Source: Anaerolineae bacterium (lineage in GTDB: Bacteria > Chloroflexota > Anaerolineae > B4-G1 > DUEL01). Taken from it: DNA of 64,000 bases. The stretch covers positions 42,623 through 106,622 of the forward strand of contig JANXCY010000002.1 of NCBI GenBank assembly GCA_025060135.1. Reading direction: 5' to 3'. This document shows positions 1 through 64,000 of the stretch, piece after piece. Every line of letters starts with the position of its first letter. Positions within the stretch are counted from its first letter, which is position 1. Made by a program: the position numbers and the translations under genes. The notes under the pieces were generated by a model that was given only the letters and a program-made list of their open reading frames with translations, was not told where the DNA came from and did no database searches.

Positions 1-1446
1 CGGGGGCCGGGCTACATGCGCGCCTCCCTCATCTTTGACACCCTGGCATGGCGGGATGCCAGCGGTCAGACCATCCCCTGGCTGGCCACCGACTGGACCG
101 TCTCCGCAGACCAGAAGACCTGGACCTTCACCCTGCGGGAGGGCGTGAAGTGGCACGATGGCCGGCCCTTCACCGCCGACGACGTCGTCTTCACCTTTGA
201 GTACGGCCAGGCCCATCCCGACGTCGGGTGGTTTATGGTCCAGTTGGGCGAGGTGGAGAAGGTGGAGAAACTCTCCGACCACCAGGTCGCCATCCACCTG
301 AAGCGACCCTTCGCACCCTTCCTGCAGACCGTGGCCGAGGCCCTCTTCATCATCCCCAAGCACATCTGGGAGAAGGTGGAGGATCCCAGGGCCTACACGG
401 AGCCGGACGCGTTCATCGGCACGAGCGCCTACCGGCTGGTGGAGTACAGCCAGGAGGAGGGGACGTATCTCTACGAGGCCAACCCCGACTTCTTCCTGGG
501 GACGCCCTACGTCCGGCGGATAGAGTTCGTGCCCGTGAGCGACGAGGCGATGGCGCTCCTGAACGGCGACATCGCGGCTTTTGACAAGTTCGGCGGCGTC
601 AACGAGGAGATGCTGGCTCCCTTCCGCAAGGAGCCCTTCCAGATCAAGCAGGCGCCGGGCGAATGGGGGATGTTCCTCTACTTCAACCTGGAGAAGGACA
701 CCCCCCTGAAGGATGTGCGGGTCCGGCGGGCTGTGGCCCACGCGGTGGACCGACAGGCGCTGCTGGACCGGGTGCTCCTGGGCTTCGGGGATAAGGGCCA
801 TCCCGGTTTCTTGCCCCCGGCCAACCCCTACCACAACCCCGATGTTGCCGATTACCCCTACGACCCGGAGAAGGCAAAGGCGCTGCTGGCCGAGGCCGGC
901 TACGACGGCACGCCCATCCAACTGGCCTACTCCCCCGACTGGATCATGGCCTCCACCCGGGTGCTGGAAATCCTCAAGGCCGGGTTTGAGGCCGCTGGGC
1001 TGAAGATAGAGCCCGTCCCGATGGACCAGGCCACCATAGACGAGGCGGCCAAACAGGGCAACTATGAGATGCTCCTGACGGGCTTCGGCGGCCTGGGCGG
1101 CGACCCCGACCAGTTGCGGCGGATGTTCCACAGCCAGAGCAAGATGGTCGGCTTCTCTCGGGCCCGGGGCTATCAGAACCCGGAGTTTGACCAGTTGGCC
1201 GAGGCCCAGGTCTCTATGCTGGACCCCGCCGAGCGCCGGAAGGCGGTGAACCGGATGCAGGAACTCCTGGCCGAGGACTTGCCCGTCTTCCCCCTCTACT
1301 ACACGGCGCGGGTCGTGGTCTACAACGCCGAGGTCTTTGACAACTGGTACTTCACCCCTGGCGGCTTCGGCGGCGGCGTGCCGATGCCCTACAACAAGCA
1401 TCAGTTCATCGTCGGCCGGCCGGAGGGGCTGGAAATCAGAAAGTAG
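1..1446 (+). CDS. ABC transporter substrate-binding protein, family 5 (peptide/nickel type); 5' end lies outside the window
   Basis: ORF 16..1446 translation (LAWRDASGQTIPWLATDWTV..., FTLREGVKWHDGRPFTADDVVFTFEY) has the family-5 SBP signature. No upstream stop in this frame before the window edge, so the N-terminus is missing. Confidence 0.8.
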   Translation, partial: RGPGYMRASLIFDTLAWRDASGQTIPWLATDWTVSADQKTWTFTLREGVKWHDGRPFTADDVVFTFEYGQAHPDVGWFMVQLGEVEKVEKLSDHQVAIHLKRPFAPFLQTVAEALFIIPKHIWEKVEDPRAYTEPDAFIGTSAYRLVEYSQEEGTYLYEANPDFFLGTPYVRRIEFVPVSDEAMALLNGDIAAFDKFGGVNEEMLAPFRKEPFQIKQAPGEWGMFLYFNLEKDTPLKDVRVRRAVAHAVDRQALLDRVLLGFGDKGHPGFLPPANPYHNPDVADYPYDPEKAKALLAEAGYDGTPIQLAYSPDWIMASTRVLEILKAGFEAAGLKIEPVPMDQATIDEAAKQGNYEMLLTGFGGLGGDPDQLRRMFHSQSKMVGFSRARGYQNPEFDQLAEAQVSMLDPAERRKAVNRMQELLAEDLPVFPLYYTARVVVYNAEVFDNWYFTPGGFGGGVPMPYNKHQFIVGRPEGLEIRK

Positions 1447-1550
1447 GACGCGGATGAACACAGAAAAACGCGGATTTTCAAAGAATCCCCGGTCGGCGCA
1501 GGCCGACCGCCGGCCAGAGGCCCGGAGAGGCCATCTTCAGTTGGCGCCGT

Positions 1551-2222
1551 ATGGACCCCCGCCGCGCTTTCTTTGAACGCCTGGCCGAAGAGTGGGACGC
1601 TCAGCAGCCGCCGGATCGGGAGGAGCGCCTTCGGGGGCTGCTGGCGCCCTTTCGGGAACACCTTCGGGACGCCCGGGCCGTGCTGGAAATCGGCACCGGC
1701 ACCGGCGCGCTGATTCCTATTATTCGGGAGATCGCCCCGGCTGCGCTCATCGTCTCGGTGGACCTGGCCTATAGTATGCTCTGGCAGGCCCGAAGACGGT
1801 GCCCCAACGCCTGGCTGGCCCAGGCCGACGCGCACCGTCCGCCGTTTCCCGCCGGGGCCTTTGACCGGGTGGTCTGCCACAACGTCTTTCCCCACTTCCG
1901 GGACAAACCGGCCGCGCTGGCCGAACTGGCCCGGGTTCTCCGTCCCGGCGGTCTCCTGCTCATCCTGCACGACCGGAGCCGGGAGGAGGTCAACGCTATC
2001 CACCGGAGCGTGGGCAGTCCCATCGGTAATGACCTGCTGCCGACGGGGGCAGAGTTATCTCTGCTTCTGACGCAAGCGGGATTCCGAAACGCAGAGGTGG
2101 AGGACGGGCTGAACAACTACTGGGCCATTGGGTCCAACGATGAGGACTTCTTTGGCCGGAAGGCCGCTCTTTCGCAGGTTCAAAACCTCACCGAAAGAAC
2201 TCCGCTTTCAAAACTTTCATAG
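1551..2222 (+). CDS. class I SAM-dependent methyltransferase
   Basis: Motif I LEIGTGTGAL and a typical MTase-11/UbiE-like fold signature (VVCHNVFPHF). Confidence 0.7.
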   Translation: MDPRRAFFERLAEEWDAQQPPDREERLRGLLAPFREHLRDARAVLEIGTGTGALIPIIREIAPAALIVSVDLAYSMLWQARRRCPNAWLAQADAHRPPFPAGAFDRVVCHNVFPHFRDKPAALAELARVLRPGGLLLILHDRSREEVNAIHRSVGSPIGNDLLPTGAELSLLLTQAGFRNAEVEDGLNNYWAIGSNDEDFFGRKAALSQVQNLTERTPLSKLS

Positions 2223-2233
2223 GGAGGCACAAA

Positions 2234-3541
2234 ATGAAGAGGTTGACGCTGGTAATCGGCGTTCTTATCCTGATAATTGCCTTTCTCTTTGGGTGTGCAA
2301 GACCCGAGAGACCGGCGGCAGATGTCGGGGTGCCACCCAAAATCATCCTGCGTGTGGGCACCGGCGACAGTGGGGAGGGCCTGAATCCCCATCAGGAGAT
2401 CATCGCCCGCTTTGAGAACGAGAATGCGGATATTCTGGTCCAACTGGAGGCGGTGGCTGGACGGGACTACTACACCCGTCTGCTGACCCAGATTGCGGCG
2501 AAGGATGCGCCGGATATCATGCAGATCGGCGACGACGCTGTCCCGATGTTCGCCAGCAAGGGGGCTCTGCTGCCGCTGGAGGACTACATTAAGGGGACTT
2601 ATCCGCTGGATACCCAGATGTATCTGCCGGGCGTTCTGGACCCAGGCCGCTGGGAAGGCAAACTCTGGCTGCTGCCCAAGGATTTCACCCCCCTGGGCGT
2701 CTATTACAACAAGAAAATCTTTGATCAGTTCGGGGTTGCCTATCCTCAGGACGGCTGGACCTGGACCGATTTGCTTCAGACCGCCCAGGCTCTGACCCGG
2801 GACGTGGACGGCGATGGCAAGACGGACATTTGGGGCATTCAACTGACGGCCAACTGGACCACCGGCTTTGAGTACTGGGTCGCTGCAGCGGGTGGTCGTC
2901 TCATCAGTGAGGACGGTAAGCGGTTCGTTGGCTATATGGATTCGCCGGAGACCATTGCGGCCGTTCAGTTCTTCGCCGACCTGTACAACAAGTACAAAGT
3001 GGCTCCGCCCCCTGCCGATTTCAATCTCTGGGCAGGTGGCAACACCGAGTTTGAGAACGGCAAGGCGGCCATGCGCATCTTTGGGCGCTGGCCTCAGGCC
3101 AGATACAGGGAAAACCCCAACCTGGACCTGGGCTTAGTGGGCGTGCCTGCCGGAAAGGTACGGGCCAACATTCTCTTCTGGAGCGGCTTCGGGATTTTTA
3201 GCGGAAGCAAGCATCCCGAAGCGGCCTGGCGCTTCCTGCGCTTCTATGCTGGCAAAGAAGGCTCCGAGGTGTGGAAAGACTGGGCCATCCCACCGGTCGC
3301 TTCCGTTGCGGAGGCCGCCGGCCTGACCACGGACTCCCTGGAAGGCGTCTGGATCAGAGAACTGAACTTCTTGGCGCCCCGGGCCTACGTGTTTACCCCC
3401 TACTGGAACGAGACGGCGGACCCGGCGCTGCGCAAAGCCCTGGAGACGGTTTTGACTGATCCTCAGGCGGACGTGGCCGCTGTTATGAAAAGGGCTGCAC
3501 AGGAAGCGCAAGCGGCTTTGGATGAGAAACTCGGTCAGTAA
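2234..3541 (+). CDS. sugar ABC transporter substrate-binding lipoprotein (family 1)
   Basis: Lipoprotein signal MKRLTLVIGVLILIIAFLFGC; family-1 SBP-like sequence; followed by two permease genes. Confidence 0.8.
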   Translation: MKRLTLVIGVLILIIAFLFGCARPERPAADVGVPPKIILRVGTGDSGEGLNPHQEIIARFENENADILVQLEAVAGRDYYTRLLTQIAAKDAPDIMQIGDDAVPMFASKGALLPLEDYIKGTYPLDTQMYLPGVLDPGRWEGKLWLLPKDFTPLGVYYNKKIFDQFGVAYPQDGWTWTDLLQTAQALTRDVDGDGKTDIWGIQLTANWTTGFEYWVAAAGGRLISEDGKRFVGYMDSPETIAAVQFFADLYNKYKVAPPPADFNLWAGGNTEFENGKAAMRIFGRWPQARYRENPNLDLGLVGVPAGKVRANILFWSGFGIFSGSKHPEAAWRFLRFYAGKEGSEVWKDWAIPPVASVAEAAGLTTDSLEGVWIRELNFLAPRAYVFTPYWNETADPALRKALETVLTDPQADVAAVMKRAAQEAQAALDEKLGQ

Positions 3542-3561
3542 CCGGAATCTCTTCTAAGAAC

Positions 3562-3607
3562 GAACGCAGGCTGCCCGACTGACGCAAAGCGGGGGCGGCC
3601 TGCGTTC
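3562..3607 (+). terminator. hairpin (15-bp stem, one mismatch) downstream of the binding-protein gene; possible intra-operon attenuator/terminator
   Basis: gaacgcaggctgccc ... gggcggcctgcgttc seen directly. No clear U-tract. Confidence 0.35.
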
Positions 3608-3638
3608 TAAACTTTCAGCAGGACTTTCGGGCTTCTCT

Positions 3639-4565
3639 ATGGCGGTTCAGAGTTACCCTCGCTCCCAACAGCGGACAGGCCGCCTGGAAAGGCGGGAAGC
3701 GCTTACGTTTTATCTATGCATTTCCCCCTGGTTGCTGGGCCTTCTTCTGTTTGTTTTGGGGCCGATGGTGGCCTCGCTGATCATCAGTTTCACCCAATGG
3801 GACCTGCTCAGTCCCGCCCGCTTCGTCGGTCTGCAGAACTATCAGAAAATGTTCAACGGCGATCCCCTTATCTGGCAGTCGCTGAGAGTGACGGTCGTTT
3901 ATACGAGCGTGTACGTACCGATGGAGATGGTAGGAGGACTGATTTTGGCCCTCTTGATGAATCAGAGGCTGCGTCTGTTCGGCCTGTTCCGCACGGTCTG
4001 CTACCTGCCTTCGGTCTTGCCTGGGGTCGCCTTCGTGATCGTGTGGATGTGGATTCTCCATCCGGATGTGGGGCTGCTCAACACCCTGCTCTCCTGGGTG
4101 GGGATTCAGGGTCCCCGCTGGCTGGCTGATCCTCGCTGGGCGCTCCCTGCCCTGCTGATGATGAGCCTCTGGGGGCTCGGCCGAAGTATGGTTATCTATC
4201 TGGCTGGCCTCCAGAGCATCCCTCAGTACCTCTACGAGGCTGCGGCCATTGATGGAGCCAGTGGCTGGCAATCCTTCTGGAAAATCACCTTGCCAATGTT
4301 GTCGCCTACCGTCTTCTTCAACCTGGTGCTCAGCGTTATCAGCACCTTTCAGACCTTTACTAGTGCTTTTATCGCCACCGACGGAGGGCCTTTGGACGCC
4401 ACACTGTTCTATGTGCTTTACCTCTTCCGTCAGGCGTTTCAATACTTCAACGTCGGCTATGCCTCAGCTATGGCCTGGGTGCTGTTCGGGATTATCTTTG
4501 CTCTGACGTTACTGATTGTGCGCTCCTCCGATCGCTGGGTCTACTACGAGGGCGAAAGACGATGA
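3639..4565 (+). CDS. sugar ABC transporter permease (MalF/UgpA-like)
   Basis: Six-TM permease with an EAAxxDGA-type motif (YEAAAIDGASGWQSFWKITLP). Confidence 0.85.
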   Translation: MAVQSYPRSQQRTGRLERREALTFYLCISPWLLGLLLFVLGPMVASLIISFTQWDLLSPARFVGLQNYQKMFNGDPLIWQSLRVTVVYTSVYVPMEMVGGLILALLMNQRLRLFGLFRTVCYLPSVLPGVAFVIVWMWILHPDVGLLNTLLSWVGIQGPRWLADPRWALPALLMMSLWGLGRSMVIYLAGLQSIPQYLYEAAAIDGASGWQSFWKITLPMLSPTVFFNLVLSVISTFQTFTSAFIATDGGPLDATLFYVLYLFRQAFQYFNVGYASAMAWVLFGIIFALTLLIVRSSDRWVYYEGERR

Positions 4566-5446
4566 AAAGTGGGGACATTCCGTCCATAAAGCCGATGTCT
4601 TACCGAAGGCTCTCTCACTACGCCTGCAAGGGGCTACGTATCGCCCTGGCCTACTTGCTGGCGGGAACAGTAACGTTCCTGTTCCTTTTGCCCCTGCTGT
4701 GGATGATTTCCTCTTCCCTCAAGCCCGATTACCAGGTTCTGGAGTTTCCGCCTCGCTGGTTTCCCACTCCCGTTCAGTGGTCCAACTATCCGAAGGCTCT
4801 CACCTACGTGCCCTTTGGTCGCTACATCCTCAACACCCTCTTCATATCGATGATGGTCATCGTTGGTCATATCCTATCCTGCGTTATCGTCGCTTATGGC
4901 TTTGCCCGGCTGCGTGCCCCGGGCAAAGACCTGCTCTTCTTGGTTTTGCTGGCCACTATGATGCTGCCCTACCCTGTGACAATGATTCCCCTCTACATCG
5001 GCTTTAAGACCGTTGGCTGGGTCAACTCCTTCTGGCCGCTGATCGTCCCCGCTTTCTTCGGTAGCCCCTTTTACATCTTCCTGCTACGTCAGTTCTTCCT
5101 GACGATTCCACCGGACCTGGAGGATGCCGCTCGTATTGACGGCGCCAACTTATTGCAGATTCTCTGGCACGTTCTGCTGCCTAATCTGAAACCAGCTATT
5201 GCCACGGTGGTCGTCTTTTCCTTTCAGGCATCCTGGAACGACTTTTTGCCCCCGCTCATCTATCTCCACGACCAGTCCAAGTATGTTGTATCCCTGGGGC
5301 TCAGTTTCTTTCGCAGTAGTTACGATATTCGCTGGAATTACCTGATGGCTGCCTCGCTGGTGACGATTTTACCGGTAGTGATTGTCTTCTTCCTGACCCA
5401 GCGGCTCGTTTTAAAGAGCATCGCTCTGACCGGAGTAAAGGCCTGA
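4562..5446 (+). CDS. sugar ABC transporter permease (MalG/UgpE-like)
   Basis: Permease with EAA-loop (DLEDAARIDGANLLQILWHVLLP). 4-nt overlap with the upstream permease gene. Confidence 0.85.
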   Translation: MKSGDIPSIKPMSYRRLSHYACKGLRIALAYLLAGTVTFLFLLPLLWMISSSLKPDYQVLEFPPRWFPTPVQWSNYPKALTYVPFGRYILNTLFISMMVIVGHILSCVIVAYGFARLRAPGKDLLFLVLLATMMLPYPVTMIPLYIGFKTVGWVNSFWPLIVPAFFGSPFYIFLLRQFFLTIPPDLEDAARIDGANLLQILWHVLLPNLKPAIATVVVFSFQASWNDFLPPLIYLHDQSKYVVSLGLSFFRSSYDIRWNYLMAASLVTILPVVIVFFLTQRLVLKSIALTGVKA

Positions 5447-5454
5447 TCGTTATT

Positions 5455-5482
5455 TTGACAATTCTCTGCAACAGCATATAAT
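5455..5482 (+). promoter_or_regulatory. consensus sigma70-type promoter (TTGACA-16-TATAAT) upstream of the Fur-family gene
   Basis: ttgaca attctctgcaacagca tataat read directly. AGGAGG-like RBS (taaggaggtagc) before the ATG at 5519. Confidence 0.6.
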
Positions 5483-5518
5483 TGCATTAACCCCCCTCCG
5501 CTTTTGTAAGGAGGTAGC

Positions 5519-6004
5519 ATGGCCCACTGCCACACCTTAATCGCGGCGTTGCGCCAGCAGGGATGTCGGATGACCCCTCAGCGGGAGATGATCGTGGAGG
5601 CCCTGGCCCACAGTGGCCGCCACATGACCGCTGAGGAAGTCCTAGGGGTTGTCCGGCAGAAGACGCGCGCGGTCAACATCGCCACCGTCTACCGGACGCT
5701 GGACCTGCTGGTGGAGCACGGGCTGGCGACCCGCACCGACCTGGGCGAGGGCCGGGTGGTCTACGCGACGGTCCGGCACGGGCCCCACATCCACCTGGTC
5801 TGTCGCCGCTGCGGACAGGTGCAGGAAGCCGACGCGGCCCTGCTGGCCTCCCTGACTGCCGCCCTGCAAGAACAATATCACTTCTGGTGCGACGCGGGTC
5901 ATCTGGCACTCTATGGGCTCTGTGAAGAGTGCGAGCAAACGGAGCACCGAATCCGCAACACGGAATACGTGAAACGTGAAGGAGGTCATCATGCTGCAGA
6001 GTGA
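5519..6004 (+). CDS. Fur-family metal-responsive transcriptional regulator (Zur/Nur-like)
   Basis: Fur fold: HTH region, HHH..LVC..CG and C-terminal CxxC pairs (CRRCGQVQEA..., CEEC). Confidence 0.8.
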   Translation: MAHCHTLIAALRQQGCRMTPQREMIVEALAHSGRHMTAEEVLGVVRQKTRAVNIATVYRTLDLLVEHGLATRTDLGEGRVVYATVRHGPHIHLVCRRCGQVQEADAALLASLTAALQEQYHFWCDAGHLALYGLCEECEQTEHRIRNTEYVKREGGHHAAE

Positions 6005-6959
6005 GGTCCTTCCATCCCCGACCCCTATGCACATCCCGGACGGGTTCCTGAGCATAGGTGTCGTCATCGTCTGCTGGGTGCTGAGCATCATCGGCATCGG
6101 AATCGCGCTGGCGCGGACCCGGAAGACCCTGGGCGAGCGGCAGGTGCCGGTGATGGGCGTCCTGGCCGCGTTCATCTTCGCCGCTCAGATGCTCAACTTC
6201 ACCATCGCCGGCGGCACGTCGGGCCACTTCCTGGGCGCGGCGCTGGCGGCCATTCTCCTGGGTCCCTGGGCCGCCATGCTCACCATGACCACCGTCGTCG
6301 CCATCCAGGCCCTCCTGTTCCAGGATGGGGGACTGCTGGCCCTGGGGGCGAACATCCTGAACATGGCTGTCATCGGCCCCATTGTCGCCTACGGCTTCTA
6401 TCGGGGAGTGCGGACCCTGGTGGGCAACCGCAAAGGGAGCACGCTGACGGCAGGTTTCGTCGCCGCGTGGGTCTCCATCGTGGTCGCGGCGGCCGCCTGC
6501 GCGGTGGAACTGGGCTTCTCTGGCACATCGCCCATCGGCATCGCGCTGCCCGCGATGGCCGGAATCCATGCCCTCATCGGCATCGGTGAGGGGCTGATCA
6601 CCCTGGGCGCGCTGGCGCTGGTGCTGGCCACCCGACCGGACCTGGTGGAAGCGGAACGGGCACCGGCTCCGGCCGGGATGCGCTGGGTCTGGGGCGGACT
6701 GGCCCTGGCCATCGTGCTGGCTCTTCTTTCCCCCCTGGCCTCCCCCCACCCGGATGGCCTGGAGCGGGTAGCGGAAGACCTGGGCTTCATCGAGCGGGCT
6801 CAGGAGCCCTTCTATGAAGTTATCCCGGACTACGTCTTCCCCGGCATCCCCAACGAAGCGCTGGCGACCATGATGGCGGGGGTCGTGGGGACACTCATCG
6901 TCTACGGGATCGCGGTCGGCCTGGCCGCGCTTTTCCGCCGGAGGGCCCAGACGGCCTGA
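5976..6959 (+). CDS. cbiM: ECF-transporter substrate-capture component CbiM/NikM with C-terminal PDGLE (CbiN/NikN-like) extension
   Basis: N-terminal MHIPDGFLS motif typical of CbiM/NikM; 327 aa with a C-terminal PDGLERVAEDLGF segment plus TM. Probable true start ATG at 5991. Confidence 0.8.
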   Translation: MKEVIMLQSEVLPSPTPMHIPDGFLSIGVVIVCWVLSIIGIGIALARTRKTLGERQVPVMGVLAAFIFAAQMLNFTIAGGTSGHFLGAALAAILLGPWAAMLTMTTVVAIQALLFQDGGLLALGANILNMAVIGPIVAYGFYRGVRTLVGNRKGSTLTAGFVAAWVSIVVAAAACAVELGFSGTSPIGIALPAMAGIHALIGIGEGLITLGALALVLATRPDLVEAERAPAPAGMRWVWGGLALAIVLALLSPLASPHPDGLERVAEDLGFIERAQEPFYEVIPDYVFPGIPNEALATMMAGVVGTLIVYGIAVGLAALFRRRAQTA

Positions 6960-6980
6960 CCTTCTACCCTGCAAACCACA

Positions 6981-7031
6981 TAGCGCAGGCCACCGTAGCG
7001 CAGGCTTCTGTAGCGCAGGCCGTCCGGCCTG
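6981..7031 (+). repeat. three tandem copies of (g)tagcgcaggc; the last runs into a 20-bp element agcgcaggccgtccggcctg containing a hairpin
   Basis: Read directly at 6981-6990, 6995-7005, 7010-7020. The 20-mer at 7012-7031 recurs with one mismatch at 8041-8060. Confidence 0.6.
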
Positions 7032-7071
7032 CAAGTGAGCGCCTTGGATCTGGCCAACCAGAAGATTCCCT

Positions 7072-8037
7072 ATGCGCAGAGCGATTCTTTTCTTGGGAGT
7101 ACTGGTACTTCTGGCCGGTTGTGCCCGGCCTCAGGCCCCTTCAGGCGGCGGGGAAGGAGCAACCCCGGCCCTGTCTCCGGCCGCGCTGGGGGCGGGGGAA
7201 AAGTTGCGGGTCGTCGCCACCACTACCATCGTCGGCGACGTGGTGGCTCAGGTTGGGGGCGACGCGATTCAGTTGTCGGTGCTGCTTCCCCTCGGCGCCG
7301 ACACCCACACCTACGAGCCCCGGCCGTCGGACCTGGCGGCCCTTTCCGGAGCCCATGTCCTTTTCATCAACGGGCTGGGCCTGGAAGCGTTTCTGGAGCG
7401 GGCGCTCTCCAGTGTGGGCGACATCCCCGTCGTCTCCGTATCCGAAGGCATCCGGCCCAGAGCCCTGGAGGCCCACGAGCACGAAGAGGGGCATGAGGGA
7501 GAGCACGAACACGAAGTGGACCCCCATGTCTGGACGGACGTGCGCAACGTGATGGTCTGGGTGGAGAACATCCAGCAGGCCCTCAGCGCGCTGGACCCCG
7601 GGAACGCGTCCCTCTACGCCGCCAACGCCGCCGCGTATCGCAGGGAACTGGAAGCCCTGGATGCCTGGATTCTGGAACAGGTGGCCCAAGTCCCTCTGCA
7701 GAACCGGAAACTGGTTACCAACCATCCGACCTTCGGCTATTTCGCCGACCGGTATGGTTTTGAGCAGGTGGCAACGGTCTATCCGGTGAGCCCTGCGTCT
7801 GAGCCTTCGGCCCGGGAGATCGCCGAACTGGAGGAGACCATCCGGCAGTTCGGCATTCCCGCCGTCTTCGCCGAGACGACGGTCAACCCCAAACTGGCCG
7901 AACAGGTGGCGCGCGATACGGGGGTTCGCCTGGTTACCCTGTACACGCACTCCCTGGGCGGCCCGGGCAGCGGTGCAGAGAGTTACATTGCGATGATGCG
8001 CTACAACGTGGCGGCCATCGTGGACGCGCTGAAATAG
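7072..8037 (+). CDS. metal ABC-type substrate-binding protein, TroA/ZnuA family, with His-rich loop
   Basis: Cluster A-I SBP signature (VVATTTIVGDVVAQVGG..., NHPTFGYFADRYG) and a HEHEEGHEGEHEHEVDPH loop characteristic of ZnuA-type proteins. Confidence 0.8.
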   Translation: MRRAILFLGVLVLLAGCARPQAPSGGGEGATPALSPAALGAGEKLRVVATTTIVGDVVAQVGGDAIQLSVLLPLGADTHTYEPRPSDLAALSGAHVLFINGLGLEAFLERALSSVGDIPVVSVSEGIRPRALEAHEHEEGHEGEHEHEVDPHVWTDVRNVMVWVENIQQALSALDPGNASLYAANAAAYRRELEALDAWILEQVAQVPLQNRKLVTNHPTFGYFADRYGFEQVATVYPVSPASEPSAREIAELEETIRQFGIPAVFAETTVNPKLAEQVARDTGVRLVTLYTHSLGGPGSGAESYIAMMRYNVAAIVDALK

Positions 8038-8040
8038 TGG

Positions 8041-8134
8041 AGCGCAGGTCGTCCGGCCTGAGAGATGCAGGCTCCAGCCTGCGTTGGACCACCTGTGGCA
8101 TTTTGAGGTACAGGCTCACAGCCTGCGCTACGCC
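8041..8134 (+). repeat. downstream copy of the 20-bp element (agcgcaggtcgtccggcctg) plus an inverted copy of the tagcgcaggc motif (cagcctgcgctacgcc)
   Basis: Direct comparison with 7012-7031. Together these flank the ZnuA-like gene. Confidence 0.55.
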
Positions 8135-8210
8135 ACCTTTGGCGTTTTGAGTCCGTTGCAAAAAGCCCGCTTCACCGCCGAGACGCAGAGCACGCAGTTG
8201 ATCCTGGTCT

Positions 8211-9011
8211 ATGCACTTCCACGCGCTGGATACATACGTTCCTGGTCAAAGTCCGGTCCACCGGCTGGACCCCCGGGTCAAACTGGTGCTGACGGTTCTG
8301 TTCATCCTGACCGCCGCGCTGACGCCCGACCGCGCTTGGCTCATCTTCGGGCTGCTGGAAGGGCTGATTCTGGCGGCCATCCTGACCTCGCGGGTCGGGC
8401 TGGCGCTGGTCCAGAAGCGGTCGGCGCTGGCTCTGCCCTTCCTGCTGGCTGCACTGACGGTGGTCTTTGCCCGTCCCGGGGACGCCGGAGATGGGTGGGT
8501 TCTCTTCCTGCCAGGGACACCCTGGGCCGTCAGCGAGGCCGGAATCGGGCGGTTCCTCTCCATCGCTGCCCGGTCGTACCTTTCCGTTCAGGCGGCAGTC
8601 CTCCTGGCCGCCACCACCCAATTCCCCGACCTGCTCTGGGGAATGCAGGCGCTGAAGGTCCCCCGTCTTCTGGTCGCCGTGGGAGGATTCCTGTACCGCT
8701 ACCTCTTCGTCCTGGCCGACGAGGCCCGGCGGATGATGCAGGCCCGGGAGGCCCGGTCGGTGGTATCCGGTGATGAGCGGGCGGGCCGGAGCGTGGCCTG
8801 GCGGGCCCGGGTGACCGGCGCCATGGCGGGAACGCTCTTCCTGCGAGCCTACGAACGGAGCGAGCGCGTCTGGGCGGCAATGGTCGCCCGGGGATACGAT
8901 GGCGAGGTGCGGGTCCTTTTATCTCCCGTCCTCCGCCCGAGCGACTGGCGGGCCGGCGTCGGTTTGGGGCTGCTGCTGGCCCTGATTCTGGCCGCCGCGC
9001 GCGGGCTATGA
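8211..9011 (+). CDS. cbiQ: ECF transporter transmembrane (T) component CbiQ
   Basis: CbiQ-like N-terminus (HRLDPRVKLVLTVLFIL), multi-TM, conserved ARxxR region. Confidence 0.8.
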   Translation: MHFHALDTYVPGQSPVHRLDPRVKLVLTVLFILTAALTPDRAWLIFGLLEGLILAAILTSRVGLALVQKRSALALPFLLAALTVVFARPGDAGDGWVLFLPGTPWAVSEAGIGRFLSIAARSYLSVQAAVLLAATTQFPDLLWGMQALKVPRLLVAVGGFLYRYLFVLADEARRMMQAREARSVVSGDERAGRSVAWRARVTGAMAGTLFLRAYERSERVWAAMVARGYDGEVRVLLSPVLRPSDWRAGVGLGLLLALILAAARGL

Positions 9012-9024
9012 GAGAGGTTGGGCA

Positions 9025-9768
9025 GTGACCCTTCACCACCGCCCAACCCCTCCTTTCCAATCCATGCAACCGGTCATTGAAATTCGCGATTTCCACCTGA
9101 CCTACCCGGACGGGCGGGAGGCACTGCGGGGTGTCCACCTGACCCTGAGGGAGGGGGAAAAAGTGGGGCTGGTGGGGCCGAACGGCGCCGGGAAATCCAC
9201 CCTGATGCTGGCCCTGGTCGGCCTGCTGAAAGGCAGGGGGACGCTTCGCGTATTCGGGGAGGACCTGCACGACGGCAACGCGCGCCGTCTGCGGGCCCGA
9301 CTGGGTCTGGTCTTCCAGGACCCGGATGACCAGTTATTCTCCCCCACCGTCTTTGACGATGTAGCCTACGGGCCCCTCTACGCGGGACTGCCGGAAGCGG
9401 AAGTCCGCCAGAGGGTGGCTTTTGCTCTGAGCCAGGTGGGACTGGACGGGTTTGAGGAACGGCTCTCCCATCACCTGAGCGAGGGGGAGAAGAAACGGGC
9501 CGCCATCGCCACCGTCCTGGCGATGCGGCCCGAGGTGTTGCTGCTGGACGAGCCGTCGGCGGGGCTGGACCCGCGCGCCCGCCGACGGCTGATAGAAGTG
9601 TTGCGGTCTCTACCCCAGACGATGCTGGTCGCCACCCACGACCTGGGGCTGGTGGCGGAACTCTTGCCCCGAACGGTCATTATGGATGGCGGAGTCATTG
9701 TCGCCGATGGCCCCACGGCGGCCCTTCTGGCGGACCACGCTCTGCTGGAACGGCACGGATTAAGATGA
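9025..9768 (+). CDS. cbiO: ECF transporter ATPase component CbiO
   Basis: Walker A GPNGAGKST, signature LSEGEKKR, Walker B LLLDEPSAGLD. Likely start ATG 9064. Confidence 0.85.
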   Translation: MTLHHRPTPPFQSMQPVIEIRDFHLTYPDGREALRGVHLTLREGEKVGLVGPNGAGKSTLMLALVGLLKGRGTLRVFGEDLHDGNARRLRARLGLVFQDPDDQLFSPTVFDDVAYGPLYAGLPEAEVRQRVAFALSQVGLDGFEERLSHHLSEGEKKRAAIATVLAMRPEVLLLDEPSAGLDPRARRRLIEVLRSLPQTMLVATHDLGLVAELLPRTVIMDGGVIVADGPTAALLADHALLERHGLR

Positions 9769-10389
9769 GGCTGGACCCTGGCGATGGCTCCTCATAGCCG
9801 CCAGCACCAGAGCCAGTCCTGCCAGGAAGAGCACCCCGATCCAGAGCCAGTCCAGAAGACCGCCGAGGCCCAGTCCCAGGACCGCCGCGAACAGCACCAG
9901 GGCGATGGCTGGAACGTAGGCCCACGAACGACGGGTCAGCAGGGCCACCAGCAGAAATGTCAGGCCCAGACCCAGGAAGAAAATGCTGCCAGTATCCACA
10001 TCCTCCACCGATTCCGAGAGGCCCGCAACAGCCGCCAGAGTCAGCAGGACACCGCCGTTGAGGATAGCCCACCAGTGATAAGTGTTGGTCAGGTAGATAG
10101 CCCAGAAGGCCAGGCCAATGCTCCCCAGGAAGATGACCCCGTTCCACTCGCCCGGCAACAGTCTTGCGATGCTCAGCCCCAGCAGAAAGAATCCAGGGAT
10201 CGCCGCCCACCATTGGGCACGGGGATGGACGAAAAACAGGTAAAGGAAGGCTGCTCCTCCACTGAGACTCACCAGTCCCCAGAACAGGTCCACCCCCCAT
10301 GGGATCACCCCCACCCGCTCCAGCAATGTGAGGGCTCCCCAGATAATGAGCAACAGACCCACGATGATGCGCCAGTCTAAGCGTTTCAT
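9760..10389 (-). CDS. hypothetical polytopic membrane protein
   Basis: Internal start MKRLDW at 10389 is preceded by AGGAGG and avoids overlap with the next gene. Six or more predicted TM helices; no recognisable family. Confidence 0.5.
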   Translation of the reverse strand: MKRLDWRIIVGLLLIIWGALTLLERVGVIPWGVDLFWGLVSLSGGAAFLYLFFVHPRAQWWAAIPGFFLLGLSIARLLPGEWNGVIFLGSIGLAFWAIYLTNTYHWWAILNGGVLLTLAAVAGLSESVEDVDTGSIFFLGLGLTFLLVALLTRRSWAYVPAIALVLFAAVLGLGLGGLLDWLWIGVLFLAGLALVLAAMRSHRQGPASS

Positions 10390-10399
10390 CGATTCCTCC

Positions 10400-11197
10400 T
10401 CAGTGGATGTGGACGGAACCGATGCCCCCGCCCAGTTGAAGTTCCACCCGGTGCGCTGCCTGGTCGTAATTGGGTGATTGGTACAGCCCGCGGGCGACCG
10501 GCAGGAACCGGTTCGGGTCAATAGTCCGCGCGGTTAGGCCATCTTCCAGGCGGATTCGGGCAGCGATGCCCTCTGGAATCCGCACGCTCAGGACGGCCAC
10601 TCCGGCCTCCACGTCCAGTAGCGCGTTCGCCATCCGCGCCGGTGGAATCAGCGTGATGCTACTGGCACCGGCCTCCAGTTTGCAGTAAGTGACCGGCAGG
10701 TTCTGCAAGTCCAGCATGATCTGGCTGGCGACGCTCTCCATACTCAGAGTGAGCGGGACCTCATCGGTGAGGCGGAGCCGCCAGACTCCACTCTCCGGCC
10801 CGAGGACGGGCAGGAAAGAGAGGCCACATTCCACCTTCACGGCCAGACGGTCCCCTTCCAGATGGCTGGAAGCCTTCATGCCGATCCCCCGACTGGCCGT
10901 CAGCGCGGCACCCGGCGAGGCCCCACTGGTTACTTCTATCGGTCCGCCCCCATGCTCAATGTCCACGCTGACCTGTCGGGCACCCTGTAGGTCTACAGTG
11001 ATAGTCTCTTCCCCCACTACTGGCCTTGCAGGGACCAAGGCGCTGATCAGCAAGCCCGCTCCCGCCAGGAGGAGAAACCCGGGCCAGAACACTCCCAGCA
11101 CGTCGCGGGTAACCTCCAGAGCCCTGAGGAGAAAGCACAGGGCCAGCCAGATCAGGACGACCCCCCAGAATAGCAACCAGCGCTGAGGACTGGACAT
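10400..11197 (-). CDS. membrane protein with two N-terminal TM helices and a beta-rich extracytoplasmic domain (LiaF/DUF4097-like)
   Basis: Topology and repetitive beta-strand-like C-terminal domain. Family assignment is tentative. Confidence 0.45.
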   Translation of the reverse strand: MSSPQRWLLFWGVVLIWLALCFLLRALEVTRDVLGVFWPGFLLLAGAGLLISALVPARPVVGEETITVDLQGARQVSVDIEHGGGPIEVTSGASPGAALTASRGIGMKASSHLEGDRLAVKVECGLSFLPVLGPESGVWRLRLTDEVPLTLSMESVASQIMLDLQNLPVTYCKLEAGASSITLIPPARMANALLDVEAGVAVLSVRIPEGIAARIRLEDGLTARTIDPNRFLPVARGLYQSPNYDQAAHRVELQLGGGIGSVHIH

Positions 11198-11198
11198 C

Positions 11199-11726
11199 TC
11201 ACTCCTTTCGGGAGCGTGTCAGGCTCCGCACGATGAACCAGAGGCCCAGCAGGAAACAGAGACCGGCCAGCAGGTATTCCCGATAGGGACGCAGAATGAC
11301 CAGTCGGCCAAAGATAGCAGCGAAAACCACAAACAGCACGACGCTGATCACGATCAGGTTCAGGCCCTGGCGGACCGACGTGCGGAAATTCTGGCCGAGA
11401 ATGCCTGCCAGGATGTTCCCTGCCCCGACAAAGCCGGGGATTAAAGTCCAGGCATAGGCCCACGATTCCCAATCGTCCGTGATGTTCTGGTAGTAGAGGA
11501 TGCCGCCGATACCCGCAACGATGCAGGCCGGGACCGCCATGCCCGGCGCCCCGACCAGCAGCCCAATGAGGAGAATGATCCCTCCGGCAATGATGACCCA
11601 CATTGGCCAGTCCAAGGGCGGGACCAGGGCCCGCAGCGGGGGATAGAAGCGAAGCGCGGCCAGGAAGGCCGCTACCAGGATGAGGAATAGTCCCAGAGCC
11701 AGTTGAGTACGGGCGCGTCTTTCCAT
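11199..11726 (-). CDS. hypothetical small polytopic membrane protein
   Basis: Four or five TM segments. Abuts the previous two membrane-protein genes on the same strand. Confidence 0.45.
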   Translation of the reverse strand: MERRARTQLALGLFLILVAAFLAALRFYPPLRALVPPLDWPMWVIIAGGIILLIGLLVGAPGMAVPACIVAGIGGILYYQNITDDWESWAYAWTLIPGFVGAGNILAGILGQNFRTSVRQGLNLIVISVVLFVVFAAIFGRLVILRPYREYLLAGLCFLLGLWFIVRSLTRSRKE

Positions 11727-11776
11727 GAGATGATCTCCTTTCTGAGGATAAGCGATGGGATAAAGAAGGATTCCAT

Positions 11777-12622
11777 TTATTCTACGTTCTGTCCCCCCGA
11801 AAAGTCGCCGAGGTCGGATGATTCTGTGCCTTCTCCGGTAAACAGCGCGCGGGCGAAAATCAGGAAACCGGTATGGGCCACCATCCGGTCCTCCGGGCGG
11901 AAGCGGGCAGAGACGGCCTTATAGGGTCGCAGCAGAATCTCTTCTACCTCCACCAGTCCCCACTGGGGCGATTCCAACGCTTCCAGCAGGCGCGAGACCT
12001 GATTGGCCGTCGGGAGAAGAGAGCCCAGATATCCGCCATTCGTCAGCGCCGCGTGGGCCTGGGTCAGGTAATCCCAGGGATTGGGCAGGTCCAGGAACAG
12101 CGCGTCCACGCCGCTCTCGTCAAACCCCTCCGCGATATCGCGGGTCTTGAACTCCACCACACCCGCCAGGCCCAGCCGCTCCAGGTTACGGCGAGCCAGT
12201 TGCTGCATCTCCGGGCGAACCTCGTAGGAATACACCCGCCCATCCGGCCGGACGGCATGGGCCAGTACAGCGGTCAGCGCGCCACTGCCGCTTCCTGCTT
12301 CTACCACCCGGCACCCCGGTCCGATGTTCATCTTCAGCAGGATATACCCGGCCTCCTTGGGGTAGACGATCTGGGTGGTCCGCCGCAGGCGGAGAATCAG
12401 GTCGTGGAGCGATGGGCTCAGGAGCAGAAACGGTTGCCCGGTGTGCGAGAGCACCCGGCTCCCCCAGGGACGACCAATGAGGTCATCATGGGCCAAAACC
12501 CCCCGATGGGTGTGGACGCTCTGTCCTGGCTCCAGACGGACAATCTGCCCGCGACGGTCCGGACCCATCAGCAGAGCCAGGTCGCCTGCACGGGCCCATG
12601 CAACGGGTCTCCTGGCCATCAT
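11777..12622 (-). CDS. trmI: tRNA (adenine-N1)-methyltransferase TrmI (GCD14 family)
   Basis: GCD14/TrmI pattern: IVYPKEAGYIL, VVEAGSGSGALT, FLDLPNPW. Confidence 0.8.
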   Translation of the reverse strand: MMARRPVAWARAGDLALLMGPDRRGQIVRLEPGQSVHTHRGVLAHDDLIGRPWGSRVLSHTGQPFLLLSPSLHDLILRLRRTTQIVYPKEAGYILLKMNIGPGCRVVEAGSGSGALTAVLAHAVRPDGRVYSYEVRPEMQQLARRNLERLGLAGVVEFKTRDIAEGFDESGVDALFLDLPNPWDYLTQAHAALTNGGYLGSLLPTANQVSRLLEALESPQWGLVEVEEILLRPYKAVSARFRPEDRMVAHTGFLIFARALFTGEGTESSDLGDFSGGQNVE

Positions 12623-12825
12623 CCTCCGGCAATCAGATGAATGACCCGTACGTCGGCGCGGTCGGGGATCGGACGGGTGGGAAACTCCTCTTCGGGAATC
12701 ACCTCGCCGTTAATGGTAACCACGATCGCGGGGAATGTGTATCGGAACCGGCGGAGAAGTTCTGCCACCGTCAGCCCCGGCTCCCATTCTACCTCATCCC
12801 GATTGTTGACGCAAATGGTTCCCAT
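12619..12825 (-). CDS. ThiS/MoaD-family sulfur-carrier protein (C-terminal GG)
   Basis: 68-aa product MGTICVNNRDEVEW...VRVIHLIAGG; beta-grasp carrier signature ending in Gly-Gly. Start moved to the internal ATG at 12825. Confidence 0.65.
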   Translation of the reverse strand: MGTICVNNRDEVEWEPGLTVAELLRRFRYTFPAIVVTINGEVIPEEEFPTRPIPDRADVRVIHLIAGG

Positions 12826-13409
12826 AGTGCATCCAACCGATGAACACTGCTTATCCCCTATTTTACACCCATCTGGCCGACTTTGCATCTCGGGCCCTGA
12901 AGTAAGGAGGGGTGCGTCCCAACGGAGGGTGGAAAAATACGGCGAAGCCCTGGCGCAACGATGGCAGGCCGAAGCCGAGGCATTGGGGAAGAGCGGGGTG
13001 GAGGGGGAGGAGATTCCTCCTCCCCGGGAGGGACAGAAAGCGGAGATGGAGATCAGTCTGGACGAGGTTATGGTTTGGGTGGGTGACGACTGGCACGAGG
13101 TGAAGGTCAGGTGCTGTTTGGAATTTGGGCCGGAGGAATCAGGAGAAGGGGAGGCCGGACGGGTCGGATACCGGGCGACCTACGGGGAGGTGGAGGCATT
13201 CTGGCGAATGGAGAAAGGGCGAAGGATGAGGAAGGGATGAGGGCCGCCTTGTGGAGGGGCCAGGTTGCAAAGGTGGTGGAAGGGTGTGAAGCCGTTTTAG
13301 CGACCTGAGCGGAATGGAAGGAGAGGATTAGCCGGACAGCGGATTACTTGCGGGAGCGAGCGGAGCGGATGAAATATCCCGATTTTCGGGCGACGGGTTA
13401 TCCCATTGG

Positions 13410-13570
13410 GACGGTAGAAAGCGGGCGTAAAGGGATGGCCTGGCGGTGCAAAAATCGGGGGCAGCGATGGAAGAGCAGAGGTTGGTGGCGATTCTGGCGT
13501 TACGGATAAAGGAAAAGCAGGCGGCCGGTTTGGCATCTGGCCACTTCATGGTAAAATTTAATATAACGGT
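13410..13570 (+). promoter_or_regulatory. candidate cobalamin-riboswitch-like leader (weak) upstream of the AcsE-like gene
   Basis: Segments AGGGAUGG..GGUGCAAAAAUCGGGGGCAGCG, GGUGGCGAUUCUGGCGUUACGGA and GCCACUU resemble conserved blocks of cobalamin riboswitches. Alignment done by eye only. Confidence 0.3.
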
Positions 13571-13614
13571 CATTCAGAGGATGCCCGCTATCTTGCCCAG
13601 GAGGTTCGTAACTC

Positions 13615-14418
13615 ATGCTCATTATTGGAGAAAAGATTAACGGCACTTTGAAAAAAGTGGGACAGGCCGTCTTGGATCGGGATGGGGCTTTTATCCAGGA
13701 CCTGGCCAGGCGGCAAGCAGAGGCCGGGGCCGATTACATTGATGTCAACGCGGGGACTCCCGCTGCCCGTGAGCCGGAAGATCTGGTCTGGCTGGTGGAG
13801 ACCGTCCAGGCCGTTACAGAACTCCCCCTCTGCCTGGATAGTGCCAATCCGAAGGCGCTGGCGGCGGCGCTGGAACGGACGGCCCGTCCTCCTCTCATCA
13901 ATTCCATCAGCGGCGAAGAGTCCCGGTTGACCGAAATTCTTCCCCTCGTCCCGGGTCGCGCAGCCGGGGTGATTGCTATGCTGCTGGACGATACCGGCAT
14001 GCCTCAGGGAGTGGAGGACCGACTGCGGGTGGCACACCGCATTCTGGAACGCACCCGCGCAGCGGGCATCCCCGATGAGCAGGTCTATATAGACCCCCTG
14101 GTGATGGCGGTGGCCACCCAGCAGGATGGAGCACTGGTGGCGCTGAAGACGATGCGAACTCTGCGAGCTCAGTACCCGGATGTCCGGTTCAGTGTCGGAT
14201 TGAGCAACGTTTCCTTCGGACTGCCGGTGCGGACCCTGGTCAACCAGGCGTTTTTGACGTTGGCTCTCTACGAGGGGTTGGACGCAGCGATTATGGATCC
14301 CCTGGACCGAGGGGTGATGGGGATGTTACTGGCAGCGGAGGTGGTGCTGGGGCGAGACCGGTTCTGCCGGCGGTACGTGGGAGCGTACCGGTCCGGCCAT
14401 CTTGGTCGGCCTCAGTAG
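13615..14418 (+). CDS. methyltetrahydrofolate:corrinoid methyltransferase (AcsE/MtrH-like pterin-binding protein)
   Basis: MLIIGEKINGT..., ARRQAEAGADYIDVN, LCLDSANP, IDPLVM, GLSNVSFG match the AcsE/DHPS-fold pterin-binding family. 267 aa. Confidence 0.75.
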   Translation: MLIIGEKINGTLKKVGQAVLDRDGAFIQDLARRQAEAGADYIDVNAGTPAAREPEDLVWLVETVQAVTELPLCLDSANPKALAAALERTARPPLINSISGEESRLTEILPLVPGRAAGVIAMLLDDTGMPQGVEDRLRVAHRILERTRAAGIPDEQVYIDPLVMAVATQQDGALVALKTMRTLRAQYPDVRFSVGLSNVSFGLPVRTLVNQAFLTLALYEGLDAAIMDPLDRGVMGMLLAAEVVLGRDRFCRRYVGAYRSGHLGRPQ

Positions 14419-14445
14419 GCACTGCTCCGTTCGGGGCTTTGCGCA

Positions 14446-15144
14446 ATGAATGGGCCAAATGTTTCCATGCCTCGGGTGCTGGCTCTGATCCCGGCCTGGA
14501 ACGAGGCACCGAGAATCGGTCGGGTCGTGGAGGGCGCCCGGCGGTTTCTGCCGGTCCTGGTGGTGGACGACGGCTCCACTGACGGGACCGCTGACGTTGC
14601 TCGCGCGGCTGGCGCGATGGTGGTTCAGCACCCTCGCAATCAGGGCAAAGGCGCCGCGCTGAAAACAGGGTTCGCCTGGGCGCTGGAGCAGGGCTACGAC
14701 GCGGTTCTCACCCTGGATGCCGACGGGCAACATGACCCGGCGGAAATCCCCAAATTTCTGAACGCGCTGGAAGCAGGAGCCGGAGACATCATTATCGGAC
14801 GGCGACAGTTTCGCCGCATGCCCTGGCCGCGCTGGTGGTCCACTCCTCTGGGTACCCTTCTGCTTTCACTGGCTCTGGGCCACTACATTCCCGATAATCA
14901 AAGCGGCTATCGGTTGATTACCCGGCGAGCCTTGGAGACTCTCCGTCTGACCAGTACCGGCTTTGAGATGGAAGTGGAGATGATCGCCGAGGCGATCCGG
15001 CTGGGGTTATCTATTGGCTGGGTGCCTATTCGCACTATCTACGGTATTGGCAAATCCAGTTATTTTCATCCCATCCGGGATACTCTCCGGTTTCTGCGAA
15101 TGGTCTGGCGGATCGGTACCCGGCGCCGGGCCGCCTCTCTCTAA
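14446..15144 (+). CDS. family-2 glycosyltransferase (polyprenol-phosphate glycosyltransferase-like)
   Basis: LIPAWNE, VVDDGSTDGT, LDADGQHDP motifs of GT2. Confidence 0.8.
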   Translation: MNGPNVSMPRVLALIPAWNEAPRIGRVVEGARRFLPVLVVDDGSTDGTADVARAAGAMVVQHPRNQGKGAALKTGFAWALEQGYDAVLTLDADGQHDPAEIPKFLNALEAGAGDIIIGRRQFRRMPWPRWWSTPLGTLLLSLALGHYIPDNQSGYRLITRRALETLRLTSTGFEMEVEMIAEAIRLGLSIGWVPIRTIYGIGKSSYFHPIRDTLRFLRMVWRIGTRRRAASL

Positions 15145-15502
15145 GGAGAATCCTAGGACTTGCGCACTTGTGCAGTGAACTCTCAACGCCGATGGCATAT
15201 GGTCGGCGTCAAATAAACGCTGTCGTCGTCAGCAGAACTTGTCAGGCCAGTCTCCGGAACGTCGGGCCCGGTGGAACTCCAGAAGGCAATAGCCCTTCAG
15301 CGGGGAGAGCGTGGTCTCCCACCGACGGCGGACCCGATTGACGGTTCACCCAGAAAAGGTAAAAGTCGCCTTTACGAGACCTAACAGATGTATGTCCCAT
15401 TTCTGTCGGAATCGTCCTGGCCGGAGGCTCGGATGGAAAATCCGCTTCCCTGGGCACGGAGTGTCCCTGAAAATTGGGACATACCCAACAGAGGATTCGC
15501 TC

Positions 15503-15530
15503 TTGACAATCAGGATATCTTAAGTATAAT
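15503..15530 (+). promoter_or_regulatory. consensus sigma70-type promoter (TTGACA-16-TATAAT) directly upstream of tRNA-Met
   Basis: ttgaca atcaggatatcttaag tataat. The -10 ends 8 nt before the tRNA 5' end. Confidence 0.6.
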
Positions 15531-15538
15531 ATTCTTCA

Positions 15539-15610
15539 GGCGACGTAGCTCAACGGTAGAGCAGGGGACTCATAAGCCCTTGGTTGGGGGTTCGAATCCC
15601 TCCGTCGCCA
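15539..15610 (+). tRNA. tRNA-Met (anticodon CAU; elongator-type G1-C72; tRNA-Ile2/lysidine not excluded)
   Basis: Manual fold: acceptor GGCGACG/CGTCGCC, D-arm GCTC-AACGGTA-GAGC, anticodon loop CUCAUAA, T-arm GGGGG-TTCGAAT-CCCTC, discriminator A, no encoded CCA. Confidence 0.85.
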
Positions 15611-16298
15611 TCTGAGGTGATGGAGCGCAAGATGATGTGTACGATTCATCTTGCGCCCACATACCATACCCCGAAGGGCGCAGGAATAATAAGAGCCTTT
15701 GGGGTGTTGAGCCTCATAAAACCGTGCCGGGTAAAAGTCCTGAATTGGTGCCTCCCTCACCCCCTTGGATCCCCTCTCTGCCTCCTCGCTCCGCTTGGGG
15801 AAAGGGGGAGGAAGAACGGGGTTTTGCGGCGACCTCTGGACGCTGCAAAACCCCTTCTCTTTCCCCCTGAAGTTTGGCTTTTCAAGGGGGTGGCTGCAAA
15901 ATATCCGAAAACCGCCTTCATCGGGCTGAAAAGAATAAAGATAAAATATTTTTCGTTGCGGCGGCAAAGCCGTTGCAATGAAAACAATATTTTTTATTTA
16001 GTCGCGGGAGCGGCCACAGGCTATGCAGAAGCGCCGAAGGTAAAGAGACCAAAGTTGAGGGGGAGGGGTGAGGTGCCAATGATCCCAGGGATATACGGCC
16101 CCGAATGGCGGAGCCTCTCGGAAGCCCCAGCCCTTTCGCGGGTCGGATCCCGTGCTGTTGGATTCCTCTGCGATGCTGGCGGGAATGCCCTGGAAACATA
16201 TAATAGAAGAGCCTGCAGGAAGACCAGGACACCGCACCGGAGGTGGCCCAGGGGCTGTGGGGTGAGCGGCCAGCCTGTGCTCTAATACGGCTGACAGG

Positions 16299-17345
16299 AT
16301 GATGGCCCTTGTTTGTCCCGTTGATGCGCGCAACCCCGACCCCCAGCCTATCGCCGAGGCAGCGGCGATCATCCGGGCTGGGGGGTTGGTTGCTTTCCCC
16401 ACTGAGACGGTCTACGGCCTGGGCGCGGATGGCCTCAACCCCGCTGCTGTCGCCCGTATCTTTGCGGCGAAAGAGCGCCCTGCCACTGATCCTCTCATTC
16501 TCCACGTTGCTGAGCCGGAGGCTCTGTCCCTGCTGGTTCTGGAGGTGCCTCCCACCGCCATAGAACTGGCCCGCCGTTTCTGGCCCGGCCCTCTGACCCT
16601 GGTACTTCCCAAACGGCCCATCGTGCCGGACATCGTAACGGCGGGGTTGCCAACAGTGGCGGTACGGGTACCTGCGCATCCGGTCGCGCTGGCTCTCATC
16701 CGCGCCGCCGGGACCCCGATCGCCGCCCCCAGCGCCAACCGCTTCGGCCACACCAGTCCCACCACTGCCCAGCATGTCCAGGACGACCTGGGAGACCGGA
16801 TAGACCTGATTCTGGACGCTGGACCGACCTCCATCGGGGTGGAGTCCACTGTCCTGGACCTCACTCGTCCGGTGCCGACCATCCTGCGTCCGGGCGGACT
16901 GCCGCGCGAGACGCTGGAGGCCGTCCTGGGCCCGGTGGCCGTCCAGACCCGGGTAGCCGAAGGCCCACAGCCATCGCCAGGGCTTCTGCCCAAACACTAC
17001 GCGCCCCGGACGCCGATGATCCTCGTCGTTGGCCCGCCGCCGCAGATGCGTTCCGTTCTGCGGGAACTGGTCGCGCGTTACGCTGCCCAGGACCACCGTA
17101 TTGGCCTGCTCGTCGCCGAGGAGGACCGCGAGGCGATCGCTGATCTGCCGGTGGAGATGGTTGCCCTGGGGCCGGAAGGGGACCTGGAAAGGGTTGCCCG
17201 ACGGCTCTATGAGGGGCTACGGGAATTGGATGCCCGGGGGCTTTCCCTGATCATCGCCCGGGACTTCGGAGCGCACGGGCTGGGCCTGGCCATCCGGGAC
17301 CGCCTGACGCGGGCATCCGGAGGACAGGTGATCCCGGTGGGCTGA
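16299..17345 (+). CDS. tsaC: L-threonylcarbamoyladenylate synthase (Sua5/TsaC type with C-terminal Sua5 domain)
   Basis: YrdC-domain motifs (AFPTETVYGLGAD, AAKERP..DPLILH) and 348-aa length with C-terminal extension. Confidence 0.85.
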   Translation: MMALVCPVDARNPDPQPIAEAAAIIRAGGLVAFPTETVYGLGADGLNPAAVARIFAAKERPATDPLILHVAEPEALSLLVLEVPPTAIELARRFWPGPLTLVLPKRPIVPDIVTAGLPTVAVRVPAHPVALALIRAAGTPIAAPSANRFGHTSPTTAQHVQDDLGDRIDLILDAGPTSIGVESTVLDLTRPVPTILRPGGLPRETLEAVLGPVAVQTRVAEGPQPSPGLLPKHYAPRTPMILVVGPPPQMRSVLRELVARYAAQDHRIGLLVAEEDREAIADLPVEMVALGPEGDLERVARRLYEGLRELDARGLSLIIARDFGAHGLGLAIRDRLTRASGGQVIPVG

Positions 17346-17391
17346 GCGGGATCACCCGAAGAGACATAGGCTCAGTGCCCAATCCTGCAGA

Positions 17392-17501
17392 CTAAAGGCA
17401 CGGCACCGGTGCGTTGGGCGATGCGCCATTTTACGGTCCAGGCGGGGCTGTTCGCGAGGAAGGAACTAAAGGCACGGCACCGGTGCGTTGGGCGATGCGC
17501 C
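17392..17501 (+). repeat. two identical 36-bp direct repeats (ctaaaggcacggcaccggtgcgttgggcgatgcgcc) separated by a 38-bp unique spacer
   Basis: Copies at 17392-17427 and 17466-17501 read directly. Each contains the perfect palindrome gcaccggtgc. Confidence 0.7.
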
Positions 17502-17702
17502 TGTATTCGGGGATGGAGAGGCGGATGGGCATCTCCAGAAAATCCGCGCCGTCCGTGTGCCGATTTCAGGATAGAACGCGAAGGGACATGACAGGTCTAC
17601 CGACAGGCACGGATAGGGGTAGATTTTTCGGAAACGCCATGGAATGCCGTGTCTTCCCCGTCCGATTTCCGCTGCGGTTTATGAACCGGGGGCCGGCCAG
17701 TG

Positions 17703-20489
17703 CTACCTTTTCCGGAGGAGTACCACCAGCAGGGGAACTGCCGCTCCGGCTGCGGTTAGAAGGAGGGCTCCCCATTCGCCGAAGGGCCGGAGTTCTCCAC
17801 TGCTCACCACTCCCAGGAACAGCAGGTAGCCTATCAGCCCGCCACAGAACACCCAGAGGCTTCCCCTCAGGGCGCGAGACAGGGCCTGCCCGCGCTTCCA
17901 GAGGCGAGCATAGCCGATAAGGGCCCCGGTCAGCGCCATCAGCACTCCTTGGGTGAGGTCCGAACCGCGCGCCCGGTCCGGGGGGGGCGCTGGGCCCTCT
18001 GGCGGCGGAGTCGGCTCCACCACCGGCGTAGGAGAGGGAACCGGACTGGGCGTGGGCGGCGGTTCCGGGCTGGGCGTTGGCGTGATGGAGATGATCACCG
18101 CTGGTTCCCCCGGTCGGATTTCCATTTCCAGCCGCACCGCGCGCGGAACCGGCTCGGCGCGCACGGAAATCTGCAGTTGTCCTGCCCGATCCAGCGTTAC
18201 CATCGTCTCCGCCACTCCGCCCCGCGTGGTGGCCTGCACGGTCCGCTCCAGTCCCTCCTGAGGATAGGTGAAGATAAATTCCACCAGGGTCCCGTCCGGT
18301 ACCGGATTGCCGTTCCGGTCCACAATCACGCCGGTACGCAGGCGAAGGGTGTCTCCTTGATAAATCATTGGAGGTTGAGGTGTTTCCTCACCCGTCTCCT
18401 CTCCGATGAGGACAGGGATGACCTGGCCCGGGTCCGGCTGGGTCTGCAGGAGAAGGTTATAGTTGATCCCGGGAACAGAGACAGGGGGCTTGCCGGTGAA
18501 CGGGAATTCGGCAAAGAGGGCACGGATGGCCGCCTCCACAAAGGGCGGCGACGGGCTGTAGATACCGAAGTAAGCGGATAATTTGGCGATTTCGGTGGTA
18601 TCCAGATAATACGGCGCGCCCAAGGCAAAGACGACCACCTTCTTGCCCCGCAGGGTATCGGCCCGTTCGGCGAGAAAACGGCGTACAGCGCCGGAAGGAG
18701 ACGCTCGGTCGCCAGCGTCTAATATGGCGAAGACGACCCAGTTGGCCCGTTCCAGTGCAACGGCGATCGGATGCGGGGCGGGGGTGGATTCCAGCGCGGC
18801 AGTGATCGGGGATTGGTTGAGCAGGTCCAGCAATTCGCTGAACGTGAAACTCTGAACCTGCCGAGGGGAGATCTGTTCCGTAGCCTGTGGGCCGTAGAGA
18901 TGGATCATCGTTTCGGCCAGCGCGTCGGGCGAAAGAACAGGCACCGGTGCACATTCGGAACAGGGCACTATCGGCTGGTCATCGGTGAACACGACGATCT
19001 GCTCCTCTGCTACCGGAGGATCGGGAAGCAGGTCCGGTGAAGGGGGAGAGAGAAGGGTAACTGCCACTCGGGCGATGGACGCTACGGTTTCCCTGGAACG
19101 GCCAACTTGGCCAGCCGCCACCTCGGGGGTGCGGTGGGTAGCGCTAAGGGTAAATCGGGAGCCGTAGAGCCGCAGTTTCAGCCGAAGAATCCGCAGTACG
19201 GCTTCATCCACCCGTGCCTGGAACGAGGGGTCGGAGGCGTACTTTTCCCGAAAGAAGGATAGCGTTGCTTTCACGTTGGCGATATGGGATTCCCAATCGC
19301 TCCCAGCGGTGAAGTGGGACAGGATCAGGAGGTCGTTGCCGGCCAGGAAGGCCTCCTGGGCTACCCGCAGGGGGTTGAATTTCTGCTCCGAGGGGTCGTA
19401 AAAGCGGCGAATGGCGCGCACTCCCAGTTCGTCGGCCACGACTACCCCGCCAGCCTCTCGCCAGGGCGCTACTTCCGGCAAGGCCAGGAGGGATTGCAGC
19501 GCTTGAGGATCAAAGGTAACCGGTTTGGTGGAAGCGTAGAGGTTGCCCAGAAATCCCCGGTACCGAATCGGCGCGACCAGGAGGCCATCCGGACGTTCCA
19601 GCGCTTCGCCGCTCCCGGTAACGCTCAGAAAGGGAGCCAGTTCAATCTGTTTGAGTTGTTCCAGAGACTTCTGGACGGTGGAGACTTCCTCAGAGAGGGG
19701 TCGGTCGGCAGCCCCCAGGCCCGGGAAGTGCCCCGGGACTACGGCCACCCGGCCATTGCTGCCGGTATGGACCCCCCGGATGTAGGCCCGTCCCATCTGC
19801 CCGACCCAGAAGGGGTCGCCTCCGAAGCATGCCGTGCCCAGATCGGCCGCGCTGCCCGGCCGGGGCATATCCAGAACATCCAGCATTGGGCCCAGCAGGA
19901 GGTTCACTCCCAGTGCATCCAGTTCGGCTCCCACGATTTGCCCCACCGCCTCGGCGTTGGCCGGGTTCCATGTCGCGCCGATAGCCATCGGTGATGGCAG
20001 CGGGGTGGTGCCGCTGATAGGAAGCATAGGAGCACCCGTCCGTTCCCCCTGGCGGATAGCAATAAAGAGGGGCACATACGGGCTGAGGATCGTCCCCTCC
20101 CCAGAGGCGGGGATAGGTGTCTGGGCCGCGTCCCATGCCAGCCGCTGTAACTGACCCGTCAACGTCGCAACCTGGGCAGGAGTATTGCCTTCGTTCACAA
20201 TGTTGCCGTTTTGGGGACTCAGCATGACCCCGCCGATGCGCTCGTTCACAATCAGGTCGTAGATGGCAGAGGTCTCCGTGGTATCGGTCCCAGGAAATGT
20301 AACAACGAAGAGCTGTCCCACGCGCGCCGCAGGCGGCATGCGGGAAAGCAGGTTCACCGCCGGGTCAGTCGGCTGCTGGGCTGCAACCGGCGTCAGGCTC
20401 CCGATCAGCAGTATGCCCAAGAAAACTCCCGTGAGCAATCGTCTCATGATCCGTGACCCGTGGGAGATTTGCGGGAGGAATTGTAACAC
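17703..20489 (-). CDS. family-3 glycoside hydrolase (beta-N-acetylhexosaminidase/NagZ-like) with PT-rich linker and C-terminal membrane anchor
   Basis: Signal peptide, GH3 N-domain motifs (GGVMLSPQNG, GHFPGLG), C-terminal TPTPSPEPPPTPSPVPSPTP linker and a C-terminal TM segment. Likely start MRRLLTG at 20447. Confidence 0.75.
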   Translation of the reverse strand: MLQFLPQISHGSRIMRRLLTGVFLGILLIGSLTPVAAQQPTDPAVNLLSRMPPAARVGQLFVVTFPGTDTTETSAIYDLIVNERIGGVMLSPQNGNIVNEGNTPAQVATLTGQLQRLAWDAAQTPIPASGEGTILSPYVPLFIAIRQGERTGAPMLPISGTTPLPSPMAIGATWNPANAEAVGQIVGAELDALGVNLLLGPMLDVLDMPRPGSAADLGTACFGGDPFWVGQMGRAYIRGVHTGSNGRVAVVPGHFPGLGAADRPLSEEVSTVQKSLEQLKQIELAPFLSVTGSGEALERPDGLLVAPIRYRGFLGNLYASTKPVTFDPQALQSLLALPEVAPWREAGGVVVADELGVRAIRRFYDPSEQKFNPLRVAQEAFLAGNDLLILSHFTAGSDWESHIANVKATLSFFREKYASDPSFQARVDEAVLRILRLKLRLYGSRFTLSATHRTPEVAAGQVGRSRETVASIARVAVTLLSPPSPDLLPDPPVAEEQIVVFTDDQPIVPCSECAPVPVLSPDALAETMIHLYGPQATEQISPRQVQSFTFSELLDLLNQSPITAALESTPAPHPIAVALERANWVVFAILDAGDRASPSGAVRRFLAERADTLRGKKVVVFALGAPYYLDTTEIAKLSAYFGIYSPSPPFVEAAIRALFAEFPFTGKPPVSVPGINYNLLLQTQPDPGQVIPVLIGEETGEETPQPPMIYQGDTLRLRTGVIVDRNGNPVPDGTLVEFIFTYPQEGLERTVQATTRGGVAETMVTLDRAGQLQISVRAEPVPRAVRLEMEIRPGEPAVIISITPTPSPEPPPTPSPVPSPTPVVEPTPPPEGPAPPPDRARGSDLTQGVLMALTGALIGYARLWKRGQALSRALRGSLWVFCGGLIGYLLFLGVVSSGELRPFGEWGALLLTAAGAAVPLLVVLLRKR

Positions 20490-20521
20490 GCCCCAGGGGA
20501 AAACACAAGCCCAGGGCAGGC

Positions 20522-20549
20522 TTGTATCTCTTCTTTAGCGCGGTATAAT
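20522..20549 (+). promoter_or_regulatory. sigma70-type promoter (TTGTAT-16-TATAAT) for scpB
   Basis: ttgtat ctcttctttagcgcgg tataat. Confidence 0.45.
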
Positions 20550-20701
20550 AGAATTCTCCAGTCAAGGATAAGCCTCATCCCAGGACTGATCCGCTTGCTC
20601 CGGAGCGCAGGCTGCCAAGCCTGGGGAACTGCCTGTGTGCTACGCCCCCAAAGAGGTAAGGGCGTAACTTCTGAAGGGTTGCCCCGCAGGGACGATGAGG
20701 G

Positions 20702-21217
20702 ATGGCCGAGGAACGAAGGTTGTCCGGGTTGGTAGAGGCTCTCCTGTTCGTGGCCGACGAGCCGGTCTCCGTAGACCGGTTAGCTCGGGCACTGGAAACG
20801 CCTCTGGTGGAAGTGGAGGCGGCGCTGGAAGAACTGGAAAGGGCCCTTCAAGAACGCGGCCTGCGTCTCCAGCGGATGGGAGAGCGGGTGCAATTGGTAA
20901 CGGCTCCCGAGGCGGCTCCCTGGGTGGAGCGCTTCCTGGGATTAGGGGAGCGGCGGCGCCTCTCCCAGGCCGCTCTGGAGACCCTGGCCATCATTGCCTA
21001 CCGACAACCGGTCTCCCGTCCGGAAATAGAGGCCATTCGGGGGGTCAATTGCGATAGTGTCCTCCGAACTCTCCTGGCTGCGGGTCTAATTGAAGAAGCG
21101 GGACGGGCACCGGCACCCGGACGGCCCATTCTCTACGTAACCACCTTCGCCTTTCTGCAGCATTTCGGCCTGACGCGCCCGGAAGACCTGCCGCCGCTGG
21201 AACTGGAATCCCAGTAA
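20702..21217 (+). CDS. scpB: segregation and condensation protein B
   Basis: ScpB winged-helix repeats (LVEALLFVADEPVSVDRLA, TLAIIAYRQPVSRPEIEAIRGV). Confidence 0.85.
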   Translation: MAEERRLSGLVEALLFVADEPVSVDRLARALETPLVEVEAALEELERALQERGLRLQRMGERVQLVTAPEAAPWVERFLGLGERRRLSQAALETLAIIAYRQPVSRPEIEAIRGVNCDSVLRTLLAAGLIEEAGRAPAPGRPILYVTTFAFLQHFGLTRPEDLPPLELESQ

Positions 21218-21227
21218 GCAAGGTTGC

Positions 21228-22586
21228 GTGGGAGTTCGCGGGAGCCTCGGGCTCTCACCGGAATGGGCGGCGATAACGAGCCCCCGCTTCCTTGAAGTGT
21301 CTTGTTGGATGGACCTCCATACCCTTAACGAGGGCCTGCTCTTCGCCATTCTGTGGGAAGAGCGGTTCCAGGAAATTCACCCGGAGCGGGTTATGGACCC
21401 GTTACTCTCGTTTCTGCTGGCCCTGGCCGTCATTATCTTCGCGGCCAAAGCCTCCGGCTATCTGAGTGTCCGCTTGGGACAGCCGGCGGTGCTGGGAGAG
21501 TTGCTCATTGGCCTTATCCTGGGCCCAACGGTCCTGGATATGCTCAGATGGCCAGTTTTCGCCGGTGGACATCTGGAGGAGGCTCTCCGTTACCTGGCCC
21601 ATCTGGGTGTGCTCTTCCTGATGTTTATCGCAGGCCTGGAGGTGGACATGGAGGCCATGCGGCGGGCGGGACGGCCTGCCTTGCTGGCAGGTATCCTGGG
21701 TGTCCTGTTTCCCATCCTTCTCGGGCTGGGCGTATCGCTCCTCTTTGGTTTCACTCCGCCGGAGGGGGTGCTGATTGGCCTGATGCTGGCTGCGACCAGC
21801 GTCAGCATTTCCGCACAGACGATGATGGAACTGGGTGTCCTGCGCAGCCGGGTGGGGGTGGCGCTTCTGGGCGCCGCCGTGGTGGACGACATCCTGGTCA
21901 TTCTGCTATTATCCGTCTCCATGGCCCTGATCGGTAAGGGCGGTGGCTTCTGGCACATCCTCTGGGTTCTGGTGCGAATGTTGCTCTTCCTGGTGCTGGC
22001 GGTCTGGGTGGCGGCGCGGCTGATCCCCCGCCTGCCAGTTCGGGTAGAGCGGCTCCCGATCAGTGAGGGGGTGATGGCTCTGGGGGTGATCACTCTGCTG
22101 TTTTTCGGCTGGGCAGCGGAAGTGTTAGGGGGCATCGCTGCCATTACCGGTGCCTTTCTGGCCGGCCTGGCTTTTGCTCGTTCGCCGCTCCACCAGCACG
22201 TGCGGGACCGGATGCATACCCTGGCCTATGCCTGGATTGTGCCTATTTTCTTTGTCCACATTGGCCTGGAAGCGAACGCGCGGGCGATCGGAATTGGCGG
22301 CATCGGCTGTGCTCTGGCGCTCATCGGAGCCGCCATGCTCTCCAAAGTGATTGGCTGTGGGCTCGGCGGCCTGGCAGGAGGCTTTTCCCCTACGGATGCC
22401 CTGCGCCTGGGCGTGGGGATGATGTCCCGGGGCGAGGTCGGCCTGATCGTAGCCGCCGTGGAACTGGAGCGGGGACTCATCACCCAGCAAATCTTTGCGG
22501 ATATGGTCATAGTGGTTCTGACCACGACCCTGGTAACGCCAGCCCTGTTGCGTCTGCTGTACCAGAAACCGGCCCGGCGGATATAG
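21228..22586 (+). CDS. cation:proton antiporter, CPA2 family (KefB/NapA-like)
   Basis: Na+/H+ exchanger-family TM domain (LGQPAVLGELLIGLILGP...). Start may be a later ATG (about 21308 or 21394). Confidence 0.8.
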   Translation: MGVRGSLGLSPEWAAITSPRFLEVSCWMDLHTLNEGLLFAILWEERFQEIHPERVMDPLLSFLLALAVIIFAAKASGYLSVRLGQPAVLGELLIGLILGPTVLDMLRWPVFAGGHLEEALRYLAHLGVLFLMFIAGLEVDMEAMRRAGRPALLAGILGVLFPILLGLGVSLLFGFTPPEGVLIGLMLAATSVSISAQTMMELGVLRSRVGVALLGAAVVDDILVILLLSVSMALIGKGGGFWHILWVLVRMLLFLVLAVWVAARLIPRLPVRVERLPISEGVMALGVITLLFFGWAAEVLGGIAAITGAFLAGLAFARSPLHQHVRDRMHTLAYAWIVPIFFVHIGLEANARAIGIGGIGCALALIGAAMLSKVIGCGLGGLAGGFSPTDALRLGVGMMSRGEVGLIVAAVELERGLITQQIFADMVIVVLTTTLVTPALLRLLYQKPARRI

Positions 22587-22674
22587 CGCGCGGGCCACCC
22601 GACTGGCAATGGAGCCAAAGAGGCGAGGCGGCCAGAGGCCATGTTTCCCCTGGCCCTTCGCTAGGAGGCGTGGT

Positions 22675-23025
22675 ATGGCCTATCTGGTGGTTCTGGTCCT
22701 GGATAATCCCGACCGGTGCCCGGATGTCCTGCGGGCGTGGGATGAAGCCGGGGTTCCCGGCGTTACCATCCTAGAGAGCACCGGCCTGGCGCGTATGCAG
22801 AAAGTCATTTGGGATGATCTGCCGCTCGTTCCGTCCGTTCGGGACCTGCTGGGCGCCCGGGAATTGCACCATCGTACCCTCTTCACCGTGGTCCCGGATG
22901 AGGAAGTGGTGGACCGGGTCGTTGACGCGACCCGGCGGGCCGTTGGCGACCTGGAGACTCATCATAAGGGCATCCTTTTCGTCGTTCCGGTAATTCGCGT
23001 CCTGGGTCTGAAGCCACGGCCCTGA
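22675..23025 (+). CDS. PII-like (GlnB-fold) small signalling protein adjacent to the antiporter
   Basis: About 116 aa, MAYLVVLVLDNPDRCPDVLRAWDEAGVPGVTILESTG... resembles PII-like/DUF190-type proteins. ATG at 22675 is preceded by GGAGG. Confidence 0.5.
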   Translation: MAYLVVLVLDNPDRCPDVLRAWDEAGVPGVTILESTGLARMQKVIWDDLPLVPSVRDLLGARELHHRTLFTVVPDEEVVDRVVDATRRAVGDLETHHKGILFVVPVIRVLGLKPRP

Positions 23026-23041
23026 GGTTCGAACGTAAGTT

Positions 23042-23073
23042 GGGGAGGGTGTAGGAAAGGTTTCCTCACCCCC
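23042..23073 (+). terminator. GC-rich hairpin after the PII-like gene (candidate intrinsic terminator, no U-tract)
   Basis: gggagggtgtaggaaa gg tttcctcacccc. Confidence 0.3.
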
Positions 23074-23673
23074 GTCTCCGCCGACTTCGACGGTGCCCTC
23101 AATGTTGGCCGTTTTGCCTGCAACGCTTCTGTATAGTCTGTGGTCGTTCCCGCAGCGAAATCACAAGAGGTTGTATCCAACGGATCATTCCCTCCGCCCC
23201 CATCTCCCCCTCCCGAATCCCCAGCGCGGTAAAGACGACGGGTTGCGGGTGATGGGAAAGGTCCACCTGATGGGGTAGACCGCCTTCTATATGACCTGCA
23301 GGACAAACCCCGATACCGGCGCGCCTGCCACTCCCAGTTCGGTCAACCGGACGATAGGGACTCCGTTCTCCAGAATGCATAGTCGCCCGGTCATTATGGA
23401 GACCTCTCCTGGAGGGCCTCCTGGGTCTCTCCGGCTGTGGGCGGGGGGAGGGAGACCCAGCGCGACCTCCAGTTCCCGCGCGCCGGACGCAGGAGGGCCC
23501 GCAACCGCTCCCGCACCGCTGATGGTCGTTCGGACCCTTCTCCCAACCCCGCCAGCAGGTAGCGGATGTGGGCCGGTTTCTCATGGTCTCTGTTGGGCCG
23601 GCGAACCCGCAGCCGGGGCACGGTGCCGTCGGTTTGCCGTTTTGTGGTATAATCTACCCCTGCGAGGCATCGG

Positions 23674-24198
23674 ATGCTGGTCTTTGATCTGGAAACACAA
23701 CACACGTTGGATGAGGTCGGCGGACGAGTCCACATCCGTCGTCTGCGGATGTCCGTAGGCGTTACCTACGACCCGGAGCGAGGCCTGTATCAGGCCTATA
23801 CCGAGGAGCAGGCGGGGGACCTGATTGCCGCGTTGCAGGCCGCCGACCGGGTCGTGGGCTATAACCTCTACGGCTTTGACTACGAAGTCCTCCAGGCCTA
23901 CGCCCGAGAACGGCTCACCTTTCCGCCAACGGTGGACATGCTGGTCGATCTGGAACGCACCCTGGGCTGGCGGCCCAAACTGGACGACGTGGTCGCAGCG
24001 ACACTGGGGGAGCGGAAAAGTGGAGACGGCCTGGACGCCGTCCGCTGGTTCCGGCAGGGCCGCCTGGACCTGGTAACCGAATACTGTCGCCGGGATGTGG
24101 AGGTAACCTGGAAACTCTACGACTTTGGCCGTCGCCACCGTTACGTCCAGGTGTTGGACCGCCGGTATAGCCTGCTCAAAGTGCCGGTAACATGGTAA
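23674..24198 (+). CDS. DEDD-type 3'-5' exonuclease (RNase H-like superfamily)
   Basis: FDLET...YNLYGFDYEVL pattern of predicted exonucleases. Extended -10 (tgtggtataat) about 20 nt upstream. Confidence 0.65.
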   Translation: MLVFDLETQHTLDEVGGRVHIRRLRMSVGVTYDPERGLYQAYTEEQAGDLIAALQAADRVVGYNLYGFDYEVLQAYARERLTFPPTVDMLVDLERTLGWRPKLDDVVAATLGERKSGDGLDAVRWFRQGRLDLVTEYCRRDVEVTWKLYDFGRRHRYVQVLDRRYSLLKVPVTW

Positions 24199-24241
24199 GG
24201 AGTCGGTCCGAAAGGGGTAGACAGGAGATAGTCGGTCAGGT

Positions 24242-25180
24242 ATGAAGGAATCATCTTTTGAACCGGTCTATCGGGCTTTGCTTTCTACCGGTGAACTGCG
24301 CCGACGGGTACAGATGGCCTACGACCGTCTCCATGCCTGCGACTTTTGTGGCCGCCGGTGCCGGGTGGACCGGTATCGGGAGGTCGGCGCGTGCCGTACC
24401 GGGGTGCGGGCCCTGGTCTCCAGTTACGGTCCCCACTTCGGGGAGGAGGATCCGCTGCGGGGATACCGGGGTTCCGGCACGATCTTCTTTGCCTGGTGTA
24501 ACCTGAATTGCCAGTACTGCCAGAACTACGACATCAGCCAGTTCGGGTATGGACGGGAAGTGGAGCCGGAGGACATCGCCGCGATGATGTTGGCCCTTCA
24601 GGCTCAGGGCTGCCACAACATCAACTTCGTCTCGCCGACCCACGTCCTGGCACCGATCCTAGCCGCAGTCCTGGCCGCGGCCGAGGCCGGTCTGCGCCTG
24701 CCCTTGGTCTGGAACACCGGTGGTTACGACTCGCCCGAGGCACTGGCTCTGCTGGATGGCATCGTGGATATCTATATGCCCGATATGAAGTACGCCGATG
24801 CCGAGATCGCCTACCGCTACTCCCGGGTACGGGATTACCCGGCGGTGAACCGGGCGGCGGTCAAAGAGATGCACCGGCAGGTCGGCGACCTGGTGCTGGA
24901 CGAGCGGGGGATTGCCCGGCGCGGCCTCCTGGTCCGCCACTTGGTCCTGCCCGGCGGCCTGGCGGGGACGGCCGAAATCGCCCGGTTCCTGGCCGAGGAG
25001 GTCTCCCGGGATACCTACATCAACATTATGGACCAGTATCGCCCCTGCTACCGGGCCCATGAGTACCCGCCGCTGGACCGGCCCATCACCCGCCGGGAGT
25101 ACGAGGCAGCGGTGGACGCCGCCCGCCAGGCGGGACTCCATCGCTTTGACCGCCGCGTGCCCCGCCTGCTGTTGGTTTAA
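24242..25180 (+). CDS. radical SAM protein, pyruvate-formate-lyase-activating-enzyme-like (PflX type)
   Basis: [10 protein letters not shown] radical-SAM cluster motif and PflX-like architecture. Confidence 0.8.
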
Positions 25181-25283
25181 TCACCGCCAAGACACAAAGG
25201 CACGAAGTTTTATCTGTTTTTCGTACATTCGTACCGCTGGTGGCTTTATGCCTTCTTCAGCGTCTGAGCTTCAGGAGCCAGAA

Positions 25284-25583
25284 ATGAGAGAACCGAAACC
25301 GACAGACACGGCCCGGCTTCACGCGGTGGTGTCGGGCATTGTCCAGGGAGTGAACTTCCGCTATTACACCGTCCGGCGGGCCCGGGCCCTGGGCCTGACG
25401 GGCTGGGTGGCCAATCGCCCGGATGGGACGGTAGAGACTGTTGCCGAGGGCCCCCGGGCGGCCCTGCGGGAGTTTCTGAACTTTCTCCACGAGGGGCCGC
25501 CCGCTGCTCACGTTACCCACGTTGCCGTTCAGTGGGAAGAGCCGCGAGGCGAATTTGCTGACTTCCGGATTATCTACCTATGA
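25284..25583 (+). CDS. acyP: acylphosphatase
   Basis: [14 protein letters not shown]...[12 protein letters not shown] acylphosphatase signatures. Start at ATG 25284 inside the longer tracked ORF. Confidence 0.85.
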
Positions 25584-26815
25584 CCCAGAACCGGGAACGG
25601 CTGGCCTGGATCATTCTGCTGGTCTCCTTTACCCTCTGTGTGGGTCTGGCGGTGGGCGTGCCGCTGGGTGTCCGGCAGTTCCTGCGGATGGCCACCCGCG
25701 CACAGCCCATCCTGCTGCAGCCCTTGCATGGAACACCGGGCCTGCAGCGCGGTGGACACGGCGAATTCATCGCCCTTCAGAGTCCCACTTGGGACGTCCC
25801 GGCGGGCAGTTTCCTGGTTACCGACAGCGCGGCCCAGGCCCTCCTGACCTTCCACGCGCCCGCCTCTGGGTCCGAAGTCGTGGCGACGGTCCAGGTCTAC
25901 GGCGACACCCGGCTGCGCTTCCAATCCGCCCGTTCCCCGCGATTTGGCCTCAGCTCGCTCCCCCACCACGTCGGCCTGCGAGTGGAATCCGGGCGGGTGC
26001 GGATCACTGTCTCCCCGGCGGGTGGACGGAGAACGGTGGCCAAACTCCATACCCCCCATCTCACTGCGGAACTGACGGCGGGCAGTTATGAGGCGCGCGT
26101 TTACGGTCCCTTCACCGAATTCATCGTCCGCGAGGGGGATGCAAAGGTAGTCTCCGCTGGAGGGTCCGTCGTCTCCCTCAACGACAACCAGCGCACCATC
26201 GCCCAGGCCGGCCCGGCACCGCTGGAAGCGCTCCCTACCGCACGCAACCTGCTGATCAACGGCGACTTTCGCCAGCCGCTGGAAGTGGGCTGGGAGACCT
26301 ATACCGTAGAAGTCAGTACCATTCAGCCTCCCGCTTATCCGATCACCGTCCCGGCCACTGTTCAGACCACCACCTTTGCGGGACGTCCGGCGGCCCGTTT
26401 CTTCCGGGAAGGCATCGGCCACGCCGAAGTGGGCATCCGGCAGACGCTGAACCAGAACGTGCAAGACCTCGCCTCTCTGATCCTCCACCTCAACGTGATG
26501 GTGCAGAGCCAGAGCCTGCCCGGCTGCGGCTCACGCGGCTCCGAATGTCCCATCATCGTCCGGATCGACTATCAGGACGTTTTTGGGGGAGACCAGACCT
26601 GGTACCATGGCTTCTTCTCTTCCCCCCGGGCAGAAACGGACCCTTTGTACTGGTGGAGTGATCAGATTCCTTTTCAAACCTGGGTCTCTTATGACTCCGA
26701 AAACCTCATGCAGAGCGGCGCACCTCCGGCTGTCATCAAGTCGGTTACCATCTACGCCTCCGGCCACTCCTTTGACGCGCTGGTTACTGAGGTAGAGTTG
26801 CTGGCGCAGGAGTAA
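25580..26815 (+). CDS. hypothetical membrane-anchored protein
   Basis: N-terminal TM helix, no recognisable domain. Overlaps acyP by 4 nt and abuts the decarboxylase gene. Confidence 0.5.
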
Positions 26816-27837
26816 TGGAAGCCATCCGCGTCTATCCGGATTCCTCCATGTCCGAACTCCGGGCCACCGCTGAGGCTGGCGCCAATATCGCGCTGACCAA
26901 GTACTGGGGCAACGCCGACCCTGACCTGCGCATCCCGGCCAACGATTCGGTCTCCATCACCCTGGACTGCACCCGCACGGTTACCACCGTTGCCTTTCAG
27001 CCCGACCGGCCAGAGGATGAGATCACGGTGGACGGCCGGCTACTGACCGGCCCGGCCCGGGAGCGGGTATCCCACCATTTGGACCTTCTCCGGGAACGGG
27101 CAGGCGTCCCCTGGCGCGCGCGGGTCGTCTCCCGGAACAACTTTCCGGCCGGCGCGGGGATTGCGGCTTCCGCTTCCGGCTTCGCCGCGCTCACCCTGGC
27201 CGGCGCGGCCGCCCTGGGCCTGGATCTGTCCCCCCGCGATCTGAGCGTTCTCGCCCGACGGGGCTCCGGCTCCGCTGCCCGCTCCATCTTCGGGGGATTC
27301 GTCCTCCTGCACACTGGTGCCCGGGACGAGGACGCCTTCGCCGAACCCCTCTACGGTCCCGACTGGTGGGACGTCCGGGACCTGATCGTCGTCGTCTCCC
27401 GGGCCGAGAAGGCGGTCCCTTCCAGCGAGGGGCACCTTTTGGCGCCGACCAGTGCCCTCCACCGGGCCCGGGTGGCCCGGGTGGCCGAACTGAACCGGCA
27501 GTTACTGGATGCCCTGGCCCGCCGGGATTTTGCCGCGCTGGGCCATGCCGCCGAGGAGGACGCACTCCTGATGCACGCTGTGATGATGACTTCCCGTCCG
27601 TCCCTTATCTACTGGCTCCCGGAGACGGTGGCCCTCATCCGCCGGGTACAGGCCCTCCGGGCAGAGGGCATCCCCGCCTACTTCACCATAGACGCCGGGC
27701 CCAACGTTCACGTCCTGACCCTCCCGGCCTACGCCGACCACCTCCAGGCCGACCTGCGGGCCCTGCCCGGCGTCCAGGCCGTTATCTCCTGCCGTCCCGG
27801 CCCGGGAGCCTCCGTCATCCCGCATCCTGGAGAGTAG
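26815..27837 (+). CDS. mvaD: diphosphomevalonate decarboxylase (GHMP kinase family)
   Basis: IALTKYWGN, NFPAGAGIAASASGFAAL GHMP/MVD motifs. Confidence 0.85.
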   Translation: MEAIRVYPDSSMSELRATAEAGANIALTKYWGNADPDLRIPANDSVSITLDCTRTVTTVAFQPDRPEDEITVDGRLLTGPARERVSHHLDLLRERAGVPWRARVVSRNNFPAGAGIAASASGFAALTLAGAAALGLDLSPRDLSVLARRGSGSAARSIFGGFVLLHTGARDEDAFAEPLYGPDWWDVRDLIVVVSRAEKAVPSSEGHLLAPTSALHRARVARVAELNRQLLDALARRDFAALGHAAEEDALLMHAVMMTSRPSLIYWLPETVALIRRVQALRAEGIPAYFTIDAGPNVHVLTLPAYADHLQADLRALPGVQAVISCRPGPGASVIPHPGE

Positions 27838-27840
27838 CCG

Positions 27841-28947
27841 ATGCGTCCCGCGACCTGCGCCCTGCAACCTGCGGCTTGCGACCTGCGCTCTGCGGCCTGC
27901 GACTTGCGACGCGCGTCCTGCTTCCTGCTCCTTGTATCCTGTTTCCTGCTTCCCCTTTCCGGCTGTATCCCTTCCGACTCCACTCCGGCAACAGGCCAGG
28001 CGACCTACATCCCGCCCACTTGGTTGCCGCTGGCAACGGCCACCCCATCCCCAACGGCGACACCGGCCCCGGCGCTGACACCGCTTCCCACTGCCACCCC
28101 GATGCCAACGGCCACCCCGATCCCAACGCCCACTTTCACCCCCCGGCCAACGGCGACGCCGACGCCGACGCCAACGCCCACTCCCATCTGCGCGGGTCTC
28201 TCCGGTCGGATCGAGGTCGGCTCCTATCCCAGCCGGGTCCTGGGCCGGGCTGCAACGTACCGGATTTATCTCCCTCCGGGCTACGACTCCTCGCCCGTGT
28301 CCTACCCGGTGCTCTATCTCCTCCACGGTTATCCATACAACGAGACCCACTGGGACCGGTTAGGGGTGGATGAAGCCGCCGAAGCGGGCATCTGCTCGGG
28401 GGCTTACCCGCCCTTCATCATCGTTATGCCCAACTGCGACCCGGCCCCGGATGGGATTTTCGTCCGCACCAGCGGCGGAGACCACTCAGTAGAAGGGTTG
28501 ATCGTGAACGAACTTATCCCCCACATCGACCAGACCTACCGGACGTGGGGCAGCCGGGAGGGACGGGCGATTGGGGGCATCTCCCGGGGCGGTGTCTGGT
28601 CGCTGGAGATCGCCTTCCGCCGTCCGGACCTCTTTGCCACGGTGGGTGCACACAGCCCAGCCCTCTCGGTCAACTATCCGTTGCCCGTCTACGATCCCTT
28701 TAACCTACTGACGCAACCGGCGGTGGCCTCCCTGCGCATCTGGCTGGATGCCGGGGATACGGACTGGGCCTGGGTGGGCACCGACCGGATGCATCGGGCA
28801 TTGGTGGAAAAGGGGATTCCCCATGAATACGCCGTGGGTGAAGGCGGCCACACCGATGATTACTGGTCGCGGATGATCCCGGCGTATCTGGCCTTCTACA
28901 CGGCCGCCTGGGTGGGCGAGTTGCCTACTCCCACACCTGGGCCGTGA
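27841..28947 (+). CDS. secreted lipoprotein esterase (putative esterase / enterochelin-esterase-like alpha/beta hydrolase) with PT-rich linker
   Basis: Lipobox LSGC, TPTPTPTP linker, LYLLHGY...GGISRGGVWSL esterase family motifs. Probable true start TTG at 27904 (M-RRASCFLLLVSCFLLPLSGC). Confidence 0.75.
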   Translation: MRPATCALQPAACDLRSAACDLRRASCFLLLVSCFLLPLSGCIPSDSTPATGQATYIPPTWLPLATATPSPTATPAPALTPLPTATPMPTATPIPTPTFTPRPTATPTPTPTPTPICAGLSGRIEVGSYPSRVLGRAATYRIYLPPGYDSSPVSYPVLYLLHGYPYNETHWDRLGVDEAAEAGICSGAYPPFIIVMPNCDPAPDGIFVRTSGGDHSVEGLIVNELIPHIDQTYRTWGSREGRAIGGISRGGVWSLEIAFRRPDLFATVGAHSPALSVNYPLPVYDPFNLLTQPAVASLRIWLDAGDTDWAWVGTDRMHRALVEKGIPHEYAVGEGGHTDDYWSRMIPAYLAFYTAAWVGELPTPTPGP

Positions 28948-30509
28948 TCCGAAAACACTATATACCATTCTCTGAACGGAGCAATGACACCCAGATGACC
29001 ACTCTACCTGTATCCCAATCTGCTCTTCCTGGCTATCGCCGGTTCTTCTTCCGGGGCCTGGTCCTCCACCCGATCTGGCGGATCATTATCTATCTGATCG
29101 TGATGGTGGTCGTGGAACTGGTCGCAGGCTTCACAATCGGGATTCTCTATGGCCTGGTGCTTTTCCTTACAGGAGCCAGTGCGCAGGAGGTCCTGGATGC
29201 CCTGACGGTCGGAATGGCTTCCAGCCCGCTACTGTTGATGGTGGGCATCTCCCGGCTGGTCATCGCGCTGGGGCTGGCCCTGCTGATGAGTCGTTTCCTG
29301 GATCGGGAGCCCATAGAGACCATGGGGCTGGAGCCGACTCGCGGCGGGAAGGATACGGCGGTCGGCCTGGCGTTGGGAGCGGGGACGATGGTGCTGATCG
29401 GAGCCGTCCTGCTGGCCCTGAACCCGCAGCCCTCCTGGCCGGGCCGGGGGGATGGGTGGAAGTTTCTGCTGGACGCGGTGGCCCTCCTTCCGGCCGCAGC
29501 GGCTGAGGAGATCGCCTTCCGGGGATACCTTCAGCGCGCCCTCACCACCTGGCGCGGCCCGATAGTCGGGGTCCTGGTTCCCTCCGTCCTTTTCGCCCTG
29601 TTTCACGCGCTGAACCCGAACGTCTCTCCCCTGGCGCTGGTCAACATCGCGCTGGCGGGAGCGGTCTTCGCAGTGGCGGCGGAGCGGACCGGCACCCTCT
29701 GGCTACCCATCGCCTACCACTACGCCTGGAACCTCACCCAGGGCCCGGTCCTGGGGCTTCCGGTGAGCGGGATGGCCTGGAATGGCCTGCTGGCGCTGCC
29801 AGTGGGCGGCCCTTCCTGGCTCACCGGAGGTGCCTTCGGGCCAGAGGGAGGACTGCTCTCCACTGCGGTTCTGGCCCTTAGTCTGCTTCCACTCTGGGCC
29901 CTGACCCGCTGCCCGGCCAGCCTATCCGGGGTGGCCCGCCGTCAGCGCGCGCAGGCGGAACGGGAGGGCGCTCTCCCCTTCCAGCACCACACCCTCACTG
30001 TCTCGGCCCCATTTTTTGACGACTTTGTCTGCTCCCTCCGTCATCGGGCCCGACAGGGAGAGGTCGTCCTGCTCCTGCGCCGACCGGACGGCCAGGTCCT
30101 TCTGCACAGCAAGTCCTTTTATCCGGCGGGGGTGTTCCGCCTACCCAGCGGAGGGGTGCTCCCTGGCGAATCGGTACTGGACGCGGCCCGGCGGGAAGCA
30201 CAGGAGGAAACCGGGCTGGACCTGCGGGATCCCCGTCCGCTGGGCCTGCTCAGCGTTACCTTCCAGCGAGGCTGGAATCGCCGCTACTTCCACTCTTGGC
30301 TGGTCCTGGCCGATGTGGAAGGAGATCCCCGGCCCGGTGATTCCGGGGAACAGATCAGCGGCTTCCGCTGGGTGCCACCGGAGGCGCTGGCGGAAGTGGC
30401 GGCCCAGTTGCGGGCCCTACCTTCCAGATGGGCGGACTGGGGCCGCTTCCGTGCCCTGGCCCACGAGGTCGCCCTTCGCTGGATAGGAACGGAAATCGCC
30501 ACGAATTAA
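28944..30509 (+). CDS. fusion protein: CPBP-family intramembrane metalloprotease (CAAX protease/Abi) + C-terminal NUDIX hydrolase
   Basis: CPBP motifs EEIAFRGYLQ, FALFHALNP, HYAWNL in a multi-TM N-half. Nudix box GGVLPGESVLDAARREAQEETGL in the C-terminal 150 aa. Confidence 0.75.
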   Translation: MIRKHYIPFSERSNDTQMTTLPVSQSALPGYRRFFFRGLVLHPIWRIIIYLIVMVVVELVAGFTIGILYGLVLFLTGASAQEVLDALTVGMASSPLLLMVGISRLVIALGLALLMSRFLDREPIETMGLEPTRGGKDTAVGLALGAGTMVLIGAVLLALNPQPSWPGRGDGWKFLLDAVALLPAAAAEEIAFRGYLQRALTTWRGPIVGVLVPSVLFALFHALNPNVSPLALVNIALAGAVFAVAAERTGTLWLPIAYHYAWNLTQGPVLGLPVSGMAWNGLLALPVGGPSWLTGGAFGPEGGLLSTAVLALSLLPLWALTRCPASLSGVARRQRAQAEREGALPFQHHTLTVSAPFFDDFVCSLRHRARQGEVVLLLRRPDGQVLLHSKSFYPAGVFRLPSGGVLPGESVLDAARREAQEETGLDLRDPRPLGLLSVTFQRGWNRRYFHSWLVLADVEGDPRPGDSGEQISGFRWVPPEALAEVAAQLRALPSRWADWGRFRALAHEVALRWIGTEIATN

Positions 30510-30537
30510 AACGAATTCCACGAATTTTTGGGCAACC

Positions 30538-32298
30538 ATGAGCATGACCAACGGATTGGTGCGACCGTCCTCTCCACGCCAGACCGCTCAGGCCACCTTT
30601 CCGGACGGGCGGACATGGGAGGCGCCGGTCGGGACGCCGGTGGAGGCCTACATACGCGCTGCCTATCCCGACCATCCCGTCCCTATCATTGCCGCGCTGG
30701 TAGATGGAGAACTGCGAGAATTAACCTACCCGCTCCAACGGGATGCTTGCGTGATCCCGATCTTCCTTTCCGATTCGGACGGAGTGCGTATTTATCGGCG
30801 CTCCCTTTCCTTCCTGCTGGTTACTGCGGTCTCTGAACTCTTTCCGGAGGCCCAAGTGGTCATAGACTACTCCGTCCCCTTCGGTGGATTCTACTGCCGG
30901 GTACTGAACCGCGATCCCTTCTCGGCAGAAGAATTGGGAAAGATTGAAGCCCATATGCGGCGCATAGTGGAAGAGGATGTACCCATCTGTAAGGAGCGGG
31001 TGCCGGTGGAAGACGCCCTGGCCCTCTTCGAGGCGCGCGGCCAGCAGGATAAGGTACGACTCTTCTCCCGCCGCCGGAAAGACTACCTCATCCTCTATCG
31101 CCTGCGGGCCTATCGGGACTACTTTCATGGGTACATGGTGCCTTCTACAGGATACCTGAAATACTTCGCCCTCCATCCTGCGTTGCCCGGATTCATCCTC
31201 CAGTATCCCCGGCGCCACTGGCCCACCCAACTGCTTCCCTATACCGATTCCCCCCGCTTGCGCGCCGTTTTCCAGGAATACGGAGAATGGCTGCGATTGC
31301 TGGGTGTGGAGGACGTGGGAAGCCTTAACGATGCCATTGAGCGGGGGCGCATCCAGGAGATTATCCTGGTTTCTGAAGCCCTGCACGAGGAGCGTATTGC
31401 CCAAATTGCCCACGACATCGCCGACCAGCATCATCGGGTCCGGCTGGTGCTCATCGCTGGGCCCTCCGCTTCGGGTAAGACGACCTTCTCTAAGCGGCTC
31501 TCCATCCAGTTGCTGGCTCATGGCATCCAGCCGTTTCCGATTGCCTTGGACGACTATTTCGTGGACCGAGAGAAGACCCCCCGAGATGAGCAGGGGCAAT
31601 ATGACTTTGAGGCGTTGGAGGCGCTGGACCTGGCCCTCTTCAACCAGCAATTGCTGGCCCTGATGGACGGACAGGAGGTTACCCTGCCCCGATTTAATTT
31701 CCACACCGGTACCCGCCAGAAAGGGCCTACCGTGCGGCTGACGGCTGACCATGTTATCATCGTGGAGGGCATTCACGGATTAAACCCCAACCTGGTGCCG
31801 ATGGTCCCGCCGGAGCGGATTTTCCGCATCTACGTCTCGGCACTCACCCAACTGAACCTGGACCGGCATAACCGGGTGCCGACGACGGACACCCGCCTGA
31901 TCCGACGCATCGTGCGAGATGCCATGTACCGGGGGTACACTGCCGAGGAGACACTGGATCGATGGGAAAGCGTACGGCGGGGGGAGCAGCGGCACATCTT
32001 CCCCTACCAAGAAAACGCCGACGTGATGTTCAACTCCGCGCTGGTCTACGAACTGGCGGTACTGAAGCCGCTGGTAGAGCCTCTCCTGCGGCAGGTGGAG
32101 ACCCCCGGCCCGCGTCGGGTAGAAGCGAAGCGGCTGCTGGCTTTTCTGGAGTGGTTCACCTCCTGCCCTCCAGACATGGTGCCCGATAACTCCATCCTGC
32201 GGGAATTCATTGGCGGCTCCATTCTGCAGGATTACTTACCGATAGGAGTGCGCGAGAAACCAGACCCAGTCGTTATCTCGCGGTGCACAGGCTGTTAA
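30538..32298 (+). CDS. uridine-kinase/phosphoribulokinase-family nucleoside kinase with N-terminal ThrRS-like TGS domains
   Basis: N-terminal TGS-like region. P-loop GPSASGKTTFSKRL and PRK/UDK-family C-half. Confidence 0.7.
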   Translation: MSMTNGLVRPSSPRQTAQATFPDGRTWEAPVGTPVEAYIRAAYPDHPVPIIAALVDGELRELTYPLQRDACVIPIFLSDSDGVRIYRRSLSFLLVTAVSELFPEAQVVIDYSVPFGGFYCRVLNRDPFSAEELGKIEAHMRRIVEEDVPICKERVPVEDALALFEARGQQDKVRLFSRRRKDYLILYRLRAYRDYFHGYMVPSTGYLKYFALHPALPGFILQYPRRHWPTQLLPYTDSPRLRAVFQEYGEWLRLLGVEDVGSLNDAIERGRIQEIILVSEALHEERIAQIAHDIADQHHRVRLVLIAGPSASGKTTFSKRLSIQLLAHGIQPFPIALDDYFVDREKTPRDEQGQYDFEALEALDLALFNQQLLALMDGQEVTLPRFNFHTGTRQKGPTVRLTADHVIIVEGIHGLNPNLVPMVPPERIFRIYVSALTQLNLDRHNRVPTTDTRLIRRIVRDAMYRGYTAEETLDRWESVRRGEQRHIFPYQENADVMFNSALVYELAVLKPLVEPLLRQVETPGPRRVEAKRLLAFLEWFTSCPPDMVPDNSILREFIGGSILQDYLPIGVREKPDPVVISRCTGC

Positions 32299-32367
32299 CC
32301 TGCATATGCTTCCCCATCATTATCATTATCTTGCAATGCGCAGGCTGTTGGTCTGCATACCCTTCCC
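32285..32367 (+). repeat. two imperfect 30-bp direct repeats (gcRcaggctgttRRYctgcataYSCttcccc) spanning the stop of the kinase gene and upstream of the sugar operon promoter
   Basis: Copies at 32285-32315 and 32338-32367 compared by eye. Confidence 0.45.
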
Positions 32368-32448
32368 ACCTCCCAGAAATTAGCGGCATGGATTCGGAGA
32401 GAGCAACTCCCTCCATGGCCGATTCGCCCGGGCGATGGACTTGCATGC

Positions 32449-32476
32449 TTGACAATGATTGCGAAGGGATTATAAT
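32449..32476 (+). promoter_or_regulatory. consensus sigma70-type promoter (TTGACA-16-TATAAT) plus AGGAGG RBS for the second sugar ABC operon
   Basis: ttgaca atgattgcgaagggat tataat. RBS taaggaggcccc before ATG 32542. Confidence 0.6.
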
Positions 32477-32541
32477 AAAGAATGCCTGCACTGGCAGGCG
32501 GATCATTGTTGGCCCTTTCAATGACTCCATAAGGAGGCCCC

Positions 32542-33900
32542 ATGAAGAAAATGACCCCCCTGTACTCCATGCTGCTGGTGCTGATTTTGCTCCTCAGCGC
32601 CTGCGGCCCGGCCCGGACGCCGACTGCTCCTGCGCCCGCTGTCACAATCGTGGTGGTAACTGCCACACCGGCTCCTGAACCCAAGAAACTGGAAATCTTC
32701 CACTGGTGGACCGCGGGCGGTGAGCGGGAAGCGGCCGACGCCATGTTCAAGGCCTTCAAGGACAAGATGCCGGACGTGGAGATCGTGGAGAACCCGGTTG
32801 CGGGCGGCGGTGGCGTGAGCCACCGGGTCGTCCTCCAGGCTCGGCTCTCCGCTGGCCTCCCCCCGGACACCTGGCAGACCCTGGGCGGCGCCGAACTGAA
32901 GTCCTACGTGGACGGCGGCTACCTGGAACCGCTGGATGACCTGTGGGCGGAGTTGAACTACGCCGCGGTCATCCCGGGCCCGCTGGCTAAAGCCGTAACC
33001 ATCAATGGGCACCCCTACGTTGTCCCCCTGAACATGCACATCCAGAACATCCTCTACTACAACAAAGCCCTGTTTGATGAACTGGGCCTGCAACCGCCGG
33101 CCACTTACGACGAGTTGATCGCGGTCGCCAAGGCGATCAAGGAAGCCCGGCCCGAGATGAGCCCGCTGGCCCTGGGTACCAAAGAGAAATGGGAAGCGGC
33201 CTTCGTCTTTGACAGCATCCTCCTGGAGGTGGGAGGCCCCGAACACTACGTCAAAGTCTACAAAGGCGAAGTGGACGTGAAGAATGACCCCGCCTATAAG
33301 GAGGCGCTGCAAAAACTGGAGGCGCTGATTCCCTACATCTATCCCTACCATGCTGGCCTGACCTGGGATGAGTCCTGCGGCCTGGTCGTCGCTGGCGATG
33401 CGGCGATGGTGCTGATGGGGACCTGGGCCATCGGCTACTTCCAAAGCCGGGGCTGGACGCCAGGTAAGGAGTTCAGCGCGGTAACCTTCCCCCAGAAACC
33501 CGAGCGTATCCTCCTCTTCCACCCGGATACCTACGGCCTGGCGAAGGGCGCGCCCCATCCGAAGACCACGATAGAATGGCTGAAGGTCGTGGCCTCGCCG
33601 GAACTCCAGATTCCCACCGACGTTACCCAGGGCGGTCTGTTTGCCCGGATCGATATTGACCCGGCCAACTTCCCCGATCCCATCCGGCGGGAACTCCAGA
33701 CCTACGTCCGGAACAACCCGGACAAACTGATCCTGGACCAGCACGGGAGCATTGCGCCCTTCAGTTTCACCCAGGCCTACTGGGATGTGATTGCCGCGTT
33801 CATCGCCCAGCCCAATGTGGACGGGACCCTCTCCTCGGTGGCGGACCTGCTGACCACCTACAACGTGAAAGCAGAGGCGGCCTGGTATCAGTGGCCGTAG
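32542..33900 (+). CDS. sugar ABC transporter substrate-binding lipoprotein (family 1)
   Basis: Signal MKKMTPLYSMLLVLILLLSAC and a family-1 SBP-like sequence. Confidence 0.8.
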   Translation: MKKMTPLYSMLLVLILLLSACGPARTPTAPAPAVTIVVVTATPAPEPKKLEIFHWWTAGGEREAADAMFKAFKDKMPDVEIVENPVAGGGGVSHRVVLQARLSAGLPPDTWQTLGGAELKSYVDGGYLEPLDDLWAELNYAAVIPGPLAKAVTINGHPYVVPLNMHIQNILYYNKALFDELGLQPPATYDELIAVAKAIKEARPEMSPLALGTKEKWEAAFVFDSILLEVGGPEHYVKVYKGEVDVKNDPAYKEALQKLEALIPYIYPYHAGLTWDESCGLVVAGDAAMVLMGTWAIGYFQSRGWTPGKEFSAVTFPQKPERILLFHPDTYGLAKGAPHPKTTIEWLKVVASPELQIPTDVTQGGLFARIDIDPANFPDPIRRELQTYVRNNPDKLILDQHGSIAPFSFTQAYWDVIAAFIAQPNVDGTLSSVADLLTTYNVKAEAAWYQWP

Positions 33901-33990
33901 TCTGCCGACCGTCGGGAGCCCCAACCCGATGATGTGGCGTTGGACTGCCAGTGCAGGCCGCTGACATGAAGCGGGGGTATTTGCGGAGAA

Positions 33991-34950
33991 ATGACCGCAA
34001 ATACCCCCTTTCCTTCATTAGTTAATCGGAACATCCCCATGAACCGAAAGCCGCGACGCACTTTCCGGCAACGCCTCTTCACAGTGCTGGAATCCTTGCC
34101 CTTCCTGGCCCCTCTGCTGATTTTCCTGGCGATCCTCTACGGTATGCTCGCCTGGACCCTTTATGTCTCCATGGCCAACTGGGTCGGGACGGCGCCCAAT
34201 TATGAATTCGTCGGGCTGAAGTGGTACCAGATGATGTTCCGCCTGGACCGCTTCCGGGTGGATATGACCAACAATGTCAAGTGGCTCTCCCTGGGAGTAC
34301 TGCCCACCGTGGCTCTGGCACTGTTTCTGGCCTATATGCTGGAAATCGGCTCGGTGAAGCGAATTGAGGGCTACGTACGAACGCTCATTCTCTACCCGGT
34401 TGCCATGTCCTTTGTCGTCACCGGGACCATCTGGTCGTGGATGTACCAGCCGGATAAAGGGGTGCTCAACACCATCCTGCGCGCGATCGGGCTGACGGAA
34501 CTGATAGGACGGTATACTACGAATCCCGCTACGGCTACCTACTGGCTGATTCTGATCTTTATCTGGCAGTATCTGGGATTCGCCGTGATTATTCTGCAAT
34601 CTTCCTTCCGAACGACCGAACTACAGGAGATGGTGGAAGCCGCCATTGTGGATGGGGCTTCCAAATTGCGTATCCTTTTTTCGGTCATCGTCCCCAATAT
34701 CCGGGGCGGTATTCTCATCCTGATCTCGCTCCTCCTGATTTCGGCGCTGAAAGTGTTTGACATCGTCTACGTAGTTACCTTTGGCGGCCCCGGCTACTCT
34801 ACCGACGTGCTGGCTCTCTTTATGTTCATCGCCACCTTCCAGCAGCATCTGGTTGCACTGGGGGCCGGGCTGGGGATGATCATCTTCTTGATGGCTCTGG
34901 TGATCGTCATTCCCTACACCATCTACGCTTTCCGGAAGTGGTTTGAATGA
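33991..34950 (+). CDS. sugar ABC transporter permease
   Basis: MalF-type TM permease with EAA loop (VEAAIVDGASKLRILFSVIVPN). Possible start at 34036. Confidence 0.85.
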   Translation: MTANTPFPSLVNRNIPMNRKPRRTFRQRLFTVLESLPFLAPLLIFLAILYGMLAWTLYVSMANWVGTAPNYEFVGLKWYQMMFRLDRFRVDMTNNVKWLSLGVLPTVALALFLAYMLEIGSVKRIEGYVRTLILYPVAMSFVVTGTIWSWMYQPDKGVLNTILRAIGLTELIGRYTTNPATATYWLILIFIWQYLGFAVIILQSSFRTTELQEMVEAAIVDGASKLRILFSVIVPNIRGGILILISLLLISALKVFDIVYVVTFGGPGYSTDVLALFMFIATFQQHLVALGAGLGMIIFLMALVIVIPYTIYAFRKWFE

Positions 34951-35771
34951 GGATCCGAGGCCTTTCCACCCAACTCATTGTCCTGTTGGTTACCCTGGTG
35001 CTGACCGGGGTATATGTTCTGCCCATTTACGTGATGGTGATGACCTCCCTGAAGACACCGGTGGAGATCAGCCAACGGGCCTACCTGATCCCGACCCGGA
35101 ATCTGCAATTTCAGAACTACGCGGAGGCCTTCCGGCTGATTTATCCCTCCCTGATCAACTCCTCCATCATTTCTTTCGCTGTTACCCTTCTGGCCGTGTT
35201 CTTCGGGGGACTGGGGGGATACTATCTGAGCCGCTCCCGTTCCCCATTTGTCCGGGTCTTGTTCATCCTGGTGGGCGTGGCTCTTTACCTGCCCTATCAG
35301 GTCATCCTGATCCCGTTGGTCCAGTTGATGGCGAAGACCCGTCTGGCGTTGACCTACGCGGGCCTGATTGTGAGTTATTTGATCCTGAACGTCCCGCTGG
35401 CGTCCGTGTTAATGGGGACTTTCTTTCTCTCCATCCCGCGAGAATTGGAGGAGGCGGCCCAGGTGGACGGAGCCAACCGGCTGCAACTCTTTTTCCGGGT
35501 GGTCTCCCCGATCTCCCTGCCGGCCTATGCTTCCACGGCCATCATTGTCTTCACACAGGTCTGGAACGAATTCCTGCTGGCCTTGACGCTTTCCACGCCA
35601 GCCACGACAACCATCCAGGTCAAATTGGCCGAGGTAAAAGGGAGTTTCGTGGCCCTTTACAACATCCAGATGGCCTCTGCGCTGATTGGAGTCCTGATTC
35701 CCCTGTCCTTCTTCCTGTTCCTCGGACGCTATTTCATCCGGGGCGTTCTGGCGGGGGCCCTGAAGGGATAA
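34947..35771 (+). CDS. sugar ABC transporter permease
   Basis: MalG-type permease (LEEAAQVDGANRLQLFFRVVSP). Confidence 0.85.
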   Translation: MRIRGLSTQLIVLLVTLVLTGVYVLPIYVMVMTSLKTPVEISQRAYLIPTRNLQFQNYAEAFRLIYPSLINSSIISFAVTLLAVFFGGLGGYYLSRSRSPFVRVLFILVGVALYLPYQVILIPLVQLMAKTRLALTYAGLIVSYLILNVPLASVLMGTFFLSIPRELEEAAQVDGANRLQLFFRVVSPISLPAYASTAIIVFTQVWNEFLLALTLSTPATTTIQVKLAEVKGSFVALYNIQMASALIGVLIPLSFFLFLGRYFIRGVLAGALKG

Positions 35772-35823
35772 CCGCCGGTGATATGGGGAAAGCGAAGGGG
35801 GTAGTGGCGGGATCAATCCTGCG

Positions 35824-37119
35824 CTACCACCTGCTCGGGTCTATGTGTCTGCCAATCGGGCTCTCCGCCACCGCCTCCAGAAATGCCTCCGGAGGCACCA
35901 CGCCGGTCGCCCGCAGGATGGTCAGCAGGGCATAGAGGGCGGCGTTACGCGCGCCGGCCCGTCCGCGAAAATCGGTTATCCGGACCTCCGCGCCTGTCTC
36001 CGGCACCGGCAGAGACGCGTCCAGCCAGAGGATGCCGCCCCGCATTTGGTCAATCCGCTTCCGTTGATTCTCCAGCCCATCCGCCGAGGTTACCACCATC
36101 ACATCGGGTTCGGAGACGCCGTGGTAGAAAATAGGGCTCCGGGAAAGGACGATTTCGGCCGTGGAGAACCCCACGCCTACGGTAACCGGATACATGCTCT
36201 TCTTGGTAGCATAAAGGCCCGCAGCGATGGCCGCTTGAGCCAGCAGTTCCGCCGCCTGCTGCACGCCTTCTCCGGCTGAGCCGGCCAGGATCAGGGTCAT
36301 CCGGCCTGCCAGGGGAGACGAATGCTTCGGGAGGACCGGAGGCATATCCAGCAAAGACGCCGTCTCCCGGCGGGCGGGGCGAAAGGCGGGACGGGTGGGG
36401 CCCGTCCAGACCCCCGGTTCATAGCCGGTCTCCCGGGCCAGTTCTCTCAACCGGGGGCCCGGGTTCGCCCCTCCCAACCCGGTCTGGGCATCCGGCCTCA
36501 GCCCCAGGTCCGGGTTCATCTTCACGCCGTAACTGACGCAGATTTCCAGTACCTCCACCAGCGCGAAGCCCTCCACCTCCAGCGCCTGGCGCAGGACGTC
36601 GGAAAAGTCGCCCAGGCCGACGACGCGGGCCGCGAAGGGCGCGCCCGCATCCAGCACCAGCCGGGGCAGGTCGTGGTGGGGGAGAGGGTAGCCCTGGGGG
36701 GTAAGAACGGTCCGGAAGCCGGTGGGGGTCAGGCCGCTGGGTTGCCCGCCCGTCATCCCGTAGAGCATGTTGTTGTGGACGACGACGGTCAGGTCCACAT
36801 TCATCCGGGCCGCCTCCAGGATGTGCTGGAGGCCAATGGTGGCGCCCCCGTCGCCGATGTAGACGATGACCTTCTTCTCCGGCGGGAGGCCCATGGCGAT
36901 GCCCGCCGCCAGCGCGACGGACCGTCCGTGGAGGCCGTGGACGGTGTGGGTGGCGAAGTTCCCGTCCACAATGCCATGACAGCCGATGTCGGTGACCAGC
37001 ACCACGTCCAGTGGGGAGGCGCCCAGTGCCTCCAGCGCCTTCACGGTGTTGCGAACGATGAGGTGGTGCCCACAGCCCTTACAGTACGGGAGTTCGGGTT
37101 TGATCAGGAAGCGGCTCAT
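35824..37119 (-). CDS. korB: 2-oxoacid:ferredoxin oxidoreductase beta subunit (TPP-binding) fused to gamma subunit
   Basis: N-terminal CKGCGHH and GDGG TPP motif (beta). The C-terminal about 150 aa match the gamma-subunit family (ILAGSAGEGVQ..., VVTSADGLEN). Confidence 0.8.
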   Translation of the reverse strand: MSRFLIKPELPYCKGCGHHLIVRNTVKALEALGASPLDVVLVTDIGCHGIVDGNFATHTVHGLHGRSVALAAGIAMGLPPEKKVIVYIGDGGATIGLQHILEAARMNVDLTVVVHNNMLYGMTGGQPSGLTPTGFRTVLTPQGYPLPHHDLPRLVLDAGAPFAARVVGLGDFSDVLRQALEVEGFALVEVLEICVSYGVKMNPDLGLRPDAQTGLGGANPGPRLRELARETGYEPGVWTGPTRPAFRPARRETASLLDMPPVLPKHSSPLAGRMTLILAGSAGEGVQQAAELLAQAAIAAGLYATKKSMYPVTVGVGFSTAEIVLSRSPIFYHGVSEPDVMVVTSADGLENQRKRIDQMRGGILWLDASLPVPETGAEVRITDFRGRAGARNAALYALLTILRATGVVPPEAFLEAVAESPIGRHIDPSRW

Positions 37120-38243
37120 CGGACCACCTCCCGGGCAATTTCGTCGGGCCGGATCATCCGCCCAATGGCGGTAACAAGCCGGACGTGGGGCGGGATGCGC
37201 CGCCCGAAGAGCAGGTGTGCCAGTTGGCCCTGGTGGTTCTCCTCGGCAATGACCACACGCGGGTAGCGGTCTACCGTCTCCAGGTAGACGGCGGGAAGCG
37301 GTAGCAGGGTCCGGGGAATCAGCAGGGAGACCGGCACACCCTGGGCCCGCAGGGCCGCCACCGCCTCGCGCGCCGCGCCGGAGGTGATGTCCCAGGTTAC
37401 CACCAGCGTCTGGGCGCCCTCCTGTTCGTCCAGGCTGTAGAGGACGGGGGTCCGGGACTCCACTTTGGCCGGGAGGCGGCGGGTGTTGGCCATGGATTCA
37501 TCGCTGGTATGCTGAATGATGCCGCAGCGGTCGTGGGTGGAGGCGTTCAGCCGTACCTGATGCTGGTCGTTGCCCACCGGCAGGAAGGGCGGGACCAGCC
37601 CGTCGCCGGGGTCATAGGTGCAGTACGGGCCGGGGCCGTCGTAGAAAGTCCGGTGGACCGGTTCTATCTCCGCCAGGCGCGCCAGGTCAAAACTCTCCTG
37701 GGTCATCACCATCTCTTTGGAGGTCAGGAGCACCACCGGCGTCCGCAGGTCCACCGCCGTCTGCAGGGCGACGGGCGGGAGGAGCCAGCAGTCTTCCAGA
37801 TCAGAGATGCAGAAGACCGGGAGCGGGTAGCCGCCGGACATCAGGCCGTTCAGCAGGAAGAGGTCGCCCTGGGCGCCGGCCGTGGCCGAGCCGGTGGCCG
37901 GGCCCAGCCGCTGGACCAGGATCACCAGCATGGGGAGTTCCATCATGTAGGCCATATTGACGGACTCCACCATCAGGGCGAATCCCGGGAAGGAAGTGGC
38001 CGAGACGGGAAGGTGCCCGGCGGCGGAGAGACCGGCCATCCACTGCAGGGCGGTGATTTCGTCCGGGGCTGGCAGGGCAATGGGAAAGCGACGGCTGGCG
38101 TAGAAGAAGATGAGGCTGGCCGGAGTAATCGGGTAGCCCACGTAGGCATCGGCTCCGGCCCGGACGCAGGCCTCGGCGATCAGTCGGGAACCGTCAACCA
38201 GGACAGGGTAGGATCGGGTTTCGTTCATATGCTTTACCACCAA
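37116..38243 (-). CDS. korA: 2-oxoacid:ferredoxin oxidoreductase alpha subunit
   Basis: KorA/PorA family (YVGYPITPAS). The tracked ORF begins with TTG; the ATG at 38228 is the likelier start. Confidence 0.8.
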   Translation of the reverse strand: MVVKHMNETRSYPVLVDGSRLIAEACVRAGADAYVGYPITPASLIFFYASRRFPIALPAPDEITALQWMAGLSAAGHLPVSATSFPGFALMVESVNMAYMMELPMLVILVQRLGPATGSATAGAQGDLFLLNGLMSGGYPLPVFCISDLEDCWLLPPVALQTAVDLRTPVVLLTSKEMVMTQESFDLARLAEIEPVHRTFYDGPGPYCTYDPGDGLVPPFLPVGNDQHQVRLNASTHDRCGIIQHTSDESMANTRRLPAKVESRTPVLYSLDEQEGAQTLVVTWDITSGAAREAVAALRAQGVPVSLLIPRTLLPLPAVYLETVDRYPRVVIAEENHQGQLAHLLFGRRIPPHVRLVTAIGRMIRPDEIAREVVR

Positions 38244-38314
38244 GACACGAAGACACCAAGTTTAATTTTTAATTGTTAATTTTTTAGTTTCTTCGTGTCT
38301 TGGTGTCTTCGTGG
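38238..38314. repeat. perfect 15-bp inverted repeat (cacgaagacaccaag / cttggtgtcttcgtg; extendable to about 23 bp) flanking a 38-bp AT-rich core
   Basis: Arms at 38246-38260 and 38299-38313. Lies between the recombinase gene 3' end and the korA 5' end. Confidence 0.6.
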
Positions 38315-38317
38315 TTT

Positions 38318-39211
38318 CTACTCCCTCTCAGCCAGGCGGGCGAGTTTGGGTTCTACCTCCCGCCAGGAGATGCGGGTGAGGCCCAGTTTCTGTCGCAACT
38401 TCTCCGGGGGCATCCCGGCCCGGTAGTCCCGTACGGCGCAGGTCCAGCGCAGCATTTCAAAGGAGAGCCCTTCGGTCAGCCCGGCCTGCTGGGCCACGTC
38501 GTCCAGCACGTACTCCAGGTTGCGCGCGGTGCAGGGGAACAGTCGGTCCTGGGGGTCGTATTGGGCGCGGTATTCGGCCAGCACCGCCGGCCATTCGGCG
38601 GGCAGGGGCAGGCGCCGCTCCTTGTGCTTGCGGCGCGGGCTGGCGTACCGCACCCACAATACCGGCCGCGCCGGATCGGAGAGGTCTATGTGGTCCAGCG
38701 CGATGTTCATGCATTCGCCCTTTTTGATGCCGGTGTGCAGGAGCAGGGTAACCAGGAGGTGCGGTCGGGGATCGGGTGGGTCGCGGCGGCGCAGGGCCTG
38801 GGTAACTTCCAGCACGCGGGCTACCTCCTCGTCGCTGAGCACCCGGGGCGGTCCGGTCAGAACGGGACGGTGGATGACCGGCGCGGCGGGGTCCTCCGGC
38901 AGGACGCCCGTCTCCGCCAGCCAGCCGAAGAAGACCTTGAGCGTCGTGATCCGGCGGGAGAGGGACTTGGGGGTGCATGGGACATCCCGCTCCTCGGTGA
39001 GCCAGTGGACGAATCGGTTCAGGTCGCGGGTGCCGATGTCGCCCACGGCCCGCTCCATACCCAGGTACTCGCCCAGGATGCGCAGGTCGGAGGTGAAGGA
39101 GCGAATAGTGTGCTGGCTGAAGTCCCGCGCGCGCATATAGTCCTGGAAAGCCGGAATGGCCTCTCTCAGGGACGAGCGCGCGGTCAGGCCGACGCCCTCC
39201 GCCATAACCAC
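38318..39211 (-). CDS. tyrosine-recombinase/phage-integrase-family protein (XerC/D-like, divergent catalytic residues)
   Basis: N-terminal SAM-like core-binding domain and integrase-fold C-domain (LLLHTGIKKGE, LRWTCAVRDYRAG). Lys replaces the usual first catalytic Arg. Confidence 0.6.
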   Translation of the reverse strand: MVMAEGVGLTARSSLREAIPAFQDYMRARDFSQHTIRSFTSDLRILGEYLGMERAVGDIGTRDLNRFVHWLTEERDVPCTPKSLSRRITTLKVFFGWLAETGVLPEDPAAPVIHRPVLTGPPRVLSDEEVARVLEVTQALRRRDPPDPRPHLLVTLLLHTGIKKGECMNIALDHIDLSDPARPVLWVRYASPRRKHKERRLPLPAEWPAVLAEYRAQYDPQDRLFPCTARNLEYVLDDVAQQAGLTEGLSFEMLRWTCAVRDYRAGMPPEKLRQKLGLTRISWREVEPKLARLAERE

Positions 39212-39363
39212 CTCCGGAATTGGCCACCAATCACTTTGTACTTCCCGCTAAACCGGATTGTGGAACGCCAAAGCGGAATGGGCCGGAGAGGTCTCCGGCT
39301 CTCTGCCCTGGCTCGACAGATGGACTTTATTTTCCGCTCTTGGGCCTATAAGGGGTGCGTTTC

Positions 39364-40536
39364 TTATCTTCGTATCGCCTCCAGGAGGATTTCCGCGACG
39401 TCTTTGACTCGCAGGCGGAGGCGTTCGGTGCGGGCGGCATTGGAGAGCGTGCGCTCGCACTGCTGGCAAGCAGAGACGACGACCTGGGCACCGGTCTCCA
39501 CAGCCTGGCGGATGCGCTGGACGGCCACCGCCTGGCTGAGGGCGGGGTCCATACTTTCCAGGTTGCCTCCACCTCCGCAGCAGTGGGACCCGCCCTGGTT
39601 CTCCGTCATTTCCACCAGGGTTACCCCTGGGATGGCATGGAGAATCCGGCGGGGGGCGTCAAAGACGCCGCTCTTGCGGCCCAAGTCGCAGGGGTCGTGG
39701 TAGGTAACGGTCTGCTCCGAAAGGTCGTCTCGAAGAGGAATCCGCCCGCTTTCCAGCAGGTCTGCCAGAAACTCCACCGCGTGATGGACCTCCAAGCCCA
39801 GGTCCTCCTCCAGCGCGGCCGGGTAGGCATGCTTCCAGAAGTGGAAGCAGGAAGGGCAGGTGGTAACCAGTGTCCGGGCGCCGGTAGCCCGAACCACCTC
39901 CAGGTTGTGGCGCATGATCTCTCGGGCTCCCTTCAAGTCGCCGTTGATAGCCAATGGGTAACCGCAGCACCACTCTTCAGCCCCCAGCAGGGCGTAATCT
40001 ACTCCGGCCCCCTCCAGAATCTGGACGAAGGACTGGGGGATGGCGTAACTGCGGGGGAAGAGCGCGCCGACACAGCCAACGAAATAGACCACCTCGGCTG
40101 GATGCTTCTTTCCAAGACCGGTAGGGGGCGCGGGGAGGTTCTGAGCCCAGAGGAGGCGGCTTTCGGGCGGTTCGGCGGAGATGTTGTGGCTCTCCCGGAT
40201 CCGTGCGTTCAGCGTGGCCAGGGGCTGAGGGAGCAAGCCCAGACCGGACATCGCCCCGCGCGTTAGTTCCAGGACCCGGTCCACCGTTACACCACTGGGG
40301 CAGGTAAAAGTACAGGCGCCGCAGAGGAGGCAGCGGAAGAACTGAGCCGCCGTCCGGTCCGTGGGCTTTTCCAGCAGCCCCTCCCGGACCGCCCGCAGCA
40401 GCGCGACGCGGGCGCGGGGAGAGTCGGTCTCGTTCAGCGTCAGCCGGTAGGTGGGGCAGACGGCCAGACATTGGCCACAGCGGATGCAGTGGAGGTCGTG
40501 GTCCTCAGCGATGTGAGGTTGGGATGAGGGTACCAT
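39364..40536 (-). CDS. (Fe-S)-binding oxidoreductase subunit with two 4Fe-4S motifs and two CCG domains (GlcF/HdrD-like)
   Basis: CIRCGQCLAVCP, CLLCGACTFTCP, and CCG motifs (CPSC..., DPCD..., HCCGGGG). Confidence 0.75.
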   Translation of the reverse strand: MVPSSQPHIAEDHDLHCIRCGQCLAVCPTYRLTLNETDSPRARVALLRAVREGLLEKPTDRTAAQFFRCLLCGACTFTCPSGVTVDRVLELTRGAMSGLGLLPQPLATLNARIRESHNISAEPPESRLLWAQNLPAPPTGLGKKHPAEVVYFVGCVGALFPRSYAIPQSFVQILEGAGVDYALLGAEEWCCGYPLAINGDLKGAREIMRHNLEVVRATGARTLVTTCPSCFHFWKHAYPAALEEDLGLEVHHAVEFLADLLESGRIPLRDDLSEQTVTYHDPCDLGRKSGVFDAPRRILHAIPGVTLVEMTENQGGSHCCGGGGNLESMDPALSQAVAVQRIRQAVETGAQVVVSACQQCERTLSNAARTERLRLRVKDVAEILLEAIRR

Positions 40537-40650
40537 CGCTGGTCCTCGTCGGAGGGAGTTTCACCGCAGAGAACGCGGAGAACCCAGAGGGAAAGGGAAC
40601 AATGAAAAATTCGGTGTTCTGTGCCCTCTGCGCCTCTGCGGTGAGAACCA

Positions 40651-41895
40651 TCACGCGCCGAATTTGGTCAGGCGGCCAGCGTAGGCCATTGCCAGAGGCA
40701 TCAGGTCCACGTGGCGGATGTGGCCTAGCCCTCCCCGCATACAGGCCCGCTCACCGAACTGGGTGACGTCGTCCGGGCAGATGTAGCGGGACCAGAGGAG
40801 GACAGGGAGTTCGTGCCAGGAGTGGGCCTTCCAGAGAGCCGGCGTGGCGTGGTCGCCGGTGATGATGATGACATCCGGCTCCAGCGCCAGGATGTCCGGA
40901 AGAACCCGGTCCACATGTTCAATAACCTCCACTTTCCGCTGGAAGTCGCCGTCCTCGCCGGCGCTGTCAGTCTTCTTCACGTGGAAGAAGAAGAAATCGT
41001 ACTCGGCCCAGTGGGCCCGCAGGGTCTCCACCTGGTCCTCCAGCGTCTCGCCGGTGGGGAGGACGTCCATCCCGGCCAGTTTCGCTACGCCCCGGTACAT
41101 CGGGTAGGTGGCGATAGCCGCGCAGCGCATCCGGTAGATTTCGGGCATTTTCGGCAGGCCCGGGTCTTTGGCCATCCCGCGCAGGTTGCAGCCGTTGGCG
41201 GGGTACTCATCCGCCAACAGTTTCCGGGCCTCGGCCATCCACTGGTTGAGGAGTTCCGCTGTCCGGGCCGCCTCCGGACGGGTGGGATACACCGGCAGCG
41301 GGGGCTTGCCTACCTGCTGGGGGTCGGTCTCGGTGAGTCCGTCCTCCAGCCCTTCGCCCCGGAGGACCAGGACGAATCGGTACTCCTTGACGGGCTCCAC
41401 GAAGACCTGCACGCCGGGGAGTTGGATGGTGCGGAGTTTGGCACAGAGGCGCGCGCCTACCTCGGTGGGAATGCGACCGGCCCGCCGATCGGTGATGACG
41501 CCTGTCTCGGGGTCCAGTGTACAGAAGTTGCCCCGCGCGGCGATGTCCTGGGGCTGAAGGTCAAAGCCGATGCCCAGCGCCTCCAGAACGCCCCGGCCAA
41601 TTTCGTAGCGGAAGGGGTCGTAGCCAAAGAGGGCCAGATGCGCCGGGCCGCTCCCCGGGGCGATACCCGGAGCGATGGGCGTGCTCAGCCCGCAGATGGA
41701 GCGGGCCGCCAGCGCGTCCATGTGAGGCGTGTACGCGGCCTCCAGTTCCGTTGGGCCGCCGGGGGTCATCGGCAGGCCGCCCAGACCATCCATCACCAGC
41801 AGGAGAATTTTGCCTTTCCCTTCTATAGCCAGTTCACGAATCTGTTCCAGAGACTCCATTGTGCGATCCTCCGTCAGAGGTCGGGAAATCTTCAA
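40651..41895 (-). CDS. apgM: 2,3-bisphosphoglycerate-independent phosphoglycerate mutase, archaeal type
   Basis: LLLVMDGLGG, metalloenzyme-superfamily ApgM sequence. Likely start MESLEQ at about 41859. Confidence 0.8.
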   Translation of the reverse strand: MKISRPLTEDRTMESLEQIRELAIEGKGKILLLVMDGLGGLPMTPGGPTELEAAYTPHMDALAARSICGLSTPIAPGIAPGSGPAHLALFGYDPFRYEIGRGVLEALGIGFDLQPQDIAARGNFCTLDPETGVITDRRAGRIPTEVGARLCAKLRTIQLPGVQVFVEPVKEYRFVLVLRGEGLEDGLTETDPQQVGKPPLPVYPTRPEAARTAELLNQWMAEARKLLADEYPANGCNLRGMAKDPGLPKMPEIYRMRCAAIATYPMYRGVAKLAGMDVLPTGETLEDQVETLRAHWAEYDFFFFHVKKTDSAGEDGDFQRKVEVIEHVDRVLPDILALEPDVIIITGDHATPALWKAHSWHELPVLLWSRYICPDDVTQFGERACMRGGLGHIRHVDLMPLAMAYAGRLTKFGA

Positions 41896-41999
41896 GAGTA
41901 ATCTTACCTTTATTCCAGGCCTCTGTCAAGTGAACACAAAAATAACAGAATATATTTTTTATTACCGCGACGCCGCGCCCCGTACAAAGAACGACGTAC

Positions 42000-42028
42000 T
42001 TGTCAAAGAGAGACGAGGATGGTAGAAT
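42000..42028 (+). promoter_or_regulatory. sigma70-type promoter (TTGTCA-17-TAGAAT) for tatA
   Basis: ttgtca aagagagacgaggatgg tagaat read directly. Confidence 0.5.
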
Positions 42029-42061
42029 GCTGGCAGAATTCTCCAGTGAGGGTGAGCAACT

Positions 42062-42241
42062 ATGGGCTGGATTCGCGGTTGGGAATGGATTATTGTTCTG
42101 GTCATCGTCCTCCTGCTCTTCGGAGTTGGACGACTGGGACAACTGGGCGCGGAATTGGGGAAGGGCATCCGGAATTTCCGGGAAGCCCTCTCGGGCAAAT
42201 CGGCCAAACCTGAGGAATCCGAAGGGGAACCCAAGACCTGA
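42062..42241 (+). CDS. tatA: twin-arginine translocase subunit TatA/E (59 aa; below the 60-aa cutoff of the ORF track)
   Basis: Manual translation [59 protein letters not shown] shows the classic TatA TM + amphipathic helix signature. Confidence 0.8.
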
Positions 42242-42350
42242 TCGCTGATCCCTTTTCGGGCTCGAGGCGTTCGACCCTCTCCCGAGCGAAAAGCCGATTC
42301 ACCGGATTTCCTCGGGCATTGGCCGTGGCTGGTTTCTCCGATACGCCAGG

Positions 42351-42716
42351 ATGGACTTTCTGAACATCGGTTCGGGAGAGTTTTTCTTTCTGGTGCTGCT
42401 GGCCATTCTGCTGGTTGGCCCCAAACGGGCCGTGGAATGGACTCAACAGGCTGTTCGCTTAATGGCCCGCATTCGGCAGGAGTGGCTTGCGGTCCAGCGG
42501 GATGTGGTGCGCGAGGTCCAGGCCCTCCAGCAGGAGACGGTGAGTACTCTTCAACCAGCCCTCCAGGAGGTGGTGCCAGGCCATCCCGATTGGCAACAGG
42601 AGGTGGCGGAGACTGTTCAACCGATTCGGGAAACCGCGCGGGAGATCCAGGTTCTCCAGACCCAGGTGGCTTCCCTGACTGAGAAACTGAAACCGACCAG
42701 CGATTTCGCGGGATAG
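42351..42716 (+). CDS. tatB: twin-arginine translocase subunit TatB-like
   Basis: MDFLNIGSGEFFFLVLLAILLVGPKR N-terminus typical of TatA/B family with a longer helical C-terminus. Confidence 0.65.
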   Translation: MDFLNIGSGEFFFLVLLAILLVGPKRAVEWTQQAVRLMARIRQEWLAVQRDVVREVQALQQETVSTLQPALQEVVPGHPDWQQEVAETVQPIRETAREIQVLQTQVASLTEKLKPTSDFAG

Positions 42717-43008
42717 AGTAGAACACAAGGGCGGGATGAGCAGCGGCAGAAAGCCGCCGTGATATCTCGCCCGCTTTTTTAGAAGCCCGATCGTTCTCAA
42801 ATTTCTCGCCTCCGGGCGAAGTGGGAAGGCAGAGAGGGGATCCAGGGAGAATAAGGGAGGCACGAATTTTCAGGACTTTTGTCTGGCGGGATTGGAGGAG
42901 ACTCAACCACTGGTTGGATATTTTAGTCCTCATAAGGCTACAGACCACTCTCCAGAACAGGCTATTTATGCCATCGTCGGATCGCGACAGCGGTGTTCGC
43001 TCGTGCGC

Positions 43009-43036
43009 TTGACAGACCACCGGAACCGACTATAAT
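43009..43036 (+). promoter_or_regulatory. consensus sigma70-type promoter (TTGACA-16-TATAAT) about 195 nt upstream of the hydrogenase small-subunit gene
   Basis: ttgaca gaccaccggaaccgac tataat. Confidence 0.55.
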
Positions 43037-43231
43037 CGGCCTTGCCAAGGATAAGGAGATACCTTCTGATACACCTCCGTATATCCTGAGCCTGGTACCA
43101 GCGGATGCACGCGGGTCGGCTGCTGCATCCGGCGAGCGAAGGGCCGAACGTCCCGAACGGATCCGGAAGCTCGCTCCGGTGGCTGTTCTACGGTTTCCCC
43201 ATGGTTGAACCTTGTAACTGGAGGTGCTTTG

Positions 43232-44317
43232 ATGAATCGCTCCACGACTCTGGCCGAAGAACTGGCCGTCCGGGGTATTACCCGCCGGGAATTCCTGAAG
43301 TTCTGTACCATTATGGCTGGCGTGCTGGCCCTGCCAGTGGACCGGGCGGCCAGAATTGCCCGGGCGCTGGAGACCGTCCGGCGGCCACCGGTCATCTGGT
43401 TGCACTTCCAGGAGTGTACCGGCTGTACGGAGTCCCTCCTGCGGGCCAACCGCCCCACAGTGGCCGAACTGGTGCTGGATGTCCTCTCCCTGAACTACCT
43501 GGAGACCATCATGGCGCCCGCTGGCCACGCGGCGGAGAAATCCCTCCACGATACCATCCAAGAAGGCGGCTATATTACCATCGTGGAGGGCTCCATCCCC
43601 ACCGCCGACGACGGCATTTATTGCTGTATCGCTGGCCGCACCGCGCTGGACATTCTCAAGGAGGTAGCGGCCAACACGGCGGCCATCATCACCGTAGGCG
43701 CCTGCGCCTTCTACGGCGGCTGGCCGTCCACACCCCCCAACCCCACTGGCGCCAAAGGGGTGAAGGACATTATCTCAGGCGTCCCCATCGTCAACCTCTC
43801 GGGCTGTCCCCCCAACGTAGATAACATCACCGCCACGGTGGTCCACTATCTGACCTTCAACGAACTGCCTGCGCTGGACGACCTGGGCCGGCCCCTTTTC
43901 GCCCATGGCCGTCGCATCCATGATAACTGTGAGCGGCGCGGCCACTTTGACGCCGGCGAGTTCGTGGAGGCCTGGGGCGACGAAGGCCATCGTAACGGCT
44001 GGTGCCTTTACAGAATGGGCTGCAAGGGGCCGGTGGCCTTTATGAACTGCCCCTCCATCCGCTGGAACGAGGGGACTTCCTGGCCCGTGGGCGCCGGGCA
44101 TGGATGTATCGCCTGTGGGGCCCCCAACTTCTGGGAGATGCCTGCTTACGAGCCTGTGCCCATCCACGTCCTGACCCCCCCCACTACCTACCCCGAAGTG
44201 GAGCCGGTCAAGGAGATGTCTCCTATTACTGCTGGCGTCATCGGCGCGGCGGTGGGTGTGGCCGCTGGCGTGGCCGGCGCGGTGGCGGTGAGCCAGATCG
44301 CCAAGAAGGAGGAGTAA
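43232..44317 (+). CDS. hyaA: [NiFe]-hydrogenase small subunit, group 1 (Tat signal, C-terminal membrane anchor)
   Basis: Tat motif RREFLKF, HFQECTGCTES proximal-cluster motif, C-terminal TM helix. ATG 43232 preceded by GGAGG. Confidence 0.9.
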   Translation: MNRSTTLAEELAVRGITRREFLKFCTIMAGVLALPVDRAARIARALETVRRPPVIWLHFQECTGCTESLLRANRPTVAELVLDVLSLNYLETIMAPAGHAAEKSLHDTIQEGGYITIVEGSIPTADDGIYCCIAGRTALDILKEVAANTAAIITVGACAFYGGWPSTPPNPTGAKGVKDIISGVPIVNLSGCPPNVDNITATVVHYLTFNELPALDDLGRPLFAHGRRIHDNCERRGHFDAGEFVEAWGDEGHRNGWCLYRMGCKGPVAFMNCPSIRWNEGTSWPVGAGHGCIACGAPNFWEMPAYEPVPIHVLTPPTTYPEVEPVKEMSPITAGVIGAAVGVAAGVAGAVAVSQIAKKEE

Positions 44318-44318
44318 G

Positions 44319-46037
44319 ATGGCACAGAAGATCGTCATTGATCCCATCACCCGCATAGAGGGCCATCTGCGCATTGAGGCCCGGATTGAGGACGGGCGCG
44401 TCGCCGAGGCCTGGGCCTCGGGCACCATGTTTCGGGGGCTGGAAATCATCCTCAAGGGCCGCGACCCCCGCGAGGCCTGGCTGATGGCCCAGCGAATATG
44501 AGGGGTCTGAACGACGGTGCATGCCGTCGCCTCCGTGCGAGGCGTAGAAGACGCTCTGGGCATTCCGATTCCGGATAACGCGCGGATTATCCGCAATCTC
44601 ATTGCGGGCATTCAGTACGTTCAGGACCACGTCATCCACTTCTACCACCTCCATGCGCTGGACTGGGTGGATATTATGGAAGCGTTGAAGGCCGACCCCC
44701 ACAAAACGGCCCAACTGGCGCAATCCATCTCCGACTGGCCCAATTCCAGCCCTGACTATTTCCGCACCCTCAAGGAGAAACTGGATGCCTTCGTCCGCAG
44801 TGGCCAACTGGGCATCTTTGCCAATGGCTACTGGGGCCATCCGGCCTACCGGCTGCCACCGGAGGCGAACCTGCTGGCCGTAGCCCACTACCTGGAGGCG
44901 CTGGACTGGCAGCGAGACGTCATCCGGGCCCACGCCATCCTGGGCGGTAAGAACCCCCATCCCCAGACCTATCTGGTAGGCGGGGTGGCCATCCCGGTGG
45001 ACCCCGATAGCGAGACGGCGCTGAACGCCGATAAACTGGCTTTCCTGAAACGGCTGTTCACGAAGGCCCTGACCTTCGTCCAGCAGGTCTACATCCCCGA
45101 TCTGCTGGCGATCGCCTCGTTTTATAAGGACGAATGGACAGGCATTGGCGAGGGGCTGGGCAACTTCATGGTCTACGGCGACTTCCCGGACCGGGCTGGG
45201 AATTTCCTGTTCCCATCGGGCATCATTCTGAACCGGGACCTGAGCCAGGTCCATCCGGTGGACCAACGGAAGATCGCCGAGTATGTGGCTCACTCCTGGT
45301 ATCAGTATGCGGAGGGCGATCGCGTCGGCAAGCATCCCTGGGAAGGAGAGACGACACCGAACTACACGGGCCCCCAGCCGCCCTACCAGTACCTGAACAC
45401 TGCGGGCAAATACTCGTGGTTAAAGGCGCCCCGGTACGACGATCAGCCTATGGAAGTGGGGCCGCTGGCGCGGGTGCTGGTGGCCTATGCCTCCGGCCAC
45501 AAACGAATAAAGGAACTGGTGGATAGCGTCCTGAAGACGCTGGGCGTGGGGCCCGACGCCCTCTTCTCCACCCTGGGCCGGACCGCGGCGCGTGGGATTG
45601 AGACCCTGGTCGTTGCAGAGAAACTGAACGCGTGGGTAGACGAACTGGCAGAGAACATGGCGCGCGGCGACCTGGCGGTCCACAACGGGGAGAAATGGGA
45701 CCCGGCCACCTGGCCGAAGGAGGCAGAAGGATGGGGGCCGCATGAAGCGCCGCGCGGTGCCCTGAGCCACTGGGTGCGCATCGTGGACGGCAAAATCGCC
45801 AACTATCAGGCGGTGGTCCCCTCTACTTGGAACGGGTCCCCGCGAGACGCGCAGGGGCGGCCTGGCGCCTACGAGGCCTCCCTGGTGGGCACCCCCGTCG
45901 CCGACCCGGAGCGGCCCATAGAAATCCTGCGCACCATCCACTCCTTTGACCCATGTATGGCCTGCGCGATCCACGTTACGGACGCGCGCGGCCAGGAGGT
46001 AACCCGTATCCGCCTGAATGACTGGACCTGCCCGTGA
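44319..46037 (+). CDS. hyaB: [NiFe]-hydrogenase large subunit; single reading frame with two in-frame TGA codons at the N-terminal Cys-x-x-Cys Ni-ligand positions (candidate Sec codons)
   Basis: N-terminus MAQKIVIDPITRIEGHLRIEA... and L1 motif read as AQRI-[TGA]-GV-[TGA]-TTVH (44499-44501, 44508-44510). C-terminal DPCMACAIH motif plus cleavable extension intact. Track ORFs 44319..44501 and 44517..46037 are in the same frame. Confidence 0.8.
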
Positions 46038-46540
46038 AGACACTGGTCCTGGGAGTGGGGAATATTCTTCTGAGCGACGAGGGCGTGGGTGTCCATGTCG
46101 TCCGCCTCCTGCAGGAACGGTACCGGTTCCCGCAGGAGGTGGAAATCCTGGACGGCGGGACGCTGGGGCTGAACTTGCTGCCCTACGTGGAGAACGCGGA
46201 CCGGCTGGTGATCGTGGACGCTGTCCAGATGAACGTCCCCCCAGGGACGCTGGTTCGGCTGGAAGGAGCGGAGGTCCCGGCGGTGCTGGGCCTGAAGTAC
46301 TCCTCCCATCAGATGGGAGTGAGTGAGCTGCTGGCTGTCGCCCGCGTGCTGGGACATTCCCCGGCCGAAGTGATTCTCTTGGGCATCCAGCCGGCCTCGC
46401 TGGAAGTGGGGCTGGACTTATCTCCGACCGTCGCCGCTCAGGTGGAGACCCTCGTCCAGAACGTTCTGGCAGAACTGCAGCGGTGGGGAATCCGCCCCCT
46501 GGACTCCCCAGGAAGCCGTGGTCCTCACCAGGAGGAGTGA
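46034..46540 (+). CDS. hyaD: hydrogenase maturation endopeptidase (HyaD/HybD family)
   Basis: LVLGVGNILLSDEGVGVHVV...LVIVDAV motifs. Confidence 0.85.
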   Translation: MKTLVLGVGNILLSDEGVGVHVVRLLQERYRFPQEVEILDGGTLGLNLLPYVENADRLVIVDAVQMNVPPGTLVRLEGAEVPAVLGLKYSSHQMGVSELLAVARVLGHSPAEVILLGIQPASLEVGLDLSPTVAAQVETLVQNVLAELQRWGIRPLDSPGSRGPHQEE

Positions 46541-46543
46541 ATC

Positions 46544-47446
46544 GTGAACGGAGAAAAGACCGAACGCAGGATGAGCCGTCGGGAGTTTCTAGGCCTCTCC
46601 GCGCTGGGGCTGGGCATCTCCCTGATCGGCGCCCGTCCTGTGGCTGCGGCCCGCGCGGCCTCTCCTGACGAAGTGGCCATTCTCTACGACCCGGTCAAAT
46701 GCGTCGGCTGCAAGGCCTGCCAGATGGCCTGCAAGCGCTGGAACCGACTCCCTGCCGAGAGCACCGACCCGCTGGGCATCTACGAATCCCCCCGGGACCT
46801 CTCGGCTATCACCTGGAACATCATCAAACTACGGCGGACGCAAACCGGCTGGCATTTCTTCAACTACCAGTGCATGCACTGCACCGACGCAGCCTGTGTG
46901 GAAGTCTGCCCGACAGGTGCACTGGCCCATGACCCGCTGGGGTTCGTCGCCCTGAACCGGGATCGGTGCAATGGGTGTGGCTACTGTACTCAGTTCTGCC
47001 CCTACGGCGTCCCCCACCTGCGGGTGGAGAACGCGCTGACCGGAGCGGCGAAGTCGGCCAAGTGCACCTTCTGCCAGGACCGCCTCTGGGAGGGCATCGG
47101 AGGGCCTGCCTGTGCCGAGGTCTGTCCCGTTGGCGCACTGGCCTGGGGCCGGCGCGGGGAACTGCTGGAAAAGGCCTGGGCCCGGGTGGCGGAACTGCAC
47201 GCCCGGGGGATGGATGTCCGCATCTACGGCGAGACCGAGGCGGGAGGACTCCATCGGCTGAGTATCCTGCTGGATGAGCCGGAGCAGTACGGCCTGCCCT
47301 CTGCCCCGAAGACCCCGGCCTTTGCCCGGGCCTGGCAGCGGATCATTCAGCCGCTGGGCAATGTGGCCTTCGGCGCCGCGCTCTTGGGCATCCTGGGCGC
47401 CTTCCTCTTCGTCCGTCGGAAGATCCGCATGGAGGAAGTGAAATGA
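46544..47446 (+). CDS. hydrogenase-associated 4Fe-4S ferredoxin-type subunit (HybA-like) with Tat signal and C-terminal TM anchor
   Basis: SRREFLGLSALGLG Tat signal, four CxxCxxCxxxCP-type cluster motifs, C-terminal hydrophobic helix. Confidence 0.8.
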   Translation: MNGEKTERRMSRREFLGLSALGLGISLIGARPVAAARAASPDEVAILYDPVKCVGCKACQMACKRWNRLPAESTDPLGIYESPRDLSAITWNIIKLRRTQTGWHFFNYQCMHCTDAACVEVCPTGALAHDPLGFVALNRDRCNGCGYCTQFCPYGVPHLRVENALTGAAKSAKCTFCQDRLWEGIGGPACAEVCPVGALAWGRRGELLEKAWARVAELHARGMDVRIYGETEAGGLHRLSILLDEPEQYGLPSAPKTPAFARAWQRIIQPLGNVAFGAALLGILGAFLFVRRKIRMEEVK

Positions 47447-48162
47447 CCGTCCAACTGAAGGGCAAACCGGAGGTCGTAACGATTCAATGGATCCCTAAGT
47501 ACACCTTTATGGAGCGGCTGGGGCACTGGCTGCATACGGCCACTTTCATCCCCCTGGCCATCACTGGGATGATTCTGTACTTCCCGTTTCTGGAGCCCCT
47601 GGCCCAGGGGGAGGCAGGGCTGTTTGTCCGGCTGGTCCATCGGGTTGCGGCGGTCATTTTTGGCCTCCTCCCCATCATCTACTACATTGTGGAGCCTCGC
47701 CGGCTGCTCCTGCACATCCGGGAGTTTCTCCCCAGGAAGGAGGACATCGGCTGGCTGAAGGCCGCCCCTGCCTACTACCTGCTGGGTAAGCACGAAGCCA
47801 TGCCACCCCAGGGCCGTTTCAACGCCGGAGAGAAACTGAACGGACTGATGATGATCATCACCTGGTTCATTTTTGGCATCACCGGGGTGCCGATGTGGTT
47901 CGGCAAGGGGGTGATCCCGCCGGAGATTTTCCGCTGGCTGGTGGTCTTCCACGACCTGGCGATGATCGTCTCGGTCTGCATGCTGATGGTGCACCTCTAT
48001 CTGGCGGTGGCGCACCCGCTGATGTGGGCCGGTCTGGTGAGCATGCGCTTCGGGGTAACGTCGGCGGAGTATGCGGCAGAGCACCACGCGAAATGGTACT
48101 ATGGCCCCAAGCGGGCGATGGAGATATGGGAGGCAAAGAAGCGAGAGGGAGCCCATCATTAG
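47443..48162 (+). CDS. Ni/Fe-hydrogenase b-type cytochrome subunit (HyaC/FdnI-like)
   Basis: Four-TM cytochrome b with conserved His (ERLGHWLHT..., VVFHDLAM..., HLYLAVAHPL). Confidence 0.75.
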   Translation: MTVQLKGKPEVVTIQWIPKYTFMERLGHWLHTATFIPLAITGMILYFPFLEPLAQGEAGLFVRLVHRVAAVIFGLLPIIYYIVEPRRLLLHIREFLPRKEDIGWLKAAPAYYLLGKHEAMPPQGRFNAGEKLNGLMMIITWFIFGITGVPMWFGKGVIPPEIFRWLVVFHDLAMIVSVCMLMVHLYLAVAHPLMWAGLVSMRFGVTSAEYAAEHHAKWYYGPKRAMEIWEAKKREGAHH

Positions 48163-48306
48163 CCATTAACAACCACGAAGGACAGGAAGGGTGGCGCGGG
48201 CTGTTGGCTGGCATCTTGCGGGCCGGGCGGCCTGTGCTCCGTAATCCGGTTCCCTTTGTGTCCTTCATGTACCCTTTTTGTCCTTTGGGGTTGCAAGGAG
48301 GCCGAT

Positions 48307-48693
48307 ATGGCGAAAATTCTGGTGGTAGACGACGACCCGGATTTTGTTAACTTGATGCGGCGGATCCTGCGCGGGAAGGGATACGAAGTGGTTACAGCGT
48401 CCAGCGGGCAACAGGCGCTGCGCGTGATGCGGCAGGAGAAACCGGACCTGGTCTTGCTGGACATTATGATGTCCTACATCCTGGATGGGCTGGACGTGAG
48501 CCGGGAGATGGCGCAGGACCCGGAGTTGAAGGACGTGCCGGTCATCATGGTTACATCGCTGACCGGAGCGCGGGCGCAAGGAGTGGTACCTTCCGGGGAA
48601 TACATCCCGGTGGATGAATGGATTCACAAGCCGATCGACCCGGATCGGCTGCTGGCGCGGATAGAGGAGATGCTGGAAAGGAAAGCGGGATAA
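48307..48693 (+). CDS. single-domain response regulator (CheY-like receiver)
   Basis: KILVVDDDPDF...DLVLLDIMM receiver motifs. ATG 48307 preceded by AGGAGG. Confidence 0.85.
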   Translation: MAKILVVDDDPDFVNLMRRILRGKGYEVVTASSGQQALRVMRQEKPDLVLLDIMMSYILDGLDVSREMAQDPELKDVPVIMVTSLTGARAQGVVPSGEYIPVDEWIHKPIDPDRLLARIEEMLERKAG

Positions 48694-48796
48694 CGGGCTT
48701 GCCGATGCAGATGATGAATGCCGGGCACCGAAGAAGTGCCCGGCTTTTTCTGGGGCATAAGCGGGCCGGCGGCCATCTGGCCGCCGCCCCTTCCCC

Positions 48797-49933
48797 TCAG
48801 GGAGATACCGGCAGCCGGAAGGTGAAACGGCTCCCCCGCCCCAGTTCCGATTCCACGGTGATGCACCCCCCATGCCCCTCCACAATCTGCTTGACCAGTG
48901 GGAGCCCCAGTCCCGTCCCGCGCGGGGCGATTTCTCTGGCCTGAGGGGTGCGGTAGAACTCCTCAAAGACGCGCTCCCGGTCCTGGGGAGCGATGCCGAT
49001 CCCCGTATCCTCCACAGCACCAATGGCCCATCCGTCTCTTTCTTCCAGAATGACCTGCACCTGGCCTCCCGCCGGGGTGTACTTCACCGCGTTGGAGATC
49101 AGGTTGCTCCATACCTGGGCCATCTGGTCGGGGTCGGCCTGCACCACCGGACGGGCCCGCACGTCCACTGCCCAGGTAATCCCTCTGGCCTCTGCTTCCT
49201 TCCGGAAGAGGGGGGCGACCTTTTCCAGGATGTCCGCCAGAGAGACCGGTTCCCGCTTTTCCAGGCCTTTCTCGCTTTTGGCCGCTGCCAGTTTCAGGAG
49301 GTCGTCCACCAGGTCCAGGAGTTCCTGGACCCGCTGGGCGGCCCGTTCCAGCACCTCCTGTTGCTCCTCCGGGGGAATGTACCCTTTGAGGATAGCCAGC
49401 AGGAAACTCTGGAGGGCGTTCAGCGGCGCGCGCAGTTCGTGGGCGACCGTCCACATAAAGGTTGTCTTGAAGCGGTCCAGCCGCTCCAGTTCCGCTTTGG
49501 CCCGGGCCAGTTCCTGGGCCTCCTCTTCTATCTTCTGCAGACGTCGGGCTTCCAGGGTGAGCCGCCGCCGTTCCAGTCCCTGGGCCACCGTCATCCGTAG
49601 GATATCGGCGGTGAAGGGCTTAGAGAGAAAGTCGTAGGCGCCGGACCGAATGGCCTGGACGGCCAGTTCCACGGTGGCGTAGCCGGTGATAACCACACAG
49701 ACCACGTCGGGGTCCTTCTCCAGGATGGGCCTCAGAAGGTCTACCCCGCGCATGTCGGGCAGGACGACGTCCACCAGAACCAGGTCAAAGCGCCCCTCTT
49801 GGACACGGTGGAGCCCCTCCTGTCCGGTGGAAGCCGTCTCCACGATATATCCTTCCGGCTCCAGGGCCCGCCGACAACCGGCGCGAATACCCTCCTCGTC
49901 GTCAATCACCAGGATGCGCGGTGGTTCGTTCAT
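48797..49933 (-). CDS. hybrid receiver-histidine kinase (REC-HisKA-HATPase_c)
   Basis: N-terminal receiver (ILVIDDEEGIR...DLVLVD), H-box VAHELRAPL, G-boxes (GTGLGLPLV). Start likely at MNEPPRIL (49933) rather than ORF start 49996. Confidence 0.8.
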   Translation of the reverse strand: MNEPPRILVIDDEEGIRAGCRRALEPEGYIVETASTGQEGLHRVQEGRFDLVLVDVVLPDMRGVDLLRPILEKDPDVVCVVITGYATVELAVQAIRSGAYDFLSKPFTADILRMTVAQGLERRRLTLEARRLQKIEEEAQELARAKAELERLDRFKTTFMWTVAHELRAPLNALQSFLLAILKGYIPPEEQQEVLERAAQRVQELLDLVDDLLKLAAAKSEKGLEKREPVSLADILEKVAPLFRKEAEARGITWAVDVRARPVVQADPDQMAQVWSNLISNAVKYTPAGGQVQVILEERDGWAIGAVEDTGIGIAPQDRERVFEEFYRTPQAREIAPRGTGLGLPLVKQIVEGHGGCITVESELGRGSRFTFRLPVSP

Positions 49934-50053
49934 GGCGAGCATCTGGCACCGTTGGGTCGCACAGGCCGCCTGGCCTGTCCGATGCAGGGCCCCCATCCCC
50001 GGGCGACCAACGCGCGGCCCGGTGCCCGAAAGGCCGGTACGTAACGTCTGTCC

Positions 50054-52033
50054 TTACCCGATGATCGCTCCCTGAGGCCCAGGAAGGGGACGCCCGGTCT
50101 CTCCGACCCACCGCACGGGTAGCGTGAGGGTGAAGGTTGTCCCCTTCCCGACCTGACTCTGGACGGTGATCTGGCCCCGATGCATTTTGACGATGCCGTA
50201 AACAATGGAGAGGCCCAGGCCGGTGCCCTTCCCCGGTGGCTTGGTGGTGAAGAAGGGAGTGAAGAGTTTATCCATATGCTCCTCCGGAATGCCACAGCCG
50301 GTATCGGTGATAGAGATTTCTACCTGTCCGTTCAGGCAGCGGGTGGCAATCGTGATGGTCCCCGGCCCCTCTATGGCCTCCGCCGCGTTGTTCAGGAGGT
50401 TGACGAAGACCTGCTGTAACTGTGCGGGGTCGGCCTGGATGATACGTACCCGGGGATCGTAGCAACGGATAATCTCCACCCCGGCGAACGTGGGCTGATG
50501 CCGGACACTCTCCACGGACTGATCCAGCAGAGTATGTAGGTCTGTCTCCTGGGCCAGGACCTCCTGTTGACGGGCGAAGTTCAGGAGGTCGGCGACAATC
50601 TTTTTGGCTCGGTTGGCCTCTTTCAGAATCATCTCCAGGTCGCTCCGATGGGGATCATCGGGCGGAAGTTCCCGATGCAGGGCATCGGCGAAGAGCATGA
50701 TGGTGCCCAGGGGGTTATTGAGTTCGTGGGCTACGCCTGCGGCCAGTTGGCCCATAGAGGCCAGTTTCTCTTTGTGGAGCAACTCCTGCTGGGTGCGGCA
50801 AAGGGTTTCGGCCATGCTGTTGAAGGAGCGGCCCAGTGTGGCCAGTTCTCCGTCGCCATAGGTGAGCACCCGGACGGCCATATCGCCCGCTGCCAGTCGG
50901 CGGTGTGCCTCGACCAGTTCGGAGACGGGACGGGTGATCACATAACTAATCGGGACCGCAATGATGCTTGCCAGCAGGATACAGATAATGGCGATCAGCG
51001 CGACCCGCTGGTTGAAGGATTGGACCAGCCCCCGAAATGCGGCCTCGCGCGCCCCGACATACAGGATACCCACCACATTGCCCTGGTGGTCCCATAGCGG
51101 CTCATAGCGGGTGATGTACCATTCCTTGACCACGAAAGCGCGGCCGACGTACTCCCTCTTCTCTTCCAGGACGACCTGACGAACGGCCTGAGAGAGGCGG
51201 GTGCCGATGGCCCGGCGTCCTGCCTCATCCGTTACATTGGTGGAGACTCGCAGGTCGCCCAGGAAGATGGTCACGGTATCGATTCCAGCCACTTCTTTGA
51301 TCCGGTCCACCAGCGTGTAGTCGTTATTGAACATATAGGCGGAAAGAACGGCGCCCATCAGCTGCCCCGAGGGGTCCCGGAGAGGGGATACGCCCACCAG
51401 TGCCAGCCCCGCCGTCCCTTCCCGGGGATCAAAGGGTTCTGGCGCAGCCAGTGGGGTCTCTAGAAGCGGAATAAAGGCCTGGTTGTCCAGCCCCACCTGG
51501 GCCAGAAACTCTTTGGGAATGACCTCAGTGGCGGCTTGGGGCCTGCCCGTTTCCAGCACGGTACGGACGATAGGTAGATCGCCAAGGTGGCCCCGGGTGA
51601 GGGTTGAGGAGAGGCTTCCCTCCGGCCAGAGGACTTTGCCGACTACCAGGTTGCCCTGCGCGTCCAGGACGGCGATGAGGTGAGTACCGCCCAGGGCCAG
51701 AACGATGATTTTGTTGGTGATCTGGCGGTCAATAATCTGGATGGCCTGCGGGTCCCCTCTGGCAGCGGCGGCGAAATTCTCTACCACCCACTGGTCTAAC
51801 ACCAGCCGGTGGCTGATGGCCGCGACTTCGTCCAGTTTCAACTGGTAGAAGGTCTCGGCCAGTTTCATATCCCGTGCCACTCGCTCTGCCTCAGCGGAGG
51901 CCAGGTATTCATGGATGACGTGGGAGACGACCAGCGCGTTCAGCCCCACCGTCAGCGCGGCAATCAGCGCAAAGGAGACCGTCAGGACGATCCGCAGTTG
52001 TCCGCCCAGAAGCCCGAGAAAAAATGCGCGCAT
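50054..52033 (-). CDS. membrane sensor histidine kinase with large extracytoplasmic sensing domain and HAMP
   Basis: Two TM segments bracketing about 280-aa periplasmic region, HAMP, H-box (VAHELNNPL), N/G boxes. Confidence 0.8.
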
Positions 52034-53890
52034 GGTGCTCCTACAGACTATCTTCTTCCGCGAAACGTGGCGATACTGACAACGGAGAATATATCCCTCT
52101 CCTCGCGGAAGGCGCGAAAAAGGCTTTCTGTCATTATGCCAGAAGGATAGTTCGTTAATATGAATATGCTTGGGTGTTCTCCGGTCTTTCCCTGGCTCAT
52201 GGTACCGTACCTTAAAGTTAAAGGCCGATTTGCCGCCTTTTTCAACATAAACCGAGTGTCATTAGATGTTGTGTGGATCAGGTCTGGGCCAGTCCAGGTT
52301 GTCGTCACTGAAAACCTCCTAGTTACGAAGATAGATCAGCAGGTACCTATGGATGATCTGCAGGCTCTCGTCTGAGGGGGGACAGGGCGGGGGATTGGGG
52401 ACAACAATCACGATTTCCTTCAGAGATAAGTGCCGCTGTCCTTGGAGCGCCTCGTACACGAGAAGCCCTGAAGGGATCAAACGTCCTCCGCTGCGGAAAT
52501 CCACCGCTTCTACAATCAAAACCGCCCCCGGAGGAAGCCAATTCCAACTCCGTTGCGCAAGATGGACCACAAGGCCGCGATATCCGACAAATCTGGATTC
52601 GGTCATTGGGGGAGGAGGACAGCGGATGAAGAGAGTATCTGCAGGGGGTTCATCCAATGGCCATTCTTCTTTCTCGCCATACCGTACTTCCAGAAAATGG
52701 CCTCCGCTGCAAAACCGTTGAATCAGGTTGCGTCGCATCTCGGCATCCAGTTGGTCTTCAGGGAAAATCCAGACCGTAGTGGTTTCCAGATTTTCCTTTT
52801 TCGCTTCAGGGACTGCTTCCCGATGTAGCCAGCAGGACGGGCTTTCTTCCCAGAGAGGCAATTGTTCCCGAATCTCTCCAATCAAAGGTTTTTCAAAGAT
52901 CGGCAAATATTCGTGCGCCAACAATAGGAAGTTGTGCTGGATGCTCCGTGTGTACCAGAAGCCGGTTGTCCTGCAGTTATGCTGCCGCTTGATCACCAGT
53001 TCTTTCAGCACAAGACCGGTATCCAGAAAGACCCGGATGGTTTGGAACCCGATGGGAATCACGTTTTTTGATCTCCGGGCGTCTCCCACGAGGATGGCAC
53101 ATTTGCCACCAGGTTTCAAGACCCTCAGGCTTTCCTGCGCGACTTTTCGCATTTCCCGCAGAAAATCTGGCACTGAGAGCGCAGAGAGGTCGCCGGGTAT
53201 TCGGGTACTGTACCGGATAATTCCCGCGTAGGGCGGGTGAGCACAGATCAGGTCCACCGAATTATCTGGTATGTCGGAGAGGTCCCGAGCATCTCCAATC
53301 CTGACTTCGGGATCGTATATTACCGGTTCCGCCTCTGCTGTCAACGAGCGAGGTGGCGAAAATCTGAGATTTTCCAAGGTTATCCCGACTGCTCCGGGAT
53401 TGATGTCTCTGGCAATACAGCGGCGGCCTAGCAGTTTGGCCTCAACAGCCGTAGTCCCCCCACCCACAAAATAATCCAGCACCAGGTCGCCCGGCCTGGA
53501 GTACTTCAGAATGACATTGCGAGGGATATAAGGAGACCAATTTCCCCGATAGCGTCCATTATGGGTGGCCCAGTCGCCGCGCTGTTTAAAACTCCACACG
53601 GTAGTGGTCTCTTCCTGGAACGAGCGGGGTTCCCAGCGTTTGATCGTTTTGGAGCGCTGGAGCACGCTGATATTCGCTCCATAGGCCTCGGTAATGATTT
53701 GTTGAAGGGTGTTGAAGGAGATACCGTACCGCGCGCCAATTTCCGGGTCGGAAATCCCGCGCTCTTTGTCCGTCAGCACCGCCCGCTTGAATGCTGCCTC
53801 TCCGTGCATCTGGAGAATGTGCGGACGCAACGGCCCTTCTATCCGCAACTCGCAAATCGGGCACCGAAAAACCATCAGCTCTCCCATCCC
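52034..53890. other. low-GC islet (roughly 50-55% GC against about 65% background) carrying the methyltransferase gene
   Basis: Visibly A/T-richer codon third positions and AT-rich flank 52034-52318 compared with neighbours. Judged by eye, not computed. Confidence 0.5.
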
Positions 53891-53983
53891 ATTACCCCCA
53901 AGAGGGTACGGCTCATTCCGATCTCCGCACCTCCGCATCCTCTGCGGTGAAAAGCGGAACCGCCCCCCGTTTTCTACGTCCAA
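52319..53983 (-). CDS. SAM-dependent N6-adenine/N4-cytosine-type methyltransferase (motif I FVGGGTT then motif IV HPPY) with N-terminal zinc-ribbon + HTH and large C-terminal domain
   Basis: DYFVGGGTTAVEAKLLGRRCIARDINP and CAHPPYAGII. N-terminal FRCPICEL and a sigma-70 region-4-like HTH (GISDPEIGARYGISFNTLQQII). Start probably MGELMVF at 53887. Confidence 0.6.
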   Translation of the reverse strand: MDVENGGRFRFSPQRMRRCGDRNEPYPLGGNGMGELMVFRCPICELRIEGPLRPHILQMHGEAAFKRAVLTDKERGISDPEIGARYGISFNTLQQIITEAYGANISVLQRSKTIKRWEPRSFQEETTTVWSFKQRGDWATHNGRYRGNWSPYIPRNVILKYSRPGDLVLDYFVGGGTTAVEAKLLGRRCIARDINPGAVGITLENLRFSPPRSLTAEAEPVIYDPEVRIGDARDLSDIPDNSVDLICAHPPYAGIIRYSTRIPGDLSALSVPDFLREMRKVAQESLRVLKPGGKCAILVGDARRSKNVIPIGFQTIRVFLDTGLVLKELVIKRQHNCRTTGFWYTRSIQHNFLLLAHEYLPIFEKPLIGEIREQLPLWEESPSCWLHREAVPEAKKENLETTTVWIFPEDQLDAEMRRNLIQRFCSGGHFLEVRYGEKEEWPLDEPPADTLFIRCPPPPMTESRFVGYRGLVVHLAQRSWNWLPPGAVLIVEAVDFRSGGRLIPSGLLVYEALQGQRHLSLKEIVIVVPNPPPCPPSDESLQIIHRYLLIYLRN

Positions 53984-53986
53984 TCT

Positions 53987-55126
53987 TTACCCCAGGGGCA
54001 AGGTGAAGCGAAAGGTGCTCCCCCGACCGACCTCCGATTCTACCTCAATAGTCCCCCCGTACATTTCCACCACCTGCCGGACGATGGGCAAGCCCAGGCC
54101 GGTACCCGTCTCCTGTAACCGCTTCCCCTCTTCGGTCCGGTAGAACTCCTCAAAGATGCGGGGGATTTCATCGGCCGGAATGCCAATGCCGGTATCAGAG
54201 ACCGCGCCAACAGCCAGACCGCGCTCCCGGTCCACCGCCAGCGAAACGGTTACCCGGCCGCCGGAGGGGGTGTAACGGATGGCGTTATCTATCAGATGGA
54301 TCAGGAGGGCCCGGATGTGGTCCGGGTTGGCCCGCACCCGGGGGGAATCCTGCACGTCCACCTCCAGGGCCACCCCCTGCCGCTCCGCGCGCGGCCTCAG
54401 GGCCGCCAGCACGCCCTCCAGTATTTCCTCCAGGGAGATAACCTCCACCCGGCTGAGGCCAATGCCCTCCTTCAGGTGGGCCAGGAGCAGGAGGTCGTCC
54501 AGCGTAGCGAGCAGTTCGCCCGCCCGCGCCTCCGCCCGGGCCAGCACCTCTGGCTGTTCCTCCGGAGGGATGTAGCCTTTCCGGATCCACTGGAGGGTGT
54601 TCTGAAGGACCGCCACGGGCGCCCGAAGGATGTGGACCAGGGTGAGCATAAAGCGGCCTTCCACCGCTTCCAGTTTTTGCAGTTCCGCTTTGGCCCGGGC
54701 CAGTTCACGGGCCTCTTCCTCCAGGGCCCGAAGCCGTTCCGCCTCCCGGCGCAGGGCCCGCCGCTCCAGTTCCCGGTGGACCACCTGAAGGAGCTGGTCG
54801 GCGGAGAAAGGCTTGGCGATAAAGTCGTGGGCACCTTCGCGAATGGCCTGGACGGCCAGTTCCACGGTGGCGTAGCCAGTAATGATGATACAGATCAGGT
54901 CAGGGTCCATCTGGCGGGCCTGGCGGAGGACTTCGATACCACTCATACCGGGCATCATAATGTCCAGGAGGAGGACATCATAGCGGGCTTCCCGGAGTTG
55001 GCGCAGACCCATGGGGCCGTTCTCCGCCACGTCCACGTCAAACCCTTGGGGGACCAGCACCCGTCGGCAGCCTTCCCGGATGCCGACCTCGTCATCCACC
55101 ACCAGAATGCGACAGGGGATACTCAT
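53987..55126 (-). CDS. hybrid receiver-histidine kinase (REC-HisKA-HATPase_c), paralog of 48797-49933
   Basis: Same architecture and collinear similarity to the other hybrid (ILVVDDEVGIREGCRRVL..., ITGYATVELAVQAIR..., EEFYRT...GTGLGLPIV). Start moved to the internal ATG at 55126 so as not to overlap mobA. Confidence 0.8.
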   Translation of the reverse strand: MSIPCRILVVDDEVGIREGCRRVLVPQGFDVDVAENGPMGLRQLREARYDVLLLDIMMPGMSGIEVLRQARQMDPDLICIIITGYATVELAVQAIREGAHDFIAKPFSADQLLQVVHRELERRALRREAERLRALEEEARELARAKAELQKLEAVEGRFMLTLVHILRAPVAVLQNTLQWIRKGYIPPEEQPEVLARAEARAGELLATLDDLLLLAHLKEGIGLSRVEVISLEEILEGVLAALRPRAERQGVALEVDVQDSPRVRANPDHIRALLIHLIDNAIRYTPSGGRVTVSLAVDRERGLAVGAVSDTGIGIPADEIPRIFEEFYRTEEGKRLQETGTGLGLPIVRQVVEMYGGTIEVESEVGRGSTFRFTLPLG

Positions 55127-55737
55127 CGGGCCCGCTCCACTTCCGCCAGCAGGGACTCCCAATCCTGAGGCGTATTCACGTTCCGAAAGGAGCGGAGGCC
55201 CGGGTCCAAGGCCTCTGCCTCCTCCCGCGCGATGTACCGGACCCGGACGTAGGGGAAAAACGAGATAATGCGCTGCTGGCCGGCCCGAATGACCGCTTCC
55301 ATCGCCGGGAGGCAGGTCCGCCGGTAGGCGGCGTGGAGCGTTTCCACCTGCTCGCCTCGCCGGAGTGCGACCACGTCGTATCCCTCTGCCCAGACGACGA
55401 AGGCCCGCAGGAGGGCCGGATTCAGGAAGGGCATGTCGCAGCCAACGGCCAGGATCAGGTCGTGCTGGGCGGCGCGGAGCCCGGCATGCAGACCGCCCAG
55501 CACCCCCACGCCAGGAAAGACGTCAGGCACCACCCGGGTGCCCAGGCCCGCGTATCGGGAGACGTCGCTGGCGACGATCAGGACCTCCTGGCAGAGTTCT
55601 GCCATCCGGTCCAGAACGTGGAGAATCAGCGGACGGCCAGCCAGTTCCAGGAACGCTTTGTCTTTACCCATCCGACGACTGGCCCCACCCGCCAGAACCA
55701 CCCCCGTTACCGGCCAGCGGAACCCCGCCGTATGCAT
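55123..55737 (-). CDS. mobA: molybdenum cofactor guanylyltransferase
   Basis: GVVLAGGASRRMG...DKAFL and LILAVGCDMPFL MobA motifs. Confidence 0.8.
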   Translation of the reverse strand: MHTAGFRWPVTGVVLAGGASRRMGKDKAFLELAGRPLILHVLDRMAELCQEVLIVASDVSRYAGLGTRVVPDVFPGVGVLGGLHAGLRAAQHDLILAVGCDMPFLNPALLRAFVVWAEGYDVVALRRGEQVETLHAAYRRTCLPAMEAVIRAGQQRIISFFPYVRVRYIAREEAEALDPGLRSFRNVNTPQDWESLLAEVERAR

Positions 55738-55792
55738 AGTAGGAGTGAGGACCTCTTCGTAGTACCTGCGTGAATAGATTGGGGATACGCTG

Positions 55793-57304
55793 TCATTCGC
55801 GTGCCTGTTGCAAGTAAGCCGGGACGATGTCTCGGCTGAAGACCTCCTCCTGCCGCTCCCGGCGGCGGATGAGTTCGGCCCGATCTCCGGTCACCAGCAC
55901 TGCTGCCGGTCGGGGGAGGGCGTTGAAATTGCTCATAGAGACTTCCTGGTAGGCTCCGGTATCCAGAATGGCCAGGATGTCTCCCACCTGGACCTCCGGG
56001 ACGCGCACGATGGGCAGTAACCGGTCGCCGTAGCAACTGCGGCCCACGATGTCGGCCTTGCCGACCAGGGGGGCATCCGCCTTGTTGGCAAACAGGTAGT
56101 GGTGGAGGTGGTGTTCGTATCGCCCGCCCGTGAACCAGAACTCCGTGGTGTCCACCACAATGATGGTCCACCGGATGGGAGAGGTGATGTGTTTGATGTT
56201 GCGGACGGTAGTCAGATGAATTCCGGCGTTGCCGTGGATGGCCCGTCCGGGCTCCACCTGGAGCATCAGCCCTTCGGTGCGGATTCCGTGGCGCGGTAGT
56301 TCCTGCCGCAGAGTACGGGTACAGATTTCCGCGTATTCCTCAATGGACGGCGCCGGGGTCGGATTCGGCTCGCTGAGCAGTGTGTCAATCAGTCGGGCCA
56401 GGACCGCATACCGGAGGTCATCTCCCAGGGGTTTCAGGGCCCGGGAGATGGCGTGGAGTGTGGCGAACTCCACCGGCGCGGTGTAGTCCGTGGCTGCATT
56501 GAAGGGGTCGCGCGGGACTGCGAAGCCCCCACCAATGTCAATTTCCTGCGGCTGGAATCCTCCCAGGGCCTGGCAGACCTCTCCGAGGTCGCGGGCGAAG
56601 GCTTTCATCTGCTCCTCCCAGTAACGGAGGGAGCGGTGATGCCGCCCGTGGTGCTGGTGGAAACCCACCAGTTTCACCCGTTCCATATTCAGGATCCGTT
56701 GTCCCAGCGCGATCACCTGGTCTTTGGTCAGGCCGCCTTTGTAGACCATCGCCGCCAGGTCGGTCGGCACCAGCCCCTCCGGGACAAAGTCCGAGTGGCG
56801 CACGAATCCGGAGATGGCGGGCTTGAGGCGCAACCGCACCTTGACGGTGCGGTCCAGTTCCTCGGCGGCCCGCGCGATGACGTCCAGTTCTTCCATGCTG
56901 TCAATGGTGATCCGGACCCCGGCCTGTACGCACCGGTAGATGTGGTCCTCGTCTTTGGGGACGCCGTTGACTGAGATGAATTCGGGGTTGAACTCGGCCC
57001 GCAGGGCGATTTCCAGTTCTCCTGGCGAGTAGATGTCGCAACCGCAATCCTCGTCGGCCAGGATGTACTGAATAGCGGTGATCCAATTGGCCTTCGCCGC
57101 CGGGAGGATTTTGACCGGGCCATCCGGCCAGCCGGCCTCAAACGCCCGCTGGAACCGGCGTACGTTGCGCCGAATCTGGTCTTCCGAGAACACAAACAGC
57201 GGCGATCCGAACCGCTGGACCAGTTCAACAGTATCACATGCTTCTATGAAGAGATGTCCATCCCGGATGGAAAGGCAGTCATCCAGACGGGTATATGAGC
57301 CCAT
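55793..57304 (-). CDS. PLP-dependent fold-III decarboxylase (Orn/DAP/Arg decarboxylase family)
   Basis: GSPLFVFSED... N-terminal TIM-barrel PLP-binding region and C-terminal beta-sandwich typical of LysA/SpeA-type enzymes. Substrate not assignable. Confidence 0.65.
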   Translation of the reverse strand: MGSYTRLDDCLSIRDGHLFIEACDTVELVQRFGSPLFVFSEDQIRRNVRRFQRAFEAGWPDGPVKILPAAKANWITAIQYILADEDCGCDIYSPGELEIALRAEFNPEFISVNGVPKDEDHIYRCVQAGVRITIDSMEELDVIARAAEELDRTVKVRLRLKPAISGFVRHSDFVPEGLVPTDLAAMVYKGGLTKDQVIALGQRILNMERVKLVGFHQHHGRHHRSLRYWEEQMKAFARDLGEVCQALGGFQPQEIDIGGGFAVPRDPFNAATDYTAPVEFATLHAISRALKPLGDDLRYAVLARLIDTLLSEPNPTPAPSIEEYAEICTRTLRQELPRHGIRTEGLMLQVEPGRAIHGNAGIHLTTVRNIKHITSPIRWTIIVVDTTEFWFTGGRYEHHLHHYLFANKADAPLVGKADIVGRSCYGDRLLPIVRVPEVQVGDILAILDTGAYQEVSMSNFNALPRPAAVLVTGDRAELIRRRERQEEVFSRDIVPAYLQQARE

Positions 57305-57512
57305 GGTCTCTTCTCTCCCGGTGTGGGGAAAGATCGCGCTTGTCCTCTGGGAGAATCATATCCCGATATGGCGGATTGTCAAGAACCGGTACTGAAACCG
57401 ATGATTCACACCCCCGTCGTCCCATCTCTCCCTTTGGTCCAGCGATGTTGTTGTGACCCCGCGTAGACGTAATCCGTATAGAGCAGGTCCCAGCCTCTGG
57501 GGGCATTTATCT

Positions 57513-58562
57513 TCATTCCTCCAGGTGGGCCAGGATCTCTGCCACCGGAGGGCGATCAGTGGGGCTCTGGCCCACGTAGGACCAGCGGATGCTCCCGTTC
57601 TTCAGCACGAAGACCGCCGGAGCCGCCAATCCATCCCCCAGAAGGTTGTATACCCCGTACATCTCAGCGACCCGGTGGTCCGGGTCGGCCAGGATCGGGA
57701 AGGGCGCACCAACGGATGTCCGGACTCCTTCCACCGCCTCCAGCGATGCTACTGCCAGCGCGACCACTTCTGCGCCCCGAGCCTGGAATGCTCCATAGTG
57801 ATCTCGCAACTCCACGAGTTGCGTTCGGTCTGGCCCTCAGCCGCACCGCTGGAAAAAGACCAGGACGACCGGCCCTCGGGCCAACCGCTCAGAGAGGGTC
57901 AGCGTGCCCCCTCCGGCCTGCTCCAGTGTGAAGTCCGGGGCCTGGGCCCAGGCCAGCGTGGGGGTAGCCGCCGGGGTGGGGAACCGGAACGAGCCCTCCA
58001 TCTGTTCCCGGTAAATGACCACCCGGACCCGAGACCGTTCCTGAGACAGCCACTCCTGAATGGATGTCCCCTGGGCTTCCAACGCGACCTGGGCTTGCTG
58101 GACTCTCAGGAGCCGGGCAACGGCCCGCTCCAGAGCATCCCGGCCCAATCCGACTTGGGCCAGCGCGGCGGTTATCTGTTCCTCGGAGGCGCCCCATTGC
58201 TGCTTCAGGGCCGCGATCTGCGCCTCTACCGCTTCCCGGGCCGGCTCCGGTTGGGGCGCCGCGCGCAGGACCAACACTTCGTTCACCAGTCGGTCCAGCG
58301 TCTCCTCTGGCCCAGGGGCCGGGACACCTGCCAGTTGGCTCATCGCCCAATCCAGTCGCACTGCCTCCGCCCAGAAGTTCCGCCCAATCGGCTGGTCCTC
58401 CACCACGGCCACCGGTGGGTCAGCGGGAGTGGAGGTGAACACCGGGGGCGGGGAAGCCACTGGCGTCTCCTGACTGAGCACTCCGATGACCAGCCCCACC
58501 AGCAGGAGCGCGATGACCCCCGTGGCCAGTATCCATCGCCAGCGAACACCAGGCGCTTTCAT
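57513..58562 (-). CDS. membrane-anchored thioredoxin-fold redoxin (AhpC/TSA-Bcp/TlpA-like) with N-terminal SurA-N-like domain; one in-frame TGA beside the active-site Cys (candidate selenoprotein)
   Basis: Track ORFs 57837..58562 and 57513..57815 share one frame; junction reads VVLVFFQRCG-[TGA]-GPDRTQLVELRD. Palindrome cgcaactccacgagttgcg (57805-57823) lies 13 nt 3' of the TGA on the mRNA. C-terminal part aligns with Bcp (LRD...G.EVV.L). Confidence 0.6.
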
Positions 58563-58716
58563 CTATCCGTTCTCCTAGAGAGGATTCAGGTTCCCTTTGC
58601 TCAAAATCTCCGAAGTTCTCCCCTATATGCCGGGTATTTTCAAGCATATCATGCTCAACCCGGAAAGTCAACCGTGTTCTGATTGTGGAACATCCGCTCT
58701 GACTAGGGAGCGGTCA

Positions 58717-58745
58717 TTGACAAAAGTGCTCAAGCATGCTACAAT
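58717..58745 (+). promoter_or_regulatory. sigma70-type promoter (TTGACA-17-TACAAT) for cysE, overlapped by an AGCATGCT palindrome
   Basis: ttgaca aaagtgctcaagcatgc tacaat; 109-nt leader to ATG 58855. Confidence 0.55.
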
Positions 58746-58854
58746 CCGCCCCACGATACGGCTCCCCTACCCGAGGCCGATTAGGCAGCAAACGTGGCAA
58801 TGGTGGACCCGCGCCTGTATGATGATCCCTGAGCGTTGAAAGCGAAAGGAGCCT

Positions 58855-59613
58855 ATGTCCGATTCTTGGATACCAGCGAGCATCCGTCGCGTGGCAGAAC
58901 GACTCCGGGAAGATGTCCGGGCTGCGCTGGAGAACGACCCGGCGGCCCGGTCGGTCTGGGAGGTCGTCCTCTGTTATCCGGGAGTCCACGCGCTGTGGCT
59001 CCACCGTGTGGCCCACTTTCTTTGGAAGAAGCGCCGATACCTGCTGGCCCGGTTGGTCTCCCACCTGAACCGGGCGCTGACGGGGGTGGAGATTCACCCC
59101 GGCGCGCGCATCGGGCGCCGGGTCTTCATTGACCACGGGATGGGCGTTGTGATCGGGGAGACGGCGGAGGTCGGGGACGACGTCATCCTCTACCAGGGGG
59201 TGGTGCTGGGCGGGACCAGCCGTCAGAAGACGAAGCGACACCCCACGGTCTGCAACGGGGTGGTCATCGGCGCAGGGGCTATCCTGCTGGGGCCCATTAC
59301 CGTTGGGGAGCACGCCCGCGTGGGGGCGGGGTCGGTAGTGGTCCGGTCGGTGCCGGCCCACGCCACAGTGGTGGGGGTGCCCGCGCATGTGGCCCGGCTG
59401 GGCAACGGGGCCCGTCCGGAGACCGCGCTGGAGCACAACCGTATCAACGATCCGCTGGCGGGCGCGCTGGAGGAACTGAGCCACCGGTATCTGGAACTGG
59501 AGGAGCGCATCGCCCGGCTGGAGCGACGACTGCTGGGTGAGGGAGTATGTGCGGAAGACCCCATGTTCTCCCTGGTGCGGGAGCCCGAGGATCAGGGAGG
59601 GTACCGGCGATAA
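58855..59613 (+). CDS. cysE: serine O-acetyltransferase
   Basis: SATase N-domain plus hexapeptide repeats ([28 protein letters not shown]). Confidence 0.85.
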
Positions 59614-59657
59614 CGGCGGTGGCTGTGGGTGGCGACCGGGGAGGTTCCATGGGGGAG

Positions 59658-61028
59658 TTATTCCCCTAATATCCGCCGGGCGCGCGCGATCTGTTCCTGG
59701 AGAGCTGCCAGAGCCGTTCCCCCTTCCGAGGAGCGGGCCTCCACGGACCGGCGGTGGTCAAAGACATCGTACAGGTCAGGGCCGAAGGCAGAGGAGATGG
59801 CCTGGAATTCTGACAGAGGGAGCGCGCGCAACGGGATGCCCAACTCTTCGGCCCGTCGGACGGCCCGCCCCACCAGGTGATGGCTCTGCCGGAAGGGGAC
59901 GCCTCGCCGGACCAGGTAGTCTGCCAGGTCTGTGGCCAGCATCCCATCATCCAGCGCCCGGACCATCCGCTCCGGGTGTATATGCAGCGTCCGGATCACA
60001 CCTGCAGCCACTGGCAGGGCCAGGTGGAGCGTGTCTATCGCATCAAAGAGCGGTTCTTTATCTTCCTGCAGGTCTTTATTGTACCCCGTCGGAAGTCCCT
60101 TTAGCGTGGTCAGCAGGCCGGTCAGGGAACCGATCAGCCGCCCCGCCTTTCCCCGCAACAGTTCCAGCGAATCCGGGTTGCGTTTCTGAGGCATCAGACT
60201 GGAGCCTGTTGCATAGGTCTCATCCAGTTCCACAAACCCGAATTCTGCCGATGACCAAAGGATGAGGTCTTCTGCCAGCCGGCTTAGGTGCACCTCCAGG
60301 AGGGCCGCCCAGAAGAGAAACTCGGCGACGAAATCCCGGTCGGAAATGGCGTCTATGCTGTTCTCGGCGATGGCCCGGAATCCCAGTTCGTCTGCCAGGT
60401 ATCGGCGGTCAATGCCCAGGGAATGGCCCGCCAGAGCACCGGAGCCCAGGGGAAGCACCGCGATCCGCCGTTCTATCTCCTGGAGCCGCTCCTGATCCCG
60501 CGCGAAGGCCCAGAAGAAACTCATCAGCCAGTGGCTGAAGCGGACCGGCTGCGCGTGCTGGAGATGGGTGTAGCCCGGCATAATGACTTCCAGGTGCTCC
60601 TCGGCCCGGTCCACGATCGCTCTCTGGAGGTCCTGCAGGCGGCGGCGCAGGACAGGGATTTCCTCCAGAAGATATAGCCGCAGGTCGGTAACGACCTGGT
60701 CGTTTCGGCTCCGGCCGGTGTGCAGTTTATCGGCCACGGAGCCCACCCGCTCCCGGAGCCGTCGTTCCACCGCTGTGTGAATGTCCTCATCGGAGGGGAG
60801 GAAAACGAACTCGCCCGCTGCTAGTTCCCGGGCCACTTCCTCCAGCCCTTGAATGAGCGTGTCGCGCTCTCCAGCAGAGATCAGACCGGCCCGTTCCAGG
60901 GCGCGGGCATAGGCGATACTCCCCCGGATGTCCGCTGCCCACATTCGCTGGTCAAACTGGATGGAGGCGTTAAAGGCCTCCATCTGGCGGTCCGTTTCCC
61001 GGGCGAATCGGCCTCCCCAGAGTTTCAT
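59658..61028 (-). CDS. argH: argininosuccinate lyase
   Basis: MKLWGGRF... N-terminus and fumarate-lyase signature GSSLMPQKRNPD. Confidence 0.9.
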   Translation of the reverse strand: MKLWGGRFARETDRQMEAFNASIQFDQRMWAADIRGSIAYARALERAGLISAGERDTLIQGLEEVARELAAGEFVFLPSDEDIHTAVERRLRERVGSVADKLHTGRSRNDQVVTDLRLYLLEEIPVLRRRLQDLQRAIVDRAEEHLEVIMPGYTHLQHAQPVRFSHWLMSFFWAFARDQERLQEIERRIAVLPLGSGALAGHSLGIDRRYLADELGFRAIAENSIDAISDRDFVAEFLFWAALLEVHLSRLAEDLILWSSAEFGFVELDETYATGSSLMPQKRNPDSLELLRGKAGRLIGSLTGLLTTLKGLPTGYNKDLQEDKEPLFDAIDTLHLALPVAAGVIRTLHIHPERMVRALDDGMLATDLADYLVRRGVPFRQSHHLVGRAVRRAEELGIPLRALPLSEFQAISSAFGPDLYDVFDHRRSVEARSSEGGTALAALQEQIARARRILGE

Positions 61029-61113
61029 CTGGTTCCCCGTGGGGTAAAAGGATACAGAACACGGGTTTCATTGCGGCGAGATAGTCGCCGTAATGAAACC
61101 GTTCTCCTCCCCC

Positions 61114-62340
61114 TCAGTCCCGCTGGATGTCGGATACGGGCACTACGGGCACTCCCTGCGCTACCAGGGCCCGGATTTTCAGCGGCAGGCCGAAGAGGTT
61201 GATGAAGCCCTGCGCGTCGGCCTGGCAGTACACTTCGTCCTTGCTGAACGTGGCGTAGTCCTCCCGGTAGAGGCTATACGGGGACCGGCGTCCAACAGCA
61301 GTGCAGTTGCCTTTAAACAATTTCACCCGCACCGTACCGGTAACGGTCTCCTGGGTCTTGCGGACGAAAGCGTCCAGCGCCTCCCGCAGGGGGGTGTACC
61401 AGAGGCCGTAATAGACCAGTTCCGCGTACCGCAGGGCGACCAGGTCCTTGAAGTGGAGCGTCTCCCGGTCCAGGCAGATGGTCTCCAGGGCCCGGTGGGC
61501 GGTGTAGAGAATGGTCCCACCGGGGGTCTCGTAGACGCCGCGCGATTTCATCCCCACCAGCCGGTTCTCCACCATATCGGTCCGACCAACGCCGTGTCGA
61601 CCGCCTAGATCGTTCAGCCGGACCATCAGGTCTACTGGCCCCATCCGTTCTCCATCGATGCCAACGGGAATCCCCTGCTCAAAATCTATCTCCACGTATT
61701 GGGGCTGGTCCGGCGCGGCTTCTGGGGCAACGGTCAACTGGTACATCTCCTCGTCCGGCTCATACCAGGGGTCTTCCAGGGGGCCGCCTTCGTGGCTCAG
61801 ATGCCAGAGGTTACCATCGCGGCTGTAGATGGTGCGGGAGGTGGCGGAGACGGGAATCCCGTGCGCGGCGGCGAATTCCAGCAGGTCTTCCCGGGAGCGC
61901 AGGTTCCACTCCCGCCAGGGTGCGATGACCTTCAGTTGAGGGGCCAGGGCTTTGTAGGTCAATTCAAACCGGACCTGGTCGTTCCCCTTGCCGGTGCAGC
62001 CGTGGGCGACGGCGTCGGCGCCTTCCTGCAGGGCAACCTGAACCTGGTATTTGGCGATGAGGGGGCGGGCGAAAGAGGTGCCCAGCAGATACTGTTGCTC
62101 ATACATCGCCCCGGCCATCATTGTCGGGAAGGCGTATTCCATCAGGAACTCCTCCCGCAGGTCCGCCACGTAGGCCTTGCTGGCGCCGGTGGCCAGCGCC
62201 TTCTGCTGGATGGCCTTCAAATCGTCTCCCTGGCCCAGGTCGGCCGTGAAGGTGATCACCTCGCAGTGGTAGTGCTCTTTCAGCCAGGCCAAGATAACCG
62301 AGGTATCCAGCCCTCCGGAGTAGGCCAGTACCACTTTCAT
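61114..62340 (-). CDS. argG: argininosuccinate synthase
   Basis: AYSGGLDTS and [13 protein letters not shown] motifs. Confidence 0.9.
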
Positions 62341-62421
62341 AACAACCTCCTGATAATAGGGATTTGTACCAACCGCGCTCCGCTACCCTGACCACGAACC
62401 GGTCATTGGCTCATTCTGTAT

Positions 62422-63465
62422 TTACGACTGGGCTATTTCTTGAATCACCGCCTCCAGCACCCGGATGGCCCGTTGGAACTCTTTCAGGTCCAGGTGCTCC
62501 TCCGGGGTGTGGTCCAGGCGGGAATCGCCTGGCCCATAGGCGACGATGGGGCAACGCCAGGCGGGCCCGACGGTGTTCATATCCGAGGTGCCCAGTTTTA
62601 CCTTAAAGGTCGGGTTTCCTCCCAGGCGCCGGATGGCCTGGAGGAATGCGCGCACCAGGAGGGTGTTCTTCTCCGCCTTGTACGGGACGTCTTCCCCGCT
62701 GAAGCCGACGGCGGCGTCTCCGGCCCAGGAGCGAATCCGGTCTTTGATCTCGGGGATGCTCATCCCGAGGGGAAGACGCAGGGTGATGTCCATCACCACT
62801 TCTTCCTCAAAGCCGCCGTTATAGGTGGTGATTTTGTGGAGGGTGGGGTCCAGCGTGTGAAAGCGGAATCGTTCGCCCCGGTTGAGTTCCCCGGCGAATT
62901 CCGTCAGGCGGTTCCAGAACCGGACGGCCTGTTCAGCGGCAGAGGGACCTTCAGCGGTGGAGTGACGGACCGGCGCGGCCAGCCGGTAGAGGACCCGGAG
63001 GCGGCCTTTATAGCCCAGCGTGATGTGCTCCCAGCCGCTGGGTTCGCCAATGATGACGGCGCGGGGGGAGAAATGGCCCAGCAGGTGGCGGGCCCCCCGG
63101 GAGGAAGATTCTTCCTCTACGGCTCCCACCACCGCAATCCGCCAACCCGGGATCGGCCCCACTCTGGCGGCGGCCAGGATGCACGCCGCCAGCGGTCCTT
63201 TCGCATCCACCGCGCCTCGCCCGTAGAGGCGACCGTCCTGAATCCGGACCGGGATGAACCCTTCCACGGTGTCCATGTGGCTCAGGAGCATCAATTCCCG
63301 CTCTCCTTCGCCCATGATCCCCACCGCATTCCCGGCCCCGTCCAGGTACGCGCGGAAGCCCATCTCCCGCATCCGGGCCACCAGGTAGGCCGCGATCTCC
63401 CCTTCGCGGCCCGACGGGCTGTAGATTTCCAGCATCTCCCGCAGGAAAGTAACCTCATCCGTCAT
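62422..63465 (-). CDS. M20-family deacylase (acetylornithine deacetylase ArgE / [LysW]-ornithine-lysine hydrolase LysK type)
   Basis: SHMDTV, GAVDAKG metal-binding motifs of M20 ArgE/LysK; 347 aa; located in the arg cluster. Confidence 0.75.
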   Translation of the reverse strand: MTDEVTFLREMLEIYSPSGREGEIAAYLVARMREMGFRAYLDGAGNAVGIMGEGERELMLLSHMDTVEGFIPVRIQDGRLYGRGAVDAKGPLAACILAAARVGPIPGWRIAVVGAVEEESSSRGARHLLGHFSPRAVIIGEPSGWEHITLGYKGRLRVLYRLAAPVRHSTAEGPSAAEQAVRFWNRLTEFAGELNRGERFRFHTLDPTLHKITTYNGGFEEEVVMDITLRLPLGMSIPEIKDRIRSWAGDAAVGFSGEDVPYKAEKNTLLVRAFLQAIRRLGGNPTFKVKLGTSDMNTVGPAWRCPIVAYGPGDSRLDHTPEEHLDLKEFQRAIRVLEAVIQEIAQS

Positions 63466-64000
63466 CCCCGTCCTCCGATAGAGATGTTTCGGCCAGCGCT
63501 TCCTCCAGTTTCTGAACGACCCACTCCAGTTCCTCCTGGGCGATCACCAGTGGAGGAAGGAACCGGAGCACAATGGGGCCGGCGGTCAGAGCCAGGACGC
63601 CCCGTTGGAGGAGGGCCCGGAGATACGGTCGGGCCTTCCGCCGGAGTTCCACGCCCGCCATCAGCCCCAGCCCCCGCACTTCTCGGATCAGGGGGGAGCG
63701 GACCTCTCGCAGGCGGGACAGGAAGAACGCGCCCAGTTCAGCGGCCCGTTCCGGGAGTTTCTGTTCCCGGAGGGTGCGGAGGGTTGCCAGCGCCGCCGCG
63801 CAGGCCAGCGGATTCCCACCGAAGGTGGAGCCATGAGCAGCGGGGGGTAACTTTCCCACGCGAGGGCCCAAAAGGACGGCACCCATCGGGACTCCGCCCG
63901 CGATCCCCTTTGCCAGGCAGACCATATCGGGCTCCAGGCCGTGGTGGTCGCAGGCCAGCATCCGGCCGGTCCGGCCCAGGCCGGTCTGAATTTCGTCCAC
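63455..64000 (-). CDS. argD: class-III aminotransferase (acetylornithine/LysW-aminoadipate-semialdehyde aminotransferase ArgD/LysJ), C-terminal part; N-terminus beyond window
   Basis: LACDHHGLEPDMVCLAKGIAGG (PLP-lysine region) and C-terminal domain. ORF runs to the window end. Confidence 0.8.
   Translation of the reverse strand: MDEIQTGLGRTGRMLACDHHGLEPDMVCLAKGIAGGVPMGAVLLGPRVGKLPPAAHGSTFGGNPLACAAALATLRTLREQKLPERAAELGAFFLSRLREVRSPLIREVRGLGLMAGVELRRKARPYLRALLQRGVLALTAGPIVLRFLPPLVIAQEELEWVVQKLEEALAETSLSEDGDDG

What the first reader, a model, noticed from the sequence alone, without database searches (positions are those of the whole stretch)
5455..9768. Ni/Co ECF transporter operon with a Fur-family regulator and an embedded ZnuA-like His-rich binding protein flanked by near-identical 20-bp repeats
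Gene order is: consensus promoter, then Fur-family regulator (overlapping the next gene), then CbiM/NikM with fused PDGLE extension, then a TroA/ZnuA-family periplasmic binding protein with a HEHEEGHEGEHEHE loop, then CbiQ and CbiO. ECF (CbiMNQO/NikMNQO) transporters normally need no periplasmic binding protein; TroA-family SBPs normally pair with their own ABC permease/ATPase, and none is present here. The SBP gene is bracketed by agcgcaggccgtccggcctg (7012-7031) and agcgcaggtcgtccggcctg (8041-8060), each forming a hairpin. There are also three tandem gtagcgcaggc copies upstream and one inverted copy downstream (8119-8134). This looks like a cassette inserted into a pre-existing cbiMQO operon, or a REP-like element pair. 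Because the window also encodes a [NiFe] hydrogenase, this may be its nickel supply line, with the Fur-family protein acting as a Nur/Zur-type regulator.
Basis: partly seen in the sequence, partly recalled or inferred. Interest (0 to 1): 0.62.

Follow-up and report, generated by a model that had tools for sequence, protein, structure and literature searches.

The report
Binding-protein gene inside nickel ECF operon
An uncultured Anaerolineae bacterium carries a nickel/cobalt importer operon with a zinc-type metal-binding lipoprotein gene among its membrane-subunit genes; relatives keep that gene in the same operon at two different positions, which hints at a binding-protein-assisted ECF transporter, and the flanking 20-bp repeats are incidental.

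Summary
A perfect sigma-70 promoter precedes a Fur-family gene, a NikM-type S component fused to a PDGLE (NikN-like) domain, a ZnuA-family lipoprotein, CbiQ and CbiO.

Close relatives have Fur-CbiMN-CbiQ-(CooT-DUF8180)-CbiO with no binding protein, so the SBP gene is an add-on. The 20-bp repeats are not its boundaries. They occur only in the window and its 91% relative. Relatives at 78-81% have the same gene order with 4-20 nt between the SBP gene and cbiQ.

The regulator is closest to Streptomyces Nur but lacks two of Nur's three Ni-site histidines. A TTGCAW-N4-TTGCAW motif overlaps the -10 box in all orthologous promoters.

The SBP is the orthologue of canonical Zur-box-controlled ZnuA of sister Anaerolineae. 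Its clade has lost znuCB linkage and the Zur box, and it entered the nik operon at two positions.

My best reading (about 0.45) is that the SBP captures metal outside the cell for the ECF importer. The main rival (about 0.25) is that it still serves an unlinked ZnuCB. The SBP shows no sequence divergence from canonical ZnuA, and one clade species keeps a ZnuB orthologue.

The parts
5455..5482 (+). sigma-70-type promoter, TTGACA-16-TATAAT
   Evidence: 12/12 consensus match and the only promoter-like site in 5300-10000. It is conserved in L001, L007, L104, L108 and L003.
5467..5492 (+). candidate operator over the -10 box: CTGCAACAGCATATAATTGCATTAAC. The core GCAT-ATAA-TTGCAT lies at 5474-5487 (6-4-6, Nur-box-like).
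   Evidence: GCAW-N4-TKGCAW occurs once in the window and at the orthologous promoter of every related operon, including upstream of the SBP gene in L003. The Nur box is tTGCaa-N5-ttGCAA (PMC2691836). Binding is inferred.
5519..6004 (+). Fur-family repressor, Nur-like subfamily
   Evidence: PF01475. Best PDB hit is Nur 3EYY at 118 bits; the next Fur scores 76. Nur M-site H33/H88/H90 are kept (H35/H90/H92). Nur Ni-site H70/H72/H126 become R72/D74/H128. H3, C4 and C124 are invariant in orthologues.
5991..6959 (+). Nik(MN) precursor: a 12-aa propeptide (5991-6026, MLQSEVLPSPTP), the NikM-type S component from MHIPDG (6027), and a fused PDGLE/NikN-like domain
   Evidence: PF01891 + PF13190. TtNikM2 4M5B scores 113 bits against 51 for CbiM 5X3X. 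M1, H2, H67, Q94, G101, G102 and N109 are conserved. The propeptide is conserved in 108/120 homologues.
6960..7071 (+). spacer 1: three 15-nt tandem units (6980-7021) running into the 20-mer hairpin CAGGCC-GTCC-GGCCTG (7012-7031)
   Evidence: L006 has two tandem copies and a degenerate hairpin. L001 has a related TCGCA(A/G)GCC pair. L007 has 7-nt repeats. The fold z-score is -1.05.
7072..8037 (+). cluster A-I (ZnuA/AztC-type) metal-binding lipoprotein. Lipobox Cys17. Ligands H79, H152, H218 and H293. Acidic/His-rich loop at residues 133-149.
   Evidence: PF01297 at 315 bits. AztC 5W56 at E = 6e-56.
8038..8210 (+). spacer 2, about 155 nt absent from L001/L007/L026. It holds the second 20-mer (8041-8060), a 44-nt tandem duplication (8062-8151) that includes the inverted GCCTGCGCTAC (8121-8131), and a half copy of a dispersed repeat (8170-8197).
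   Evidence: L006 has one 44-nt unit. The fold z-score is -0.51.
8211..9011 (+). ECF T component (CbiQ/NikQ)
   Evidence: PF02361; TIGR02454 at 134 bits, above its cut-off.
9025..9768 (+). ECF ATPase (CbiO/NikO)
   Evidence: PF00005; best NCBIfam matches are cbiO/ECF ATPases.

Best explanation
The locus is one operon for a group-I ECF nickel/cobalt importer, Nik(MN)QO. It is transcribed from a single consensus promoter whose -10 box lies inside a Nur-box-like operator (TTGCAW-N4-TTGCAW). The first gene product, a Nur-related Fur-family repressor, controls it.

In one clade of uncultured Anaerolineae/Thermoflexales, the lineage's znuA orthologue has become detached from zur-znuCB. It has lost its Zur box and has been placed inside this operon. 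The gene encodes a zinc-type cluster A-I binding lipoprotein.

Proposed mechanism:
1. When the sensed metal is scarce, the repressor leaves the operator.
2. Nik(MN) is made with a 12-residue propeptide. The propeptide is removed to free the N-terminal amine of the 4-nitrogen nickel site.
3. The lipoprotein is exported and anchored on the outer face of the membrane. It gathers Ni/Co through its acidic/His-rich loop and its 3-4 His site.
4. It raises the supply of metal to the Nik(MN) site. NikQ and NikO2 then drive import.

The 20-bp and other repeats around the SBP gene are fast-evolving spacer repeats. They play no demonstrated part.

Shown: gene content, residue conservation, operator conservation, the history of the SBP gene, and the distribution of the repeats. 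Inferred: co-transcription, the metal sensed, propeptide cleavage, and above all any hand-over from the SBP to the ECF S component.

Confidence differs by part. The operon identity, the captured znuA orthologue and the incidental nature of the repeats stand at about 0.85. The SBP-feeds-ECF step stands at about 0.45, and that is the figure given.
For: - Ni/Co ECF identity comes (all TtNikM2 site residues kept).
- The nickel theme in relatives: CooT and DUF8180 lie inside the operon, and an Opp/Nik-type ABC system lies next to it.
- The regulator is closest to Nur. Nur is known to bind a nikMNOQ promoter, and its box is tTGCaa-N5-ttGCAA. The operator-like motif is conserved in six promoter versions.
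- The SBP gene sits in the operon in two different places. It lies between cbiMN and cbiQ in the window, L006, L001, L007 and L026. It lies between the promoter/operator and fur in L003. Spacers to the next gene are 4-20 nt.
- SBP-less operons in L104-L108 show the ancestral state. One genome (GCA_041082215.1) has both the SBP-less ECF operon and a canonical Zur-ZnuACB operon.
- The clade of ECF-linked and stand-alone SBPs is monophyletic, 93/100.
- Canonical sisters have a perfect Zur box TGAAAATGAsTTTCA. No clade locus has one.
- No ZnuB gene lies next to any clade SBP, in the 64-kb window or on the 398- and 432-kb contigs as far as hit lists show.
- ZnuB orthologues of the clade form one narrow lineage only, yet the SBP stays under strong purifying selection.
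- There is no promoter-like or terminator-like site in either spacer.
- Precedents for extracytoplasmic helpers of Ni ECF systems are NikK/NikL (PMC2667541) and the Fur-regulated His-rich lipoprotein Hrl with an ECF system in Mycoplasma genitalium (PMC6968530).
Against: - The SBP shows no sign of a new partner or a new metal. Its ligand set (H,H,H + H/G/D) is the same as in ZnuCB-linked relatives.
- Its distance to canonical ZnuA of L110 (68.6%) equals that between two canonical ZnuAs (70.8%).
- Only 1 clade-specific fixed substitution stands against 141 shared conserved positions.
- At least one clade species keeps a well-conserved ZnuB orthologue elsewhere in its genome (accession neighbourhoods). 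There the SBP probably still serves ZnuCB.
- Relatives run the ECF operon without an SBP gene in it, and three clade SBPs are stand-alone genes.
- No ECF transporter is known to use a binding protein, and I found no report of one.
- The regulator lacks two of the three Nur Ni-site histidines, so the sensed metal is uncertain.
- I could not scan the window's whole genome for ZnuCB.
Confidence: 0.45

Rival explanations
1. The SBP is still an ordinary zinc-binding ZnuA that docks on a ZnuCB permease/ATPase encoded elsewhere. Its gene merely sits in the nik operon, either as a neutral relocation or to share a metal-starvation signal. The ECF transporter works without it.
For: The SBP has a zinc-type 3-His site identical to ZnuCB-linked relatives. 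It shows no rate acceleration and only one clade-specific substitution. A ZnuB orthologue (77% to canonical L110 ZnuB) is present in the same three MAGs as clade SBP P0039, but on other contigs. Stand-alone SBP genes exist in the clade. SBP-less ECF operons exist in close relatives.
Against: The Zur box present in all canonical sisters is absent from every clade locus. In the operon the SBP gene has no promoter-like site of its own. The gene entered or kept its place in the same operon in two arrangements with 4-20-nt spacers. ZnuB orthologues of the clade are confined to one narrow lineage. None was found for the window, L001, L003 or L007 lineages among hits down to about 70% identity. No ABC-3 gene is in the 64-kb window.
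Confidence: 0.25
2. The whole module has become a zinc system. The Fur-family protein acts as a Zur-like zinc sensor, and the ECF transporter plus SBP import zinc after loss of ZnuCB.
For: The SBP descends from Zur-controlled ZnuA. The regulator lacks the Nur Ni-site that gives Nur its nickel specificity, and it keeps the M-site that can hold zinc. The Mycoplasma genitalium Fur that controls an ECF system responds to zinc.
Against: The S component keeps the square-planar 4-N site of TtNikM2 (M1, H2, H67 and the supporting residues), which is described as selecting Ni/Co. CooT, a nickel chaperone family, lies inside the operon in relatives. In GCA_041082215.1 the same regulator/ECF pair coexists with a separate Zur-ZnuACB operon. 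The operator is Nur-box-like, not Zur-box-like.
Confidence: 0.1
3. One reading: the SBP gene is a recently inserted cassette, or lies between a REP-like element pair, and the near-identical 20-bp repeats mark its ends.
For: The repeats are real and far above chance. The SBP gene is absent from the ancestral operon. The left tandem copies and right inverted copies resemble the arms of dispersed inverted-repeat elements elsewhere in the window.
Against: Relatives with the same gene order lack the downstream repeat altogether (L001 17 nt, L007 4 nt, L026 about 20 nt). Copy numbers differ even in the 91% relative L006. The SBP gene's GC content matches the operon. The SBP gene is the vertical orthologue of the neighbouring lineages' znuA. 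No transposase or integrase gene adjoins it. The 20-mer has no other good copy in 64 kb or in 0.82 Mb of related loci apart from L006.
Confidence: 0.05

Closest known systems
Nik(MN)QO / NikMNQO group-I ECF nickel transporters (TtNikM2 structure 4M58/4M5B; S. coelicolor nikMNOQ under Nur)
   Same: The window has a NikM-type S component with M1-H2...H67 and the supporting residues, a fused N-type (PDGLE) domain, a CbiQ T component and a single CbiO ATPase. A Nur-related Fur-family repressor is present, and a TTGCA-type palindromic operator lies at the promoter.
   Different: A cluster A-I binding-protein gene lies inside the operon. The operator spacing is 6-4-6 rather than 6-5-6. The repressor lacks Nur H70/H72. 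The S component has a 12-residue non-signal propeptide.
NikKMLQO systems (extra periplasmic NikK/DUF4198 and membrane NikL in place of NikN)
   Same: These are nickel ECF systems with an additional extracytoplasmic protein encoded in the operon. NikK/NikL homologues also occur as orphans.
   Different: Here the extra protein is a ZnuA-family two-lobe SBP lipoprotein that is unrelated to NikK. NikN (PDGLE) is still present, whereas K+L and N are reported as mutually exclusive.
Mycoplasma genitalium Fur regulon: His-rich lipoprotein Hrl plus a CbiMNQO-like ECF module (PMC6968530)
   Same: A Fur-family repressor with a dyad operator co-regulates an ECF module and a His-rich surface lipoprotein. 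The system is linked to nickel accumulation, and the authors speculate that the lipoprotein feeds the ECF system.
   Different: Hrl is not a ZnuA-family protein and is unlinked from the ECF genes. No S component is known there. Here the S component is a clear NikM.
Canonical Zur-ZnuA-ZnuC-ZnuB / AztABCD zinc importers
   Same: The SBP is the orthologue of ZnuA of sister Anaerolineae (about 68-70% identity) and is closest to AztC among solved structures. It has three His ligands, a flexible acidic/His loop and a lipoprotein anchor.
   Different: No adjacent ZnuC/ZnuB, Zur gene or Zur box is present. The fourth ligand position is His here (Gly in most clade members) instead of AztC Asp279. The gene is transcribed with ECF genes.

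Membership tests
Group-I ECF Ni/Co transporter (NikMNQO/CbiMNQO) | S component with an extracytoplasmic N-terminus Met1-His2 and His67 that form the 4-N metal site, plus Q94/G101/G102/N109 | tested here: met
   Gap-free alignment to TtNikM2 from residue 1; all listed residues are identical.
Group-I ECF Ni/Co transporter (NikMNQO/CbiMNQO) | N-type accessory (CbiN/NikN), T component (CbiQ) and ABC ATPase (CbiO) encoded with the S component | tested here: met
   PDGLE PF13190 is fused to CbiM. PF02361/TIGR02454 score above cut-off. PF00005 is present with best hits to cbiO.
Group-I ECF Ni/Co transporter (NikMNQO/CbiMNQO) | Free N-terminal amine at Met1 (no extra residues) | tested here: inconclusive
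   The gene encodes 12 extra N-terminal residues that are conserved in 108/120 homologues, and 28 of these have Leu/Val/Ile instead of Met before His. This implies cleavage, which cannot be shown here.
Group-I ECF Ni/Co transporter (NikMNQO/CbiMNQO) | Actual Ni/Co transport | not testable with these tools
   This needs uptake assays.
Cluster A-I metal SBP (ZnuA/AztC/TroA, PF01297) | Family fold and sequence with three conserved His ligands | tested here: met
   PF01297 at 315 bits. AztC 5W56 at E = 6e-56. H79, H152 and H218 are invariant.
Cluster A-I metal SBP (ZnuA/AztC/TroA, PF01297) | Asp as fourth ligand (AztC D279, TroA/PsaA type) | tested here: not met
   The position is H293 in the window and L006, and Gly in most clade members. 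The same variation occurs in ZnuCB-linked relatives.
Canonical ZnuABC operon | Adjacent ABC-3 permease and ATPase | tested here: not met
   No ABC-3 homologue is in the 64-kb window or next to any clade SBP. 70 of 100 surveyed loci of more distant SBPs have one adjacent.
Canonical ZnuABC operon | Zur box (TGAAAAT-N-ATTTTCA type) upstream | tested here: not met
   Perfect boxes occur in L109, L110 and other sisters. There is none within 1 mismatch near any clade SBP, and none within 3 mismatches near the operon in the window.
Nur (nickel-responsive Fur-family regulator) | Ni-site His70, His72 and His126, conserved only in Nur orthologues | tested here: not met
   The window has R72, D74 and H128, invariant in six orthologues.
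Nur (nickel-responsive Fur-family regulator) | M-site His33, His86, His88 and His90, and the two CxxC pairs | tested here: met
   H35, H90, H92 and C95/C98/C135/C138 are kept. H86 is replaced by G88, with H87 adjacent.
Nur (nickel-responsive Fur-family regulator) | Nur box tTGCaa-N5-ttGCAA at target promoters | tested here: inconclusive
   A related TTGCAW-N4-TTGCAW motif (one base shorter spacer) overlaps or abuts the -10 box in all six orthologous promoters. Binding was not tested.
REP/MITE-like element pair or mobile cassette | Many dispersed copies of the same element in the genome | tested here: not met
   Two copies plus one 3-mismatch site in 64 kb. Among 0.82 Mb of related loci, copies occur only in L006. 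The whole genome was not available.
REP/MITE-like element pair or mobile cassette | Repeats travel with the inserted gene in relatives | tested here: not met
   L001, L007 and L026 have the SBP gene in the same place without the downstream repeat.

The most novel reading that the evidence does not exclude
This would be the first ECF-type (type III) ABC importer that uses a classical solute-binding protein. A ZnuA-family lipoprotein, left without ZnuCB, would capture Ni/Co outside the cell and load the NikM site. That would blur the textbook rule that ECF transporters are binding-protein-independent, and it would show a zinc SBP re-used for another metal and another transporter class with almost no sequence change.
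Probability: 0.35. Interest if true: 0.85.

Novelty: new variant of a known kind. Interest (0 to 1): 0.6.

Why it matters
ECF transporters are defined partly by working without extracytoplasmic binding proteins. Cluster A-I SBPs are thought to work only with ABC-3 permeases. A conserved, co-transcribed pairing of the two would be a new transporter architecture if it is functional. The pairing arose after the SBP lost its Zur control and, in most of the clade, apparently its permease. It would also be a clean natural experiment in partner and metal switching.

The claim is directly testable with a five-gene operon in E. coli: 63Ni uptake with and without the SBP. If the SBP instead still serves an unlinked ZnuCB, the locus shows zinc and nickel acquisition genes wired to one Nur-like repressor, which is of modest interest.

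The repeat observation itself is ordinary.

Tried and rejected
- **Rfam.** At gathering thresholds (whole window) and at E <= 10 (5300-8300) there is no riboswitch or known RNA in the spacers.
- **RNA folding of both spacers.** Neither is more stable than shuffles, so I dropped the idea of a specific structured RNA element.
- **The 20-bp palindrome upstream of the L003 SBP as an operator.** Rejected. A structurally equivalent hairpin follows the methyltransferase gene in SBP-less L104, so it belongs to the upstream gene. The real promoter/operator copy in L003 lies further upstream.
- **Stand-alone SBP genes at the ancestral znu locus.** Rejected. There are no homologous flanking genes between L024/L027 and L109/L110.
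- **The Fur-type operator upstream of stand-alone SBPs.** Only a weak GCAA-N6-GCAA in L027, degenerate in L025 and absent in L024. Inconclusive.
- **Clade-specific substitutions in the SBP as a sign of a new partner.** One position only.
- **Compositional test for foreign origin of the SBP gene.** None.
- **Genome-contig scan with the single SBP.** It returned only 15 loci, and the source genome is not among the species representatives. A genome-wide count of the 20-mer was therefore not possible.
- **Exact look-up of the window's SBP.** It failed to return its contig.
- **Literature searches for a ZnuA-type SBP with an ECF system.** Nothing found. Rodionov et al. 2006 (PMC1317602) is not held.

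Full report
**1. What is in the sequence**

- A Fur-family gene lies at 5519-6004.
- A CbiM domain fused to a PDGLE domain occupies the ORF 5976-6959.
- A ZnuA-family protein lies at 7072-8037.
- CbiQ lies at 8211-9011 and CbiO at 9025-9768.

The only sigma-70-like promoter in 5300-10000 is a perfect TTGACA-16-TATAAT at 5455-5482. No promoter-like or terminator-like site falls in the two spacers that flank the SBP gene.

The SBP starts MRRAILFLGVLVLLAGC, a lipoprotein signal whose Cys17 is invariant in 30 relatives. It carries the loop EAHEHEEGHEGEHEHE.

The repeats are exactly where stated.
- The 20-mer lies at 7012-7031 and 8041-8060 with one mismatch. Chance expectation in the window is 0.01 matches.
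- Three 15-nt tandem units lie at 6980-7021, and an inverted copy at 8121-8131.
- The downstream spacer also contains a 44-nt tandem duplication at 8062-8151.

The source is an uncultured Anaerolineae MAG. An identical SBP is protein MCS7177841.1 on a 145-kb contig.

**2. The transporter and its regulator**

The S component aligns without gaps from its MHIPDG to residue 1 of TtNikM2 (113 bits, against 51 for a true CbiM). It keeps Met1, His2, His67, Gln94, Gly101, Gly102 and Asn109. The structure paper identifies these residues as the square-planar 4-nitrogen Ni/Co site and its supports.

The true start is ATG 5991. It sits 7 nt after a GGAGG, and the 12 residues before MHIPDG (MLQSEVLPSPTP) are conserved in 108 of 120 homologues. 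In 28 of those homologues the residue before His is Leu, Val or Ile, which cannot be an initiator. A propeptide must therefore be cut off to free the metal-binding amine. That last step is inference.

The Fur-family protein is much closer to S. coelicolor Nur (3EYY, 118 bits) than to any Fur, Zur or PerR structure (76 bits or less). Nur binds the nikMNOQ promoter of Streptomyces, and its box is tTGCaa-N5-ttGCAA (PMC2691836).

Two of the three histidines of the Ni-site that defines Nur orthologues are replaced. H70 and H72 become R72 and D74, and the change is invariant in six orthologues. H3, C4 and C124 are new invariant candidate ligands. I therefore call the protein Nur-related, not Nur, and the sensed metal remains an inference from context.

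The promoter is conserved in every related operon. It carries a TGCA-rich dyad whose core is TTGCAT-ATAA-TTGCAT. The window reads CAGCAT-ATAA-TTGCAT at 5472-5487, with the strict GCAW-N4-TKGCAW match at 5474-5487. This core lies over the -10 box. In the 77% relative L108 it lies just downstream as CTGCAA-TAAA-TTGCAA. The motif occurs once in the 64-kb window.

**3. History of the SBP gene**

I fetched about 110 related loci and scored their neighbours by tblastn.

Operons with CbiMN 91% identical (L104-L107) read Fur-CbiMN-CbiQ-CooT-DUF8180-CbiO with no SBP. One at 77% (L108) reads Fur-CbiMN-CbiQ-CbiO. The genome of L108 (GCA_041082215.1) also holds L110, a canonical Zur-ZnuA-ZnuC-ZnuB operon whose ZnuA is 68.6% identical to the window's SBP. 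L109 is the same kind.

These canonical operons, and some 70 more distant ones, have ZnuC/ZnuB next to the SBP. They usually also have a Fur-family gene upstream with a clear Zur box, TGAAAATGAsTTTCA.

The SBPs that lie in ECF operons, together with three stand-alone SBPs, form one clade. NJ bootstrap support is 93/100, and the clade is sister to L029/L109/L110. Inside the clade the gene occupies three contexts.
- It lies between cbiMN and cbiQ in the window, L006, L001, L007 and L026.
- It lies between the promoter/operator and fur in L003, with 9 nt to fur.
- It stands alone next to a SpeE-like membrane protein gene in L024, L025 and L027.

None of these loci has a Zur box or an adjacent ABC-3 permease.

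**4. The repeats**

Only L006 (SBP 91% identical) shares the spacer sequences. It has two rather than three upstream tandem units, a degenerate hairpin, and one rather than two 44-nt units.

L001, L007 and L026 have the same gene order but only 17, 4 and about 20 nt between the SBP gene and cbiQ. About 155 nt (8041-8196) are therefore peculiar to the window's lineage.

The upstream spacer differs in every lineage but always contains short GC-rich tandem motifs. L001 has TCGCA(A/G)GCC twice, and L007 has GGTCGCA-type heptamers.

Other spacers of these genomes behave the same way. The window itself has similar arrays at 27842-27953 and inverted-repeat elements with tandem-octamer arms at 38233-38312 and 40556-40647. 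The stretch 8170-8197 is a half copy of that element type and matches 25/25 nt in an unrelated locus.

The spacers do not fold better than shuffles and match no Rfam family. The SBP gene's GC content equals that of the operon. I conclude that the repeats are real but incidental. They are a fast-evolving spacer feature, not cassette ends.

**5. What the SBP does**

Two lines of evidence pull in opposite directions.

*For a role with the ECF transporter.* The gene lies inside the operon in two independent arrangements with very short spacers. It has lost the Zur box and comes under the Nur-like operator. The locus has a nickel context: the NikM site, CooT in relatives, an adjacent Opp/Nik-type ABC system in L003/L104, and a [NiFe] hydrogenase at 44517-46037 in the window.

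ZnuB orthologues also appear to be missing from most of the clade. A search with the L110 ZnuB lists hits down to about 70% identity. The only clade-related ZnuB forms four clusters that are at least 91% identical to one another. Nothing lies at 78-90% identity, where orthologues from the window, L001, L003 or L007 lineages would be expected. By contrast, the clade has about 40 SBP clusters and 43 CbiMN clusters. An SBP kept under strong purifying selection without its permease needs another job.

*Against.* The SBP is unchanged. Its ligand set matches that of ZnuCB-linked relatives. It shows no rate acceleration. Only one clade-specific fixed substitution stands against 141 shared conserved positions.

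The narrow ZnuB lineage also sits in the same three MAGs as the clade SBP P0039. Accession numbers are 194-929 apart and the genes are on different contigs. In that species the SBP very likely still serves ZnuCB in trans.

I therefore put the ECF-helper model at about 0.45. The unlinked-ZnuA model stands at about 0.25, a zinc-converted module at about 0.1, and the cassette/REP reading at about 0.05.

**6. Comparison with known systems**

The core is a member of the Nik(MN)QO group-I ECF family, and every sequence-level criterion tested is met. The regulator fails the Ni-site criterion for Nur. The SBP is a member of the ZnuA/AztC family but fails the operon-level criteria of a ZnuABC system.

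The nearest functional analogies are two. NikKMLQO systems have an extra periplasmic NikK. Mycoplasma genitalium has a Fur-controlled His-rich lipoprotein with an ECF module, for which a feeding role has only been speculated.

I found no report of a ZnuA-type SBP linked to an ECF transporter in the searchable literature. That library is incomplete.

**7. Verdict**

The interesting part is the conserved ZnuA-in-ECF-operon arrangement, not the repeats. It is a new variant of known kinds, and it is worth a direct uptake experiment and a whole-genome check for ZnuCB.

Noticed in passing
window 5991-6029 (and P0121-P0240): The NikM-type S component is made with a conserved 11-12-residue, non-hydrophobic N-terminal propeptide, ML(R/K/Q)SE(V/I)LPSPxP, in 108/120 homologues. 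In 28 of them the residue that must become the metal-binding N-terminus is Leu, Val or Ile rather than Met. This implies proteolytic maturation by an unknown protease, not a signal peptidase-type leader.
   Followed up: partly
window 38233-38312 and 40556-40647; half copy 8170-8197; L071 98-122: These are dispersed inverted-repeat elements. Their arms are tandem octamers (for example CACCGCAGAGAACGCGGAGAAC ... CTCTGCGCCTCTGCGGTG) around an AT-rich or short loop. The 25-nt stretch CACCGCCGAGACGCAGAGCACGCAG is identical in an unrelated, AT-rich locus (L071). Similar sequences are read as spurious N-terminal extensions of SBPs in databases (for example P0038, P0046). The element family was not identified.
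   Followed up: partly
window 5955-5990; L003 7425-7475; L007 4915-4965; L104 6690-6725: A heptamer ACGTGAA is tandemly repeated between fur and nikMN in all relatives, with variable copy number (2 in the window, 5-6 in L003). In the window the repeat and the Shine-Dalgarno sequence are read as a C-terminal extension of the Fur-family protein (…NTEYVKREGGHHAAE), which gives the 14-nt gene overlap.
   Followed up: no
window 27842-27953: A run of about 11 imperfect heptamers (TGCGACC/TGCGCCC, then TCCTGCT) lies at the very start of the ORF 27841-28947 (esterase family). It has the same flavour as the GGTCGCA repeats upstream of the SBP gene in L007.
   Followed up: no
window 44517-46037 and 46544-47446: A [NiFe] hydrogenase large subunit (PF00374, 731 bits) lies here with a 4Fe-4S dicluster protein downstream, about 35 kb from the nickel importer operon. 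A 2-oxoacid:ferredoxin oxidoreductase pair lies at 35824-38243 on the minus strand.
   Followed up: partly
L003 1-5800; L104-L107 1-6155: In relatives the ECF operon is directly preceded by an Opp/NikABCDE-type ABC system (two BPD_transp_1 permeases, a fused double ATPase and an SBP_bac_5 protein). An FmdE/zf-dskA_traR gene and a methyltransferase accompany it, forming a larger putative nickel island. In the window the upstream neighbours are sugar-type ABC permeases instead.
   Followed up: no
L003 9435-9902; L007 8089-8970; L104 9188-9673: A CooT (nickel chaperone family) gene and a DUF8180 gene (His/Glu-rich, HWIEHNEEHAEEF) lie between cbiQ and cbiO in several relatives. They are absent from the window and L001. 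DUF8180 may be a further metal-handling protein.
   Followed up: no
L024 7600-7880; L027 7745-7885; L025 700-760: Stand-alone SBP genes of the clade are preceded by long tandem arrays: units of about 58 nt in L024, and GATAAGC heptamers in L027/L025. Between the array and the SBP start L027 and L025 also carry a conserved TTGACG-17-TACCAT promoter with a CCGCAA-N-TGCGG dyad; no such promoter was seen in L024. Their regulator is unknown.
   Followed up: partly
window 4500-5450 versus 5500-9800: The sugar-ABC permease genes just upstream have a GC content of 0.50-0.55. The whole nik operon has 0.63-0.70, and the window mean is about 0.62. The step coincides with the promoter.
   Followed up: no

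What the first reader, a model, noticed from the sequence alone, without database searches (positions are those of the whole stretch)
28944..30509. CPBP (CAAX-protease/Abi) intramembrane metalloprotease fused to a NUDIX hydrolase
The N-terminal multi-TM half carries all three CPBP motifs (EEIAFRGYLQ, FALFHALNP, HYAWNL). The C-terminal 150 aa carry a complete Nudix box (GGVLPGESVLDAARREAQEETGL). CPBP/Abi proteins are best known in bacteriocin immunity and abortive-infection contexts. A covalent fusion to a nucleotide-diphosphate hydrolase is an uncommon architecture. It could couple a membrane event to hydrolysis of a nucleotide signal or NAD/ADP-ribose derivative, which is reminiscent of defence-system logic.
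Basis: partly seen in the sequence, partly recalled or inferred. Interest (0 to 1): 0.55.

Follow-up and report, generated by a model that had tools for sequence, protein, structure and literature searches.

The report
Membrane CPBP protease fused to Nudix
This is a real but rare gene from a small group of uncultured Chloroflexota in which a membrane-embedded protease is joined to a cytoplasmic pyrophosphate-cleaving (Nudix) enzyme; it sits among ordinary housekeeping genes with no sign of a role in phage defence, and what it acts on is still unknown.

Summary
ORF 28944-30509 (+) encodes a 521-aa protein (504 aa from ATG 28995). It has an 8-TM Rce1-like/CPBP domain with all three catalytic motifs and a C-terminal Nudix domain with a perfect Nudix box.

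It is not a frameshift artefact. 54 protein clusters from independent assemblies carry the same single ORF, down to 38% identity, and both catalytic sets are invariant in 32 aligned members.

The architecture is rare: about 5 fused and 2 split cases among 185,579 species genomes, all Anaerolineae, Thermoflexus or other Chloroflexota MAGs.

The two halves are linked by more than the fusion. In L020 they are separate genes overlapping by 4 nt. Syntenic loci exist with and without the CPBP part.

The defence reading is not supported: no PADLOC hits, no viral copies, and housekeeping neighbours in every context, with neighbours conserved only locally.

Best reading: a bifunctional housekeeping membrane enzyme. 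It is a new variant of known families, of moderate interest.

The parts
28944..30509 (+). Whole CPBP-Nudix fusion ORF (521 aa from GTG 28944; 504 aa if started at ATG 28995, as in the NCBI protein P0001)
29070..29903 (+). Eight-helix transmembrane CPBP/Rce1-like domain (aa 43-320); N-in/C-in topology
29505..29534 (+). CPBP motif 1, EExxxR (E188, E189, R193), in TM4
   Evidence: invariant in 32 fusion proteins
29592..29618 (+). CPBP motif 2, FxxxH (F217, H221), in TM5
   Evidence: invariant
29718..29735 (+). CPBP motif 3, HxxxN (H259, N263), in TM7
   Evidence: invariant
29826..29852 (+). GG.FGPEGG motif in the extracytoplasmic loop before TM8. It marks a CPBP subfamily and also occurs in standalone Anaerolineae CPBPs, so it is not specific to the fusion.
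29922..29957 (+). Arg-rich cytoplasmic linker helix (aa 327-338, RRQRAQAERE) after TM8. It is homologous to the N-terminus of the standalone 199-aa Nudix relatives.
29979..30506 (+). Cytoplasmic Nudix domain with an N-terminal strand-helix extension and a long C-terminal helix (W..WG.FRA..H conserved)
30150..30218 (+). Nudix box GGVLPGESVLDAARREAQEETGL (aa 403-425). G403, G404, E409, R417, E418, E421 and E422 are invariant in the fusion family.
27841..28947 (+). Upstream gene: secreted or lipoprotein-like esterase (PF00756). Its TGA stop overlaps GTG 28944. It is a neighbour only in relatives at least about 78% identical.
30538..32298 (+). Downstream gene: 586-aa protein with a uridine-kinase/PRK-family domain and an N-terminal region resembling ThrRS. 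It is a neighbour only in the same close clade.

Best explanation
The gene encodes a real, selectively maintained bifunctional membrane enzyme of a small Anaerolineae/Thermoflexales lineage.

Shown:
- The N-terminal half is an 8-TM CPBP (Rce1-like) intramembrane glutamic endopeptidase. It keeps all three motifs found in proteolytically active family members.
- The C-terminal half is a Nudix pyrophosphohydrolase with an intact catalytic box, located in the cytoplasm directly after TM8.
- The two parts are functionally coupled. They occur fused in most members, as separate genes overlapping by 4 nt in at least one lineage, and in two CPBP lineages only 35-38% identical to each other.

Inferred:
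- The CPBP domain holds the Nudix active site at the inner face of the membrane. This parallels other bacterial CPBP-fold proteins that partner or scaffold envelope enzymes (SpdC-SagB, SpbR-SpsB, LnsAB).
- The Nudix domain therefore acts on a membrane-proximal nucleoside-diphosphate-X or lipid-linked pyrophosphate compound, while the protease half cleaves a membrane-embedded or lipidated peptide substrate in the same housekeeping envelope or secretion process.
- It is not a defence system.

The substrates of both halves are unknown.
For: - Domains and motifs.
- Both catalytic sets are invariant in 32 fusion proteins at 37-81% identity. The Nudix core is also invariant in 37 sequences that include standalone relatives.
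- 54 two-domain clusters come from independent assemblies.
- L020 has CPBP (317 aa) and Nudix (201 aa) as separate ORFs sharing TTGA. It is a contig whose k127 name suggests a short-read assembly, and there is no homopolymer at the junction.
- L019, L020 and P0055 form a second CPBP lineage only 35-38% identical to the window CPBP, yet it is also Nudix-linked.
- Topology from loop charges: N-in/C-in.
- AF2 model: pLDDT 90.9, pTM 0.89.
- Literature: EExxxR, FxxxH and HxxxD/N mark active CAAX-type proteases and are degenerate in the non-catalytic SpdC, LnsB and SpbR (PMC12260438). SpdC scaffolds the hydrolase SagB and may bind the lipid-pyrophosphate carrier (bioRxiv 10.1101/2020.05.21.109470).
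- Housekeeping contexts, no PADLOC match and no viral copies.
Against: - No neighbour is conserved across the whole family, so the pathway is not defined.
- Both halves also exist alone in close relatives: P0054 is CPBP only at 54% identity, and P0266 is Nudix only at 52-54%. The partnership is therefore not obligatory.
- The scaffolding precedents act on the outer face of the membrane and use degenerate CPBPs. Here the partner is cytoplasmic and the protease motifs are intact.
- The interdomain geometry could not be inspected, because neither coordinates nor PAE were available. The fixed docking is inferred from pTM alone.
- The trees are neighbour-joining without support values.
Confidence: 0.55

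Rival explanations
1. Defence or abortive-infection module. A membrane event sensed or executed by the CPBP/Abi domain is coupled to Nudix hydrolysis of a nucleotide signal or of NAD/ADP-ribose.
For: The Pfam family was historically named Abi, and some members act in bacteriocin immunity (established knowledge). The Nudix substrate is unassigned, so NAD/ADPR-type substrates are not excluded. NudC, NUDT12 and ADPRase are among the flat list of structural matches.
Against: The fusion protein has no PADLOC match, and its neighbours have only two marginal P-loop hits. No relative was found in 2.9 million viral contigs. In about 12 distinct contexts the neighbours are housekeeping genes: MVD, esterase, uridine-kinase-like, PGM, FabH, PIG-L, SBP, GNAT and GDH. 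There is no compositional anomaly around the gene. The gene tracks the lineage (close relatives keep the same gene order) and shows no sign of patchy, mobile-element-like spread.
Confidence: 0.05
2. Isoprenoid link. The Rce1-like cavity binds a polyprenyl chain and the Nudix domain hydrolyses a prenyl or polyprenyl diphosphate (or a lipid-PP-linked precursor) at the cytoplasmic membrane face.
For: - Diphosphomevalonate decarboxylase lies two genes upstream in the window and in L001.
- Rce1 recognises prenylated substrates, and SpdC was proposed to bind the lipid-pyrophosphate carrier (bioRxiv 10.1101/2020.05.21.109470).
- Nudix enzymes that hydrolyse geranyl diphosphate exist and appear among weak matches: 6ypb and NUDX1.
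Against: The MVD neighbour is seen only in the window and L001, which are more than 78% identical. The prenyl-PP Nudix matches are no better than dozens of others. The intact protease motifs are not explained by a pure lipid-binding role.
Confidence: 0.1
3. Peptide or secreted-protein processing module. The CPBP half processes a lipoprotein or peptide handled by the adjacent Opp-type binding protein or the RimI-like N-acetyltransferase. The Nudix half supplies an accessory cytoplasmic activity, for example turnover of CoA or a nucleotide cofactor.
For: - SBP_bac_5 lipoprotein genes lie directly upstream, with a gap or overlap of at most a few nt. This is seen in L004 and L094, in L019, and for the standalone Nudix in L008/L009 and the P0266 locus. 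The two SBP types are only 26% identical to each other.
- A standalone CPBP ends an Opp operon.
- A RimI-like GNAT lies directly downstream in L006, L092 and L093.
Against: Neither neighbour is present in the window clade, L003, L005 or L020. Anaerolineae carry many SBP_bac_5 genes, and no background frequency was computed. No mechanistic link between a Nudix enzyme and peptide import is established.
Confidence: 0.15
4. The Nudix domain is a non-catalytic ligand sensor, as in NrtR-type regulators, and gates the intramembrane protease.
Against: The catalytic Nudix-box residues (R417, E418, E421, E422 and E409) are invariant across the fusion family, and the matching positions are invariant across its standalone relatives. 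That is the expected pattern for an active hydrolase; sensor Nudix domains typically have degenerate boxes (established knowledge).
Confidence: 0.1
5. The fusion is an assembly or frameshift artefact joining two adjacent genes.
For: Split versions exist (L019, L020), so two-gene forms occur in nature.
Against: The single ORF is found in 54 clusters from independent assemblies and pipelines, down to 38% identity, with a conserved linker sequence. If anything the artefact risk runs the other way: the L019 split sits next to a G6 homopolymer.
Confidence: 0.01

Closest known systems
Type II CAAX prenyl endopeptidase Rce1 / MmRce1 (PDB 4CAD); CPBP family PF02517
   Different: Only 17% identical. 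There is no evidence of prenylated substrates in this organism. It carries a C-terminal cytoplasmic Nudix enzyme domain that Rce1 lacks.
S. aureus SpdC (LyrA) in the SagB-SpdC complex (PDB 6U0O), with the related partner-type CPBPs SpbR and LnsB
   Different: SpdC, SpbR and LnsB have degenerate catalytic motifs and act non-covalently with partners on the outer face. Here the motifs are intact, the partner is covalently fused (or translationally coupled), and it is cytoplasmic and a Nudix enzyme.
Myxosortases (MrtX, MrtS, MrtJ, MrtC, MrtP): CPBP proteases that process C-terminal sorting signals
   Same: Weak NCBIfam matches over the CPBP core (MrtS 45 bits, MrtJ 33 bits). All are catalytically competent bacterial CPBPs.
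   Different: All scores are far below the family cut-offs (130, 75, 100 and higher). No CTERM-type substrates were identified. Myxosortases have no Nudix domain.
Standalone Nudix proteins of about 199 aa in Anaerolineae and Armatimonadota (e.g. P0266, P0122, P0305), all uncharacterised
   Same: 43-54% identical to the Nudix half over its full length, including the N-terminal extension and the C-terminal W..WG.FRA..H helix. Some lie in loci syntenic with fusion or split loci.
   Different: They have no membrane domain. Their function is equally unknown and they carry only generic 'MutT/NUDIX' names.
Characterised Nudix enzymes (NUDT6, Bdellovibrio NudF, NudC/NUDT12, Ndx1, ADPRase, RppH)
   Same: Nudix alpha/beta/alpha fold and the canonical Nudix box.

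Membership tests
CPBP / Rce1-like intramembrane glutamic endopeptidases (PF02517) | Match to the family HMM above the curated cut-off | tested here: met
   74.1 bits against a cut-off of 22.4, aa 174-264
CPBP / Rce1-like intramembrane glutamic endopeptidases (PF02517) | Motif 1 EExxxR, motif 2 FxxxH and motif 3 Hxxx(N/D), which mark active members (PMC12260438, PMC11980579) | tested here: met
   E188, E189, R193; F217, H221; H259, N263. All are invariant in 32 homologues.
CPBP / Rce1-like intramembrane glutamic endopeptidases (PF02517) | Polytopic 8-TM fold like MmRce1 and SpdC | tested here: met
CPBP / Rce1-like intramembrane glutamic endopeptidases (PF02517) | Endopeptidase activity | not testable with these tools
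   Needs biochemistry
Nudix hydrolase superfamily (PF00293) | Match to the family HMM above the curated cut-off | tested here: met
   75.8 bits against a cut-off of 21.1, aa 373-487
Nudix hydrolase superfamily (PF00293) | Nudix box GX5EX7REUXEEXGU | tested here: met
   Exact regex match at aa 403-425. The core residues are invariant.
Nudix hydrolase superfamily (PF00293) | Alpha/beta/alpha Nudix fold | tested here: met
A specific Nudix subfamily (NudC/NADH pyrophosphatase, ADPRase, RppH, MutT, CoA pyrophosphatase, NudI and others) | Score at or above the NCBIfam equivalog cut-off, or a subfamily signature motif | tested here: not met
   The best Nudix equivalog hit is 28 bits against a cut-off of 200. 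NudC scores 22 against 158 and RppH about 20 against 116-139. There is no SQPWPFPxS after the box (read directly from the sequence). The structural ranking is flat.
Known anti-phage defence systems (PADLOC-DB v2) | Match to a defence-system protein model | tested here: not met
   The fusion protein matches 0 families. Neighbours have only marginal P-loop hits.
Known anti-phage defence systems (PADLOC-DB v2) | Location in defence islands or mobile elements, or presence in phages | tested here: not met
   About 12 contexts are all housekeeping. No viral relative was found.
Myxosortase-type CPBP sorting proteases (NCBIfam Mrt models) | Score at or above the family cut-off | tested here: not met
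   MrtS 45 against 130, MrtJ 33 against 75, Mrt_core 30 against 100, MrtP 20 against 250, MrtC 20 against 195

The most novel reading that the evidence does not exclude
The CPBP cavity binds the polyprenyl tail of a lipid-pyrophosphate carrier or lipid-linked envelope precursor, as was proposed for SpdC. The fused cytoplasmic Nudix domain cleaves its pyrophosphate bond. That would make this a previously unknown class of membrane-integrated Nudix lipid-pyrophosphate hydrolase, coupled to an intramembrane protease. More generally, the fused and split gene pairs would be the first 'Rosetta stone' assigning a cytoplasmic enzymatic partner to a catalytically intact bacterial CPBP.
Probability: 0.1. 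Interest if true: 0.7.

Novelty: new variant of a known kind. Interest (0 to 1): 0.38.

Why it matters
Prokaryotic CPBP/CAAX-like proteins are very widespread but mostly have no known function (PMC11980579). The few that are understood either process peptides or act as partners that position other envelope enzymes.

This fusion points to a functional partnership that I did not find described in the literature searched. A catalytically intact CPBP is joined to a cytoplasmic Nudix pyrophosphatase, the same pair also occurs as overlapping genes, and syntenic loci exist with and without the CPBP half.

The partnership is directly testable because the Nudix domain is soluble. If its substrate turned out to be lipid-linked or membrane-proximal, that would extend both the range of Nudix substrates and the known roles of CPBPs.

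If instead it is simply a membrane-tethered housekeeping nucleotide hydrolase, the finding is a minor curiosity confined to one lineage of uncultured Chloroflexota.

Tried and rejected
1. Frameshift artefact: rejected.

2. Defence system: PADLOC, viral contigs and about 12 gene neighbourhoods gave nothing.

4. A neighbour conserved across the whole family: all-against-all comparison of flanking ORFs found only clade-local neighbours. These are esterase plus PRK in the window clade, GNAT in three loci, and SBP_bac_5 in several.

5. L039 looked like a stretched fusion but has no Nudix match, so it was dropped.

6. L019 as a clean example of a split pair was downgraded. A G6 homopolymer at the junction of a closed-chromosome MAG means one extra G would restore a 542-aa fusion.

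7. P0264 and P0265 look like standalone Nudix proteins nested inside the fusion clade. They come from contigs of 1146 and 729 nt, so they are probably fragments of fusions, and I did not use them.

8. The AFDB50 fold search for other full-length fusions was unavailable.

9. A search seeded with the outlier fusion P0055 found no further fusion lineages.

10. Literature searches for CPBP or CAAX together with Nudix found no paper on this architecture.

11. The search with the Nudix half alone did not return the fusion proteins. This appears to be a limitation of the word index, so counts from that search are not a census.

Full report

Yes. The ORF listing gives a single ORF at 28944..30509 on the + strand, 521 aa with a GTG start. 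Pfam finds two domains well above their curated cut-offs:
- Rce1-like (PF02517), aa 174-264, 74.1 bits against 22.4.
- NUDIX (PF00293), aa 373-487, 75.8 bits against 21.1.

- EEIAFRGYLQ, aa 188-197
- FALFHALNP, aa 217-225
- HYAWNL, aa 259-264
- GGVLPGESVLDAARREAQEETGL, aa 403-425

The last string matches the canonical Nudix box GX5EX7REUXEEXGU exactly.

One refinement concerns the start. An identical NCBI protein (P0001, annotated 'MAG: Anaerolineae bacterium, NUDIX domain-containing protein') is 504 aa, so it starts at M18 (ATG 28995). GTG 28944 overlaps the TGA stop of the upstream esterase gene (ccGTGAtc). The start is therefore ambiguous, which does not affect the finding.

**2. Is it a frameshift artefact?**

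No. The indexed homologue search returned 54 clusters at 90% identity (P0001-P0053 and P0055) that carry both Pfam domains in one protein of about 475-540 aa. They span 100% down to 38% identity and come from NCBI, JGI, ENA and Logan assemblies.

I aligned 32 of them (A1), using numbering from GTG 28944. The linker is conserved (…TRRPAT…RRQRA.VE.RFGPLP..HH.L.V…). Both catalytic sets are invariant:
- CPBP half: E188, E189, R193, F217, H221, H259, N263.
- Nudix half: G403, G404, E409, R417, E418, E421, E422.

Also invariant are a GG.FGPEGG motif (aa 295-303) and a C-terminal W..W…RA..H motif.

**3. How common is it?**

It is rare and confined to one lineage.
- An exhaustive phmmer search of 1.84 billion representatives at 50% identity gave 10,671 hits. 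Among the best 150, only two are full-length two-domain representatives (P0048, P0055), plus one fragment spanning both domains (P0052). The rest are CPBP proteins of about 300 aa or Nudix proteins of about 200 aa.
- A scan of one genome per species (185,579 species) found the two-domain arrangement in L012, L013 (= L001), L014, L015 and L016. It found split forms in L019 and L020. All are Anaerolineae, Anaerolineales, Thermoflexus or 'Chloroflexota' MAGs. The other roughly 70 loci kept are CPBP-only.
- Seeding a search with the outlier P0055 revealed no further fusion lineages.
- No relative occurs in the viral contig collection.

It is also already auto-annotated in public databases. JGI calls it 'membrane protease YdiL (CAAX protease family)/8-oxo-dGTP pyrophosphatase MutT'. 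Two literature searches found no paper that discusses it.

**4. Anatomy**

The AlphaFold2 model built from A1 is confident: mean pLDDT 90.9 and pTM 0.89. It shows, in order:
- eight long helices;
- a short Arg-rich helix (model residues 311-322, aa 327-338);
- an alpha/beta/alpha Nudix domain with an N-terminal strand-helix extension and a long C-terminal helix.

Loop charges give a clear positive-inside pattern:

| Segment | K+R count |
|---|---|
| Loop aa 76-93 | 0 |
| Loop aa 222-228 | 0 |
| Loop aa 270-303 | 0 |
| N-terminal segment | 6 |
| Segment after TM8 | 5 |

The topology is therefore N-in/C-in, and the Nudix domain is cytoplasmic. This is an inference from the sequence, not an experiment.

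- The Foldseek list is equally flat.
- PDB sequence matches are weak (best E 7.5e-8).
- No NCBIfam equivalog comes near its cut-off.

The substrate class of the Nudix half therefore cannot be assigned.

I could not inspect the coordinates or the PAE. That the two domains dock in a fixed way is inferred only from the high pTM.

**5. Evidence that the two halves belong together**

(a) Split forms. In L020 a 317-aa CPBP ORF and a 201-aa Nudix ORF share the tetranucleotide TTGA, with the start codon overlapping the stop. L020 is 40% identical to the window protein, and its contig name (k127) suggests a short-read assembly. No homopolymer lies in the 30-nt stretch where an indel could fuse the ORFs.

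L019 shows the same layout with GTGA. However, it is a closed-chromosome MAG and the junction follows a G6 run. One extra G would give a 542-aa fusion, so I do not rely on L019.

(b) Two CPBP lineages. Neighbour-joining trees (no support values) put L019, L020 and the fused P0055 in a CPBP lineage only 35-38% identical to the window's CPBP. That lineage is also Nudix-linked. The Nudix halves fall into three sub-clades that each contain CPBP-linked members.

(c) Syntenic presence and absence.
- L019 has SBP_bac_5, then CPBP, then Nudix. L008/L009 have SBP_bac_5 followed directly by Nudix with a 4-nt overlap. The SBPs are 70% identical, the Nudix proteins 64%, and the upstream permease-M28 fusion and downstream sortase are the same.
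- L094 has SBP_bac_5, fusion, GH1. The P0266 locus has SBP_bac_5, Nudix, GH1.
- Conversely, P0054 is a main-clade-like CPBP (54% identical) with no Nudix domain.

The partnership is therefore recurrent but not obligatory.

**6. Genomic context**

In the window the gene is flanked by:
- a diphosphomevalonate decarboxylase (26815-27837);
- a secreted-type esterase (27841-28947);
- a 586-aa protein of the uridine-kinase/PRK family (30538-32298);
- an ABC sugar transporter;
- further out, GH3, a Na/H exchanger, a radical-SAM protein and 2-oxoacid:ferredoxin oxidoreductase subunits.

This order holds only in relatives at least about 78% identical: L001, L012, L014 and L015. Other members sit in different settings:

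| Neighbour | Loci |
|---|---|
| PIG-L | L003 |
| FabH/KAS | L005 |
| PGM upstream and GNAT downstream | L006 |
| GNAT | L092, L093 |
| SBP_bac_5 | L004, L094 |
| Glutamate dehydrogenase and a hybrid kinase | L020 |

None of these is a defence or mobile-element context. PADLOC finds nothing for the fusion protein, and base composition is unremarkable.

Two local regularities are worth recording:
- SBP_bac_5 lipoprotein genes lie directly upstream in two non-orthologous forms, only 26% identical to each other.
- A RimI-like GNAT of 281-282 aa lies directly downstream in three loci, with 57-64% identity among them. It scores 68.5 bits against TIGR01575, below the 86.4 cut-off.

**7. Most likely mechanism**

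What is shown:
- an intramembrane CPBP with every motif that distinguishes active CAAX-type proteases (EExxxR, FxxxH, HxxxD/N; PMC12260438);
- a Nudix domain with an intact, invariant catalytic box;
- a cytoplasmic position for the Nudix domain;
- recurrent genetic coupling of the two halves.

What is inferred comes from the bacterial CPBP literature. Members of this fold often act with a partner enzyme at the membrane:
- SpdC scaffolds the glucosaminidase SagB and was proposed to bind the lipid-pyrophosphate carrier (bioRxiv 10.1101/2020.05.21.109470).
- SpbR binds and inhibits the signal peptidase SpsB, and LnsB partners LnsA (PMC12260438).
- MrtX cleaves lipidated sorting signals (PMC11980579).

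By analogy, I propose that the CPBP half anchors and orients the Nudix active site at the inner membrane face. There it would act on a membrane-proximal NDP-X or lipid-linked pyrophosphate, while the protease half remains active on a membrane-embedded substrate in the same housekeeping envelope or secretion process.

I put about 0.8 on the shown part: a real, bifunctional, cytoplasmic-Nudix, non-defence protein. I put much less on the specific scaffolding idea, for about 0.55 overall.

There are real differences from the precedents. Their CPBPs are degenerate, non-covalent and act on the outside. This one is intact, fused and paired with a cytoplasmic enzyme.

**8. Rivals**

- Defence (about 0.05): contradicted by the contexts, PADLOC and the viral scan.
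- Isoprenoid-diphosphate hydrolysis (about 0.10): attractive because of Rce1's prenyl specificity, the MVD gene nearby and the existence of prenyl-PP Nudix enzymes. But the MVD neighbour is seen only in the window and L001, and the structural matches are unspecific.
- Link to peptide or lipoprotein processing (about 0.15): rests on the SBP_bac_5 and GNAT neighbours, for which no background frequency was computed.
- Sensor-type Nudix (about 0.10): disfavoured by the invariant catalytic box.
- Artefact (about 0.01).

**9. Comparison with what is known, and novelty**

Each half passes the membership tests of its superfamily: HMM score, motifs and fold. The protein fails the tests for every specific subfamily I could check, including the myxosortases, NudC, ADPRase, RppH and MutT.

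It is best called a new variant of known kinds. It is an uncharacterised domain architecture, and the matching two-gene operon form, joining a catalytically intact CPBP to a Nudix hydrolase.

**10. Verdict**

Interest is moderate at 0.38. The finding gives a concrete, testable partner for one subgroup of the poorly understood bacterial CPBPs. Against that, it is confined to a small lineage of uncultured Chloroflexota, no substrate is known, and a mundane 'membrane-tethered housekeeping hydrolase' remains fully possible.

Noticed in passing
window 27842-27921: A heptamer tandem repeat (TGCGACC)n of about 11 copies, also scored with 14- and 28-nt periods. It lies directly after the MVD stop codon and inside the first ~27 codons of the esterase ORF. 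Esterase homologues align only from residue 116 onward, so the annotated start may be wrong and the repeat may be intergenic.
   Followed up: partly
L004 6032-7999; L094 3058-5034; L019 5925-7880; L008 4148-6004; P0266 locus: SBP_bac_5 (Opp-type) lipoprotein genes lie immediately upstream of the fusion, the split pair or the standalone Nudix. They come in two forms only 26% identical to each other. L019 compared with L008, and L094 compared with the P0266 locus, are syntenic pairs that differ by presence or absence of the CPBP part.
   Followed up: partly
L006 9539-10387; L092 2013-2861; L093 6497-7342: A RimI-like GNAT acetyltransferase of 281-282 aa (57-64% identical among the three) lies directly downstream of the fusion in three main-clade loci. 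Its stop/start is adjacent to or overlaps the fusion gene.
   Followed up: partly
L093 4005-4955: A 316-aa fusion of a NudC-like zinc-ribbon Nudix domain with a GNAT domain sits immediately upstream of the CPBP-Nudix gene. This is a second unusual Nudix fusion in the same operon-like cluster.
   Followed up: no
L019 42-3821 (and L008 1-2092): A 1259-1335-aa protein that fuses two ABC-importer permease domains (BPD_transp_1) to an M28 peptidase domain. It is followed by a conserved protein of about 590 aa with no Pfam or NCBIfam match.
   Followed up: no
L019 8973-8987: The apparent CPBP/Nudix split in this closed-chromosome MAG follows a G6 homopolymer. One extra G would give a 542-aa fusion, so the split may be an assembly error.
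   Followed up: yes
L095 1250-2852: A CPBP 54% identical to the window's membrane half ends without any Nudix domain. It is followed by AGGAGG and a second, 186-aa CPBP paralogue.
   Followed up: partly
window 30538-32298: A 586-aa protein with a C-terminal uridine-kinase/PRK-family domain and an N-terminal region that weakly matches the ThrRS N-terminus (TIGR00418, aa 89-212). It is conserved directly downstream of the fusion in the close clade only.
   Followed up: no
window 26815-27837 and 25580-26815: The mevalonate-pathway decarboxylase passes the classical MVD model (247 bits against 171) but is far below the phosphomevalonate-decarboxylase model (224 against 475). It is preceded by a conserved 411-aa ORF with no Pfam match, also present in L001.
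   Followed up: no

Follow-up and report, generated by a model that had tools for sequence, protein, structure and literature searches.

A heptanucleotide repeat predicted to encode the lipoprotein signal of a CE1-like esterase in an Anaerolineae bacterium

Short tandem repeats within the 5′ coding region are known from neuO and opa. The neuO gene of Escherichia coli K1, which encodes the O-acetyltransferase of prophage CUS-3, carries a 5′ heptanucleotide repeat (AAGACTC, 3–53 copies) and gives a full-length product only if the number of units is divisible by 3; 65.6% of genomes are OFF (PMC13001214). In the Neisseria opa genes, CTCTT pentamers in the region coding for the leader peptide specify hydrophobic residues, and gain or loss of a unit shifts the reading frame (PMC5354566). 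Tandem heptanucleotides have also been described on a genome-wide scale. The GGGNATC repeats of Xanthomonas and those of Calothrix and Nostoc (“STRR”) are concentrated between co-directional genes, strand-specific, and variable in copy number (PMC4692102), and the TAACTGA heptamers of Beggiatoaceae are found just upstream of start codons (PMC4679880). These cyanobacterial, Xanthomonas, and Beggiatoaceae heptamers lie within approximately 50 nt of stops or upstream of starts, are essentially noncoding, and are under-represented in genes (PMC4692102, PMC4679880).

Here, we describe a heptamer repeat at the 5′ end of an esterase gene, in a window (i.e., the whole stretch of DNA analyzed) of 64,000 nt from an uncultured, environmental Anaerolineae bacterium. 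By analogy, neuO and opa are the closest mechanistic counterparts. As in neuO, the heptamer repeat lies in the 5′ coding region, is read as a 7-aa repeat, and varies widely in copy number (here 8 to approximately 35 units between species). Unlike neuO, in which units are perfect, switching is measurable, and about two-thirds of genomes are OFF, the units here are degenerate, and 9 of 11 orthologs are ON; the neuO repeat forms a retained N-terminal domain, whereas that of the esterase would form part of a predicted cleaved lipoprotein signal. As in opa, the coding repeat falls within the signal peptide of a surface protein and supplies hydrophobic residues, but the unit is a heptamer rather than a pentamer, and opa represents proven high-frequency phase variation in a host-adapted pathogen, whereas switching of the esterase repeat is hypothetical. 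The junction bias of the genome-wide heptamer classes was also measured in this genome; the differences are that one array is translated into a signal peptide, that the unit sequences are unrelated, that the esterase repeat has no G-quadruplex potential, and that the phylum is Chloroflexota. Literature searches returned nothing specific on heptanucleotide repeats in Chloroflexi, in signal peptides, or in lipoproteins, and no account of signal peptides written in heptamers, environmental bacteria included; the 5′ coding-repeat systems that they did return came only from pathogens and their prophages (opa and neuO).

The ORF at 27841–28947 encodes a 368-aa protein with a lipoprotein-type N-terminus, a Thr/Pro-rich linker, and an esterase domain whose best solved relatives are ferulic acid esterases (CE1; 7xrt at 3e-35). 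Table 1 lists the features of the gene and its upstream junction. Part of the linker (28034–28178) consists of degenerate 18-nt repeats and near-perfect 6- and 12-nt repeats (GCCGAC, 5.5 copies). The gene stands in a packed, co-directional row made up of a gene of unknown function, the mevalonate diphosphate decarboxylase (MVD) gene, a gap of 3 nt, the esterase, a 4-nt overlap, and a fusion gene for an Rce1-like (CPBP) protease and a NUDIX domain. Junctions are tight throughout 26815–30509 (ATGA overlap, 3-nt gap, GTGA overlap), and the MVD–esterase pairing is common to the whole family. A scan of 27300–28300 for sigma-70 consensus sites found no promoter- or terminator-like site; on these admittedly weak grounds, a separate esterase transcript was rejected. 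A reading of the tract as an RNA structure was also rejected, as the predicted fold of 27815–27975 was no more stable than those of shuffled sequences (z = −0.76), no inverted partner array occurred within 400 nt of the tract, and Rfam gave no family match there.

Table 1. Features of the MVD–esterase junction and of the esterase gene, with positions in the window
Feature	Position	Strand	Basis
Mevalonate diphosphate decarboxylase (MVD) gene, upstream of the esterase	26815..27837	+	Domain match; synteny kept across the family
Shine–Dalgarno (SD)-like GGAGAG in the last MVD codons, 5 nt before ATG 27841	27830..27835	+	Sequence read; an equivalent GGAG stands before the ATG in all orthologs
Conserved ATG, esterase start, 3 nt after the MVD stop; its TG begins heptamer 1	27841..27843	+	Sequence, orthologs
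Eleven TGCGNCC-type heptamers, coding for the extended n-region	27842..27918	+	TRF, register reading, lag identity
In-frame TTG, start proposed in the initial annotation; without SD, not conserved	27904..27906	+	Sequence, orthologs
Six T-rich heptamers (TGYTTCC-like), coding for the hydrophobic core CFLLLVSCFLLPL	27919..27960	+	Register reading, lag identity
Predicted lipobox L-S-G-C, residues 39–42; Cys codon TGT at 27964–27966 (residue 42)	27955..27966	+	Translation, ortholog alignment
Thr/Pro-rich linker after the lipobox Cys, made of 6-, 12-, and 18-nt repeats	27967..28200	+	Translation, TRF
PF00756 esterase domain, CE1/feruloyl-esterase-like	28201..28947	+	Pfam, E = 1e-24

The tract consists of 17 tandem 7-base units that keep one register throughout (27842–27960). 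Units 1–11 read TGCGTCC, CGCGACC, TGCGCCC, TGCAACC, TGCGGCT, TGCGACC, TGCGCTC, TGCGGCC, TGCGACT, TGCGACG, and CGCGTCC, and units 12–17 read TGCTTCC, TGCTCCT, TGTATCC, TGTTTCC, TGCTTCC, and CCTTTCC. Tandem Repeats Finder (TRF) reported periods of 7, 14, and 28 with a match level of 69–72%. Self-identity of the tract was 0.70 at lag 7, 0.68–0.70 at lags 14, 21, and 28, and approximately 0.25 at other lags, and the lag-7 value was reached by none of 10,000 shuffles. Searching the window for (TGCGNCC)x3 with at most three mismatches gave 10 matches, all within the tract (0.29 expected). The tandem repeat recorded here in the initial annotation is therefore real and far above chance, but its extent and unit have to be revised: the “9–18 bp units” described there are multiples of a 7-nt unit, and the repeat, said to be confined to some 60 nt, runs to 27960 through the hydrophobic core. 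Elsewhere in the window, TRF found a 44-nt tandem duplication (8068–8151, 1.9 copies, 82% match).

The array, flanked by the ATG and the lipobox, belongs to the 5′ coding region, and its unit length is not divisible by 3. With no factor common to 7 and 3, three heptamers make up one 7-aa peptide unit, and the TGCGNCC part shows a 21-nt (7-aa) super-period, (P/S)A(T/A)C(A/D)L(Q/R). The successive encoded repeats are PATCALQ, PAACDLR, SAACDLR, RASCFLL, and LVSCFLL. Since the array extends from the start codon to the lipobox, the whole predicted signal peptide is repeat-encoded, including the part that had been taken for a “textbook” lipoprotein signal. No two adjacent units in the tract of this genome are identical, and long runs of one unit are lacking; relatives do have such runs, namely six TCCTGCA units in a metagenome ortholog (L047) and three to four TGCGACC or TGCGCCC units in G013.

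The genome (2.29 Mb, 63% G+C) is rich in heptamer arrays. Among TRF arrays with at least four copies, period 7 accounts for 42, period 6 for 19, and period 8 for 18, so that arrays are both numerous and in excess over other periods, as in dispersed heptamer classes. The families include ACGGAAT, ACGCAAT, TGCGACC, ACGTGAA, ACAGACC, and a 57-unit CTGTCTC array. The arrays are concentrated beside stops and starts: of 60 arrays, 30 have a predicted stop no more than 25 nt away (4.6 expected at random), 29 have a predicted start at such a distance (5.1 expected), and only 12 are deep in genes (48 expected). TGCGACC arrays occur at approximately 14 loci. At least nine of the loci other than the esterase have a sense-strand array directly upstream of an SD or ATG, and at three loci a G-rich version follows a stop codon. 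These other TGCGACC members are noncoding; the array at the esterase is not, as it lies in the ORF with the frame kept. Its first unit begins 4 nt downstream of the MVD stop (TAG, 27835–27837), and because the MVD–esterase gap is only 3 nt, an array at the usual hot spot falls within coding sequence.

Some further arrays were seen during this survey. A second heptamer-written signal, made of TGTTTCC and TGCTTCC units, stands at the head of a gene of approximately 640 aa (G000:C100:75776-75831, where G000 is this genome; MSHKWIQAPLAFRLPVSRFLFLVSCFLFLASCFFPALASA, then QSK...). An array of approximately 57 units (401 nt, G000:C79:8273-8728) has GGAGACN or GGAGGCA as its unit when read in the sense direction of the gene that follows and is thus full of SD-like GGAG; a CAATACG array comes next, and then the real SD and ATG. 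At G000:C61:20830-20960 (minus strand), a leader stacks AATGACA (approximately eight copies), TGCGACN (four copies), and GTGAAAC-like units, and this triple array precedes the SD and ATG of a lipoprotein gene. In two relatives, TGCGACC-type arrays lie in frame within genes for large membrane proteins (L063 at G001:C255 and L064 at G013:C184), where they encode RPATCDL repeats between hydrophobic segments.

Translated from ATG 27841, the N-terminus has the features of a lipoprotein signal, with an n-region of net charge +2 followed by an uncharged run of 17 aa up to the Cys. The lipobox fits [LVI][ASTVI][GAS]C, and in the ortholog alignment its Cys coincides with that of the lipoboxes LSAC, LTAC, and LAAC. 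The signal is atypical in having a 24-aa n-region and six cysteines. PROSITE rule PS51257 places the lipoprotein Cys within residues 15–35. The Cys of the esterase, at residue 42 from the ATG, lies beyond this range (it would be residue 21 from TTG 27904), and so do those of two sister orthologs without the repeat (residue 39 in G008 and 38 in L050). The 38–39-aa signals of these nonrepeat orthologs indicate that long n-regions are tolerated in this protein family. We infer that the 42-aa signal of the esterase is functional.

The composition of the signal is kept among orthologs. The uncharged run before the Cys is 17–18 aa long in 11 of 15 orthologs tabulated, this genome included, and the n-region spans 2–30 aa, so that the core stays at approximately 17–18 aa and growth is confined to the n-region. 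In each of the 14 orthologs that make up this genus and metagenome set, the n-region carries a net charge of +1 to +3. Extra TGCG(A/C)CC units encode C-D-L-R-P-A-T or C-A-L-R-P-A-P, which are charge-neutral or add one positive charge; here, the encoded D and R cancel, and the net charge thereby stays at +2. The TGC(T/C/A)TCC units next to the lipobox encode C-F-L-L-P-A-S and similar hydrophobic peptides. As each triplet of heptamers brings a Cys, lipobox-like motifs recur in tandem (27919–27966: L-V-S-C at residues 31–34 and L-S-G-C at 39–42; in orthologs, LASC and then LSAC), which makes the true cleavage site ambiguous. We also considered a twin-arginine signal (“LRRASCF” in this genome); it was dropped, as orthologs have a single R and the motif is not conserved.

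Where translation starts was judged from the MVD–esterase junction as read in 16 orthologs, which came from the same genus, from two other genera of the family, and from metagenome contigs. Only six close loci came out of the metagenome scan; of these, L045, L047, and L048 have a complete TGCNNCC junction and L050 is a nonrepeat ortholog. In 15 of the 16, a GGAG-preceded ATG lies 0–8 nt after the MVD stop, the exception being G014, from another genus, with a gap of approximately 65 nt. Four of these 15 lack the TGCNNCC repeat (G011, MAVRFRFSPPLMALVVFSLLVLTAC; G010, MPRSVRPIVSVLLFGGLLLLSAC; G008; and L050), so that the arrangement is shared by repeat and nonrepeat orthologs; within the genus, no ortholog that was read departs from it. 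In the two repeat-bearing orthologs with the shortest signals (G005, MRPASCSLLLASCFLLLLSAC, and G006; both 21 aa), this ATG is the sole possible start. Public gene callers use ATG 27841 as well (368-aa protein P0001).

Among the orthologs that carry the repeat, 9 of 11 have the ATG in frame. The distances from ATG to Cys in these nine are 21, 21, 28, 29, 35, 36, 40, 42 (this genome), and 49 aa; L047 and L048 have an extra Met, and counted from “MRP”, the series becomes 21, 28, 35, 42, and 49 aa. Steps are thus almost always 21 nt, that is, three heptamers. The binomial probability of at least 9 of 11 being in frame at a chance of 1/3 is 0.0014, and counting only the minimum of five distinct in-frame length changes gives (1/3)^5 = 0.004, both figures overstating independence because the orthologs are related. 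As a control, four loci at which a TGCGACC array forms an untranslated leader were compared with their orthologs throughout the genus. Before the MLDLWW... gene, arrays that share a “TGCGCC-ATG” end have 13, 6, 5, 10, 9, and 3 in-phase units, and at the other three loci the number of units varies by one or two; the comparison is qualitative, because occasional 8-nt units blur the in-phase counts. Leader arrays thus change by any number of units, so the three-unit step is not intrinsic to the repeat, and the free variation of the leaders points to selection on a translated frame as the source of the 3n ladder at the esterase.

These observations bear on the start favored in the initial annotation, according to which the TGCGNCC part (27842–27903) would remain untranslated, as a 5′ leader or regulatory element, and TTG 27904 would be the first codon of the protein. 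Such a model draws on a true background, as sense-strand TGCGACC arrays are untranslated leaders at the nine or more other loci mentioned above and at orthologous loci in the genus, and it gives a conventional 21-aa signal whose Cys falls within residues 15–35. At the esterase locus, we nevertheless regard it as unlikely. In nearly all orthologs, the ATG and its SD are kept, at 0–8 nt from the MVD stop, and the ATG is the only possible start in G005, G006, and in the short-signal G010 and G011. The frame is preserved in three-unit steps, unlike in true leader arrays. TTG 27904 has no SD; among the other long orthologs, only G012 has an in-frame TTG at the corresponding position, and the sigma-70 scan of 27300–28300 found no promoter-like site. 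The repetitive N-terminus had been thought improbable as protein; in homologs, however, the upstream ATG recurs and the N-terminus is likewise built of repeats, with a length that varies, and a longer N-terminus in homologs is what the initial annotation itself had named as speaking against its proposal. Both starts may be in use. The annotated ATG start and 368-aa product are correct, and the odd N-terminus is no artefact.

In a maximum-likelihood tree of the catalytic domain, all TGCNNCC-bearing orthologs form one clade (support 89/86), with G008 and L050 as its sister group and G010 and G011, which have ordinary signals, outside these. The nesting of the repeat-bearing clade among orthologs with ordinary signals indicates that the heptamer signal is derived and replaced an ordinary one. 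Close relatives on terminal branches of 0.01–0.03 have signals of 29, 36, 40, and 49 aa, hence length turnover is fast relative to protein divergence. The n-regions of the sister orthologs (L027 of G008, and L050 on metagenome contig FWWL01013983) also contain a small number of heptamer units, but these read CCACAGA or CCACCGA and are unrelated to TGCNNCC. As these units stand at the matching spot of the signal peptide, the site has attracted different repeat families.

The two orthologs that are out of frame, G009 and G007, are sister taxa (support 94/91). In G009, the first ATG opens an upstream ORF of 19 codons, whose TGA stop overlaps a new in-frame ATG (ATGA) that gives MRPATCFLLSAFCFLLLLSAC, a 21-aa signal; judged from this arrangement, it looks like a fixed repair rather than a switch. 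In G007, a tract of approximately 35 units (approximately 245 nt) is out of frame and only TTG codons are in frame. As this array exceeds the length of a short read, its copy number may be an assembly error, and both out-of-frame cases may be such errors.

The best explanation, based on sequence comparison, is that a heptanucleotide simple-sequence repeat replaced the ordinary lipoprotein signal of a CE1-like esterase. We hold with good confidence that the tract is a translated junction repeat under constraints of frame, charge, and hydrophobicity, and that it is probably stable in this genome, its units having diverged with no identical neighbors. The lineage would seed heptamer arrays at gene junctions, and with a gap of 3 nt between MVD and the esterase, the array would have grown inside coding sequence. 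Translation would start at ATG 27841 and be coupled to that of MVD (GGAG upstream; stop, 3 nt, ATG). TGCGACC-type units, read as the polar, net-neutral C-D-L-R-P-A-T, would build the long n-region, and T-rich TGCTTCC units, read as C-F-L-L-P-A-S, the hydrophobic core beside the lipobox. The segment that hosts the array, the signal, would be the one stretch of the protein in which nearly any residues serve, provided that charge and hydrophobicity are right, and it would then be cut off. Copy number would drift by slippage or recombination, with selection for numbers of units divisible by three, which keep the frame, for a core of approximately 17–18 aa, and for a positive n-region. The earlier suggestion that the tract is prone to slippage agrees with the range of copy numbers between species; slippage is presumably the mechanism of copy-number change, and we infer that the variation in length is near-neutral rather than regulatory.

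A more elaborate proposal is that a dedicated process seeds and expands the junction arrays and that the cell exploits them as evolvable modules, with TGCGACC arrays serving at many genes as leaders that tune translation and at the esterase as a length-adjustable, occasionally frame-switching signal. We consider this proposal unlikely. If true, a free-living environmental bacterium would have a system of the contingency or “tuning knob” kind.

A contingency locus in the strict sense, that is, a neuO- or opa-like on/off switch in which slipped-strand gain or loss of one heptamer toggles the esterase within populations, seems improbable. The setting would suit it: a heptamer coding repeat lies at the 5′ end of a surface-protein gene, shares its unit length and the divisible-by-3 rule with neuO (PMC13001214), differs in copy number among close relatives over the full range given above, is out of frame in 2 of 11 orthologs, and forms runs of identical units in L047 and G013. 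In this genome, however, there are no such runs and the match level is approximately 70%, so slippage should be rare. Between species, 82% of the orthologs are ON, against the majority of OFF genomes in neuO that is the expectation for a free-running switch (PMC13001214). The OFF cases are sisters, one of which has gained a rescuing ATG, pointing to a fixed state. The sole other assembly of the species has identical DNA, and the protein is alone in its 90% cluster; the exact-protein look-up returned the same strain only (0 mismatches over 3,107 nt) and is not independent evidence on stability.

Action at the RNA level, with a lineage-specific factor that would bind TGCGACC (UGCGACC) repeats near starts and tune the initiation of a regulon including the esterase, is very improbable: the arrays are strictly sense-strand and a few nucleotides from an SD or ATG at 10 or more loci, and MacGregor made a like proposal for the TAACTGA heptamers that closely precede start codons (PMC4679880), but the downstream genes are functionally unrelated, orthologs vary freely in both the sequence and the number of units, and many other heptamer families occupy like positions in this genome, a pattern more in keeping with a mutational process than with a specific binding site.

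Read as a translated junction repeat, the locus offers a clean natural case of a signal peptide that would be built and resized by a non-triplet simple-sequence repeat, with selection visible as a ladder of 21, 28, 35, 42, and 49 aa. To what is known of such repeats, it adds this length ladder together with a control of noncoding arrays within one genus. It shows how tolerant lipoprotein n-regions are, and how a genome-wide mutational process, the formation of heptamer arrays at gene junctions, may spill over into coding sequence.
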